Source: Trichosphaerium sp. ATCC 40318 (Eukaryota; Protista; Tubulinea). From it: a DNA stretch of 64,000 nt. Shown here one piece after another: positions 1 to 64,000 of the stretch. Where the stretch lies: NCBI GenBank assembly GCA_038496445.1, contig JALMLS010000130.1, positions 124,001 through 188,000 on the forward strand. Reading direction: 5' to 3'. The notes beneath the pieces were generated by a model. It worked only from the letters and a program-made list of their open reading frames with translations, was not told the DNA's origin and ran no database searches. Each line of letters begins with the position of its first letter. The stretch's first letter is position 1. Made by a program: the position numbers and the translations under genes.

Positions 1-2474
1 TTCAAACTTCCTTCAACAAAAAAAGTCAGACTTGGGATTTTTTTGGTTGTTGCTAACAACGTACTTTGATGCTTTTGGTGGGTATGTAGTATGATCCAAG
101 GTATAGTATTCAAACTTAAATGATGTGCTTAAATTAGAATAAGCTGTTATAAAGCCATCACAGCTTGCTTTTGCAATATGTGATGAACCAGCGCATGTTA
201 ACCTACAACGTATTATTACTAAGAACTAGTTAAGGCTTTGGCCATTATAACGAACCTGTGGACTTGTGTTGGGTCTTTACAATCTATACTAGTAACATAA
301 AGATGATTTTCTACATGACTATCCTTTGAACCATGAAAGTAGATTAAGCCACGTGCCTAGTAAAATAATCAAAAAAGTCTCAAGGGTTTTTTCAAAACTC
401 CATACATTGTCTACCACAAGGCTTGCGTTTTGTACTTGCCAATCACCCTAAATACATGTATTTAGTTTAAAATACTTATGGTTAATATCGTACTGATGTT
501 ATTGGTGTTTCATCATAAGTGCCACCTTTATTTGGTGTCAACAAATAAAGGTGATTGTAACCTGATTTTTCAGATGGGTATATTACTCTTCCAGACCCAT
601 CACTGAAAAAATACAATGGTTTCACAGCGTTGGCCTGGTAAATTCAGTATTTGGGCGTATATTAATCGAACAATTTGTGGGACTACTTCAAGAATAGCAC
701 AAAATAAACAGCTTAAAGAAATCTGTATGGAGTTGTGTACTTACATTTATCCATAAATCCGTTGTCTCATCAGCAAGAACAGTAAGGCCTGATGCTTCGG
801 TTTTAGGATTCGTAGTGAATTCTGTTACATCAATAGACGCAAATACAAGGTGCTGTTGTAGTCTATCAACAAACCACACCCACACCCTTTGTCAACAAAG
901 TCAGTTTATAAGTTCGAAAGGTTTGTTCATGTCACGTACTTGTCTCCGCTTGGAAACCAGCCTGCTGTTACTAAATACTCCATCCAAGGAAACCTTTCTT
1001 TTAGCGTTGGCGTCAAATTCTTTTGTGTAACTTTAGGATCTTTAGGCTACAATAAAAGTCAAAAATCAAAAAAAAACAAATAGTTGAAATAAAACAACAA
1101 CTGGATTTTACGAAATTCTATGAACTTCGTGTCAAGTTGAATTCTTGAAAATTGTTGAAATGTTAAAACCAATAAATGCTAGTGGCCAAGAAGAAGAACT
1201 AAAACGATAAAGAAGGTTGAAAATGTAAAGGTAGGGAATTTTTGTTGTACGTTTGATAAGTCTATTTCTGCCATGTGCAATGTAAAAGTGCAATTGACGT
1301 CCCCTATACTCTGGTGAGATAATGAAATAAGACTCAATATATTATTTACCAGCTAAGGGATAAGGGAAGGTGTCTACATCACCTCTAAATCCTGATTCCG
1401 GCATGGAAAATGTAGGAACATTACGTTCATCTGTTTTTACATAAAAAATTTTGTAGACATTTCCTTCCGGTTTTGGAGACCACCAATAGCCTGTGTAACG
1501 ATAGAACTCTTCCTATTATACTCGCATGAGTCTACATGAGCGTATATACAACTTGGAGCTTACCTGAGCTATATAATCGGCAGAACCAGAGTAAACTCGG
1601 ATGTCAGGGTCGTTCTCTAAATAACACCGTTAGAATTGCACAGAAAAGAATCAAAAGCAATATTTTAGATGTAGAGTAGACGATATGAGTGCTTTTAAAA
1701 GAAACTGACGAGCATCGTTAACGGTTTTTTTTTTCTCAAAACTTGCCTGGATTTGTTTGTGTTATGCGATATTCTGCGTTTGTAGCAACGTCGGTGATCC
1801 AAATGTCATTGTGCCTTATGAACGATATGTACTTTGTATCTGGAGAGAATTGTGGGTCCACACGAGCTCCTTTTGAAGTGGTTGGCACTTCTTTTGGCAC
1901 CTTGTCTTTCTTTTCGATTTTAACTATTAAAAATCGTAGTCTCACGCATCTGACGTACCTTGGTATTATCAACAATGAACAAACTGCCAAGCGTGTCAAG
2001 AAGAAACTTGTCACCGCTATCCGGTAAATACGCAATAATAATAGGTTATACGTGCGTTTGGTTGTAAATAAACGATGTTAGACCCCATCCTCTACTTCTC
2101 ATTCGTTCGCGGCGTAAAATCTCCTCTAGTATACCTTAGAACCTTATTTATTGTTTGGACGTGCCTTTAGTTCGTGGTATGTCATCTCGATCTAGAACTG
2201 TTGTGTCATTCAGTAATAACCTCCAACCTACTTCTAGAACGTTGTTAGTACAGTATAGCGCGTTTTGATCAAATGAAAGCTAAAATAGAATGTTAGTACC
2301 TTTGGCATCTTCTGCAGTATCCAAGTAAAATAGTTGGCTCGTTTTGGTAGCACCAACGCCAGTATAAAATACTTTCGAGCCGTTGGTGGAGAAAGTAAGA
2401 TTAGATGGTACACAAGGTGTATCTTTGGCCTGTAGAGCATCATTTAACGCTTTACGTAGTGCTTTAACGTCCAT
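1..2474 (-). CDS. Dipeptidyl peptidase IV family (DPP8/9-like, S9B); N-terminal propeller part, multi-exon, runs off the window start
   Basis: Spliced translation gives PRTKEEILRRERMRS, DPQFSPDTKYISFIRHNDIW, SGSADYIAQEEFYRYTGYWWSP and ARGLIYFHGSKDSHVENHLYV, all typical DPP8/9 propeller motifs. ATG at 2474. The catalytic domain lies outside the window. Confidence 0.88.
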
Positions 2475-2606
2475 TGTAAACTTATTTGTGCTATCAACGT
2501 CAATTACAGTCAAAATTCATTGTACAATTAAATCCTGAACCAAACAGGCAGTTCCTTGTTTACCATAAACACCTTTCAATAAAATGGAATCATATCCTTA
2601 AATACA

Positions 2607-5600
2607 ATGGCTGAAGAAGAGCGTTTATTGATTACAAAGGCGCCTACGGGTTGGCCTGTAAAAGAATGGAATGCTTTTAGCGATTCATTAACGGTCGCGT
2701 TCAAATGCGATAATTTTAATGTGGAAGGAACTGCAAATTGGGCTGAGTACTCTGGGTACGTAAATACGTTATATTGTATGATCTTAAGCCTAAATGTTAA
2801 CACTAGTTTGATTTTTCGGACAGTGTTCCACTTGAAACTTAAATGCAATATTGTACATAACCACCATAAGCGTTATTACGCGTATAACAAACTAGAAGAG
2901 TATTTTCGTAATGTTGCTTCAAACTGGCTTATAAACAACTTTTCAACTGCTCCTGCGCGAGCACAGTTACTAGAGGAATATGCGAGGTGTTGGGTACGTA
3001 TTATAACATTTTTGAAACGCGCCTTCAGCGAAAAACTTTGACAATGTTGGAAGAACACGTGTTACAAAATACCAACCGACATTCTTTCCTTTTTCATCTA
3101 ACAATCAAAAACAAAGGCTCATTGGACAAATGTCACCCAGTATATTCATGATGTATTCTCAATGGTATGATACTTCTCTGTGATCTCGATTTCAATGTTG
3201 TTTTTCTACCTATTAATTTTGTTTGTAGCACAGTTTTTCCGCACAACCTGGCCTTATCCTTAATGTCTTTTCTATGGGTATTAAGGCATGGAGAGAATAC
3301 ATGCATTTAAAGATAGCTTCTAAGTTAATCATGGCTACTATAAATGTTACAAAAGATATTGGGGTAAGGAATCAGTTACCTCAACTGTTGCCTCCAATCA
3401 TTAAGTGTACAAGTATGGACCATTGTATTATTTTTTGTCGTCTTTTTGAATCCTCCACGACTTGGTTTTATTTACTCACTGTTTAGTTATTATAACGGAG
3501 AGTAAACCTCTGGACTTGTATATAACTAGTATTTTGACACCTTATGTTGATTGGATGCGCTCTCATTACACTGGAAAGTGTGAAAATTGGATTGGTAAAG
3601 GCACCAAGAACTTTATTAGGAAGGTACATCACAAAGCGTTTATCATTTTACTTGACACTCACAGGATCTATTAGATTACCAATGCTCAAGAAACTGAATT
3701 AAACTGTATAAATATGTACAAATTAGCGATTGATGAAGAGGTGCTTAACTTCCTTAGTTTGAAAACATGCACTTTTTTATTCTAATTTTTTTGGCTTCTA
3801 AAGGGTGATACTTTCTCTTCTGTGTATGCGGTTTTACTTCATCGATGTTGGAGAGTAGCTAAAAATATATTGGATTTGGAAGAGCATTACGGTAAAGCTA
3901 TACAGAGCCTGTACGAAAAGGTAAGAAAAAAAAGAGAAAAGAGAATCTTTTGTATTATCTGCGAATACGTTTTCTTACATTTTACGAAGGTTGATAAAAT
4001 AATGGATGATTGTATATCTTCTTATAAAGTCGATGTGCTTGGTTTCGCTTCAGAGTTATACGATACACAAAAATACAGCGACTTATCAAAGTCACATAAG
4101 CTTTTAATGAAAGTTGGTTCTGATGGCATCTTACACATCGTCAGTGACCATATTTACGGGATGCTTTGTACATTCTTTGAAAGCAACAAACCTTATAATG
4201 ACTTAAGCAAAGTAAGTACGAAACAAATATTATCACGTGAAGCGCAGAGACATAACTTTTTTTTTTCTATTTTAGGGTCTTTCAACAAAAGTTGTAGAAA
4301 CTCTTCATGGTACTTTATCCTATGCAAATGATATTGGCAAGAAGATCTTTGATGAAACTCCGTTTAGTAAATATGTTGATACAGTACGAATCTATTGAGA
4401 GTTCGTCGTGTAATACTAATTTTTTGCTTTGTAGAAATTCAATCAATTTTTTAAAGAGAACAGTGACACTCTTATATCTGTGCTGTGCCATTTTATTCAT
4501 GAATCAATGACCAGTAGAGTTTCTTCAGAGAAGGTATAGAAGAGAGTTTCGTTATAATCCACTTCACTGACTATCAATAATCGCTGGTTGTTTACGTTTC
4601 TTTCGTAGGAATTTTTCAGAAAATGCGATTTTGTTTTGGTACTTGTACATTATGTAAATGATATCGATTTACTCCTAGGTACACCTAGACCCACGTTTTA
4701 GTTATTTATCATAACCTTATACACCTTTTAGAGTTTTTGGGACGCAGAATGATGAAGAGACTGATTGGTAATGCAAACACAATGTGTTCATTTAACGAAG
4801 AACAAGAAAAGTACTTTATTGGTAACTTGAAGGCACGTGCCTTTAGAGAGTTTATGTTATGAGAGTATTAACTTTGCATTAAGAGATACTTTGGTCCTTC
4901 TTCAACACATAAAATGGACAGGATAATAAAGACATTTTCTGTTTCAAAGGCATTCTCAAAGAGCTTTGATGAATGGCAAAAAGAAGTAATGAAAGGTAAA
5001 AAAGCAACATCAGAAGTTTCTACTCTGGGTACGCCTTTCTATTAATAATATGAATTGTATCACTATATTAACCAATTTTAAGTAATACCTTGTGGACTGC
5101 CTATAAATGTTGAACAGTGCGAGTTATCGTATATTCCTCCCATGTTAGAAAAACTAAAGCTACTTTTCAATGAATTTTACAAATTTAAGTTTGGTGGTGC
5201 TAGACGACTTACGTTCATGTGGGCATATTCTTCTATGGTTGTAAAGGCTAAATTTAACCAAGGTACGGGATTATTAAGACATACGCTAGTTTTTGTAATT
5301 CAGTAACTTCAAGAACTTGTGGACTTGTCAGAAACCTGTGCTTTTATTTCTGTTTGCTTTCAAAGAACAATTTCTAACTTCTTTTGTAACCAGCGAAAAC
5401 TTATGTAATGCATATGCCCTTATTATCTTATGTCGCATTGTGTATAATAGAAGAGAGAAATGAAGAGACTTTATTCTCCACGCTTAAAGGTAAACAAGAT
5501 AAGTTTCTTATTTTTTTCCTAGTTTAGCTTCCTTTTAAATTCTAACGGTAATTTTTTAGAAGTATCAGGTGTTGGAGAAAAAGCGTTGCAACTAGCAGTG

Positions 5601-6276
5601 ATTACTCTAGTTCGTGGAAGAGTACTGATTAAAGAGCCAAAGTCATCAATATTATTGGATAGTGATACATTCAAGATAAACTTTAAATTTAAAAGCAGAA
5701 ATATACGACTTAAGCTCAGACCTGCAATAAATAGAGAGATAAGGAAAACTAAACAAGAGCAGACTAAAAGCTTTATACTAAAAGAGCGCAACTTGGTACG
5801 GAATAACAAGTTATCAGATATTCGCCATGTTCGCATTGTGGCAACTTAATATGGTAGTTCATCGAATTATTATTGCTAACTATTTTTTTTTATTGCAGAA
5901 GCTAGATGCAGCAATAGTTCGTGTTATGAAGGCTAGAAAGGTTATTTCACATGTGGAGTTAGTAGGTATGCTTTTGCGTTAATTTTCAAGGAGCACGTGG
6001 CGATGAACAGTTTTTTCTCACCTTTCTCATCAGTTTTTATGCATTTTTTATTGCTTGTACTTTTACTCACATTTACTGCTCTTGTAGATCAAGTAACAAA
6101 ACAACTTCAACGTACTTTTGTACCACAACCTACTTCAATAAAGCGTAGAATACAAAGCCTGATTGGAAGGGAATTCTTGGATAGGGACCCAAAGAACTTG
6201 TACGACTGTAGTTGGTTACTCTTTTTTTTTCTACAAACTCACACCCACTAGCTCGCTCTATCGTTATCTTGCTTGA
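2607..6276 (+). CDS. Divergent cullin (cullin-RING ligase scaffold), about 19 introns
   Basis: C-terminal neddylation/WH-B motif KLDAAIVRVMKARKVISHVELVDQVTKQLQRTFVPQPTSIKRRIQSLIGREFLDRDPKNFSLYRYLA*. Cullin-homology segments EQEKYFIGNLK/RYFGPSSTHKMDRI and GGARRLTFMW. The N-terminus is cullin-repeat-like. Confidence 0.92.
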
Positions 6277-7186
6277 AAAACTAAAAAAGGTTTGTAAAGA
6301 AAATAATAAACTAGTGTATTCACAGAACCTAACAACCACAGTTTTTTTAAATCATCTAAACTACTTGTTTGTATTTTTTTCCTTTTTTTTTTTTGAATTG
6401 GTTCATGTGCTACGCAGACTCTAGAATTCAAATTGTAATAACTACTATTTCAGTCTCTGGTTATGACTGGAATACAAGCTGTAAGCTTGAAGTTTAAATT
6501 AGAAATAGCTACAAGCATGTCCAGTAAATGAGCTTTGTGCTACAATTGTGCACGTGCTCAGAATTGCACTCCTCAACCTTGACCACATGCGATTCTTCTT
6601 GCTCAAAACCCACAGTGCCCCTTACCATTTAAAATTGTTATTTCTGCTTACAAATTTGGTTGACACCAGTTATGGATTGCAACAATTTCTCAACAAAACT
6701 CAATAACTTTAGCTAATGATAAGCTGTAAGTAAACGTTCTTTGTTCGTTTTGTAGCGTATTGTATCACTTCAGCTTAGTTTTACACTTGTGTGTTTGCTA
6801 TTTGGCTAAACCTTGATATATATGCGGTTTTCTACCTTAATTAGTTGCTTTACGTGCGTAGGCAAGTGTATGTAAGCTATTACAAAACCAGGCGTATTTG
6901 TAACTTTGAGCTATCATTAATAGAAGGTGTTACCGCATAATTTATTTTTTGTTACGAACAACAAGTTAAGTAAGTACTTGCCTTTTTTGGACCAGTTTAC
7001 CTTATCTCAAACGCTCTCGCTAGAATTAATGTGTGAAACCAATTGCCCTATTTTGGATTTACCAACAACTCAAGTTCTACGTAGTAGGTTTCTTGGAAGT
7101 ACGTTTATTTTAGAGAAGTTTCGCAAATTTGTTGCCATTTTTGGTAAAACTGGCCTTTATCTCAAATTCACAACATTAACAACACC

Positions 7187-8902
7187 ATGAGCTCGCTAGC
7201 TATTTTAGTATTGTGTTTTATAGCGTTATCACACTGTACGCTAACAATTTCGGTACGTTTTGTTATAAAAACTTTGTAGGAACAGCACTACGCGCACCGT
7301 TAGCGACACTTTGCTAAAAACCTGCGAAAAACCTCTTTTTCTTTTTTTTGCTTCATGACACTTTAAAACTATGTACCAGCTAAAAGGGCTGTAAGAGTTG
7401 CATAAACAACGCACTAACAGGCTTTTAAAAACCAAAGGAACAAAAACCAGCGCTGTTTTTTTTGCAACTCTAGAATCTCTTCTTTTGTAGCAACAATGTT
7501 CATACACTGTTCGTGCTTGTGTTCTTATTGTGTGTGTAGACTCTTAGCTGGAACGGTGAACAGAGTCCAGACTGCAAAAATGAATCTGATATCATTCATC
7601 AAGACATCTACAACTTTAATGATTGCAACATCGCTTATACAGACACAATGACTTTTTTTACTGAGCCAACTCAGGGAGAATTTGGTGTCTCTGACGTCCC
7701 AATCGCTTCATTTCGCTATGAACGGTGTGATACACTCAAAAGCCGGGCCAAAATCAGAGGCTACACGGGTAGTCATTGCCAACCAAAGACATATGTACCT
7801 GGTCTTTACATTGCTACTCGATGCAGATCTGATTTTTACCCTTTTGCAACCAACGTAGAATGCAATGGAACCAACCCTGTGCGTTTTTTGAAAAACTCGC
7901 TTTTTTTTTCTGGTTGAAAAAACTTGACTAAACACAATTGTTTTTGTGTGTTCTATTGTCTCCCGCTATGTTTATAAAACTTATTTTTGTTAGAGAATTA
8001 GAACTCCTGATAGAGTTAGAGTGGAAATATTTGAAAACAACACTAATTGTGAAGGAGAACCAACAAGGTATGAAGCACATCCTTCAATCACAGGCCTTGA
8101 TTCTACATGTCATGAGGTACCTTTTTTTTTTAAAGCATTGAAGGTATGCATGTGCTCACTAAACACAGGGTCATTTTAAACTAAAGAACAACCCTAATGA
8201 GTATGATTTGAACACGTGCTTGTCTTCAGTAAATGGTATAGTCCACACTTATTCAGTAAGATACCTTTGCTTTGAGCAACCTCTTTTGCCAGCTGTTGTT
8301 CCAATTGCACCATCACCACCTGTTGCACCTATTACTGCAGGACCTACCCCATCTACAACATTTCCACCATCTGTACAACCAACAATACCATTTGAACCAC
8401 CAACGGTAAAAGCTCCTGCTACACGCCCACCTCCTGTAGCACCTACAGCGCCAACTTTTCCAACTGCATACCCTACTACCACACCTACTGCAACTCCCAC
8501 TACACGCCCACCTAATACTGTAGTACCTACAACGCCGTACCCTCCTACAGCACAACCTACTACTGAAGCACCTACTACACCAACGGTTCCTAGTGCTGCT
8601 ATTACAACGCCTACTACTACCAAGAGTGTATCAAATGGTACTTTTTTTTCTTTTTTTTTTCTCAGAAGTATGCTGATTTGGTTCTTATTTTTTTTTTAGT
8701 TATTGTATACGTTGCTATTGCAATTGCTGTAATTGCTCTAATTATTGCTATTGTTGGCGTAATACTTGTTTCTGTAAAAGGTGGAAGCAACAGTGCTGAC
8801 TCGTACGTTAACTTTCTTTCTTGTAGACAATCAGCTATATGAATGTTAAGGGAAGATTACTAACACCTTTTTTATAGGTATACTCGTGCTAGCAACTTGT
8901 AA
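7187..8902 (+). CDS. Single-pass surface protein: signal peptide, Cys-rich domain, Pro/Thr mucin stalk, TM, short tail
   Basis: Signal-like MSSLAILVLCFIALSHC; P/T-rich exon 8208-8637; TM IVYVAIAIAVIALIIAIVGVILV; stop TAA at 8900-8902. Confidence 0.75.
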
Positions 8903-9356
8903 AACGTGAACAAAACAAATAAAGAACATTTTATTAATAACAAATATTGTTGTAGACAAAGATATTGAAATACCAAAGTTGGCCACTTGTTACTATAACG
9001 TGCCTACAATCTGGGTAAATTAAGTACAGCTACAATTTCTTAGAGACTACACATTAGGTTAGCACAGGTAACCTAACGTACATGTAAGGAATAAAGCGTA
9101 CATCGAATACGGGCACTTGGTAGAAAATGGAAAAAAAAAGCATCACAATCGTCAAAAACATGGGAACAAACACTTTAGCCCAAATGCCACATTACATAAA
9201 AAAAAATGTGGAGATGCCCTTAATAAGTAGCACCACCTTGTTGTGCTTGTTTTTACTTTATTCCCTAAACTCTATTGAGCAGTGTAGTGTGTGCTATGAA
9301 CTCCAAGTCTCGGTATATTTTTTTTTACTTTAAAGTTATTTTACAATCGGCTAATA

Positions 9357-12300
9357 TTACGTCACAGAGATATTACCAGTATTATCAGAAGGTTCAATAA
9401 AGAACACAAGATCAGAAGGTTCAACAAGTACAGATGCTTTTGGACATGTATAGACATAAGGAAGAGGTGCATTCTAAAAGAAATGAATAAGTAAGCTTAC
9501 TTTTTGAAGAAAAAAAAAATCGAACAAACAGTATGCAGTGCTACGTACTGTCTTCGTTCTGTATAAGGCTACTGGTAAAAGCCCCTTCTTAAGACACCTT
9601 GTATAGAATTTTCCAAACCGTTCCTAATTAAATGAATTTAACACCATAGAGTGGTACACGTGTATGAAGTTTGCTACTATTTTTTTTTGGTTTAAAGTGT
9701 GTTGTACCTTTTTATTGTTTTCAACAATATCAGACATTGGAACAACACTCATAGCGTTTGGATTTAAAAAAAGTCTGAATAACTGTGCTACAGATTTATT
9801 GAAGAAAACCTGGCACATCATTGCATCAAGACCGAAACTATTAAAGACATTACCTAGAACAGTTTGAGTTTCTTTAAAAAAAAAAACCATATCATGGTTA
9901 TTTTGGCTTACCAGAGACGTATGTAGGATGATATACAGGTGGTATTGTAGCTATTTCTAGTCTCTCATAATTTGCATTTGGTCCAGTGAACTTTAACGGA
10001 AGGACCTAATTACAAGGAGATAAGTGACTTTAAGTTTGTAGAAGAAAAAACACAAGAGATATTTACCTTTGTATTATTAAGCTCTGCTAGCTCTATCAAG
10101 GGCAGGATATGCATCTTTCTTAGTATCTTATAAGTAAGTATAGACTTTGCATCAAGTTCACTTCGACTAACTAAAAAGCGTGTTAAAACAAACAATCTTG
10201 AAATAAAAGCAAAATGGTTTTTTGCAAATCGTACTGTCCGGATTGTTTTTATTGTAACGTGGCATGATAACAACCTTGAATGCCTTTTTAACTCTTGCAG
10301 ATTTTAGAACCGCCTTATCACAGGGAGATCCTATGTATAGCATAAATGACAAGAGTATGTTATCACAATGATGAGAACAAAAGAAATATAAAAGTATGAA
10401 CACAAATTTGGTACATTGCTTTGTAGCAAGCATGTGCGTATCTGTGCCGCTATAGTTTAAAAACGAGTCATATATCATACCTCTAATATAATACAATTCT
10501 TCAAAAGTTGACATCCATAGTATAGCGCTTTCATGACAAGGTTTTTCAGAAACAAATACAATTGGTCTGATTTTATCCTTTTTTTTCCCTGCAGCTGTAC
10601 TATTCCTTATACTCTTGGCTGTAGATTTAAGACGGAAAGCAAATATGAAAGATGCCATAGAATGAGCTAGATCACCACATACAACAATGTGGTCCTTTGA
10701 GAAGAAAAAAATCAGAAAAAAAAAAGAAAAAAAGGTAGAGGAGGAAGCTACAGTTACGTTCTACTACACTTACCTTTATTTTCCTTTTCTTCAAATTAAG
10801 GTTAGTAACGCTTTCTATATTAAAATCATCATCATCTCCTTTATCACGTAGTTTAAGATGAGGTGTCTACAAACCAAAATTAATCCGGAAAAAAACAACT
10901 TCCTTTTTTGCTTTAAATCGTACAATGTCATCTGAAAGTCCCCATATTGGCGAAGCTATACTAGCTGTTATAGGTAGTACTTTTTCTATTTTTTCTTCAA
11001 CTTCCTCCTTGGGATCAACGAACAATTGTTGCAAGTCAAGCTTTTTTGTTGGAGCATCAACAACAACCCCCTATTAGACAAACTCAGAAAAAAACGTAAA
11101 AAGAATAACACCAATTACCTTCAAGTGTGCAAGTTCTTCTCCTTGTAATCCATCACCATAAAGATCATCAGCTTCTGTAACCTTTTGTAGTGCCTGGGAG
11201 TGAATAGTTGATCGTAGAATTGACTGAACAGTCTTGCCATCAGGAGAAATAAAATATCCCAAATCTGAGCCCTATAACAAATTCAGTTTGTTAACAACTC
11301 AAACCTCTGATTTCCTTGGAATGATTTGTCTTACCTTGATGACGTAATCGTTATCCGGATTTAAGCATACAATATGAGCAAAGTTCTCAGCATCTTCAAC
11401 GTCTTCATCATCTTTTGTGGCTTTAAGAATACCTGGTTTCAAAAAACGAAGTCCAATCAGCATAACATTACTTTCCTCATAAACAGCTTTGCATGCTTGA
11501 CCGTATGTTAATCCAGCAAAATTATGAAGTTTCCCAGACTCATAAAGTTCGTAACCACGTCCCCACTCTAGTAAGAAAATCAAAAAGCAACGAAAGAAGC
11601 CAAACACTAAAAGTTGATTTAAGGGTTTATGGCGTACCATACTCATTCAGCCATGGGTTATATCGGAATCCGTTGTTACCTTTAAATGGTCTTGAAGATG
11701 TAAAAAGATTTGTTATGAAAGTAGAGAACCCAGGAGAAAGACAAGTCTTTGCGATAAGAACATGTCTCCATTGATTCGCACAAAGTGCATTCTCCAGTCC
11801 TTGTCTTAGAGCTAATAACTGATAGTCACTGTTATACAATTGTACGTATATATCTACGTTAGGGGCCTTTTGTCTAGCATTCAGAGCTAACAATGAAGCA
11901 CCTATTAACATTGTTCGTAAGGGCTACATTCTTAAGAAAAAAGTAGGAAAGTTGCGTTCACAGTACAAAAAAAAAAGGGTACGCACGTGAGTCCACACCA
12001 AAGCTATCGTGCACGTCTTGTACTTTTTTCGTGAAAACAAAAACTGCTCTGTAAGAAATAAATAAAAATGGAACCACCATTGACCGTAGTGTCTACATAC
12101 TTGGCTTTACTCAGATGGACAATATCACTCTTAGCAATATCCTTAAAGTCCATCTCAATGAATTGAGTCCGTCTACGATAAAATGGCTCTTTCATAACAC
12201 TCATAAGCTCATTGGATAGATCTTCACGCTTTCCGACAATAATCAAAGACATTTGACGATGTAAACGATCCTAGAACAAAAAGCTCAGTTGATTTTATAG

Positions 12301-13985
12301 GCACCAAAAAAGTTGCTCACCTTGTGGAAGTACTCTTTCAAAAAAGTTAACATATCAGCTCCACGCGGTACAGCAATTGAGAACTCGTTAACTGGCGCAG
12401 ATACACCAACTAAACTTCAATATTAGGAGCAAATTTCAACGTTAAATTGTTGTGAATATTAAAATATAACATACCACGAAGTTGTCTTGAAACAAAGTAT
12501 GGTACAGCAACAGTTGCACCGAGTGTCATTACTATAGTAGTTATCATTCCAAGAAGTGTATCCGGGGAGAAATCTCCATAACCGACAGTCGAGACGCTAT
12601 TAGTAAATCATTAAAGTCCAAAAGGAATCAAAAAAACGTACGTTATTACAACAAAATAAAATGAATCCAAGAGGTTGTTTATTGGGCCTTCTGTTGTAAC
12701 ACTGTTCTCAGCTGCGAAACTAAGAAAAGCAAATACAGATATAAATGCAAAAACAGAAAGAACTGAGTAAGCTGGTGAAGCCAAATCATTCTCTACGCAT
12801 ATGATCCATGTTAAAACAAAACTACGATTCTATCTTTCTTCTTAGACTTACGAGAGGGATCAAGAAAAGCAAATTTCTTTGAGTCACGGAACCGCACGAG
12901 TGCAAAGTATACCATGAGAATACGAAAAGATAGTACATACCTGTTACAAGTGAGAATGTAAAAACTTATTTTTTGAAGAATCACGGAACAAATTAAATTT
13001 CTTGAATCGAGAAGCAAGGGGAAGAATATGTACACGAGGACGCACCATTGGTACTCTCCAAGAACGACACCACCGAATCCGCCAACAATTGTAATCAGAG
13101 GAATGAATAAAGTAACGTAAGTGTCTATGACAGACATTTGCATGAGCTTCATAAAAACATTAGTAGTTGCAAGGTGGAAAACACTTTCACTTTATAGTGT
13201 ACGTACAGCGAGTTTGATGAACTGAATAACAAGAATGATTATGGTGTAAATAAGTTCCAAAGATATCAATACTTTACTCTCGAGGAGCCTTTTAGCTTCT
13301 TCTTTATCGTCAGGCTAGAAGACAAAATCGTTAACTGATATTTTTCTTTTCAACAAAGTTCAAGCCCAAAAACGATCATACCCCCAGTAATCCCACTCGG
13401 ATGCCAACATAAAGTAAGCTGCCAGCACTCGCTAGCGATATAACAAATAAAATCGCCTCCTAGTGTAAACGTGAGTACAGTGAGCAAAGAAAGTTACATT
13501 TGCTGGAAGTTTTTTGGTAGAATGGTTTAAAACGCTTGCCAGTACAATAGAACTCCATCCAATGGCGAATCGGTAGCGTGTACGCTGTAATACCCGTACA
13601 AACTTAGAGCTACCAGTTTTGACCCTCAAAATACCCACCTAGAGCGGGATAAGGGTAATGTTTTATGTTCACACAATACCGAATGGTTCAGCAGGGCAAT
13701 GAGTGTTGTTAGCGCAAATGCAATCAGTATTGATACTCCCTGTATGATCTATGCGCGTGTTAATTAGTTTTAAGGAGAATGGTGTGCGTTTTTCTCCGAG
13801 TCAGTTGTATAGAATTACAATAGTCGTACAAACACCGAATCCAAGCCAAATGTCTCATTTAGTTTATCCGACGTGAAAAAAGAAAAATAAGTCAATACAG
13901 TGGTGGAAGCGTATAGCCAGTAATATCCAATAGCCTGTAAGAGCGCAATACTGCTTAAATAAATAGGGTAAAGAATGAAAAACAT
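9357..13985 (-). CDS. Slo/BK-type Ca2+-activated potassium channel alpha subunit with RCK domains
   Basis: Pore segment DSFYFVVIT/VSTVGYGDFSP; S4-like YVLSFRILMVY; RCK motifs LIAKTCLSPGFSTFITNL and KDHIVVCGDL; C-terminal LPYVYTCP. The start codon is approximate. Confidence 0.9.
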
Positions 13986-14094
13986 GTTCTTTTCATCAGA
14001 TCCTCATGAATGTAGTGGCTTCATGTCTTACTCTTCAGTTTGTAATGTTTTGACGTGTTTATACGTTTAGAATATATTAAGTCACAGCAGTTAA

Positions 14095-14971
14095 ATGTCA
14101 GAACCGGATTTAGACACCCTACGCGCAGAAGTAGCCAAGTGGAAAACTCTAGCGTTCAAGAGCACAGTTGGTGGGTATTTTTGATTTAGTTACTTTAACC
14201 TGACCTCAAAGACAAGCAAATAACAATAGACGATGTGAGAGCGACGCCCGAGTATCAGGGACTAGTTAAAAGATTAACGAAAGAAGAACATCGTTGGGAG
14301 AAGCTCAGACGTATTTGTAGCGTAAAGGATAGACAATACGCGCAGTCCAGTAATAAAGCACAAGAAAACTACGCTAAACTGGCGCAAAGCAAGGATGTGA
14401 GCTTTTATTAGCCCTTGTGATTACTAATAAAAGCAGGGTGACCTACGCATTTATGAACAAATGGCAATGGCTTACAAAACCCAATACGAAATCATAGAAG
14501 CCAAGTACAACGCAATACTAGAGCAGTACAAGGATAGTACAGTCAAAGCGCAAGATAGTAATCAAGTACGATCTAAACGGCATTACACGCCTGTAGATGC
14601 ATAGCCAAACGTTGCTAAACATGTCACAGGAATCTACACAGTTGAAAAACGAATTAGCAAACCAAAGACAGAAAGTAAGCCGTTAGCCACTGAGCACATT
14701 ACAGCAACGCTGTTACTCATTTTTGATGACTTGAATTACAGGTTGACAACCTACAAAAAGAAAACGCTGAACTAAAAAGAGAAAACGAAAAAATGAAAAA
14801 AATATTGGCAAAACCCGAGGATGAAAGGATAACACAACTTAGTGCAGGTACCAAAAATAAATACCCGTTTATCAGTTAACATACTGAATGGCTTTTTTGT
14901 TAGAATTAGCTATTATGCGGCAGGATAGAGAGATTATGCTGAAAGAAATGGAATTATTAAAATCTCAATAG
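14095..14971 (+). CDS. Small coiled-coil protein, multi-exon, function unknown
   Basis: MSEPDLDTLRAEVAKWKTL start; heptad-rich exons such as VDNLQKENAELKRENEKMKKIL joined by GT-AG introns; TAG at 14969-14971. Confidence 0.6.
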
Positions 14972-15317
14972 AGAGCATAAATACGTGAATGTATCAGATA
15001 GTATAATAGTTCATCATAGGTTTTTTGTAAATAGATATCAGTAAAATGTAATTTTTTATTGATGTGAGTTGCATGTTTTTTGTATGTTTAGTTACAACTC
15101 TTTTTTTTTTGTTGGTAAATCGTAGGGTAATGGTTAAAAAATATTGATAATATCAATACAGCAAAATATACGTAGGATATTTTGGTTGGAAAGGAAAAAA
15201 GATATTTTTAGGGGTATAGGGTGTAGCTCGTGAGTCTTTCGAACTCAAAACATCACATGTGTCAAATTATTGACACATTTTTTGAAATTTGATGCTGCGC
15301 TGAGTGTTTGTAGCGAT

Positions 15318-16664
15318 TTAATTGGGACGTAGTTCCATATTTGATGGCAAAGTACGACTACGGCGTCTAGTTAAAGAAGTTGGTAAGAAATAAGAAAAAA
15401 AGAAGATTTTTTGTTTTCTGGTTTAGTTAACGTACAACTTCTTCTTAGGTGAGCTTAAAAACGATCCTGAGTTATCATAACTTGAACTTGAAGGGTTTCT
15501 AGGATATCCAGCTATACTTATTAGTACACCATTTCAAAAAAGCAAATAGGTAACTCACTCTCTCTTCCAGCGTCTTGCAAGAATGATAGTGTTCTTTGGA
15601 GATAATCTAATGTCTCAGAACATTCTGGCATATCGTGTGCATGATTTTTAAATAATGGCATTAAATTATCGCATATTGAAATCCCTTCTTTTACTTTTGA
15701 ACTAAGTGTATCCTAAAAATCGATTAACTCACTTATATCCGAATTAGTTGCATTCAACGTACCCTGCCAACAGGGATTTTAGGTAGTTCTGTATCTTGAA
15801 GGTCCTAAGAGTTGTATAAACGTGATATCCAGCGAGAAAAAAAATAAAGAAAAACGGATAAAAAACCCGAAATAATAGCTCACTGTTCTATAAGGAAGAT
15901 CGTAATTCGAATATCTCGTAGGTATATTACTAGGACTTATTGGGCTTTGGCTGAAGCTACGCAAATCGTTAAATAACAGCATGGAGGAGTTTTACAATCA
16001 TTTTTTAGAAAAAGTGAAAAAACTTCTTTTTCAGTCTTCGTACTTTGGTTGTGGGCTTGAGTTTCTGTATGAAGCGTCTGTCCCAACAGAAGTAACTGAA
16101 TCAAGGTTAAGAAATTGCAGTTTGTAATCTAATAACGTACATGTGCTGGTGCCAAATGAAATAGGGTTTGAAGGGCGTTGTGCTGAAAATGACGCAGGTA
16201 CACCTTTATTCAACGTTAGAAAGAATCATTTGAAGAACTGAAAGTACGGTGTTTGCAATTCTTAAGCGCTGACACCCAATCATCAAGGTTTGCTATTAAC
16301 GTGTTAGTACGCTACTGACTTTAAATGGTTTTACCCTGAGTGGCTGCTGAAATTGGGTATGTTTTCTTATCAGTTGTTATTTCAAACACGTAAGGGCGTT
16401 TATAGTCTGTTGTGTTGATATTTACATTTGCTCGGGATTTTACAAGGTCAATGCTTCCTAGCGGCGTCTTACCCTTCATGGACGTTATAAACACAACTTT
16501 TACGAAATTCTAGCCAAAACAAAGCGTACTTTCTTGTAGCCTGCTTCATTTTCGTAGTATACAAACGCTGCTCCTTTTAGAACGAAAAACCGCTGTTTCC
16601 ACAGACGAGGTATTTTCTTTGGTCGTCTCTTGAATAAAACGCCTGTTTTTTCTATTTGATCCAT
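15318..16664 (-). CDS. PH-domain protein with a Ser/Pro-rich low-complexity C-terminus
   Basis: N-terminus MDQIEKTGVLFKRRPKKIPRLWKQRFFVLKGAAFVYYENE matches the PH consensus; later exons give PFQIGTTDKKTYPISAATQ and WVSALR. Confidence 0.8.
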
Positions 16665-17008
16665 TGCTACTTACATCACGAGGCGTAACATGGTTGTTAT
16701 TTTGATACTTAACTAATTTGGCTTACGAATGGCTTTTTTGGGTGATTGTTCATTTCACCCGCAGTGTTTGTCTACCTTGGCGTTGTTTAGGCTCTCTTGA
16801 AATAATTCATTCAAAAGCGATTGTATCACAGACACAAAACCGATTTTGTTAGCTGATATGAGTTGAACCTTTGTCACGTGATGCAACGAGTTTTCATAAA
16901 TGCATCTCTTTCAACGATAGTGTATTAGGGATTTGAATAGTAGGTTGTGCACGAAACACAGAAAGTATAAGTTAGGAAGAAATATTATAGATAGGACCAG
17001 ATTTAACG

Positions 17009-19947
17009 ATGGCATCTTTGGTCGTGTTAGTATTGGTTATCTTTATCAGTGTCGCCAGCGTAGAATCAAATACAACCTTATATGTGGAAGAAACAGGAGA
17101 TGATATTAACACGTGCTCAAACAGCACCCAGCACTGTAAAACAATCGATAGAGCTCTACAAGAAGTTTTTGCTAAAAACCAAAGTCAAAACACAATTTTC
17201 CTTGGCACAGGATATTTCATCTTTAACGCCAGTATGTTGGAAACTAGACCAGACATGAGTATCACCTTTATGGGCGAAGGGAATGAAAACACAACATTAT
17301 CATTCGTTACAACATTGGATCAAAGTATGCACCTTTGTTTTTGTTTACAGCCGTCTATTACTAGGGCCATGTAGCGTTAAATCGTTTTTAGTTGATCGTA
17401 CTAATTTGTATTTAGGTGATGAATGCGATTTTGTACTGTTTTCGGGCCTCGTTGTAGCTAATATCACCCATACGCGTGCGTGAAACTTTTGTGTTTTTCG
17501 TTAAGAGAACACTCTTCAAAACTGTTAATACTTGTAGCACTGTTTGATTTTCGCTCTAATTGTAATCTCTACTTTTCCAATGTACTATTCAAACCTTCTA
17601 TTGGCAATACGGATGCCTTTATTAAAGTATCCAACACGTGCGAAATAATTAACATGAAATGAGTTGTGTAATGGTTGTTTTTAGTCACTTGGAGATTACA
17701 AACTGTTCATTCCTAGGCGCTGCACCGGTTGATCATTTCATCTTAGCAGGCAAACCCTTTACTTTAACTTTATTCAACTTACGATAAATAGATTCAGCAA
17801 GAGTGACAGTCAATGCAGACACTACATTTTATGGTTTATCAGAAGTGTTCAGTGATGTACTATTTCATCTATAACTCCTTGTCTAATCCAAATAGGTTGG
17901 CACTACCTACGCAATAAATGCCCAAGGCAACAGCGAAGTAACTTTTGAAGGATCTGTATTCGATATGGGAGCAGTACGTCCACTACTTTTTTTATTGCAC
18001 TGACACAAATAAAGGTAACTATACTTGATTCTAGTCTCTTTTATGCTGGATCACATGTTGGTATGCTAAAAAAAATACTACCAAAGCTAGTAGTTTTACA
18101 GAGTTAGGCGATGCCAGTACTATTGTTGGTGTAAACAGCGTGATTGAGTTTGACGGGGAGAGTATTTTGGAATACTTTCATCTGACTAATTGCTTTGTAA
18201 AGGCTGGGTTTAGTAAGTCTGATCTTGAAACATATTACTGACACATCTTAGATATTTCTATTGTCACCAAGGGATTCGAACTCATAGATAGTCCAATGAT
18301 TTTAGAAGACATCTACACAATGGAAGTGAACGGTCGAGTTAATGAAGCTTGCATTTCTCTTGAAAATTCTGATGTCTCTATTAACAATACAAACGAAGTA
18401 ACTTTTCAAACTGCAACGTTATTGGTGTTGGTGATAATACCTCAACGATAGCTATTTCCGAGTGAGAGTTGTAGTGTCCTTCAGGATTTCTTTTCTTACT
18501 TTTTTCTGTAGCCAACTAACAGTAAATGGTGGTGTACAATCTGTGAATGTGGCATGGGTTGTGGGGTGGCTTCGTTCAACGTGAGAAATCGAACTAGCTT
18601 TGACTATTTGATAAGTGAAGACTCGCTGATAGACATAAAAGATATGTTTTTTGTTGGTGAGTATATGAGCACGAAGTACAGAATTAACTCTTGTAATAGA
18701 CATCGATGTGCAAGGATCTGGTTTGAGCAATGTTGTTGGAGGTATGTAGATGTTGCACTAAAGTACTCATTGTATTGTTTAGTATATCTCATTGTTAGAG
18801 GTTTAACAAAGGATTGCAGTAGTGTTTATAGAGGGTGGGGTAAAAATGACGGCCTAAGTCGTCCTGAAATATTGTGTAATACAAACAACATTGGGTTACA
18901 AGTTGTTGGTATGTAGTAATATTTATTTAAATTATTTATTGAACACTCAAATACAGCTTAGATCCCGAGTCTCCACATAATTGGTACTATTTTTACTTAC
19001 TGTTATTTTGTCTGATATCTTGAATAGTGTATACTTCAACGATGATTGTGGGTGCAAACCTGAAGGTACTAATGCTTTACTGCAAACATAAGAATATTGA
19101 CTCTTTAAAGGCACGCTGTTAACGTTTTTTTGTAATGGAAGCAATTGGATAGTTAATGGATCTGCGGTGGTTCAGTACGCAAAAACAAAGAACACTAATA
19201 CTATTACTGGTTGTTGATCTGCTTGTTAAGGGATATGAACGTGTTTTCTTCAGTGGTTATTGTTACTGGTGACTTTTATATGTATGGGACACTTAGTCTA
19301 GAGGCAAATAAGGATGGTTCTTTAGGAAAAGTAAAGGTACGTACACTTTAACCATTTTGTTGTTGAAAAAAAAAAAGGTGTTAGGATGTGCCAATGTTAC
19401 TGGAACTACGATAGCAATTGATAGTGAGACGCAACTTGTAGTTGGAAACTTTCCAGTAGTGGAATCTTCGATGGATTGTCTTGAAGGAGAGTTTGACTTG
19501 GTGCAAGGAATACGTACGAGATTGAGTTGTAAAAAAAAATCAAACAAGTATTTTTTAACACGTGATAGCGCCTTGTATTGTCAAGACAGAAGAATACTCC
19601 GGTTCTTCAGCTACTATAATTTTTGGAACTAATGATTCATGTGTAACTGATGACGAAGGATCTACAAACACAGGTACAACAAGCCAAGGTGAACAACGCA
19701 AATCACCTTTAGTGTAAACAGTCTTTACAGAATTATATCTAAGATGTTTATAGGTCTTATCATTGCGTTAGTACTCATAGCGCTTGTTGTTATTCTACTA
19801 ATAACAGTAGTTATTCTGTAGTAAGTATTTACGATGACACATTGACATTTGACAATATTTTCTTACATATTTCTTAGCTTCACTGTTGATGGTTTCAGAA
19901 ATAGAGTTACACCTTTTAACAGGAAACAACGTTCTCTACAAAAATAG
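17009..19947 (+). CDS. Large single-pass surface protein with a pectin-lyase-like beta-helix ectodomain, about 20 exons
   Basis: Signal peptide; LYVEETGDDINTCSNSTQHCKTIDRAL...IFLGTGYF, a typical beta-helix cap; LEITNCSF-type repeats; TM GLIIALVLIALVVILLITVVIL; tail FRNRVTPFNRK. Confidence 0.7.
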
Positions 19948-20693
19948 GACATTCCCTGATTGACATTGAAGAGCTTGAAACAACTACAATCCAAACAACA
20001 CCCTTCCACATCCGATTTCATTGAGTTTACGTTCAGATCGCGAAAACAAACAATTTGAGCCTTGTGTAGAAACAATAAACGAATACAACAAGAAAAGCCT
20101 GTTTTGCTACCAAACATCTCTATTGAGCAATTACCACTTCTACGACAATCTAGTGAGTACTAAACGGACGCCAACGGTAGCAGCTGTGTTTTACCATCTA
20201 CTAAGCACTAGCTCGTCTCAAAAGCCTGAGAAGTAAAGAAAAAAAGTTAAAAAGGTGCTTTCCTTATCAAGAACGCGGCTAAACTGGATGAATAAGGTAT
20301 TTAGTGCGTCAACAGCGTTTGTTTGTATTTTTACTCTCTATTTGCTATTTCATCGCAAGGTTGTGTAGTGTGATAAAAGCATGCTTGAAGGCTATCGCTT
20401 TTAGGCATTACGGCCTTTTTTGGGCTATTTTCCTACTTTGGTCTTGAACTTGAACAAAGCGGACTGCTTTTCTGAAGCTTGTATATGATTACCATTAGGC
20501 TTAAGGGTAGGGCTTTCCATTTATTCAAAAGCGCTATCCTAACCTGCCTGTTTTAGGTTTTTGACTAAATCTGACTTTTAGCCACTTACAGCAACTGGTT
20601 CCGCAATCTCGTATAACGTTGAATATACCACGTAGAATAGATTCAGTTTTTTGCGCTAGTACATATCCAGTTTTGTACAAATAGTTGCAAACT

Positions 20694-23195
20694 ATGTACA
20701 AGGATCTTTGCGTCACGCTGTTGTTGCTTTCTTTGGTGTTTACGACGTCGTATTGTGGTATTGTCAGTACTTGCGAAGAAGGCGGAAGGGTATATCAACT
20801 ACATGATAACGCAGATACTGATTACCCTACTGGATGGACAAACGCATGCACTGGAGGTACAAACAATATACAATAACCTCCAATTCTTTTTCAATTTTTT
20901 TTTTGCAACTTACGACTTTCTGATTAATCATTTTTTATTAGATTTCTCTCCTCTAACTATATCGACGCTTGAAGAAGCTATATCCACAGCTAATTTTCCG
21001 GTAACTTTTTTTTGTAACTTGCAAAATCGAAAAGATTCCTTCCATTTTTGGTCATAAAAACTCGTCGAAAAAGGCGTGACATCCCTTAAACACTGACCAA
21101 GACAAAACTATGTCAGGAAAAAATACTAATTAAATGGTAGGATATAAGGCTGGTTCTTGCGACTGCTAGTACTTGGCATGATGGAACGCCACTTCTGAGG
21201 CAACTATACCCTCCTTGGGAGTCTATCTCGGCTCCTTGTTCCACATATGTACAAGGAGTAAGTACCAATTGGCTAATAGCTGTTACTCCTTCATTTTCTA
21301 TCTTCGTATTATTCCTAAACTGCAATTAGAGGATTTTTGATGGCTGTGCTACTGCATCACACTTTGTTTGCGAGTCCAGTGTAAGTGTAGGTGCAAGCGA
21401 ATGCACGACATCATCCTGGGATTGTGCCTCAAATACCTTAGAATCAGCATACTTTGGAGGTACGTACTTTAAACTGTTTTTTTTTGTTGTCAATCACGTG
21501 CTTTGTTTCCTCAGCTCTTAATAATACCAATCACATGCTTCCTTATAACCTTCATGTACTTACTGAATTTATAGCCAATTGTTACTCTCGTATACAAGCT
21601 ACAAATCCTACCTATATAAACCTAGAGCTTCAATGTAGAAAAAGAGGCGGCTACCTGGCTACAATTACATCACAAGCCGAACAAGATTTTGTCTCAGCTT
21701 TTATTGAAGATCCTTACGCAGCTTTCAATGCTTTTGGTTTAAGTAGTTTATTTAAAACCTCTTTAACTGACTTTGATTGGGTACGTACAAACAACGTAAC
21801 GTCGAAAACTAAACAAAAGTGTATTGTTTGCTAAATTTCTGTTCTCAATAGCAAACTACAAACGAACCTCTTGTTTTTGGGTCCACATTCAATACATTTC
21901 CATGGAATATGAATGAACCACAAGGATTTGAAGCATGTGTATTTATGTACGATACTGCCTTTTTAACCACGTGTTTTTTGCTTTAATTACATGTGACCAA
22001 AGTCATCAAAGTACTCGGTTAACTGAATACTTACGTTGTGTAGGCACAGCTATGGAGAATGGGCTGACTATGCTTGTTCGGCTGCACAACTCAATGACGG
22101 ACCAACACTTGTTGATGTTGTTCCGATATGTGAGTTTGAACCGTATACGCCCCCAACTCCAACTCCAACTACGGCATCACCAACTACAATGCCTCCAACC
22201 ACAATGCCTCCCACCACAACACCACCGACTACAATGCCTCCCACCACACGACCGCCAACCACCAGACCACCGACTACACGACCGCCAACCACAAGACCAC
22301 CGACTACACGACCTCCAACTACAAGATCACCAACAACACGACCTCCAACCACAAGATCACCGACTACACGACCGCCAACCACAAGATCACCGACTACAAG
22401 GCCTCCAACTACAAGATCACCAACTACAAGGCGTCCAACCACAATGCCTCCCACCACACGACCGCCAACAACAAGATCACCGACTACAAGGCGTCCAACC
22501 ACAAGGTCTCCAACAACCATATCTCCAACTATAATGCCACCTACTACAAGGTCTCCAACTACCACTGAAGCCCCAACTGTAGCGCCTACATCACCGCCTA
22601 CCTTACATCCTAGATTTAGTGACGCTCCTTTACCTGCAGGTTGGGAAGAAGGCTCAAATAAAACAGCCAATGCGACTTTTGAACTGGAAGGAGACTTGAT
22701 TGTTTATGGTAAGCTGTTTGTAGAAATTCAATCTCTAAACTTTTGGCTAGGAAACCTCAAACTACCAAACGGCACAACATTGGAGTGGGTGAACGGGAGC
22801 AGTATTACTGTAGTTAATTGTATTGACGCTGCCAACTTGACTATAGATCGCTTAGATGAGGTACAACACAGCTTTTCGTTCCATTTTTTTTCTGTTTTTT
22901 CCTCTTCGTCGTGTTTCTCTTTTTTTTCTCTTTGTTCTAACTGTGTTTGAAGGTTGAACAAGTCACAGTATCTCATAATGATCATTGTAAGGACGCTGAT
23001 GTAAATATTGTTGAAAGGCCTTGTGTAAAGGCAACAAAGAAGAAGAGAAAACAATTTGGAAGGCTATTAATAGTTATTGACTTTGAATACAATTTTAATG
23101 ATAAAGGAGAATGCGTAACTTCTGATGTCTTTCATATGTCAAACAAAAATTGGCTTTTCTTCTTTCTAGTTGTGTTATTATATTCATTAACATGA
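20694..23195 (+). CDS. Surface C-type lectin (two CTLD-like domains) with a PTT mucin repeat and a hydrophobic GPI-signal-like C-terminus
   Basis: CRKRGGYLATITSQAEQDFV, FPWNMNEPQGFEACVFM, GEWADYAC and PICEFE form a C-type lectin fold; an earlier degenerate copy ends GCATASHFVCES; signal peptide; ends NWLFFFLVVLLYSLT*. Confidence 0.82.
22150..22600 (+). repeat. Coding tandem repeat, 15-bp unit, (P/S/R)PTT(R/M) pentapeptide mucin stalk
   Basis: About 25 visible imperfect units such as acaagatcaccgact and acacgaccgccaacc. Confidence 0.9.
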
Positions 23196-23542
23196 CTTGA
23201 GCCGAAAAATATAACAAAATAAACAAGAGTACTTTATCCATGTACATTCATTGAGTTTGTTGTTATGAGTTACATACAAACTCGAACTTATAAACTCTCC
23301 TGCTTCTCGTACAACAGTATTTGTGAGTATGTTTGTTGTTTCAACTATGCAGGTGTTGTAAATTTAGAGAACAAATAGAAAACCTTGTTCTTGGTCAAAA
23401 TCTTATAATACCAGAGCCGTACTGGTAAATGATGTTGCTATTTTATTGATAACAGAAAGTGGTTAAGTCCAGAAATATAAACAATGGTTATTGCAATATT
23501 TTTTTTAACCTTCTAACTAACTATCCATAAGGTACGGACTGC

Positions 23543-24663
23543 CTACCGTGAATGTACAAGAGCTTCATCTGCCTTTTCACCAGTAAATTGTTTTGACATC
23601 TTTAGTCGTCCGTCTCTATGCCACTTCTTGTGAAAGTCTAGTGTTTTATGTTCTTTAATCTGTCCGTGACGGTACCATTCTTTTACTATACTAAACTGCA
23701 CATGATTTTTGCGCTGTATGTCTTTTGATGCTGTTTTTTTATAGGAAACTATTCTTCCATGGATGTAATTTTCCTCTTCTTCAACAATACCCATGTTGAA
23801 GACTACCCTTGTCTTGGGATTATTATCACTATCATTGTATATCCATTCACCATGTTTTTGATAATTTACCCTGACCCCTTGCACATATACTTGCCCGTGA
23901 TGCTTCTCAGTGTATGATCCATTCTTACGCCCATCTTTATAGAATTCGTGGATTTGAAATCCTAGTGAGCGGTATTCTTGTTCGCCATGAAGAACACCGT
24001 GTTTATAAGTCCTCAGGTATTGTCTAGCATCTCCTAAGTACTCTGTTTGTGCTCCATGAAGCTGTCCGTTGAAGTCAAATGATTGGCGAATAACAAAGAA
24101 GATTCCTCCAAAGTGACGTCGCCATACCGTCCAATGACCAAATTTTTTTAAGCGTAATGAGTAGTGTGTCATCATAGCAGCTCTTCGTGATAGGACATGC
24201 CTAGAACGAATGGTCTCAGCATTCGAACAAAACAATAAAAACAGACCATTTTGAGAATGCCACACGATCCATCTCGCAGATGTACTGTTGTATTTCAGGT
24301 GGCAGTGACAACAACATAGAACCTTCATCATCTGGAATAGCTGTCAAGTATTCCGTAGCTACACGTGTAGTCTCAGTATTAGGTTCAAAGAGATTCTCGG
24401 TATTATGTTTAGGTTCGAAAACAAACGGTGTTGCTTTAACTAACGCTTGTGGTTTGGCGTTAAAAACGAAGACATCCTCTTGAGCTTTATCGCATTTGTT
24501 CGTTGATGAAAGATTGAACGCCATAGTCGTTGATGAGGCATTGAAGGGTTTGAAAACGAACTCTTTTGAACCTGATTGGCGTTAAAACAACTTTTGTTAT
24601 TGGTATCCTTTTACCTTTATCCTGAGATTCGCATGGCGTTTCTATTCGAGAAGAGATGCTCAT
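23543..24663 (-). CDS. F-box plus MORN-variant repeat protein (2 introns)
   Basis: Exon 1 MSISSRIETPCESQDK; F-box MLLSLPPEIQQYICEMDRVAFSKW|HVLSRRA, where a GTCTGT...TAG intron of about 44 nt joins the two ORF-track frames; MORN-like YKHGVLHGEQ, YKDGRKNGSY and EWYRHGQIKE. Confidence 0.8.
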
Positions 24664-24907
24664 AGTTGCGCTGTTTAATTTAAATTTCTACCGTTTAAGA
24701 CACGTGCCAAAATATTGGCAAATTTCAGGTGAATTCTAAGAAAGCAGCCTGTGTAGCACAAAAGGCTCGGCCGATTTGCCTAATGAGTTTGTAGTTCCAC
24801 GAAATCTGTTCTAATGATAGCACAACTAACTTCCTCCGCTTTCACTGCTACTTTGTTTTTACGTAGTCATTCTAAACTGTTATACAGAATGTCAGATGTT
24901 CAATCAC

Positions 24908-24952
24908 TGCAGGAGCAGATGATGTAGGCATAGTTGTAGAACTCATTGTAGG
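24908..24952 (-). repeat. Inverted near-identical copy (42/45 nt) of 37918-37962; orphan mucin-gene fragment
   Basis: cctacaatgagttctacaactatgcctacatcatctgctcctgca versus cctacaatgagttctacaattgtacctacatcatctgctcctgca. Confidence 0.8.
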
Positions 24953-25084
24953 ATATGGTTGTACTGGCTCTTTAGTTGGTGGACCAGCCATAGTTGAAGT
25001 TCGCTTGGCATTTATTTAAGCTGAAACACTCAGCACACTCAAGTCTAATTGTTTAAAAAGTTTTTTATTTTTGCTCTATTTTTA

Positions 25085-28000
25085 TCAATCAAGCGGTGTA
25101 GGTCTTGTTTTAGTAAGTACATTTCCATCGCTAAACTCTGCTGAATCAGTTTCATCATCATCGAAATCATCAACATCATCTTCAGATTCTTGTTCTTTTG
25201 ATTTTCTGTTCTTTTTCTTATCTTTCTTAGATGACTTTTTCTTTTCATCTCCTTCTTCTACACCTTCTATCTGTTCTTCATGTAATTGCCTAGATACTAA
25301 TTTGGCATAATAACCGCCGAGAGCCTACAAAAAAAGTAAGAAAGACAAAAACTTGACAGATGGTTTCTGAGTTTCTCTTTTTCTTCAAAAAGCACGCGTT
25401 TAAAATAAACACTTCTCCTTGAAAACTGTTTTTGTCACTTTATCAAAAAATACTTCGTCGATTAAATTTAATGAGAAAATAATTCCGCCAAGTGCAAGTG
25501 TTGGAGATGGCCTTCAAAGAAAAAAAAAAACAAACAAAAACTGAATTCGTACCACAAGCTCTGAATGAGACCCTTGCTCGACAAGTTTACCTTTATGTAA
25601 AACACAGATTTTATCAGCATCACGGACAGTAGTAAGACGATGAGCAATAACAATAGAAGTTCGTTTATGCATAAGTTTATCAAGAGCATCCTAAAAGTAA
25701 AAAAAAAAGTCAAAACACAAAACAACTTGTGACTTGCTGCCTATCACATACCTGAACCAAATGTTCGCTCTCAGCGTCAAGAGCAGATGTGGCTTCATCC
25801 AATAGCAATATCTAAAAGAACACTTAGACAACGAAGACCACAAAAGAGAAATAAACATACCTTTGGATTTTTTAAAACAGCACGAGCAATAGCAATACGT
25901 TGTTTCTGACCTCCAGATAGCTGAGCACCTTTTTCGCCTACTTGTGTATCGTATCCAGATTTTTGGTCTTTGATAAAATCATGTGCATTTGCTTGCTGTA
26001 AAAAAAGTAAGTGTAAGCAAGGATACAAACAAAAAGTGCTATAAATGTTGTAAATGAAATTCCATAACAAAAAACAAGTAAGCACAACGTATACATCGGT
26101 TTTACTAACATCAACTACACCAATACTAGCTTGTTGAAATGTATGATCAAAATAAAGCTTGGTGGCTTGCAATTCAATCATTTTGTGGCAAAACATTTGA
26201 ACAAAATTCAAAAAAAAAAAGAGGAAGAAAATTGTACCTTTGCCGCTTTTTTGATCTCATCAAAAGTTGCACCTGGTTTACCATACTCAATATTATCTCT
26301 TATACTTCCTGCACATTACATCATTAATTTAAAAAATATAACATAAAATAAACAAGACAGTACCAGCAAATAAGATAGGTTCTTGAGACACCAATCCGGT
26401 TTGTTTACGAAGCCAGTGTAAATCAAGTTTTTTCATGTTGACGCCATCTATTTTAACTTTACCCTTCAAAGGATCATAGAACCTTTGTATGAGTTGTACA
26501 ACTGTACTTTTACCGCTTCCAGAAGAACCTACAAGCGCAGTTGTAGTACCAGGCTCAGCCTAAAAATAAATTAAAACACGAAAAAAATAAGAAAGTAAGA
26601 CGAGAAATGTTGTTCGCTAAATTTTTGCTTTTCAGCTCTTTCATGATGAACAATGTTGTAGTTGGAGTATTCCCCACAAAAATTACAATACAATATCGAT
26701 AATAAACAATGCATTTGTAAAAATTAAGCATGTAGGTGTGCAAAACACCAACAAAAAAAAAAGCAGAACGTACTGTCAAGGTAAAGTTATCAAGCACAAT
26801 GTTCTCTTTTCTCGTAGGGTACGAGAATTTTACTTTCTTGAGTGTAATTCTTCCATTAAATTCCTCTATCTGTTTACCACCTATTTCAATAGTATTTTAG
26901 AACAGCTTAATGATGGTGGATAGAAAACCAAAAAAAAAGCCATACCCATATCAGCACAAATTTCAGGAGTTTTATCAATTACAAAGAATATAGCTGCTGC
27001 AGCGCCTCTGGCTTTCGCCAAGTCAGGGCTCAATTGACCGGCCTAATAATCATAAGTGTAAGTGTCGAACAACTTCTCAAACTTGGGAGCTATTCATTGA
27101 CAAGAGGTTTGAACACTAATGCCCACAAAAAAAAAAAAAAAAGAAAAAAAAGAGAAACCGTACCTGACCGATACCCATAGCGCCAATAATAATAGAAAAG
27201 AATACAGTAAGCAAATCGCCTATTTCCATTTCGCCAGATTTAACCAATTCGGTACCATACCAAAATGCCAATGCGTACACCAAAAACATGAAGAAAAATG
27301 AAAATCCAGCACCAGCACCTATACAAACACGTGATAAGTAAACACAGGCGAAAAAAATTGTGCCAACGGCAAAGATTTTAACAGTGTGGTAATCAGCCAG
27401 AAAACGTAAAATGGCACTTGTAGTAATAACGTCAAAGCTCTGGAATGAAAAAAACAAAAACTATTGGATGTTTTTTTTGCTTTTTACGTACCCATAATGA
27501 AGGCTTTCTTGAAGTTTAGTTTATAAGCAGAACGTAGTCCTGATTTAAACCTATTCATAAGAAGATGCTCCATAGTAAATGAATAAACTGTCCTGATACC
27601 AGTAATGGCTTCTGTAGCTGTAACAGTAGCCTAGCAATAAAAAAATGAGAAAATGACGTTCATGGTGATAACAAAAACACTATCTTTAACGTACATCACC
27701 AGCAGCGGTTTGACCAGTTTGTGCATTTCTGGATATTGCTTGTGTTTGTAGAGCACCAGAAACTATAATATTGTAAGTACGTGGTAAAGAAAAGGCGAAA
27801 ATAACAAAAAAACTTCTTTACTAAAAAAGTAAGAAACCAAACTTGTGTCGTACTTATGATTAGTGGAGAACTCGCTAAAAGTACAAGCGTGAGCTTCCAT
27901 CCATAGATAAAAGCAATCAAAAGACCACCAATAACTTGAGCTCCAAAAAAGAAAATCTGTCCAAGTTTTTCAGAAATACCACCTTGTACTAACGCCATGT

Positions 28001-28900
28001 CGGAGGCAAGTCGAGAGACAATTTCTCCAGTATCATGTTGATCATAATAAGCAACCTTTGAAAATAATTAGTACTAATTGATGTTCACAAAAAAACGGGA
28101 AAAAAAAGACAACAAAAAAAAAGTTGTTCGCTCACCTCTTGACGTAAGAGCGCTCTGAAAAACATAAGTTTTAGCACTCTTGATATCCTTTCTCCTACTA
28201 ATACCCAAGACGTTGTCATGAGAAATGTAAATGTAAATGAACCGACGGCTAAGCCAAGAAAGGCGAGAACTAAAACAAACTTATAAGGAAAAAAACTTTT
28301 GGGATTATGTTTTTTTTGTAAAGCCAAAACTAAAGCGCATTTGTTACGTACCCATAGGTGTGACATCGGCTTCTGCTATGTTGGCAAGGTCATTGAATAG
28401 TTCTCCAAATACAACAGAGAATGCAGGAAGCATAGCACCGCTAACGAGTGCAGCTAAAGAATATGTAAACTCAATGAACTTTAGTAAGTGTTTTGAGCGG
28501 TAAAAAGAAAATTTCAGTGAATTTGGCGACATCGGTTTTTTCAAATCTCCGATACTTAGAAGTAGTATTTACACCGTTTTAATAATCAAAATACATTAAA
28601 CTACGCGAGGGAAAGCGATTTAATATCAAAGCGAGGTTTAGAAATATTCGTACCAAAAGAGCCCAAAACAATGAGCCACCCAGTAGAAGGGTCCAGAAAG
28701 AGAATTCTGGTAAGTGCCACAGGCGGGTATTCGGGTTTGTTTTTCTCCTTTTTCTTTTTTTTGCCAAAACATCCTTTAGAACTCTCCTCGTTGTTATTCT
28801 AATTCAAAGCGTTAATTATTGCGAATAAAATCAGCTGTCGTGCTTGTACATCTGTATCTACACGAACTACTTCGAGTTCTTCACTGTCACTACTTGACAT
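25085..28900 (-). CDS. ABCB/MDR-type ABC transporter, half-size (one TMD plus one NBD) with a charged tail
   Basis: Walker [14 protein letters not shown]-loop LVSQEPILF, signature [14 protein letters not shown], Walker [13 protein letters not shown]-loop IAHRL; [14 protein letters not shown] and YALAFWYG; stop TGA at 25085-25087 after a K/E/D-rich tail. Confidence 0.93.
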
Positions 28901-29599
28901 GATGCTGTAGTGGTGTTTATCTGATAATTATGACCAATAAACGATGTTGCTTAATGAATCGAATCAAGTCGGCTTAACAATTACGCCGGGCTCTGTCCGC
29001 CTTTATTACTAACTCGTTGTTCTCGTGACATTAATCGATTCACTCACAAACCATTCTTTATTAATTTTGGCGCGTTGTTGTCAGAAATGCTATTACAAGG
29101 CGTTAATATACATTAAAGCATTTTCTGTATGCGTCAGTACGTTAATTGCAACATATTGCGACTCCAACTAGTATTAATTGAGAATCATTGGCGCCTACCA
29201 ACTCTATCTGCAAAGGGCCGGTTGACGACATTCAATGCATCGCGTTCTCACCATCATTTCTTTCAGAGTCCCAAACCTAACAGCGAAAAATGAGTAAGTT
29301 TTTATGTATCAATCACAAACTTCTTTACAAATGGTATTTCTGCCAAAAACGGTAGTTCTCGCGTTGAACTAGAAGTTTCTTCAAGAAAACCGCAACGTGT
29401 TCCCAACAGAGAATCTTATAAACGTGTTCAAAACCGTCTTTAAAACAATAATATTCACGTGGCAGTAACTTTGACAGTTCAAGAAAAAAAAACATTGCAG
29501 TTGAATAGTCGTTGACCGATTGTTAAAAAAAACCTCATTTCAATCAGCGTTTTTATCGTTATAGTTGTTCCTTAAGCAACCCGCTAATAGCGTAAACAA

Positions 29600-31942
29600 A
29601 TGTACACACAGCGCTATTGTACGCTTTTTTTATTATCTACAGTAAGCAAAAACGTGCGGTCGGCACGGATTTAAATCATATTGGGTTTTTACTCTTTGTA
29701 GTGGTTGTTTTTTGCTGTAATGATACTCCCTACAACCGCAAGGTTACAGATGTTGTTAATACACCATGAAGAGTTGGAACCTTTCACTGCAGCCAACTTA
29801 CCGTGCGTTTTTTAAGTTTTTTGTTTAATTTTAACAATTTACGGAAAATCTCTAAATGGCTCACACGTGCGTAGGTTCGCTTCAGAAATACCAAAGGTTG
29901 TTTTTTCAGGTCGTATAATACCAAATAGTTGCCAAGATGTGAATTTTACGGAAACTATAATCGTTGTACCATCAGAAGAGAATGGATTTGATACGAGAAT
30001 AAGGTATTGCAGGTTTTTTATTCTTGATTGATTGTTCAATGTCGTTGTTTTGAAACAACCACTCATGGATGCACTACTGTTTTTCTTAATCATCTTTTGT
30101 TAAAGGAAGGCTCAAGCGAAAGGGGCAAGTGGTGTAGTAATGGAATCTCTAGAGAAGGGACCCGCAGGAAACGGTACGAGTGATGAAAATAGTGCACAGT
30201 TTTTTTTTGCCAAATAGCCTTTCTTTAGAGTGAGTTCTTTCTTTTCACTTTGTTTTCTCCTTGAGGTTGTGCTTGTTCTTACACAAAATAAAGGGTACTA
30301 TTTTTTCGACAAAGGAAACTATGATGATATAACAATACCTGCAGTGGAAATAAGCAGTACGGTACCAAGCACGCCTTCACGTGATTTAATGAAGTTTATT
30401 CAGAAAGTGATTTTCAGAAATTGATGACTTACCTCACGAATTGCAGTGATAGCACTTTAGTATCTGTACAAACACACGAAGGTACGTATTTTAGGTTTAA
30501 TATAAACGAACATACTCACGTGAATTCACAACCTTAGATGATAATCCGTTCATACAAGTCCATAAATCTACCGGTTTTTTGATTGGAGTTCTTCTCATAC
30601 CTCCAATGTGGTCTTGCTTTAACCTTGGTCTTATTCTTCTACAAATATTTAAAGCAAAGCGCTCTGGTAAGCTTAAAATGTCAACACCTATTGTTGTGAT
30701 ATGTCTAGAGGCAGCAGCAAACTTTTGTACGTGCTAGCGTATTTTATTTGCCTTTTTAAAGAACTTATTTTACGACAATCCACGTGTCTAACGAAACGCG
30801 TTTTATCGCTTATTTCTCCCAATAAAACTATACAGTGCTTGTTAGACTAAATTCGGCCAAGTATTTGTTTCAGAAATCGTTTGTGGGCACTTTTTTTAGT
30901 TTCAAATATTTTTTGTAGTTTTGTCTATTTTTGTTAACAGAAATTCTAGGCCGGCTATTATACTTCACTGTTGATCCGTTTAATGGTCGACACATAAATG
31001 TAGCTTTACACTCTATTCTATCTGGAGTATGGTTCCCGTTTGCATGGAGTGCTATATTCGTTGTTGCTCTTCATTGGTATGAAGTAATGACTCATAGAGC
31101 AGTTATGCCAAACGGTTTTTTGGTGAAAACTAGGATACCTTTTTACATTGTCAGTGCAATAGTCATGTCAGCGAGTTTCCTTGGTCTATTAGTTGGTAGT
31201 TTTGTATTTGTATTCAGCCAGTATTACGTACGGACAGAGCTTTTTAATGGATATTTTTCTTTTCTTTTTTCTGTTCAACGAAAATTAATCAATCTTCTGA
31301 CCTAATGTCTTAGGTCAATATCGCTCTCATATTCATGGCTAGTGCACTAACTGGTTTGATTATATTTTACCTTACATGTGGCATTCGGGTTCTTTATAAA
31401 CTATGGAACATACCATCTAACAAAGCTGTTGATAAAATTTACAGAGTACGAAAAGACTTCTCAACTTTTTTTTTCTTTGTTGTTTGCAACACAACCTTTT
31501 CTGCAAACCTACCGTTTTCACTGTCCTCATGTGATTTATTTTAGATACTTTTCAAAGCACTTGCCGTTGGGATAATAGTTATAATTGCGATTTTCGCTAT
31601 CATTTATTGGGAAATTCCTTTCACAAACACTTCAGCAACTGCTTACTTTGTACCGATCATGGTTTGGTACTATTGTTTGATGTTAGCATCAACAATACAA
31701 ATAACAAATGTATTATACACCTTTGATGGTGAAGAGAAACAATCAGGTATGTATTTGTGCATCTAGTCTTACCAACGTTCTAAATTTTGTTCAAAAAAAT
31801 AGGTATTTCACCAAAAGAAACATCAGAACCAAATTTGGACCGTATTATAGCGGAAGATTCAAAAGTAAAGCCTGTAGAAGGAGCGTGTAGAATTAAGAGC
31901 GTAATAAGTGAGGACACTTCGAGTACTACTGGCGAGAAGTAA
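29600..31942 (+). CDS. Signal peptide plus protease-associated (PA) domain plus a multi-pass (about 7TM) receptor-like domain
   Basis: PA motif KAQAKGASGVVM...DITIPAVEIS, followed by hydrophobic helices (RLLYFTVDPF, FVVALHWYE, FYLTCGIRVL). Confidence 0.7.
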
Positions 31943-32050
31943 GAACAAAAAAAATGCGAAAACGCTTTTGTATTTTTCCGAAACAATTTGTTTCAACCAC
32001 GGTAAAATAATGAAACTATAAGTATAAAATACATTACATTTGTAAGATTA

Positions 32051-34001
32051 TCAAAGTCCACGTGATCTCATTTCTCTTTGAACAGCTACCATAGAGCGAT
32101 ACTTTTTGCCATTTTCATCGAAAAAATATTTATCGAATCTACCCTTTGTAGCACCTGCTTTCCTTTGAACGAGTGTCATACGCCATCCCTAAGAACATAT
32201 ATGTTTAGTAAAGTATTTGTCTTGATGATTTATTACCAAGGGTAGTACAAAGGTGTCTGTCTTTTTTGGAAAGTGTTTCTTTGCCTTTAATTTCTTTGAG
32301 TTTGGCGCTGTGGCAGTTTTCTTTGTTGGTGCAACTACGGAGTTAACAAAATTTTCAGTATCCGAATCATCACTTTCACTGACATCAGGGATTATCTTAG
32401 AGCTCTTGTAATAACTTATCTTTCGTAGTTTGCGAGGTGAACGTCTAAGCACTTTTTTTTTCAAAGATGGTTTTTTCAGTTGTGTAATTTTAGTACGTTT
32501 AGAAGGTGTCTTCTTCTTGTTACTGGAAGCTTTCGCTACAGTCTTTGATATCTTTTTCCTCTTTGGAGACCTAGCTGTCATAATTGGCGGATCAACATCA
32601 GTGAGGCGGACTCTCTTGTATTTTTGGACAAAACTCTTGTGGTTCTTCCTGAAAACCAGAATCAGTTTTTTTAAAGTCGTCTTTTATTAATTTCGCACCT
32701 GAGTGAGGCCCACCAGTCTTCTTCGTCCGTCGAGAGCTCTCCAAGTTGCTATTGTTTTGTTATTAAAGATTAATATTATTGTAAATTAAATCTTACATGA
32801 GCACACCAAACACGTTCGCCTTCAATTGCGATTTTTTTTACTTTTTTACCAGGTTTTGCTTTTTTCTTTTTATGAGCATTCGCAAGCCACCCTTCACGAA
32901 TTAGAGATATTTAACAGTATTCCAGTAACCTCACTTACCGTGGTACCGACTAAAACAGAAGAGTAAATAACAAGAGCTGCCAAAAAATAAGAGCACTTAC
33001 TTGAGCATGTGATCCTGTGGTTCAGTTGTATCCCATTCTCCGCAGCAAAAGATACGGTAGCTATATTTAGATTAGGTTCATACCATACAGCTTAACAAAT
33101 AATAAAGTCACACCTGTCTTCTATGTACTTTCCTACTCCCTTGAACTCCCTGACACTTTCCCAGTCTCTTATATAAAATTAGAACAAACACCATGAAAGG
33201 CACTGGAAAAATGAACAAGTTCCATGGCTTTTACAAACAGTCTTACCTTGTTTCCCATTCGGAGCTCAGTTGTACAATGTACTTGGCGCGTACATTATGT
33301 AACCTTTGAGGATAAGAAAAATAAGTTACAATAAAAAAAACGGTTTTGTGTTTTTCTTTTGGATTATTCTCGAAACCACGTGATAAAAATAATTTCATTA
33401 CGTACCCCAGAGGTCGTAATATTTCTGCCACTTCGCCTTGAGTAGCTTCAGCTACCTACGAAAGGAGCTATGAGACAGAGAATACCAAAAGCAAAATGTT
33501 CAGCCACGCACATCGCTTGGTGTTGGGTACGTCGTGAAAAGCTCGTAAATAACTGATTTGACTTGTTTAGGCGTAGTTCTGTTTAAAAGCTACCACAGTT
33601 AAGAAATAGGCTATCAACGTTGTTTACGAACCATGCAGGCTATTACGAGACGCCATGGATCGTAAAATAGAAGTTCTTGGATAAGGCCCTATTAAACAGC
33701 GTGTTAGTACAAAAAACAGGCGTAATGGCGTACGTGTGGTGATAGCGGAGGTATATAAACGGTTTTTTTTGAAAGATGCTGTGGCGTCGTTGTGGTTTTA
33801 TACCCGAGCCTTGTTTTGCTCCAGCTAGGTTCTATTAGGCATGCATAATCCATACAAGTGAAAAAGAAGTCTCGCAAATGTTCATTTTCTGCAAACAACA
33901 AAAAAGATTCAAGTTTTCTTTTTAGTATACTTTATCAGTTGCTTCCTTGTAATATTTTGTACTTTAGGTGCAAGTTTAGGCTTTGGTTTTCGTCTTGGCA
34001 T
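32051..34001 (-). CDS. MBD4: MBD4-family G:T/G:U mismatch DNA glycosylase (HhH-GPD) with a C-terminal methyl-CpG-binding domain
   Basis: Spliced: YIPPLSPHGLIQELLFYDPWRLVIACMLLNRTT...ILRPLGLHNVRA...[35 protein letters not shown], then a basic linker, then LPLGWRMTLVQRKAGATKGRFDKYFFDENGKKYRSMVAV. Junctions from the glycosylase to the MBD stay in frame with GT-AG introns. The 5' start is uncertain (33853 or 34001). Confidence 0.88.
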
Positions 34002-34366
34002 TATGTTTCAATTGATCTGCTTGAAAGAAGAGCGTTTGTTTAGTTATCCAAGCTTTTACAAAGATACAGTGAAGTTGATGCAACGTGACTTGCGCTTTTT
34101 AAGATGTGACCTATGCTGGTTTTTGTTAAATGAAAATGTTGCAACTTTCTGTAGTGTTGCTTAACTGCCACTGACAACTTAACGCAATTCACAGTTGTTC
34201 AGTGTGGCTTATGGCAAACATTGCAAGGCGACCTATGCATACATCATACACATAAAGTCAATTGTATGTAGAGTCAACCTTGGTCTCAGAGGAAGTACTT
34301 TTTTATGTTTCTCTGCAGATAAAGCTTATTTGTATAACGTCATTTTTTGTTCTCACGGAAGGTCTT

Positions 34367-37300
34367 ATGGCTACACGCTCTACCATCCTCGTATGCCTAT
34401 TTTATCTCATGTATACAGTGTATGGTACGTATATACAATGTAGTATCTTGGTACAAGCATAACAGCGTGTCTGGATGACGTTTTTGATTTACCTCTACCG
34501 GGAGATATCTTTGAAAAAATTTTATCATTTGATGTTTCTTACGCGTGTAGTTTTACCAAACAAATTATGCGACTTTACGAACACGTGCTCGAAAACTAGC
34601 GAATTTCTTTTTACAGAAAATTGTTTCAAACCATACTATCTACCTTATGCTCACCACACATGTAGCCTCGGGGATCATACGAAATAACACTATTTATAAA
34701 AGGTTCGTGCGTAAATGGGACTTTAGTAAGTTTGCTTATAACCTTAAGAACAAGCGCATCAGATCCTAACAATATTGATATCCAAATAACCTTTGCAGGA
34801 GCATCAAGACAAGCAAGTGATACCTTATCTTAAGTAAAAATACTTACCGGCTACTAAAGGTTGAAGGTTTTGAAGAGGCAGTACAAGGAGCTATATTCGC
34901 GTGGGTGTGTAACATATTATGTGTAGCGAAAGAACATTTTAACATTGTATTTAGGAGCAATTGATTATTGCTGATCAGCGAATAGCTATTACAGTACAGT
35001 TTGGGCAAATTCCAACATTGTTGAATCTTGCACAAACTACAGTGACAAGAGTTTTTGGTTTAGAAACAGCAGCTGTGACGTATGTAGAACTTGTTTTTTT
35101 ATATAGTTCTTGCTTTGTTTTCTCAACGCTTCTTAGATTGGAACTCGAAGAGCGGTTTTTTCCTGGAGGAGATTATCCAAGAGAACCAGAGTATATGATA
35201 CCATCAGTATTTGAACCACCAACACAGATGGGCCCTGCCAAAACTGTTGCAAAGGTAAACCTGATTTACTTTTTTTTTGATGTATTGTGTTTTTTACTCA
35301 CCATCTCAGATGTTATTCCCTGAAGATGCTAATCGCTTTGATTCTCAAGAAGGCATCACAGATGGTGTCATTACTTTATCAGATTCAGCTAATTTCGACT
35401 GGGATATAACGACACCTGTAGAACGTGTACGCCTTGCTTTTTTTTCATATTTTTATCTTTTAGGAACCCTTAAACAAATATCACATTAGTGGTAACATAA
35501 AATAATTAGGGAGCTGTAGACGGATTAGGTGTACTAGTAAGAGAATTTGGTCACGTTTTTGGTTTCATCTCAGATACAACACGACGTAATCTTGGCTCAA
35601 GCCTTTTTCTTTTTCATCATTTTAAATAACGTGCACTTTATTCATGTTTTTTTAAGTTGAAACTCCTGTGGGTACCACTGTATATCCTACTGTTCTAGAT
35701 ATATACAGATTCCCTGTCATTTTAGATCCTAGTTGGCTTGGATCACAGCGCATGCTGATACCGGGTACTTATTTGTTAAAGCGTACTTTATTTTTTCTAA
35801 TTTTCATTTAACACTAGGAATGCCAGCCATGTATTACACTAATCAAGAGACTGATCCTAAGGGAATAGAATTTTCAACTGGTCTTCTTGGATCAGATAGG
35901 AATCCTGCAGATTCATGGAAAGAAGGAAGGAACTTAGGTACGTCAATTAAAAAAAAAGTTGAGCCAAAACATTTAAAATAAAACTGCTCTCCATACAAAC
36001 CAGTCTTTCTTAATTGCAATAGGTATGATGGATCCTATAATAGACCCCAATGAAGTACCTGGATTTAGTTTAAATGATATAAACGCATTTTATCGACTTG
36101 GATGGACACTACCTTGTACACACTTGAACACAGAATTTTATTTTTCTAACTACTATTATTTTGAAGTAAATCAAGTTCCTTGTCCAACTATCTTTTGGGT
36201 GTTTCCTATTCAAGCAAGACCAGGAGATAGAGTAACAATCAGAGGATTTTTCTTCTTTGAAGATGTATCTTGTATACTTGGAGGAGTAGCTTCAACTATC
36301 CAAGGAGAAAACGTGGTAGTTAACAATGCAGCATCTGAAGTTGTAAGTCAACACTTATTCTATTTTTATGTCTAACTTCTAGTGCAGAGCTGTACAGTAC
36401 CCAGTACTGTTACAATAGAATTAACGGGAATTGAAATAGCTTCAGGTGGCATTTTAAGTAACCAGATACCTTTCAGGGTAGGAGAACCTACAACAGCTCC
36501 AACGGACGCATCGCCAACTCGTCCACCAACAGCTGCTCCAACTCGTGCCCCTACTCTAAGTCCTACTACAAGGCCTCCAACAACTAGATCTCCTACAACT
36601 AATCCTCCATCAAGAGCACCTACAAGGTCTCCAACTGTTGCTCCTACCACTAGACCGCCAACACGTTCGCCCACAACAAGACCACCGACTACAACATCAC
36701 CAACAACTAATGCGCCTACAAGAGTTCCTTCCAGAGCCCCAACCCGCCAACCAACCACACTACCACCGACCACTTCAGCTCCAATCACTAACCCACCATC
36801 ACGAGCGCCTACAATAGCACCAACGATGCAACCTACAACAATATCACCATCAACTCGAGCACCTACAACGCGAGCACCAACTTCACCACCTGTACCACAA
36901 CCAACAACACAAGCGCCAACAAGGCAACCTACGACAATACCGCCATCAACTCGGGCACCTACAACACGAGCACCAACCTCACCACCTGTACCACAACCAA
37001 CAACACAGGCACCAACCCTGGCACCATCAACTCAGGCACCGGTCGTTTCACCTACCACAGAACCACCAACAATCCTACCCACGTTGCCTCCGACAACAAG
37101 CCAACCAACAACTTTTTCACCAACGCCTTCAACAGGCGCAGCTCCATCAACAGTTTCTTCACCATCAACTGATTCAACACCCTCAACTGAGTTCACACCT
37201 TCAACGATTCAGAATCCATCAACCCTCAGGGCTCCAAATACAATCGTATCACCATCGACAGTAATCACTCCATCAACAATAGTATCCCCAGCATCAACAA

Positions 37301-38384
37301 ACCCTCCACCCATATCTCAAGGTGTACCTGCAACTGCTCAAAACCCCTCAACTATAACGACACCAAGTACAGTGGCTTCACCTTCCACCATTTCAGCACC
37401 TTCGACTATCTCAACACCCTCAGCAGTATTTACACCGACTACGATTCAAAACCCAACAACTGTAAGAGCACCAAACACAATCGCTACACCTACAACAGTT
37501 ATGACACCGTCAAGTGTTCGAGTACCTGGTTCATTGGCAATACCAAGTTCAATACTGATACCTACTCCTTTATTAACACCTTTTGGATCCCCAACTGCCT
37601 CAACACCTCCACCGACAATGAGACCAACGTTCGCACCTAATATTCAACCACCAAATACACTCTTAACACCAACAACATTAACACAACCGGCTACTGTAAG
37701 TGCTCCTACAATGACAACGTCTGTTTCTGCTCCTTCAACAGCTGCAGCTCCTTCAGTGACGAGCGTAGCTCCTGCGATGATGCAACCTCCTACAACAAAT
37801 ACACCTTCAACTGGCACTGATTCACCAGTAACAACAGAGCCACCAACTACAGAGGCTCCAACCGAACCTCCAACGACTGCTCCAGCGACTACAGAGCCAC
37901 CAACGACATCATCCCAACCTACAATGAGTTCTACAATTGTACCTACATCATCTGCTCCTGCACGCCAACAAATATGTCAAGGAAATCTAGATGAAGCTGG
38001 AAATTGTCAGTACGTAATAATACCTCAAACAGACGTTTCTTATTTTAATGCAAAAAGGTGCAATGGATTCAACTGTAGATGTGGAAGCGGAGTTGGTAAT
38101 TGTTCTTGTTCATCTGATAGCATACATTGTACTGCTGAAGTTTCTGAGCAATCAGAAGCCTTTGGAGGCAATGCAGTACTTTTTACAGGCGTTTGGGCAG
38201 ACCATGGCATTGTACGTTTGTTGTATTTACACTGTGTTTACAGTTTGTAATGTAGGTTCTTTGTGGATCAACTGAAACTTGTATATGTGGTCCTACAAGC
38301 TTTAAGAATGAAAATGGAGCATGCTACAGACAACAGGCTTCTAATTTTTACTGCAAAGCGCCAAGACAAGAACAGTGTAGATAA
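34367..38384 (+). CDS. Secreted protein: bacterial-type zincin-like domain (degenerate HExxH), IPT/TIG domain, long Pro/Thr/Ser mucin region, Cys-rich C-terminus
   Basis: Signal MATRSTILVCLFYLMYTVYA; NFDWD...GVLVREFGHVFGFISD...PTVLDIYRF...FSTG...ADSWKE...GMMDPII...DINAFYRLGW; IPT PIQARPGDRVTIRG...CTVP; mucin region 36490-37960; no TM. Confidence 0.75.
36490..37960 (+). repeat. Coding low-complexity repeats (PTxxPT units, then 6-residue xxTPST units), including an internal duplication of about 95 bp
   Basis: PSTRAPTTRAPTSPPVPQPTTQAPT occurs twice (about 36848-36921 and 36944-37017); PSTVSS/PSTIQN/PNTIVS periodicity. Confidence 0.85.
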
Positions 38385-38569
38385 TAAAGATAATCCTTGT
38401 AAAGTATTGGTAAAAGTTGGCTTAATTTTCAGTTTTAACCTAAAAAGGAAAAAAAATACATTTTTCTTTTGTCCGAAGTAAACGCACGTGCATTAAAAAA
38501 AAGAAGTTAAATTGATTAGCTATTGTAACTAACGACCTTCGTCACCAAGCTTACGACGTTAAGGCTGTT

Positions 38570-40861
38570 ATGGAATGTGGAAACAGTTACACACGTTTTA
38601 ATGTATTGTTCAAGAAAGAGTTCTTCATGATACAAGTATTAACATATGGGACGTTAATTGAGCTGAAACAGGCTGTTTACAAAGAAACTGGGGTCAGACC
38701 ACATTTACAACGTTATCCATCACTTGATCTGTCTGTATACACAAACGTATGCCAATCCCATACACGATACTACAATCAATCGGGTTTTTTTTAATTTGAA
38801 CTAAAAACGTTGTTAATCGCTTCTAAGGACGAAATACTTCCTTATGAAATACTTGGTATTACTAACGGATGTCAAATAAGTTTACACTGTGATAAAAGTA
38901 GTATTTCTTCTATAGTAGGAGAGCTAGAGTAAACTGAAAATATCATAGAAAAACCAAAAAAATTGACATTGTTTTTTTTTAGGGCCGAACCAGATGACAA
39001 TAGAAGAACTTCACTTATCTATCGCTTATTAAAAAACCTTCAACCATATGTAGACGAGGAAAATGATAAACACATACAACAAAATATAAAGCACAAGAAG
39101 GAACCACATCTACAGAATATCTTTTGTTCTCTTTACAAACAACCACTAAATACAAACTTCAATTTTGCGATTTACATCTACACAAATGATACAACATGTG
39201 ATCAAAGCGAGTATGTTTTCCCTTTGAATTTATTCTCTGTTATTTGTACTTACTACAAATCCATAGAAAAGTGTTGTGTTCTGACAAACTCAAAGCTATA
39301 TCCAAGTCAAGTTTCTATTGGGTATCGATTTATGTCCCTGAAGTTGCACTGCTGGGGGGTCCTCAGTTTAATGAATACCCTGTTCTCATTATTGGTAGAT
39401 ACGCTATAGGTAGAACAGGCATTATAGCTTCAATGGAGGTAAGTACACTTTCTAGCTATTACAGTTCAATTTGTTCAACTTTTTTTTTCCACCCCAGGGT
39501 TTGTTTCACGTAAATGAGTATTCTCACCGTCCACCAAACAATGTTCTAGCGATACCTTTGCACCATGTACCAAAGGTGCTACTTGTTCGTAGAGCTCAAA
39601 AAAATGATAGCTAATTTTTGGCAATTTTCTCTAGCTATATGATTTGCTTTCAAAAAAATCAATTAAGTCACACCTGCGAGATAACAAAAAACAGCAGTAA
39701 AGCGCTCGCATAGGTATTGCCTGCCCCAGAGTAGAACATTATTTGGTGGACATTCTCAGAATTGTGGTCATGTGGTTTAACGAATATGTTCGGATATTTT
39801 CTGGGTTTTTTCTATTCTTTTTTTTTTTTTTTACATTCCTGCAATGTCGTACAACTTTCTTAACCTTTACTTGTGTTTATAGGGATTACTTGATAAAAAT
39901 GAGGTTATATGTAAACTAGAATATATGATTGCATTAGATCAATTTATACATAGCGTAGGAGGTATAGGAGGAGTTAACCTTAAATCAAAATATGTTGCAA
40001 GATATTTTTCTGGATTGAAGAGATCTGAATTTGACAGAGTAGCAAGAATCTCACGTGCTAAAACAATAATCAAACCAAACCTTGATATTCACATGCTTTT
40101 TGATATTCCTCCAGGTACCCTCATCCTCGTCATTATCTTTTCATTCAAGTGACAAAAAAAGTCTACTACTTAACATCAGGTCATTCACTTTTTCTCCAAA
40201 AAAATTGTACTGTAATGCAGCCCTCAGTGTAGTATTTTTTGTTATATTAAATCAATTTTGTTTAGAAATAGTTCTAATCATACTGGACTATCTTGACTGT
40301 GTTTCTACAAAATGTCTATTAACAACATGCCACTACATACATCAAGTTGTAAAACCGAATATAAAAAGCTATAATGCTGTTAGCTTGGTTGGAAGGAATT
40401 CTCTTCCAAATGCAATAGGCTTAAAACATGTCAAAGAGATAGATATCAGATTCATGCAAAAGTTCGATGCTTTGTCCTTTATACAACATTTATTAGATAA
40501 TGTGAATAATATCAAGACCATAAAGACTTATGATGTACTCGCTTCATTGCATTTTCCCCATGTTACCTGCCTATTATCAAAGAAAAAGCCACGAGATTCT
40601 CTTATGTGTATCACACATGGAAGATATAGTGCATCAATTATGATTGTTTTCGAAGATCAAGAAAATCAACTGAGGCTTTTTTCACAGTTTCTCTTGAAGC
40701 ATCCAGAGATAAAGGTGGTTCAGCTCTATAATAGTCATTACCCAGTAGCTCACATATTTAAAACAATATGCCAAGAATGGAACTGTAGTATATTCTTTTG
40801 TGGAAAAATCAAAGAAAGTTTACAAGATTACTGTACAACAAGACAGAGAGGCATTTGGTAA
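38570..40861 (+). CDS. Ubiquitin-like N-terminus, unknown middle domain, internal F-box and LRR-like C-terminus; possible in-frame stop at 39698
   Basis: GTLIELKQAVYKETGVRPHLQR...LGITNGCQISL (Ubl); MLFDIPP|EIVLIILDYLDCVSTKCLLTTCHYIHQVV (F-box split by an intron). Confidence 0.55.
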
Positions 40862-41110
40862 ACAATCTTTTTGTGAATAAAAACAAAGTGTTCTAAGAAC
40901 CTGTTCTCGCCTCCCTGCCAATATGAAACAACATACCAGAAATCTTTGTTTTACACTGTCAATGCACAATACAGAGCAAGTGTAACGCCATTATACAACC
41001 CATACAAACTTTGGTATATTCACAAAGACTTAACCATAACAACCAATCATTGTAAAGATGTTCGCAGTGAGGTGTTACTGGGTTGCCATTAATTCTGAAG
41101 CTGCTTAAAA

Positions 41111-41181
41111 AGGACCTGCCGGGAATCGAACCCGGAAGTCTCACAGACAAAGTGAGAGTGAAACCAATACGCCACAGGCCC
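41111..41181 (-). tRNA. Atypical tRNA or tRNA-like Pol III gene (tRNA-Gln-like body, abnormal anticodon arm)
   Basis: GGGCCTG/CAGGTCC acceptor stem, A box TGGCGTATTGG, B box GGTTCGATTCC, T-arm CCGGG-TTCGATT-CCCGG, anticodon stem CTCAC/GTGAG with loop TTTGTCT, followed immediately by a T5 run. Confidence 0.8.
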
Positions 41182-41303
41182 TATCGCTTTATTGCGCTGA
41201 TTAATGACATATCAATGGTTGGAGTTGTTGTTCATAAGTGCAGTAGCTGCACTCTGGGCAATTGCTTAAGTACACAGGTTGTTAAAGTAAACTAGTAATC
41301 ATT

Positions 41304-42728
41304 TCATTGTTTATTCAGTACAGACCTTCCTTGCAACATCAATGTTTCTTTTCAGTGCTTGAGAGTACACAAAAAAATCGGCTGAGTATGCAATCATGTT
41401 GTACCTAGTAAATGAAATGAGCAAAAGGAATAAACACATTCAGGTCCATAGCAAAAAAAACAAGCTTTGTAGAGCCATCAACATTCTCAATGCAACTTAA
41501 TGTCATGTAACTATTATGTACTTACCCAAGTCCTACCCATTGCTTCAGTTCTGTTTCTTTTACTGGGAATATACCAGAGTATTTTCCATTCGTTTTTGCT
41601 GCTTTTTGAATGTGCTTTAAAGCATTGATAAAGCGATCTTCATTGAAAGGATCACTTGAGCTTTGAAGAATACCCATATCAGCTGTTAGATCCATTTGAC
41701 CAGGCCAAAGGCAATCAACGCCTTAATTTTGAAGAAACAATAAATTAGCACGTGGTGACAAGAATGAAAGAAAATAAGCTTTAAAAAAAAGTGTCATAAG
41801 CGCCTTCAAAAGACATTATTTGCATACCTTCTACCTTTGCTATTTCCTCACAGTTTTGAACAGCTTTTTCACTTTGGTATTTAAGTACGTAATCAAATAG
41901 CAATAAATGGAACAAAGAAAAAAAAAAGTCACACCTTTCTATTTGACAAATCACAAACGTGTCATCATTAGCTTCTTTTAAGAATTTTGTTCCATTTTTA
42001 GGTGGCGAAAAGTTATTCTGAGCACCTCCAAGGATGACACCTCTACGACCTGTATACAATAAGATATTGAGGAACCTAACTTTTTTTTCTACCTTGAGGA
42101 GGATACTTCGCATATTGTACAATACGCCTTGCTTGCTCAGCATCCTGTACTCGCGGTATCATCACGCCACCAGCACCAGCGTCAAGAACACGTGCAATAA
42201 AATCGTACTGTGTATCAGGAACACGAACAATAGGAGTAACACTAACACCTACAAACAAATCTTATTAGAACTTCTGTGACATCCAAAACGATGCAAATTT
42301 ACAACCCACGTGCCTGAAAATAAAGCGAGAGTGGTACGCAAACTGTCGATGCTGAAGCAGCTAAATGGAGCTTAGTACAATAGAACCAAGATGAAAACGA
42401 ACCCATGTTCCATATCCAAAACAACGAAGTCAGCTCCTGCATTCTATACAAAAGTTATTAAACTAACACCCCAACGGTTTTTTCACCTGTACTATCCTAG
42501 CAATACCGCTTGTCGCAAATTCTAGAACGAAATGGCCTATTGGGATCTCCTTTCGCTTTAACTTTGAACGTAAAGACGCCGATGGCACGTGATAGCTATT
42601 TGCTACACGATGTAATCATTTAAAGAGTGAATGAATGTTATGTATCTTGTACCTCTTTTAGTAACCTTATTTGCGGATAGTTTAACATTTTGACTGTATA
42701 CACGTGGTTTCATGGCACGAAGAAACAT
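41304..42728 (-). CDS. HpcH/HpaI aldolase family protein with a probable mitochondrial presequence
   Basis: AGADFVVLDMEHG, PIVRVP, IARVLDAGAGGVMIPRV, KYPPQGRRG, VICQIE, EEIAKVEGVDCLWPGQMDLTADMG; N-terminus MFLRAMKPRVYSQ is Arg-rich and free of acidic residues. Confidence 0.9.
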
Positions 42729-42957
42729 CGTTTGAGTGGACAAAGCGGTTTTACAGTTGAAACATTGCTTAACCGACGTTAAGTTAACTTGAACATGATG
42801 GAAGCCTAGACTAAAGACAAGGTTGTACAATTTTCATGGACGTTGAGGCCGATGCCTAGAGCTCCTCTTCCACTCAGTATCACGTGTTCCCAGTATTTAT
42901 TAAAATTCTATTTTACAGTTTTTATTTGGGTTGTTTTTTTTTTTGTTTTTTGTGCTT

Positions 42958-45900
42958 TTACATATTAGTTGTTAACCATTTCTCAGCTAGCTCTATTATA
43001 CGCGGTTGGTTATATTTTTGTGCTTCATATTTAACCTTTCTTATCAGATCTGGTGAGCCTACATACAAAGTTAGAACGTTTCAGTGCCAAATTGAACCGC
43101 AATTTGTTGTTTTTGAATTAACACTTGTTCCTCAGGCACGTACGTAGTTGGGCTGCCATTGTATATGCTGTAGTAAATCTTTTGCACATGAGTAGACCAG
43201 TTACTCTAGATTCTTGTAACCTAAGCTTACGAACATACTGGCTGTCTGCTGTCTTCGATTCATTAATATCACAAAGACCTAAATAACAAAATTAAAAAAA
43301 AAGACTATGTGAGCAGAACAGAAAAAGTTCAACTAATTCATTATAACGTTAACAAATATCTAAGAAACGCTCAAATACAAAGCAATTTCCAGCCAAAAGG
43401 GAAGTCACAGTGGCACGTTTTTGAATAATAAAAAAAACAACTTTCAAAAAAAAAAAGGTGAAATAAAGTACCCTTGATTACAGCCATAACAACACCGTCC
43501 CATTCAGCATCAACAAGAAGAGCTGATACTGCTTTAAGTATTTCATTTATCTTCTTTATTTGCTTCTTAGATGCAACGATATTCAGAGCTTTAGCGTAAA
43601 TATCTGCCTTTGGAAGCTGAAATTCCTACAAAGAAAAAAAAAAGGTTAGCTCGCTGTAACAACGAAGTACTTCTTCTTTGGTTGCAAATAATACGAAAAA
43701 AACCGGTGATGTTTCTTTCTTTAGTAAAAGGTAGTACTAACATACTTGTATGATATTAAAAGCGAGATGTTTTCCTCCATTGGCTAATAAAAATATTGCA
43801 ATTTCTTCAACGAAACAGTTAGCAAACACGTTGTTGGTCAACACAATGATGATAAAAATAAAGATTTTCGATGTCTCGGATTTTTTATGTACCTGCTCTC
43901 TTTTCATTATCTTGGAATAATCCACCACGTGGTGTTTCTCTTATTTTTTCTTTTTGATAAAAATTCTCAACTTGTAGCTGTAATTGAACGCTCTTTAACA
44001 TTTGATTAACATCACTTAATGACATTGTATCATCTCCAGCAAATCCTTCTTTTGTGTATTGATCCATAGCATTCGAGTAGTGTTTCTAAGTTCATCATTA
44101 AAAGAGAAGGCACAAAGACATGTTTAAGCGAAAGGAAACAGCTCTTGACTTGAAAGGTAAAAAAGAAACAAAACTTGGATGGATGGATGTGTACCTTTGC
44201 AAGGTTGAGGTATCTCATTTGAACAGCTTTATCAGATGTTCTTCCATACATATCAATAGCTGTTTGACCTGCTGCAGCGTAATCTTGAGTTATATTTTGA
44301 AATTCAAACAATAATTGATACATCTCTTTTTTTAAAAGGTATGCACAAACTGTCTTCATGTATTGTGATACTTGAACACGAAGTCTTTTATTCCCTTTAA
44401 TAGAAAAAATACGTGAGTATGTAGTACACATAAACCAAGTAAAATAAAGATTTCCTAAGTAAAGGAACACCATATTTTCGAAAAAGTGTAAAGAAGATAA
44501 CAAAGTCAAAAGCAAAGAGTTTTTTGTTTGTTTGGTGTCGTACGTTGTCTGTCAACGATGAACTGTTTGAATCTATCCAATAGATTATTCTTAAGTATGA
44601 CTAGTACTACATTTAAGAACATTTCATTTGAGAGCTTGCAAGCAAGCACATAATTAAGCGCTTCTTCAACATATAAATGTCTTAGCCAAAAATCAATAAG
44701 TTCCTGTTTGCTAGCATAACGTTGTAGGTAATATCTTTAATTAGTTAAGAAATACCAAATCATATCCTTACTGGATAATCAACAGTGATAAATACAATCA
44801 AACAGCACAATAGTGAGATTGATCAGACTTTTTGGTTAAAAAAAATTCCGAAAAAAACAAAAAAGAAGGATACACGCATTGCATATATCGCGTATTGTCA
44901 TCATCAAAAGGGCTTCTACGTACGCCCTTTAGACTCTGCTTCCTCTGTGACGTAGTTCTAAATATGTATTACACAACTAACCATGGTAACCAAGCGTTAA
45001 AACAAAAAAAGTGTACACTTGTAGGGCGTTGAGGTATGAGTCTAAAGATGCTGAAGAATCAAATCGTTTACGCTTAGTTTGCTTTGTTGCATTTCTTAGA
45101 CGTTGATAAAGCTCGGTATGCTTTGCACGAAGCTTTTCAAGACTAGGTCCTGGTTTAGACTCCAAAATCTGAACAATCTTCATCAATATTACTTTGACAG
45201 CTACTTTCGAAGCACCATCATCACTTTGAGGCACTATTAGGTGTAATGTTAGTAATCAAGTGTATTCTATGAACATGATATGTCGACAAACTTGACAAAG
45301 TTGACAAAGTTGTTGGAAAAAGAAGTTGAGAAATAAAGGTACCCAAGCATTTCTCAAATATGGCTTTAGCATCATTGAAAGCTCCTACTTTTAACTTTTG
45401 TAAACCTTCTGCCGCCAGTACAGGCATCACATCTATTTCACATTTCAATGCAACAGACTTGGCTAATGAAAGGCGCTCTGCAGCAATAAGACGGTCTCTG
45501 AGTTGCCTAGAACCAAAGTTAAGTTCGGTGTTCAAAAAACAAATCAAACTCACTTTGCTTTCGCAGGATCAGTGAATGTCTCTAATCCAGCAATCTCTAA
45601 TCCATCCTCTCCAGCAATATTCTCAGACAGCAATAGTAATAATAATTGAACACGGTCCAGGTTTAAGTCACAAGCAGCTGCTTTTTCATCTTGCAAAGCA
45701 TCATTGAATCTTTTTTGTTAAAATTTTCGGTTAGAATTACTCCACATGTACTGCTATTTACCTCAGCTTAGCGTAATGTAGGATCCTCTTTATAGCTTGT
45801 GTAATGAGAAGCCTCTCAGATAGAATAGGAAGCTTATTGGACATCTTAACGCACATTTCAACGCATTTATCACCAGCCTTTAAGAAACCAGTTAAGTACA

Positions 45901-48900
45901 ACATAATCAGCAGTTTATGCAATGACATACCGTTAAAGCATCATAACAAAGATCGCATAATGCAATAGCAAGTTGTACATTAGGTGTCTTTTTGTAGAAA
46001 TGATGTTTTCTGACTTCAATATAGTTACTTTCATCAGTAATCCAAAACTTTCCGTCCAACTGCAACACAAAGCCTTCAGATAAACGACGCTGCCTACGTT
46101 TCCTCCTAAATAACGATCATTAGTTCCTGTACTATTTAGTGTTTATCTGATCATTAAAACAATGCATACCCTCCAAGTTGAGATGTAGCAAGGGCCTTGG
46201 AAGCATATTCTAATACCATCTTGTCATCCTTGAAAAAGAATTATGTAAAGCACATAAAAAGATAAAAGACAGTTCGTTGTTCATTCTGTCTCGTACTCTG
46301 CTTGCTGGTAGATTATCGAAAATAGTTTCTACGAGCTTTGTTTGTTCAGACATAAGTAGAGACTCAATTATTCTCTTCGGATGATTAATATGACACTGAT
46401 AACGTTGTTGGACATCAGGAGGTAATAAGAGTAGTATCTACGATAAAAATATAAGCTTTTTGTTCATTCAAGGCATGTGATCTAAAGTATGAAAAATGGT
46501 AAACCGATTTAGATTAGGCTGTACCTTTATACCCATCTCTTTTGCTCCAAGTGAAACAGTTTCAGAAGATGAATCTTTTTGATCAATGAGGTATTGTGTG
46601 AGGAACAACCTATTTTGTTTCAGTTAGCCTCGGTATCACAATATTGTTGATAATACCTTAGTTGATTATCCGCAACTTGATCTAGTAGCTTCTCTGCAAT
46701 AGGAATTGAAGCATCTCCCATTTTTGACAATCTGTCCCTTACTTTTCCAATATCTAAAGGACGGTTTAGCGATTGTAATTCTTAGTGTCTATTTTAAACA
46801 TTTACATACCTCGTTGCTCTTTGAGTAAGTACAGTATGTAATTCTCCTCTATTGAAGGTTTCATTTCTTCAAGGCCAAAGAGATCAGCAGTCTTATATCA
46901 CTAAGTTAGAAGACAAGATAATCAATGTTAAATTAATTTAAAATTGTCACCTTTCGGGCAAGATCATATTCTCTTATACTTGTGAGAGCATTCACAACAG
47001 TCACAGGACTAACGTTAGATATAGAATCAATCTCTTGCCAAGTTGACCACTTGTCTACCTTGGCCAAAATTTCTCTGGTAAAAAAAAATTAGCACAAAAA
47101 AAAGGAGCAGTTGTCCTGAAAAAACTTTGAAAGAACAACCACGTACTTAAATGTAACAAGCTTATTGTATTTTTCATCAATATTAGCTGAAGAATCTACA
47201 GTATCATCTGCAAGTTCGCATTTGCACATGTACAACATATCACTGTCCAAAGTTAACGAATTAAAAGAAGTTCACACTGGGTAGAACGTACATTGCTGTA
47301 TCTATAGTCCAATGGTTTATATGTTCAAGTACTAGACGTGAAGCTTCTACATTGTTTGATAGACGCATTATGTATTGCCATACTTGAGTTTTATCCTTAG
47401 TCTCCTTTACAAGCATTTTTAGATGTTCATCAGATGCACCTCCTATTGAACAATTAATTATTGAAAAAAACTGTATGTAAAAGATGTAACAGCAAAGAAC
47501 ACCTCTTCGTTCATTCTTAATTATCAAAATGGCATTAAACTACTTTTATAGCGTATTTATAAATATCAAGTAACTCATTTTATAGAGACAGAAGCTCAAA
47601 GAATGCTTCGAAGAATAGAAATATTGAAAAATTCAAAAAGAAAGTACGGACCTTCAAGCTGTTCATCTGCAACATTTACTGCTTCTTTAAGATAACCTTC
47701 CAGTATCATATTCTCTACAACACGCTTATAGAATGATTCTCTCTTTTTTTCATCCTCTGATAAAATACATTGATAGAACTCTTTCTCATCATCAGAAACA
47801 CCTGCCTCGGACTTCTTTGAGAATTTTGGCTACAACATCACATTAACCCAACATTTGACTTGGTTTTTAGTATAATAAACATACCTGCTTCTTTTCAAGC
47901 TTCTCTATGTCAGTAGAAAGGTTTTTAACATCATACTCTGATGCAAGAAATTTCGGTACTTTATCCCAATTGTTTCTAACAAAACCGGCGTGGTATACAC
48001 CTAGATCCTTAGCTTTTAATTTTATCCAATTGTGTAAAGCAGGATAAGGCTTGACAGAAGTTATTAAGCATATTTAACACCAGATAAGCAAAGATACCTT
48101 TGATTTTTCAAGAGCTAATTGTAAAAACTCGTCTCCTAGCTCTGAAGTTTGGTTGTACAAAACACAAAGTAGCGTAGAAAGTACTGGATGTCGTTGGCCT
48201 AAAACAACATAAGATATCGACTAAAGCTGTTATATGTTATTAAATATGTACCTATATATTCTGCAAGTTCTCGGTTGACACTAAACTTCTCGTCTTTACC
48301 TTTAAAAACAGTGTAAATATTAGAGCCTTACAAAAGAAAAAGCGCACTTAAACGCTCTAGTTTTGACTTTGGAAGAGAACTCCTTCTATAAGATGCAAGC
48401 TTAACATCATCTCTTCGCGTAACATGCGCAGAAGGACGTGTTTTTGGAGATTGAGGTCCTGAAGATGAACTGAAAGCCGCAGATAAATCTATACTTGGTT
48501 CTTTTAGGTGAGAAACAATAACAGTTGTTAGATCAACACCAAGGTAATTAGCGAGATTTTCTGCTCTCTTGTCTTGTATTGTAAAGGAATATCAATAGAA
48601 TATAAGGATGTGAAGAAGAAAAAAAAAGATAAGTGTAGAGGATACAATCCTTTGAAACAAAGACAAGTTCTGACAATATCGTGTTGAAACTTTTTTTCAA
48701 ATGTTGCAGATAATTCTGAGTCCTAACCAAGATTAGTAAGTTTGCGAATAATCTAATATACACTACTATGTGTTGTTTGTTTATAAGCGTACCCATATAT
48801 TGGATCATCTTCAAGTAAGTCTCCAAGGGAGAGCAAATGTTTGACGAATTTGTATAGATACGTTTCTGGACGTACTTCCTCATCTTGCTCATTGACATAC

Positions 48901-51900
48901 TTTCCTAGCTTCGTTACAATTCCTTGCAACACTCCTTTAGTGTTAGCAGTAAAATCTAAACAACCAATAAGCCTCAGACCACCAACAAGCTACCAAAACA
49001 CTTTGTTTTTAAACAAAATTCTTACCATCTTCGCAAGCTTTTGTGAGCGCTTCAGATGCTTGGTTAAGTACTTCTCTACGCTCCAAATATGTGACGAGCT
49101 CATTATTATCAACAGGAAAGTTTTCAATAGAAGAAACTCTACTCATGATATTCTCAGGAAGATCCAAATTTGCATCATTAAGGGTAACCAGTCTATCAAT
49201 AAAATTCCTAAACTTTGGTATGAACGGAAGAATCTTCTCATGCTGCCCAATCTCGCTTAGAGAAAGTTCCTCGTGCTCTTTCAACAAAGATTTGGCTTGT
49301 TGCAATAGTTGCTAAAGGTAATGTTAGATCGGATCGGCCAATTGAGAAAGAGGAGCTGATGTTCGGGTTCTTTTTTAAGAGGTCGATGTTCGGGTTATTT
49401 TTTATGGTGTTTTCTCAGAAAAAAATGGGAATGAAGCGTACCCCACACTGTTCTTTTGATCGGCCTGTGCATAGAGCTAAATCGACGCTCACAAAGAATT
49501 TTTCTAGGCTTGATAAACTTGATCCCATATCATCTGAAATACAAGTAAGAAAAAACCGTCTATACAAAAATAACAGACCAACGCTTGGAGCTTCTTTTCC
49601 GTTCTCTTCCAGCTTATAAACAATCTTATGAAATTCATCTGCAAGTGTTATAGCATCAGTTTGTCTCTTTGAAAGCTTGTAAAAAGATGCAACCTCCTTT
49701 GCTCTAGTTCATAAGTATTAGCTAACAAAACTACTTTCCTCTTCGGCAAAAAAAACCAACTTACTGAACAAACTTTTTCTCACGCATACACATAACCAGA
49801 AGTGTATCAGGTGATGCAAGTAATAAGTTAATGAACCTGTGTCCAGAATCCTAAGTCACTCATGAGAAGACTTTGATTAAAAGGATTGGTTGTACCTGAG
49901 ATGCTATTGACAGATTTGACAAAAGGTTTACTCTCCATTCAGCTTCTTCAACATTTTTCCTCAATAACTTCGCCTTTGATTGTGCTTGTATACCTTCAAG
50001 GTCACTATTGATAATCGGGGTAAATAATTGCTTATAACCTTGGGAAAGGTACGCTTACTCAACAGCGTCATCATCATTATTGTCAAAATGAACATCCTCC
50101 ATACATTCTCTTATTAAGCGTAGAAGAGGTTTAATGATATTAGGTGTAGAGACAAAGTAATCCTCTTCGCCTCTAGTACTATAATTAGTGGGGAAAGACA
50201 ACTTGGTGGGCACTATTGACCGTGAGGTCCGGGTTGGTGTCCATGACGTACAATTTGCGATTTTGCTCAATGAAAAATTTTGCCAACTCGTTATCTTTCC
50301 ATGCGCTGGCTTTCAGGAACATGAAGCAGTACATAGCATCTAATATACCAACACGAATTCTTGGATCCTTAATTTACAAAATTTAACAACAAAGTACCAA
50401 AGAGAACTGTAAAGAACAAAAACGTACTGTTACTCTAAGTAAGTGTTTTTTAGAGTTGGCTATTTTATCGTCTATTGAGTCTTGAGAGACCTCTCCTTTT
50501 ACAGCTAAATCAAATAATTGCATAATATACTGCATAGTATAATATGTGTTTATAAGTTGTAATTCTTGGAGCCTATCTTTAACCATCTATAAAATGTGTA
50601 ACCGTGAGAACGTGTTCGCTTTTTTTTTCTTTTTTTTTTTGAACATAAAAAATATTATTGCAGAGACAACAGAATTAAATCTCTGTGGCTCTTTGCATGG
50701 CTGATTTTGTATGGACCTGATATACCTGTACAACAGAATTATCGTACAGGTATATCAGCACAATATCCAATCCAGACACGAACAAAATTAGTTCGTGTTC
50801 GAATCACTCATCTTTCTATAAAAGAGTGATTCAACCTCATTTAATGAAGAGACGTGGATGGACCTCTTTAACATGCCTTTTTCATAAATAACATAATTAC
50901 CCAGTTCATATGTATATCCGAAGAGTCTCCAAAGTCTAATAATACCTGTGCAGAACTGTTTGGATTTTGTTCAAGCATCTTAGTCAATTCATCCGCAGGT
51001 ATGTCTTGAACATACTTGCGAAGAACATAAAGGACAGAGTGGGTTTTCAGGGCGTTCAAGACAATGTTGGGCACAGAGGGATGACTCTTGGCATAAGTTT
51101 TGTCACCTAAATAGATAAGTAAGTCAACGAGCTCGTAAGTAAAGGTTGCAGCTCGTTTGGTACTTACCAATTATAACGTCTGCTGTAAGTGATAATTGTT
51201 TAAGTTTGTCTGTACACCAACGCGCTAATTTAGTATGATAAACTAAATTACGGCATTTTAGAAGCAAGTGTTTGTCTTGTAACTAAAACAAACACAAATG
51301 AGATAAAATCCTGTCAGTGGAACAAGCTTTGCCACTTTCTCTTAAATCAGTGTTAAGTAAAATACCTTCGTGTCTTCAGACCACAGTAAGCTTATCAAAG
51401 TTTCTCTTGCTTCCATGTCATCTTCATATCTATGCCTTTGGAGATATGTTAGACTCAGCAAGTAAAATATAATGAAGCTTTAGGTAGTTCAACTAGTGCT
51501 CTTAGAAAGCGTACCAGGTCATTAGAAGAACAAGAGGTTTTAGCAATGGGAATGGCTTCAATAGTCTTCCGCAGTCCTCGAATCTTGCAGCGTCGAAAAA
51601 GGCCATGCACTTTGTAATAACGAATTCCATACAATGAACGTTTGAAGTACGAAGAAAATCATAGAATCTACTCCAGAAAGCATTTAATTCAGCTTCAGTT
51701 GCCTCACCTTCACCGCTCTCAAAAACCTACGTAAAACATGAATAAGATATTATTACGCTAGTATTTTCAGAGCAAAAGTCTCGAGAAGGTTCATCATAAA
51801 GTTTGTGTACCTCAAAGGCTCTAGGCATATCATTTTCTGCTTCTACTTTTGGCATGTGCTCAGATCCTAGCTCCTTGAATCTCATTAAAGCATAATTCTT

Positions 51901-53181
51901 TCCTTTAGGTAAACTCAAGAAGGCGCAGTATACACTAGCACGCCAATATTGTCTACATCACTAGTAAGACGAAAAACCAAAAAAAAACCGCTTCACCTAA
52001 TATTGGCTTCTCCTTCCTTTTGCTCTTCAGTATCAAGGACTTTTACTTGTTTCTCAAGTTCATAAAAAGTATCAAGTAATTTCTCACAGAGTACATCGAA
52101 GTTATCTGGGCAAGTATCCTTGGTAACACGTTAGAATATTTGCAATGTAATAAATAACACGTACTTTGCTAAAATACAGATTTTGAATAAAACGACACGC
52201 TTGTTCCAAGTCTTCCTGCTCAACATGCTCTAATGCTATCGATGTAATTATTTTATACAACTTTCTTGTTGTATCTCTACAGTTAGATGCCTCTGAGCAG
52301 AGGGTATGACAAAGAGCTTGGCCTAAATGAAAAAAGTTACAAAAAATGTGCAATGTGTCAAAATGTTTTCATTGAATTTCAAGTGTCAAAATTACGTACC
52401 GAAATTTGGTTCCAATGAGAAAATATTCCTTAAATTGTCTAAGCAGAAGCTAGATAATGTAGATACGCTTTCTTCAGTTGAACTTGGAGACGTGAAGAGA
52501 CCTTCTTGTTGTAATACATATCTACGATAACGCCTCAACTCTGGACCTAGTTTGTCTTTTACAACCTAAAAAAATATTACATCGAAATCAGGCAACCATA
52601 CTACACTCGCAACTGATACTACAGTCGAAGGATTTTTTTTCTAAAACTACACAGAGTGACACGTACATCATTGACACTAGACTTGCTGAACAACAAGCGA
52701 TGTAATAAAATTTCGAACTCTATCGCTGCTTTGCGCTTGTGGGCTATTGGAGGTAAGTTTACGCCCTTCTCTCCGTTCTACAATCACGTTTAGCTCAAGC
52801 ACTTACCAATTAAGTTGTTTTGTACCTCTATTTTATCATCTTCTAGTTTTTTGTATTGGTCGTATTCTGTTACGCACAACCAAGCCAGGTGCGCCTTTGA
52901 TGGCGCACTTTCAGAACTCAACCTGTAATAGACGTTAACAGTTTGCGTGATACCTCAGTTAGCCTAATATAGGCGCTGTTTTATGCGTGCCAACTATCTG
53001 GTACATCTGTAGTTACAAGTTTACGTAAAAGGTTAAGAGCAGTCTCGCTGTCATGTTTATAAAGCTGCAGGAGTGTTGCGCGAGCTAATTCGAACTGACC
53101 AAGCGATAAATAGTTAGAGAATAATGTAACTAGCTGAGAACCAAGTTCCGCTGAAAGAAACGAGTAGTGCTTGTTTTCCAT
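42958..53181 (-). CDS. ZFYVE26: Spastizin (SPG15/ZFYVE26) homolog lacking the FYVE domain, more than 40 exons
   Basis: N-terminal LSLGQFELARA and APSKAHLAWLC; C-terminal QLRDRLIAAERLSLAKSVALKC, RYMQCVYYLQRY, LFEFQNITQDYAAAGQTAI and LLMCKRFTTAYTMA match the spastizin C-terminal conserved region as recalled. Confidence 0.82.
44735..44873 (-). other. U12-type (minor spliceosome) GT-AG intron in spastizin
   Basis: 5' GTATCCTTC; branch site TTCTTAAC 9 nt before the end of the AG; no polypyrimidine tract; splicing gives C-V-Y-Y-L in frame (phase 2). Confidence 0.85.
48573..48645 (-). other. Probable second U12-type GT-AG intron in spastizin
   Basis: 5' GTATCCTC; 3' TTCCTTTAC-AATACAAG; splicing gives K-D-Y-K-R-A-E in frame (phase 1). 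Confidence 0.7.
50661..50880 (-). ncRNA. Unclassified multi-hairpin structured element inside a 314-nt spastizin intron (50587-50900)
   Basis: Four inverted repeats at 50801-50832, 50776-50798, 50717-50758 and 50661-50685; three share the loop motif TAATTYTGTT on the minus strand. Confidence 0.6.
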
Positions 53182-53436
53182 GGATTACAACGACTGTGGA
53201 TTAAGAAAATGCTAAAGCCATCAAAATATGTTGGTAATGGAATACAAATACTATCTTCCACTTGTAGAGCCAGTTGAAATAGTGGTGGCAATTTTCTAGA
53301 CTTAATGAGTTTGACACTTTCGCTGGCTCAATGCTAATTGTGGTACACCAGCCGATTGTACTGCGAAACAGTGTTACACTTCATTTAAGCCAGAACTTAC
53401 GTTTCATTTCAACAGCCACAACGCACTGGTCAATTC

Positions 53437-54371
53437 ATGCGAATAGTAAGACGTTTATATTCACACCAAACGCATTTTGCTAAGAGTGAACCTATACCAA
53501 CGCCAGAAAGTGCGCTTTTCCCTCTTCAAGCCGTTTCATCGATAGGAAGAGGGCTAAATGACAGAGTACGAGCTGCGTTACCAAAAACTCCATAAACTGG
53601 AGCCAAGAGTACGCCAATGGGCGAATATCAAAGCTATGCTCTCAGGGAAAGAAGCTAACAAACCGAATTTGTGTTTTAAATGTTGGCTGCAAAATAATTT
53701 TTGCGATTGTGAGAGCTTTAATCAAAACAAAACTGTCTTAAAAAACAAGCTTAACATTATAATGTTGCTACACAGCAAAGGTACGCGGTTATTTTAAATT
53801 TGTCGCGATTTACGCTTAAACTAATTTAGAATACCTGCGAGCAACGAATACGGGCATTGTGGTTACTAAAGTACTGTCTAAAAACTCTCAGAGCTTCTTG
53901 TACGGAAAAGAGGAGCATGACAAGGAGTTCGAAAAGCTACTTGAACGAGTGGCGCCAAGGACAGTAGTATTGTACCCAGCTTCAAATGCCATAACCGTTT
54001 CAGAGTTTAAATCAAAAATGCGAGACAACGAACAGCAGTTAGGCGTAGACGATCTAAATATACTGGTTCTAGATGGTATGCAAACGTTGTAGCGTATGTT
54101 GTACTCAAAAACTTACATACTTGAAGGAACATGGAATCAGGCGCGTAATATGCAACGCAAGCTCCCTGCAGACATCACGTACCTTAAAATGGACCAACAA
54201 ATGATGAGTGTTAGTCCTATGAGAAAACAGGGTCAACAAGGTCGTATTACAACTGCAGAGGCTGTTTTACTCCTACTACGCGAACTAGGAGAGGGTGATG
54301 CAGTTGAGAAACTTACCAATGTATTAACAGAGAGAATATCAAAAGTACTCGAACAAAGTGGAAAGAAATAG
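53437..54371 (+). CDS. DTW-domain protein (tRNA-uridine aminocarboxypropyltransferase, DTWD2/TapT-like)
   Basis: CFKCWL...CDC, LLHSKE...TNTG, VVLYP, ILVLDG|TWNQARNM, ITTAEAV. Start is 53437 (presequence-like MRIVRRLYS) or 53558. Confidence 0.88.
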
Positions 54372-54593
54372 ACCATACCTACCTATAATAAAACGCAGAG
54401 TCCACTTGTATACAACTGGACGCGTTTTCTCTCCCTCAACACAACTGTAGTGCAAGAAAAGTAAGTTTTTAAAAGAACCCTTTCTTGGTTCGCCTTTGGC
54501 GTACTGTCGTCGCGTTATTAATTATGGAGGTTGTAGACGCGGTAATATGGGAAAGGATGGTAAGTTGTTGAGCACAAAAGAAATCAGTTTTTT

Positions 54594-57180
54594 TTATTTC
54601 AGCGTCTGTGTTGTTGCCTGTGTTTGTGATTGTGTTTGTGACGTATGATCCTTCATCTGGAAGGGGTATATGCTTTTTGGGCGAAAATGTGCTACAACGA
54701 TAATAGTTATCAGTACTATTATAACTGCAGCACCGAGAGTAACACCCCAAATGATAGGCACTGTGTAGTCTCTTTTTTTTTCTGCATCACAACCCACAGG
54801 ATAGAAAACAACTGAAAGTTTGTTGCCTAGATCAACATTAGTATAGTTCTAACTAACACAATACTGTAGCCTTAGTACTACTGTTTTAGTTTTGATAGAG
54901 ATGTACCTTCTACGAGAGCTTCTTGGCACTGACTTTTCTGATTTTTGCTGATACTGAATGTTGGCGTGTTGCACCCCTCTTGCCATGTTATTATTGTCAG
55001 TCTCTCTGGTATATCAACGTTTGGATCAGTTTTTACTATCAAGGCCGTTTCATGTTCACTATTGATACACCCTTTTACTGTAATGTTTGTAGTCCAATCG
55101 ACAATAATTATTGAAGGTAAACTAATATTTCCTATTTTTTTCTTGAGTAAGTTCGACGCATTTGCGTTCTGAACTACACTTACCGTTAATGATAATTCTA
55201 CCAAATAATATAGTATCGTCTATTAGTGTAGTATTGTTTATGATCAATACGCCAGGGAATCCAGGAACATGTATGACTTTATCAGACAAAATACTGTATT
55301 TTGTAGTTGTAGAATAAATAGGAAATATTTCGTTGTTGTGATGTACTAAATCTCTTGCATGAGTATCAGTTAAATGTTCTCTAATTAATCGTGGTTCTTT
55401 CCAAGATTTCCCTAGATCATCAGAGCTTGACAAGAAAAAGTCTCTTATAGAGTCTGAAGTTTTACTAGCGGGAAATTAGTAAACAGAGTCAATAACAAGT
55501 GATCATTTAAGCTCATCGTACTTATGCATAAATAAAAAGATGGTGCCGTTTGAGGTAAGGCATAGTCTGGGATTAAAATATCCTATTTTGGCACTTGTAT
55601 GAGGATGATGAAGAATTCTGACTGCAGATACATTTAACGCAAGATCAACTGTCCACAATCTATTTGAATATTTAAGAACTAAATTTAAATGCTAACTTAC
55701 GCTAGAATAGCTGGCTGTGCTCCTGTTACATATACCGTTATAAACGAGTCTTCACTACCCAAACGTTGAGTGGCAATAGGTTTAGATTGAATTCCGTACT
55801 TAAGCTCCAAAAAGTCAGCAAGCCGAGGTCTAAATTGATTCTCAAACTCCATCAATTCAGGTGTTCCAATGTACGGAACTTCGCTACTGTCCCAAGGTAT
55901 TGAACCAGACGCGACTTGTTTAGTACTAATACGAGGATTCTTAACTCCATCTTTTCTATAAAATCTGACGAACTTTCGACCTATGAGGGATGCAGCATAG
56001 CTTGAAGATGTTAGTATGATACAGAATCCCAGCATGAAGTACCAATTACATTTATTCTCAAATAAGTGTTCTGTGTTGTTACCTGGCTCAACCACTTCCA
56101 TCAATCCATTATTATTTTCATATCGCACAAGAATACTCTCAGGATGGTAGACAATATCGTCTATATTCGCATCCTTACGCTCACCTATGGATTGGTGCTC
56201 CCAATCTATACCATTCCTGGAACTAAGTTGATGTCAGCTGACAACTGTTTTTGTTTATGTACGTTGCTATCTTTGCTTCTCTAGACTTTCCAAAAACGCT
56301 AGTATGGTTCAAGTAGTATGAAGCAACCCACATGGAAGGATCGGATACTAGGTAACTTTCGTTGATGACACTCAGCTTCAATTTATGTACAAGGGAGCCT
56401 TCAATAATCTTTACTCTTGATTCCCTACCAACAAACATTAGTACGGAATCTTCGGAGTTAGAATAAAGATGGAAAGTACTTTTTGAAGGAAACTACGAAC
56501 CAAAAATGTACGTACATACTTGGACTTGAAAAGTACAGCACCTTATTCGTTACATTCCCTTCAACCCATATTACACCGTAAGTATTTTTATTGTTCGCAA
56601 ATTGAGGTTTCAAGTCATCAACAATATAAACAAACTCGTTGTTGTAAGACAACATAGCATTGACATTTAATACAAAAGCTAGTAATACTGATATACATTA
56701 GAACAGAACTGAAATTCAAATTCGCGTTACTGTACGTACTGTATAATACTCCTATTAGCATCCCATATGACATATCACGTGTCGGAGAGTTATCTAAAAT
56801 AGTAGTAAAGAAAAAGTCAAATCGGACACAAAAACTACTTCGGAAACAAATGAGGCAATGTCAGACTAGTTTCGAAAGTACCATATCCAGGTGCGTTGCT
56901 GTTTGGAACTCCTAGCCGCAGTGCTGAAGAGTAATTAATCTCATTTGATGTATTAACAACCCAAAACGCTGGTTGGGCGTCGCAAACGCGTATCCAAGAT
57001 TCTTTACTACAAATCGGTCGCTATTTGTAGTTTTCAACAAGACTTTCACTTCAACTTAAGGAAATTGCCTCTATGATAACATACGCTAACCCATAGTAAT
57101 TATTAAACGCTGTAGCGCTAAATATACATGTCAACAGACCGCAGTCAAGGAGAAATTAATAAAAACACAATAAAACCGCA
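54594..57180 (-). CDS. Single-pass surface protein with an Asp-box (BNR/sialidase-like) propeller and a Cys-containing juxtamembrane module
   Basis: Asp-box LSSSDDLGKSW; TM IIWGVTLGAAVIIVLITIIVV; tail HFRPKSIYPFQMK. The 5' end is uncertain. Confidence 0.6.
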
Positions 57181-57664
57181 TTTTATGTCTTATGCTTTTT
57201 GTGTTGCGCCGGTTTTCGGTTCAATGGGCTAAAGAATAATTATTTTCAACGATCCAAAAAAAAGTCAGAGTCGTGTCAAGTAGGAGTTGACACAATTTTT
57301 TCAGAATACGCGTATAAGACGAATTTATAGATTTTATTCTCACCTGGAGCGCATATTAGCCAGTAAAATAGAAGAATCCCATTCAGTGAAAAATCAAAAT
57401 ACATTAATTTCGCTGTACACTGCCTATTCGCAACACAGGAACTTATTAAGTGAAGAACCGTGGCCCAAGGCAATATAGGAACTGTATTGTGTACCACTAT
57501 TTACAAACGTCACTTTGCACCGTAAACAACAAAAATTCCTTTTCATGAGAAATAGTGGACGAAAAATTCACTGAATAACGCAAGGCTAAAAACCGATAAA
57601 TTTAACTTAACGCTCAAGATCAACATCACCTCCTCGTAATCAAATATACAAAGTTACGAACAGG

Positions 57665-58447
57665 ATGAAACCAATACAAGCAACAACGTTTACAACAACA
57701 ACGACGTTATTTCCTGTCACAGACTTCAAACAACCTACACAAACAACAGAAACGCCAAGAAGAACATTAAAACCATCAAGAAAGGAGCGACGTAGAATTC
57801 AAAGAAAAGAAATTGAAAACGCGATTTCTGATGCAAATGGAGCTCCTGTTTACATTCTATTGTCTCAGTTAAACGCAGTTTGGCAGACACCTTCATCAAA
57901 AAACGTAAACGTAGCTACAAATCTTCATAGAATAATCTTTCACCTTTCTATTCAAAACGCCCAAGATATCGCAAAAAAAGCAACAGAAGAAGTTATAACA
58001 ATACATCCTGACTTTAAACGGGGCATGGGTCAAGGACAAGTTGGTACACAGTTTTGCGATTGCTATCTACGAGCAAGACCGATGAAATCTTCACGTGTGC
58101 AGTTGGTTGAGTTCGCTGAACACAAAGCACAGTTCCAGCAGCAAAAACCGTATATTCAAGTAAAGCCACAAAGAAGACAGTCTGTCCTTACAACAAGCGC
58201 AGAAATGCTCTACGAAGGCGCACAGATATTGGTAAGTCTTCATAACAACAGTGAAGCGATGACATTTCAGGCCGGAGCTAAGAGAAGACTAGAAGTCGCT
58301 GATGAATACAACAAAAAAAAAAAACTCAAGTTGGCTCCATTTAGAGAGTTGATGGAAAGCCTATCTTTAGATAAACCAATACATCAACGTCTATCATCAT
58401 CGGAGACATGTAAAATAAGATTACCTGCTTTGAGGATGAGGCAGTGA
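57665..58447 (+). CDS. Intronless 260-aa hypothetical protein with basic NLS-like clusters
   Basis: Clean 783-nt ORF; RKERRRIQRK and KKKKLK clusters; AATAA-like signal downstream; no family recognised. Confidence 0.6.
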   Translation: MKPIQATTFTTTTTLFPVTDFKQPTQTTETPRRTLKPSRKERRRIQRKEIENAISDANGAPVYILLSQLNAVWQTPSSKNVNVATNLHRIIFHLSIQNAQDIAKKATEEVITIHPDFKRGMGQGQVGTQFCDCYLRARPMKSSRVQLVEFAEHKAQFQQQKPYIQVKPQRRQSVLTTSAEMLYEGAQILVSLHNNSEAMTFQAGAKRRLEVADEYNKKKKLKLAPFRELMESLSLDKPIHQRLSSSETCKIRLPALRMRQ

Positions 58448-58569
58448 AAACATTTTTCGCTAAACAACAAATAATTTGTACAAATTCTGTAAAAAAAAAG
58501 AAAAACTTGTAAAAACAAATCACCAATTAAAACAAAATCCGGCTTTCGCCACCTATCCTTCAAGAGTCA

Positions 58570-58950
58570 GTTATCTATAGAAATTAAAACTTTTTGATTG
58601 ACTGAGATCACCTCACAGATTTTTATCATAAACTCAGTGAGCTGTTTTCGCCTAACATTTAACACAGATGGAAACTCTTTCACCTAAAGCAGTCCTGTAA
58701 GATTTCACGTAACACATTGTAAGAAGTAATATCTTTCAATGAAGGTTTTGTCTTTGTTAAAGTTGAGGTATGAAAGGCCATAGTACAGTCAGCAATTGTT
58801 TGGCACTTTTTTATCCTCATCTGTCCGATTTTTTTGAGTTAGCCTAAATCTTTGATGGCTTTTATATGCATCAAGATGCCCTCATCTGTAATATTATTCA
58901 AGAGCATTTGTATGAGCTCCCGAATGCGCTTTAATATGTTCTTGTACTGA
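58570..58950 (-). pseudogene. Possible decayed leucine-rich-repeat (RNI-like) gene fragment
   Basis: Fragments MLLNNITDEGILMHIKAI and VLNVRRKQLTEFMIKICEVISVN are interrupted by stops. Confidence 0.3.
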
Positions 58951-59367
58951 AGTAAACTTGGTAGTACGTTAACGACAGTTCCAATTTTTGTACTAGACAA
59001 TCAACAACTGTCCTAATTTTAACTATGTTTGTCAAAGAGCACTATCGCGTTTTTTAATAGTTCTTGTGTCTACTGTGAAAAGATAAAACCATCGTACCGG
59101 CAATGTCATGAATGATAGAAACAGCGGTTGACACAACGTTCGAGCTGTTGTTTGTAGGAACTAGTTTCTGTAGCGTATGTACCCATGATATGCAACACTA
59201 GTTATTGTTTTAACAAGTTAAAATGTGCTGTTTATTGCTTGTCGGTTGCGGTGGACTGTTTTTGAACAATAGCTTTTGCCATGTAAAAGCTGGTCCAAAC
59301 TTGAAAAAAATAACTATTTGCTGTTATCGTTGACTTAACCCGGTTTGTAAAAGTACTTCATTACGTA

Positions 59368-61298
59368 ATGGCTGAATTGAAGTATTATGTTGACGATAAA
59401 CAAGAAAAAGGGAATAACGTTACATCTCATTTTATGGAAAAGAAGAAAGAAATATTACAAACCAAAGAAGCTAATAAGTTGTACGTACTTTGATAAAGAA
59501 TAAAATAGCGACGCTCTAGGTTTTATTTCTTAGCCTTTTTTGAACCTTTTTTCTTCTTCTTTGGTTCACATAGTAAGTCACACTCATTTTAGGCAGCGTA
59601 ATAAGGTTAAACTATCAGTAATAGATAGATGTGTACCTTCTATGCATATTATGGCCACGTTTATTTTCAAACAAAAGATAAAGACTGATAAACTTAAAAA
59701 ATCGCTTCTTAAGGTTCTAGCGTACTACCCTGTTCTTTCTGGGAGGTTTTTATTATCACCTGACGGTATGGCAAAGAAATAAAAAACAAAACCCAAACTT
59801 TCTTTTTTGAGTAAGAGAGTTCATCACGTGGTAATTTATTATATAATATAGGCTCTCTTGATGTATTATGTAACGGTAAAGGAGTTATTTTTGTAGAATC
59901 AACAAATACACAGCTAGATTTAGCAGGATTAAATTTGGAAAGTAATGACACTACCAAGAAGTTACCTAATTGCGAAGCACGTGATACAAAAGTCTTTTTT
60001 TCTCCTGATAATCTTTTTTTCGTTTCTTGAATGTAATTTTTCTTCCTAGTACTTCACTACAGCTATGAACGTTGTGATAGATCCAACTGATTTTGAAAAC
60101 CACGAACTCGCTGGTTTTAAGATTACTCAGTGCAAAGACTTTACGATTATTGGTGTTAGCTTCCAAAGACTTATTGCTGATGCAAGTAGTCTTATTTATT
60201 TTATTACTCATTGGTCTTATATGACAAGAGGCAAAAAGTTCAAGCTACCTAACCACAACAGACTTAGTGTTGAACACATTGCTGACAGTACGACACTGGC
60301 TTTTTTTTGGTTGATAAATTCTAATTGAGAAAAAAAAGGAAATCGAAAGGATCCAGCTCGTGCAGGTGTATATTGTTTAACCCCAAAAGAGCTTTTTTTA
60401 TGTGGCAGAATGTTCTGGGAAAGCTTACCTCACGCTATTGAAACATTTGAGTTCACAAAAGAAGTACAACAACAGCGTTATGTAATTTTATCTTGCTAAA
60501 TTGTTTAGGAGCTAGCAAACATGAAACAAAGCTGCACAACCGATGACATGTGGATATCTACAAATGATGCATTAACAGCACTGCTTTCTAAGATACTCAC
60601 ACAAGTACGGAAAGTAGACGTTAACGAAACAGTAAACATTGGTGTAGCTAAAAACATAAGGTACTTTTAATTCCTGCACATCTAATAGTCACTTACATAT
60701 TGAAATTAGGCGGTTGTGTGAGCCACCTTTAGAACAAAATCTTTTCAGCTGCGCTGCTCTTAATGTTTCAATTGAATATAAAGTTAAAGACTTGATAGAA
60801 AAACCTATTGTTGAGGTACAAACACGTGACCCTTGTCAATACAAGAAACCAAACCTGCTTTTTAACATCTCCGCAGATTGCCACATCGATACGTCAGTCC
60901 ATTATAGATTTCGATTCAGATACACTACAACAGCATGTACACATGATTAAAAGTTTTGGGTCTAAAATGTTATCACCAAACCCTCAGATTCAAATTCTTG
61001 GTGATCCGATAGGAGGTGATTTATTTTTTTCAAGTTGGACAAAAGCTCCTTTGTATGATATAGACTTTGGCGCAGGAAAGCCATTATGGTGTGGTCCCCC
61101 TATACCCGAAGAAGGCATTCCAGGATTTGTTGGCTCATTTCCATCTCCATCAGGTGAGTCTACGACTTTTTTTAGTAAATTGTGATGAAGCTGATCTTTT
61201 TTACAGGTGGTGCCTATGTTACGATTCATTTAAGAATGCGTGCAATGGAAACACTGTTAACAAAAAAATGGTTAAGTGAGCTTCATCAATATGCTTAA
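59368..61298 (+). CDS. BAHD/transferase-family acyltransferase-like protein; HxxxD changed to RxxxD
   Basis: LSVID, LKKSLLKVLAYYPVLSGR, CNGKGVIFVE, IIGVSFQRLIADASS, WISTNDALTALL, FSSWTKAPLYDIDFGAGKP. Confidence 0.87.
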
Positions 61299-62120
61299 TC
61301 ACATGGATTGGGCAGTACACCGAATATTAGTTGTATATACATGTCAACACCATTACAATAACAAGCATTGGGCCCATCAGCCCGTAGTAGCGGAGCACAA
61401 ACATTTCTTTTTGGCTACAGTTAATGTAGAAATCCCTTTTATGTATGTCAGATGGTAGTAAACGAGTTCGTTGGTTGCCTTTTACAAAGACATTTAATTA
61501 TATGCTACAATGGTCATGTGCGCATGCGTGGTTTCAATCTACAGTTACAAGCAGTTCTTGCAAATAGCTAAACAGCTAGAAAACAGAACCACGGAACATG
61601 GTAAACGCGAATTGACGTGAGATTACTTAATTGATTTGACAACGAACAGTTGTGCTAGTTTAAATTAGTTGGGTGAACTACAACACTTTTAATATTGCCG
61701 TAATCAAGCTTACCAACCCTTACTCCTAATGAAGTAGCTGAGAGTCCCTCAGTCTGAAATCAAGCACAGAGAATCGAAAGCAGTAGAAGTGGTAACATCT
61801 AAAGGTACTTATTAATACCCATTAGGCAAGACACTATCATATGAGCCATTCGAATGTTAAGTATGGACGTGTACCTATCCACGCACTGATATGGCTCATG
61901 CTCTACAGAATTTCTCAGTCGCTATATTCACGGAATGATAGGTGTACAAAAATAGATTCAAGGCTCGGGTTACCCATAATATTTCTGGGTCGGTTAACCC
62001 GAGACCCAATACATGACCCAATCCAATATTTTGCCATCAAAATTGTAGCAAGCTCCAAATTCACGTGGTTTACTCAAGATCCCTTGGTTTTAAGGTATGC
62101 AACAATTAAAGCGCGAGCTT

Positions 62121-63290
62121 ATGGACAGGGTTGTTTCCACCGGAGAGAGAACAATGGCAACAAAGGTAAAACCTTACATTTGGCATTGTAACCAATACAA
62201 TTTATACCAACGAGCAAGAATCGACTCTGTGTCGCTTGTTACAGCTTCCCTTTGAGCTACAACTTTATGTCATAGATTTTGGCGTTGATATGTACATGTT
62301 GTGGCCTCTGTTATCTAAACAAGCAGCTACGAGCACTCGTTTCAATAAGAATATAGAAAAACACGGCGAGTACAAAATGTGGTATCTTAATGGACACTTG
62401 CGGAAGACATGTATGTATAAGAATGGTATAAAAGCAGGCGAATATAGAGAGTACCAGCATAGAGTTTTGAAAGAAAGGTGCCTGTATAAAGATGGGAAAA
62501 AAGAAGGAAAGTATTCGATTTGGCAGAGAGGAAAGTTACAAGAAGAAGTGTACTACAAAAATGATTTGTGAAGGCATGGCATAAAAATGGTCAATTAAAG
62601 GAGGGTTGTTATTATGTCAAAGGTAAACGAGAAGGAAGCTACAAGGAGTGGCACGAAGATGGTCAATTGAGAATAAAGGCATTTTATTCTGAAGGCATGC
62701 TTGATGGAGCGTACAAGGAGTGGCAAAAAGATGGTCAATTGCGAACAAAGGCATTTTATTCTAACGGCAAGCTTGGTGGAGTGTACAAGGAGTATTTTAA
62801 TGGTACTTTGGTGCATCACCGTAACTACTTAAAAGGTGTCTTCGATGGAGAATATAGATCTTGGTTTAGTAATGGACAATTGTCCAAGAAATGGTCGTTT
62901 AAGAATGGATTGAAAGATGGACAGCAAGAATTTTGGAATAAGTCAGGTGTATTGGTAAAGAAATGTTATTATGTAAATGATAGATTACATGGAGAATTGA
63001 GGCAGTGGCGAGATAATGGACAGATTCATAAAAGTTACTTTTATAAGCACGGTAAAAAGGAAGGAGAGTCTAAGGAGTGGTTTGATAATGGTCAATTAGA
63101 AAAGGAATGCACTACAAGAATGATTTCAAAGAAGGAGAGGAACTTTGTTGGAAGACAAGTGGTGAATTTAGTGTGCGATACTTCTATAGAAGGGGCCGCA
63201 GACAAAGGTTTGGAGGGTCAAGAACTAAATGGTTGTTAAGTAAAGTGTTTGGGAACCCAAGCTTATGAGATTGTACTGAAAAATAGCCAA
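62121..63290 (+). pseudogene. F-box plus MORN-variant repeat gene with two frameshifts (about 62568 and about 63110)
   Basis: LLQLPFELQLYVIDF F-box and many 24-aa YKxGxxxGxYKEWxxxGQL repeats. The repeat register continues in other frames after gatttg|tgaag and after gaatgc|actac. Confidence 0.72.
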
Positions 63291-63335
63291 TAAACCATAG
63301 TGTAGTTTCTTAATATTCACAATATTTCACACTAA

Positions 63336-63492
63336 CCAATACCGTTCAAATAAGGAACTGTAATGGCAAAGTATTAGCACTTTGAAATACCTTGAATGTT
63401 CGTCCATCACACAGGATGGCCTTAAAAATATTTTTGATGAAGCTATACATGCTGTTGTAGCTCCCATAAACAAAACACAAAAATGTGAGTGA
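63336..63492 (+). pseudogene. Rac/Rho-family small GTPase C-terminal fragment (pseudogene)
   Basis: [42 protein letters not shown] compared with Rac [42 protein letters not shown]; in-frame TAA, a frameshift, and no CaaX. Confidence 0.8.
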
Positions 63493-63670
63493 TAGAACAA
63501 ATAACAAAACTCTGGTCCTTCTTCCTTGTGTTGCTCACCTTAACTTGGGCGAGCCAAATAGGCGTTTTGCGAGTAGAATTCTTTGACATCCTAAAGTACT
63601 TATCTGGTTCAGCAAAATGTGAAACAAAGTTGACTTAACCATACTTAGCTAAAACTCTATTTTTGCAGTT

Positions 63671-64000
63671 ATGGACGAATATTTCCCCCTTGAGTTAGTT
63701 TATCATGTATTTACATTTCTAGACGCACCATCCCTTGCGCTTGCTACGTGTGTGAACAATCAATGGTGCCAGTTGGCCAATTCAAACAATATTTGGCGTA
63801 TTATTACGGAGAATCATCAATTTGAAAGCAAGAACGACGTAGAAGGTATAACTTTCGATAATTGGAAGATTGGTTATAAAATACTTTCAGAGCAATGGAC
63901 AATGCCGTAAGCTATCTATTTACGCGTTTATTTGACGTACACTAGCGAAGGAAGGACTCCTGAGATGCCCTTTTGGAATCAAAGCGTAACGTGGCCAAAA
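63671..64000 (+). CDS. F-box protein, partial (runs off the window end)
   Basis: MDEYFPLELVYHVFTFLDAPSLALATCVNNQWCQLANSNNIWR is a canonical F-box; GT-AG intron after W-T-M. Confidence 0.85.

Follow-up and report, generated by a model that had tools for sequence, protein, structure and literature searches.

An expressed Trichosphaerium gene with a predicted MBD4-type glycosylase ahead of a short C-terminal methyl-CpG-binding domain

In methylated genomes the commonest point mutation is the CpG-to-TpG transition, and the chief protection against it is MBD4. How its methyl-CpG-binding domain (MBD) helps the glycosylase is debated; recruitment, scanning and direct contact between the domains have each been considered. 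The window analysed here, a 64-kb stretch of DNA from Trichosphaerium sp. ATCC 40318 (AT-rich, at 36.6% GC, and dense in introns), raises this question from an unusual side. An earlier note on its sequence described the motifs of an MBD4-type glycosylase, then a basic linker, then a final exon (32051-32188) encoding an MBD; all of these are present, on the minus strand. Is the locus one gene, are the two domains what they appear to be, and what might a protein with this domain order do?

The gene lies on the minus strand, from about 34117 to 32017, and has 13 exons and 12 GT-AG introns. The exon chain was first worked out on the DNA by requiring an unbroken frame and introns of 42-106 nt with GT-AG ends; the RNA contigs described below reproduce its junctions and correct its 5' end. 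The full-length product has 407 aa, and an isoform lacking 45 nt (32452-32496) encodes 392 aa. The parts of the gene are as follows.

33931..34117, minus strand: exon 1; 5' UTR and the first 71 coding nt, with a basic N-terminus (MPRRKPKPK...)
33825-33930, minus strand: intron 1, removed in RNA contigs
33734..33824, minus strand: exon 2; glycosylase lead-in, ending ...YIPPLSPH, in frame with exon 1
33632-33688, 33512-33589 and 33406-33455, minus strand: exons 3-5; glycosylase core, junctions seen in RNA contigs
33247-33303, 33114-33167 and 33001-33060, minus strand: exons 6-8; glycosylase core, junctions seen in RNA contigs
32939..32949, minus strand: exon 9; 11-nt micro-exon with the RYH codons of the glycosylase C-terminal (K/R)YHxWL motif
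32797-32891, 32699-32748 and 32237-32648, minus strand: exons 10-12; end of the glycosylase (WLAN...) and linker
32017..32188, minus strand: exon 13; short MBD (45 aa, GWRM...RSRGL), stop codon and 3' UTR

Splicing was tested on contigs from four public runs, belonging to two studies, over 31700-34300. The contigs are spliced, and the runs are therefore RNA; they report presence, not abundance. Six of the predicted joints (33688|33734, 33589|33632, 33455|33512, 33303|33406, 33167|33247 and 33060|33114) were seen in contigs, as were 32748|32797, 32648|32699 and both flanks of the micro-exon. The micro-exon itself is visible in runs X3, X4 and X5, where the joint 32892|33001 holds 10 letters between its sides, matching 32939-32949. 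The junction that carries the linker exon into the MBD exon, 32188|32237, was found in all four runs and so in both studies. A single contig of 1289 nt (X5 record 14) extends from 34077 to 32017 and contains the 5' UTR, the whole frame and the 3' UTR; its length is the exact sum of the exons, with all 12 introns removed, plus an optional thirteenth. This optional in-frame intron (32452-32496, 45 nt) is spliced out in X4 and X5, at a cost of 15 aa, and kept in X1 and X3. A minor isoform in X3 uses an alternative donor at 33963 and is frameshifted.

Translation starts at an ATG at 34001-33999 on the minus strand, as placed by the RNA contigs and the frame. Contig ends in the 5' UTR range from 34077 to 34130, and exon 1 reaches to at least 34117. 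The joint 33824|33931 (CT..AC on the plus strand, that is, GT..AG on the minus strand) occurs in runs X4 and X5, and in an alignment exon 2 pairs with the ...WVPPRSPY segment of the canonical MBD4 P0036. An acceptor at 33888 for the upstream exon was ruled out: it gives a stop, and the RNA puts the acceptor at 33824. The start codon proposed in the earlier note, at 33853, lies inside intron 1 and has to be given up; the gene is longer than the 32051-33853 assigned to it there. At the other end the stop codon is a TGA at 32051-32053, followed by a 3' UTR of at least 34 nt. The idea of a single transcript over 33400-32100 fared better, given spliced contigs in the four runs of two studies and one contig that spans everything. 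Once the exons are joined, 407 codons (392 in the shorter isoform) can be read with no stop ahead of the MBD exon. This is one expressed gene, with one transcript and one reading frame that contains both domains.

The locus is also transcribed in the other direction. A spliced RNA runs antisense across the 5' half of the gene; on the plus strand it carries its own GT..AG intron of 44 nt (33526-33569), and it retains the minus-strand introns. Elsewhere in the contigs, the 3' end of a convergent neighbour is merged with an overlapping transcript.

33404..33761, plus strand: antisense spliced RNA over exons 2-5 (X1 record 3 and X3 record 8, from two studies)

The N-terminal end of the joined frame holds the glycosylase domain, at about aa 45-180. 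Exons 3-8, which encode 16-26 aa each, cover the canonical MBD4 catalytic domain without a gap. When the 64-kb window was scanned in six frames with a profile made from 231 MBD4 glycosylase domains, the five highest-scoring matches all fell in this gene, on five exons that follow the order of the profile; together with a sixth, weak but collinear exon match they cover profile positions 13-130. Searches with canonical MBD4s (tblastn) matched at E values of 5e-10 and 2e-5. Taking the exons together (107 columns), 43-51% of the residues are identical to those of animal MBD4 domains, and no subgroup stands out. The family model Pfam PF00730 did not match a 26-aa exon taken alone, and the locus is absent from its six-frame matches in the genome, at exon lengths of 16-26 aa. 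The key residues are all found in recognisable motifs: LIQE (equivalent of Gln449), LLNRT (Arg468), GVGKY (Tyr540) and PQDHML (Asp560); RPLG|L is a further motif of exons 3-8. In human MBD4, Asp560 is catalytic, Gln449 and Tyr540 read the base, and Arg468 fills the gap left by the flipped base (PMC3479182). By its sequence, the N-terminal domain can be classed as an MBD4-type helix-hairpin-helix mismatch glycosylase, with thymine and uracil as predicted substrates. With an MBD4 glycosylase domain as query, no second locus of this type was found in the 70-Mb assembly.

Between the domains lies a lysine-rich linker, residues 180-359, in which 52 of 180 residues are Lys or Arg. It had been described as basic, which it is, and as about 190 aa long; the actual length is 180 aa. 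It holds one acidic patch, SESDDSDTE, and no Pfam family matches it. Allelic differences within the gene, as seen in RNA contigs, all fall in the linker exon and none in either domain, in what is a very small sample.

The last 48 residues (aa 360-407) form the MBD. Taken by itself, the last exon reaches 25.7 bits against Pfam MBD (PF01429), above the gathering cut-off of 21 (E 8.6e-6). The peptide on which the earlier note had based its MBD does come from this exon, except for its 'LPL', which is encoded by the preceding one: the LP-x-GW start of the domain straddles the last splice junction, and the domain is therefore complete only in spliced mRNA. The best sequence match in the PDB is the MBD of human MBD4 (4lg7, E 3.9e-5), with MBD2 and MeCP2 close behind. 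In an alignment of 21 sequences (the exon and 20 other MBDs), the nearly invariant columns are all kept: G1, W2, R9, G12, G16, D19, Y21, G27, R31 and S32. These include the residues that read mCpG, R9, D19, Y21 and R31, which align with R111, D121, Y123 and R133 of MeCP2, as previously proposed, and also with their counterparts in 4lg7 and 2ky8.

The fold points the same way. An AlphaFold model of the exon (pLDDT 85) has a strand-strand-helix core, in which residues 3-8 and 18-23 are strands, 29-30 form a short bridge and 33-43 a helix. The top 35 Foldseek matches in the PDB are all MBDs, with TMq values of 0.63-0.78 and an rmsd of about 2 A; the best is the MBD4 MBD with methylated DNA (TMq 0.78, rmsd 1.9 A). 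The E values of these matches lie at 0.01-0.6 because the model has 45 residues. Identity and predicted fold together mark the last exon clearly as an MBD. It should be noted that the MBD is partial. It covers positions 14-50 of the 77 in the Pfam model, and the Arg-Ser pair is followed by 14 residues before the protein stops. The C-terminal hairpin of canonical MBD4 and MBD2/3 (the F-D-F segment, positions 51-77) is absent, which could weaken or abolish methyl specificity. The same end point is seen in other natural MBDs (database proteins P0031, P0033 and P0037). The crystal chains of AtMBD5 and AtMBD6 with DNA have 48-50 residues and match the model at a TMt of 0.65-0.72, which suggests that so short a core can fold; the AtMBD6 chain is DNA-bound in its crystal.

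A reader of methylated CpG presupposes methylated DNA, and the genome (70.3 Mb in 642 contigs) was searched for the relevant genes. The DNA methyltransferases that the earlier note had put forward as a genome-wide check were found. One DNMT gene has a target-recognition exon that matches DNMT1 structures only (E 1.8e-17), and there is a second DNMT. The genome also contains at least three SRA-domain loci and a gene combining PHD and MBD. Searches of the genome for TET/JBP gave no match; control genomes were likewise without one. Within the window the observed/expected ratio of CpG is 0.79, a mild deficit, and that of TpG/CpA is 1.13-1.15. This gene set and the CpG deficit would fit a 5mC system with CpG methylation. 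HSP70 was at most about 68% identical to the proteins listed, to those of animals and fungi alike, which indicates that the lineage is poorly sampled.

We read the protein as an MBD4-like repair enzyme in which the MBD and the basic tether would keep the enzyme on methylated CpG DNA, where T or U opposite G is removed; a probability of about 75% seems appropriate. By analogy with mammalian MBD4, the MBD, probably aided by the basic linker, would anchor the enzyme where DNA is rich in methylated CpG. T or U opposite G, which arise when 5mC or C is deaminated at CpG, would then be flipped out by the glycosylase. The gap in the duplex would be filled by the equivalent of Arg468, the equivalents of Gln449 and Tyr540 would read the base, and the Asp560 equivalent would activate a water molecule to cleave the glycosidic bond. 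The glycosylase is expected to be monofunctional, and the abasic site would be handed to base excision repair. Since a long flexible tether separates the domains, their order should not matter for such a mechanism.

The fusion may be real and its short MBD may still have stopped reading 5mC. The MBD would then be a general DNA- or protein-binding module, like the MBD/TAM domains of MBD3, BAZ2 and SETDB, and the enzyme would resemble plant MBD4L, a G:T/G:U glycosylase that is not targeted to methylated DNA. The domain does stop 14 residues after the Arg-Ser pair, without its C-terminal hairpin; however, all four residues that separate 5mC binders from non-binders are kept, among them the Tyr and the basic residue before Asp-x-Tyr, which MBD3 has lost. 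That family members which do not bind 5mC exist is known (PMC6673714), but the best matches of this domain, by sequence and by fold, are 5mC-binding MBDs with methylated DNA. The genomic evidence is divided: no TET match was found (in a search that was silent in the control genomes too), whereas the DNMT1-type gene argues for CpG methylation. On balance this explanation, the main alternative, is improbable, although it deserves real weight.

Two more sceptical explanations are unlikely. The apparent fusion could be a product of read-through or assembly from two units, a stand-alone glycosylase, terminating inside the last intron when this is retained, and a small MBD peptide made separately. 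If left unspliced, this intron (32189-32236) would indeed bring an in-frame stop 15 codons after LPL, but it is retained in no contig; every run that reaches it shows the splice, and the intron delimited by the junction 32188|32237 is canonical, with GT-AG ends and a typical length of 48 nt. An ORF at 32051-32179 has an ATG of its own, but 48 nt leave no room for a promoter, and with LP-x-GW spanning the junction, splicing is needed to complete the MBD. Overlapping transcripts can be merged in De Bruijn contigs, as happened here with the antisense RNA and the 3' end of the convergent neighbour; even so, we give the two-unit explanation very little credence. No greater credence is due to a gene that is expressed but decaying, a lineage-specific oddity without a selected function. 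Protein searches yielded no orthologue by which constraint could be gauged, but the frame is intact over 13 exons, including a micro-exon of 11 nt, and none of the catalytic or DNA-reading residues has been lost. What few allelic differences the RNA contigs show within the gene fall in the linker and spare the domains. The gene is, besides, the sole MBD4-type gene found, in a genome with a DNMT1-type gene. We continue to favour the reading of a repair enzyme held on methylated CpG DNA.

The RNA-confirmed frame gives the order glycosylase, linker, MBD, the reverse of the animal MBD4 architecture. In PMC3458566 and PMC4176167, the MBD of MBD4 is placed N-terminally and its glycosylase C-terminally, in agreement with what the earlier note said of vertebrates. 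Its statement that plant MBD4-like proteins lack the MBD accords with PMC6728418. The MBD4 group has been treated as an animal family (PMC8330077). Among 266 database proteins, none of the 183 that contain both domains has the reverse order; in all of these the MBD comes first, in a sample that is mostly animal. A metagenome scan with an alignment query gave 80 glycosylase loci, 33 of them with an MBD on the contig; the MBD is upstream in 32 of the 33, and a fusion of glycosylase then MBD occurs in none of these animal-heavy contigs. One apparent reversed fusion, L030, was rejected: it consists of two ORFs in different frames, with stops in all frames between them, and the second ORF, whose ATG lies 26 nt after the stop, begins like the N-terminus of a canonical MBD4.

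Searches with the MBD itself gave a similar picture. The 45-aa MBD exon, a query with little reach among 1.8 billion proteins, produced 37 matches there, the best at 54% identity, with no close orthologue. Four of the 37 are canonical MBD4s; no reversed fusion and no copy of the protein is among them. In two word-based protein searches with alignments whose rows included the single exons, the best 120 of 248 matches and the best 120 of 1473 were animal MBD4s. A feature search of the Atlas returned generic MBD clusters only, with scores below 0.9. In the literature searched, neither the order glycosylase then MBD nor an MBD4 in amoebae is described. The reverse order was thus not seen in any of the sequences compared, which does not make it unique.

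How the two domains came together is less clear. The scores of the MBD exon against the MBD4, MBD2 and MeCP2 structures in the PDB lie within 2 bits of each other, which assigns the MBD to none of the three. With these near-equal scores, and a glycosylase that is no closer to any one animal group, an independent fusion and a domain permutation are both conceivable. The pairing of a reader with a repair enzyme may be independent of domain order and may have arisen twice. It is possible, and we suggest it tentatively, that a non-animal lineage with DNMT1-type CpG methylation independently joined an mCpG reader to an MBD4-type T:G glycosylase at the opposite end, a case of convergence with selection on tethering.

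Such a protein would matter both for the evolution of DNA methylation and for the question of how lesions are located by MBD4. Its natural occurrence with the reverse order and a tether that is long and basic speaks for simple tethering, and at 407 aa it would be a compact object on which to test the coupling of MBD and glycosylase. If the fusion is independent, it would point to repeated selection for deamination repair where 5mC lies; if it is convergent, it would be a natural experiment in which tethering was selected, rather than domain order or a specific contact between domains. The coupling would also reach beyond the animals, where PMC8330077 places the MBD4 family. The 5mC genes of this little-sampled eukaryote, a DNMT1-type gene among them, would be joined by a repair component.

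Relatives of the single parts are found in several known systems. The plant protein AtMBD4L (AT3G07930) also has an MBD4-type catalytic domain outside animals, together with a long disordered region, and it prefers a CpG context (PMC6728418); it has no MBD, whereas the Trichosphaerium protein carries one at its C-terminus. Large viral contigs (L102-L106) encode MBD4-type glycosylases that score 87-105 bits on the MBD4 domain profile. In contrast to the Trichosphaerium enzyme, the five viral glycosylases and those on metagenome contigs lacking an MBD are stand-alone, intronless ORFs of 138-253 aa, with no MBD within 5-8 kb. Short MBDs resembling the one described here, of about 45-50 residues and without the F-D-F hairpin, are found in the cores of Arabidopsis MBD5/6 (7fef, 7feo) and, at the end of the protein, in arthropod Copia retrotransposons (PMC6673714). 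The MBD of P0037, an integrase with a C-terminal MBD, is 47% identical. None of the MBD5/6 and Copia MBDs is fused to a DNA glycosylase.

The closest comparison is with animal MBD4, including human MBD4 (MED1). Both proteins have the two domains on one chain with a long low-complexity linker between them, and they share the catalytic and base-reading residues, with glycosylases that are 43-51% identical; the MBD of MBD4 is the best PDB match to the Trichosphaerium MBD by sequence and by fold. They differ in that the MBD comes first in animals and the glycosylase comes first in Trichosphaerium, and in that the Trichosphaerium MBD is short, ending right after helix 1 with no C-terminal hairpin. 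An MBD and an MBD4 glycosylase on one chain are thus a known combination; what appears to be new in this gene is their reverse order.

The glycosylase-MBD gene is rich in introns: its 1.2 kb of coding sequence is split by 12 of them. Two of its splicing features, and the gene that converges on it, are located in the window as follows:

32939-32949, minus strand, micro-exon of 11 nt, with introns of 51 and 47 nt on its two sides
32452-32496, minus strand, optional in-frame GT-AG intron of 45 nt within the linker exon
31700-31932 (plus strand) and 31801-32187, membrane-protein-like gene, convergent, with a 56-nt intron at 31745-31800

The micro-exon is correctly spliced in three public RNA runs. 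The linker intron is spliced out in runs X4 and X5 and retained in X1 and X3; its splicing removes 15 basic residues. The 3' ends of the glycosylase-MBD gene and its membrane-protein-like neighbour are within about 100 nt of each other, and a single RNA contig (X3 record 4) spans both. Antisense RNA from the plus strand (33404-33761) was also observed over exons 2-5 of the glycosylase-MBD gene. The antisense contigs (X1 record 3 and X3 record 8, from two studies) have a 44-nt GT..AG intron spliced out on the plus strand (33526-33569), and they retain the minus-strand introns.

Four HSP70 genes without introns are found in the genome assembly (G000), as two pairs of opposite orientation:

G000:C8:25652-27466 (minus) and 66110-67924 (plus), HSP70 pair 1
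G000:C56:189563-191377 (plus) and 211415-213229 (minus), HSP70 pair 2

Their lack of introns contrasts with the rest of the genome, which is very intron-dense.

The assembly also contains methylation-related genes, two of which lie about 105 kb apart on one contig (C7):

G000:C7:645518-646681, gene with a DNMT1-type catalytic domain and target-recognition domain (L002)
G000:C7:751514-751624, PHD-finger-plus-MBD gene (L001)

RFD domain matches are found on C28 and C340, away from the DNMT1-type gene.

Other MBD4-type glycosylase loci have different layouts. Metagenome contig ERZ1738542 NODE-26755 (L030) has two ORFs, 67-981 and 1008-1394. The first has an MBD4 glycosylase domain at its end; the second begins 26 nt past the stop of the first and has a full MBD at its start. 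The frames differ and the intervening DNA has stops in every frame; the locus may hold MBD4 copies in tandem, packed very closely or arranged like an operon. Large viral contigs from IMG/VR (L102-L106; up to 165 kb) carry stand-alone MBD4-type glycosylases, which score 87-105 bits against the MBD4 domain profile. No MBD was found near these viral glycosylases.

A C-terminal MBD is also present in a retrotransposon-type protein. P0037 (524 aa) has an integrase core domain and an MBD at its extreme C-terminus, which shares 47% identity with the MBD of the glycosylase-MBD gene. P0037 fits the arthropod Copia-MBD retrotransposons described in PMC6673714.
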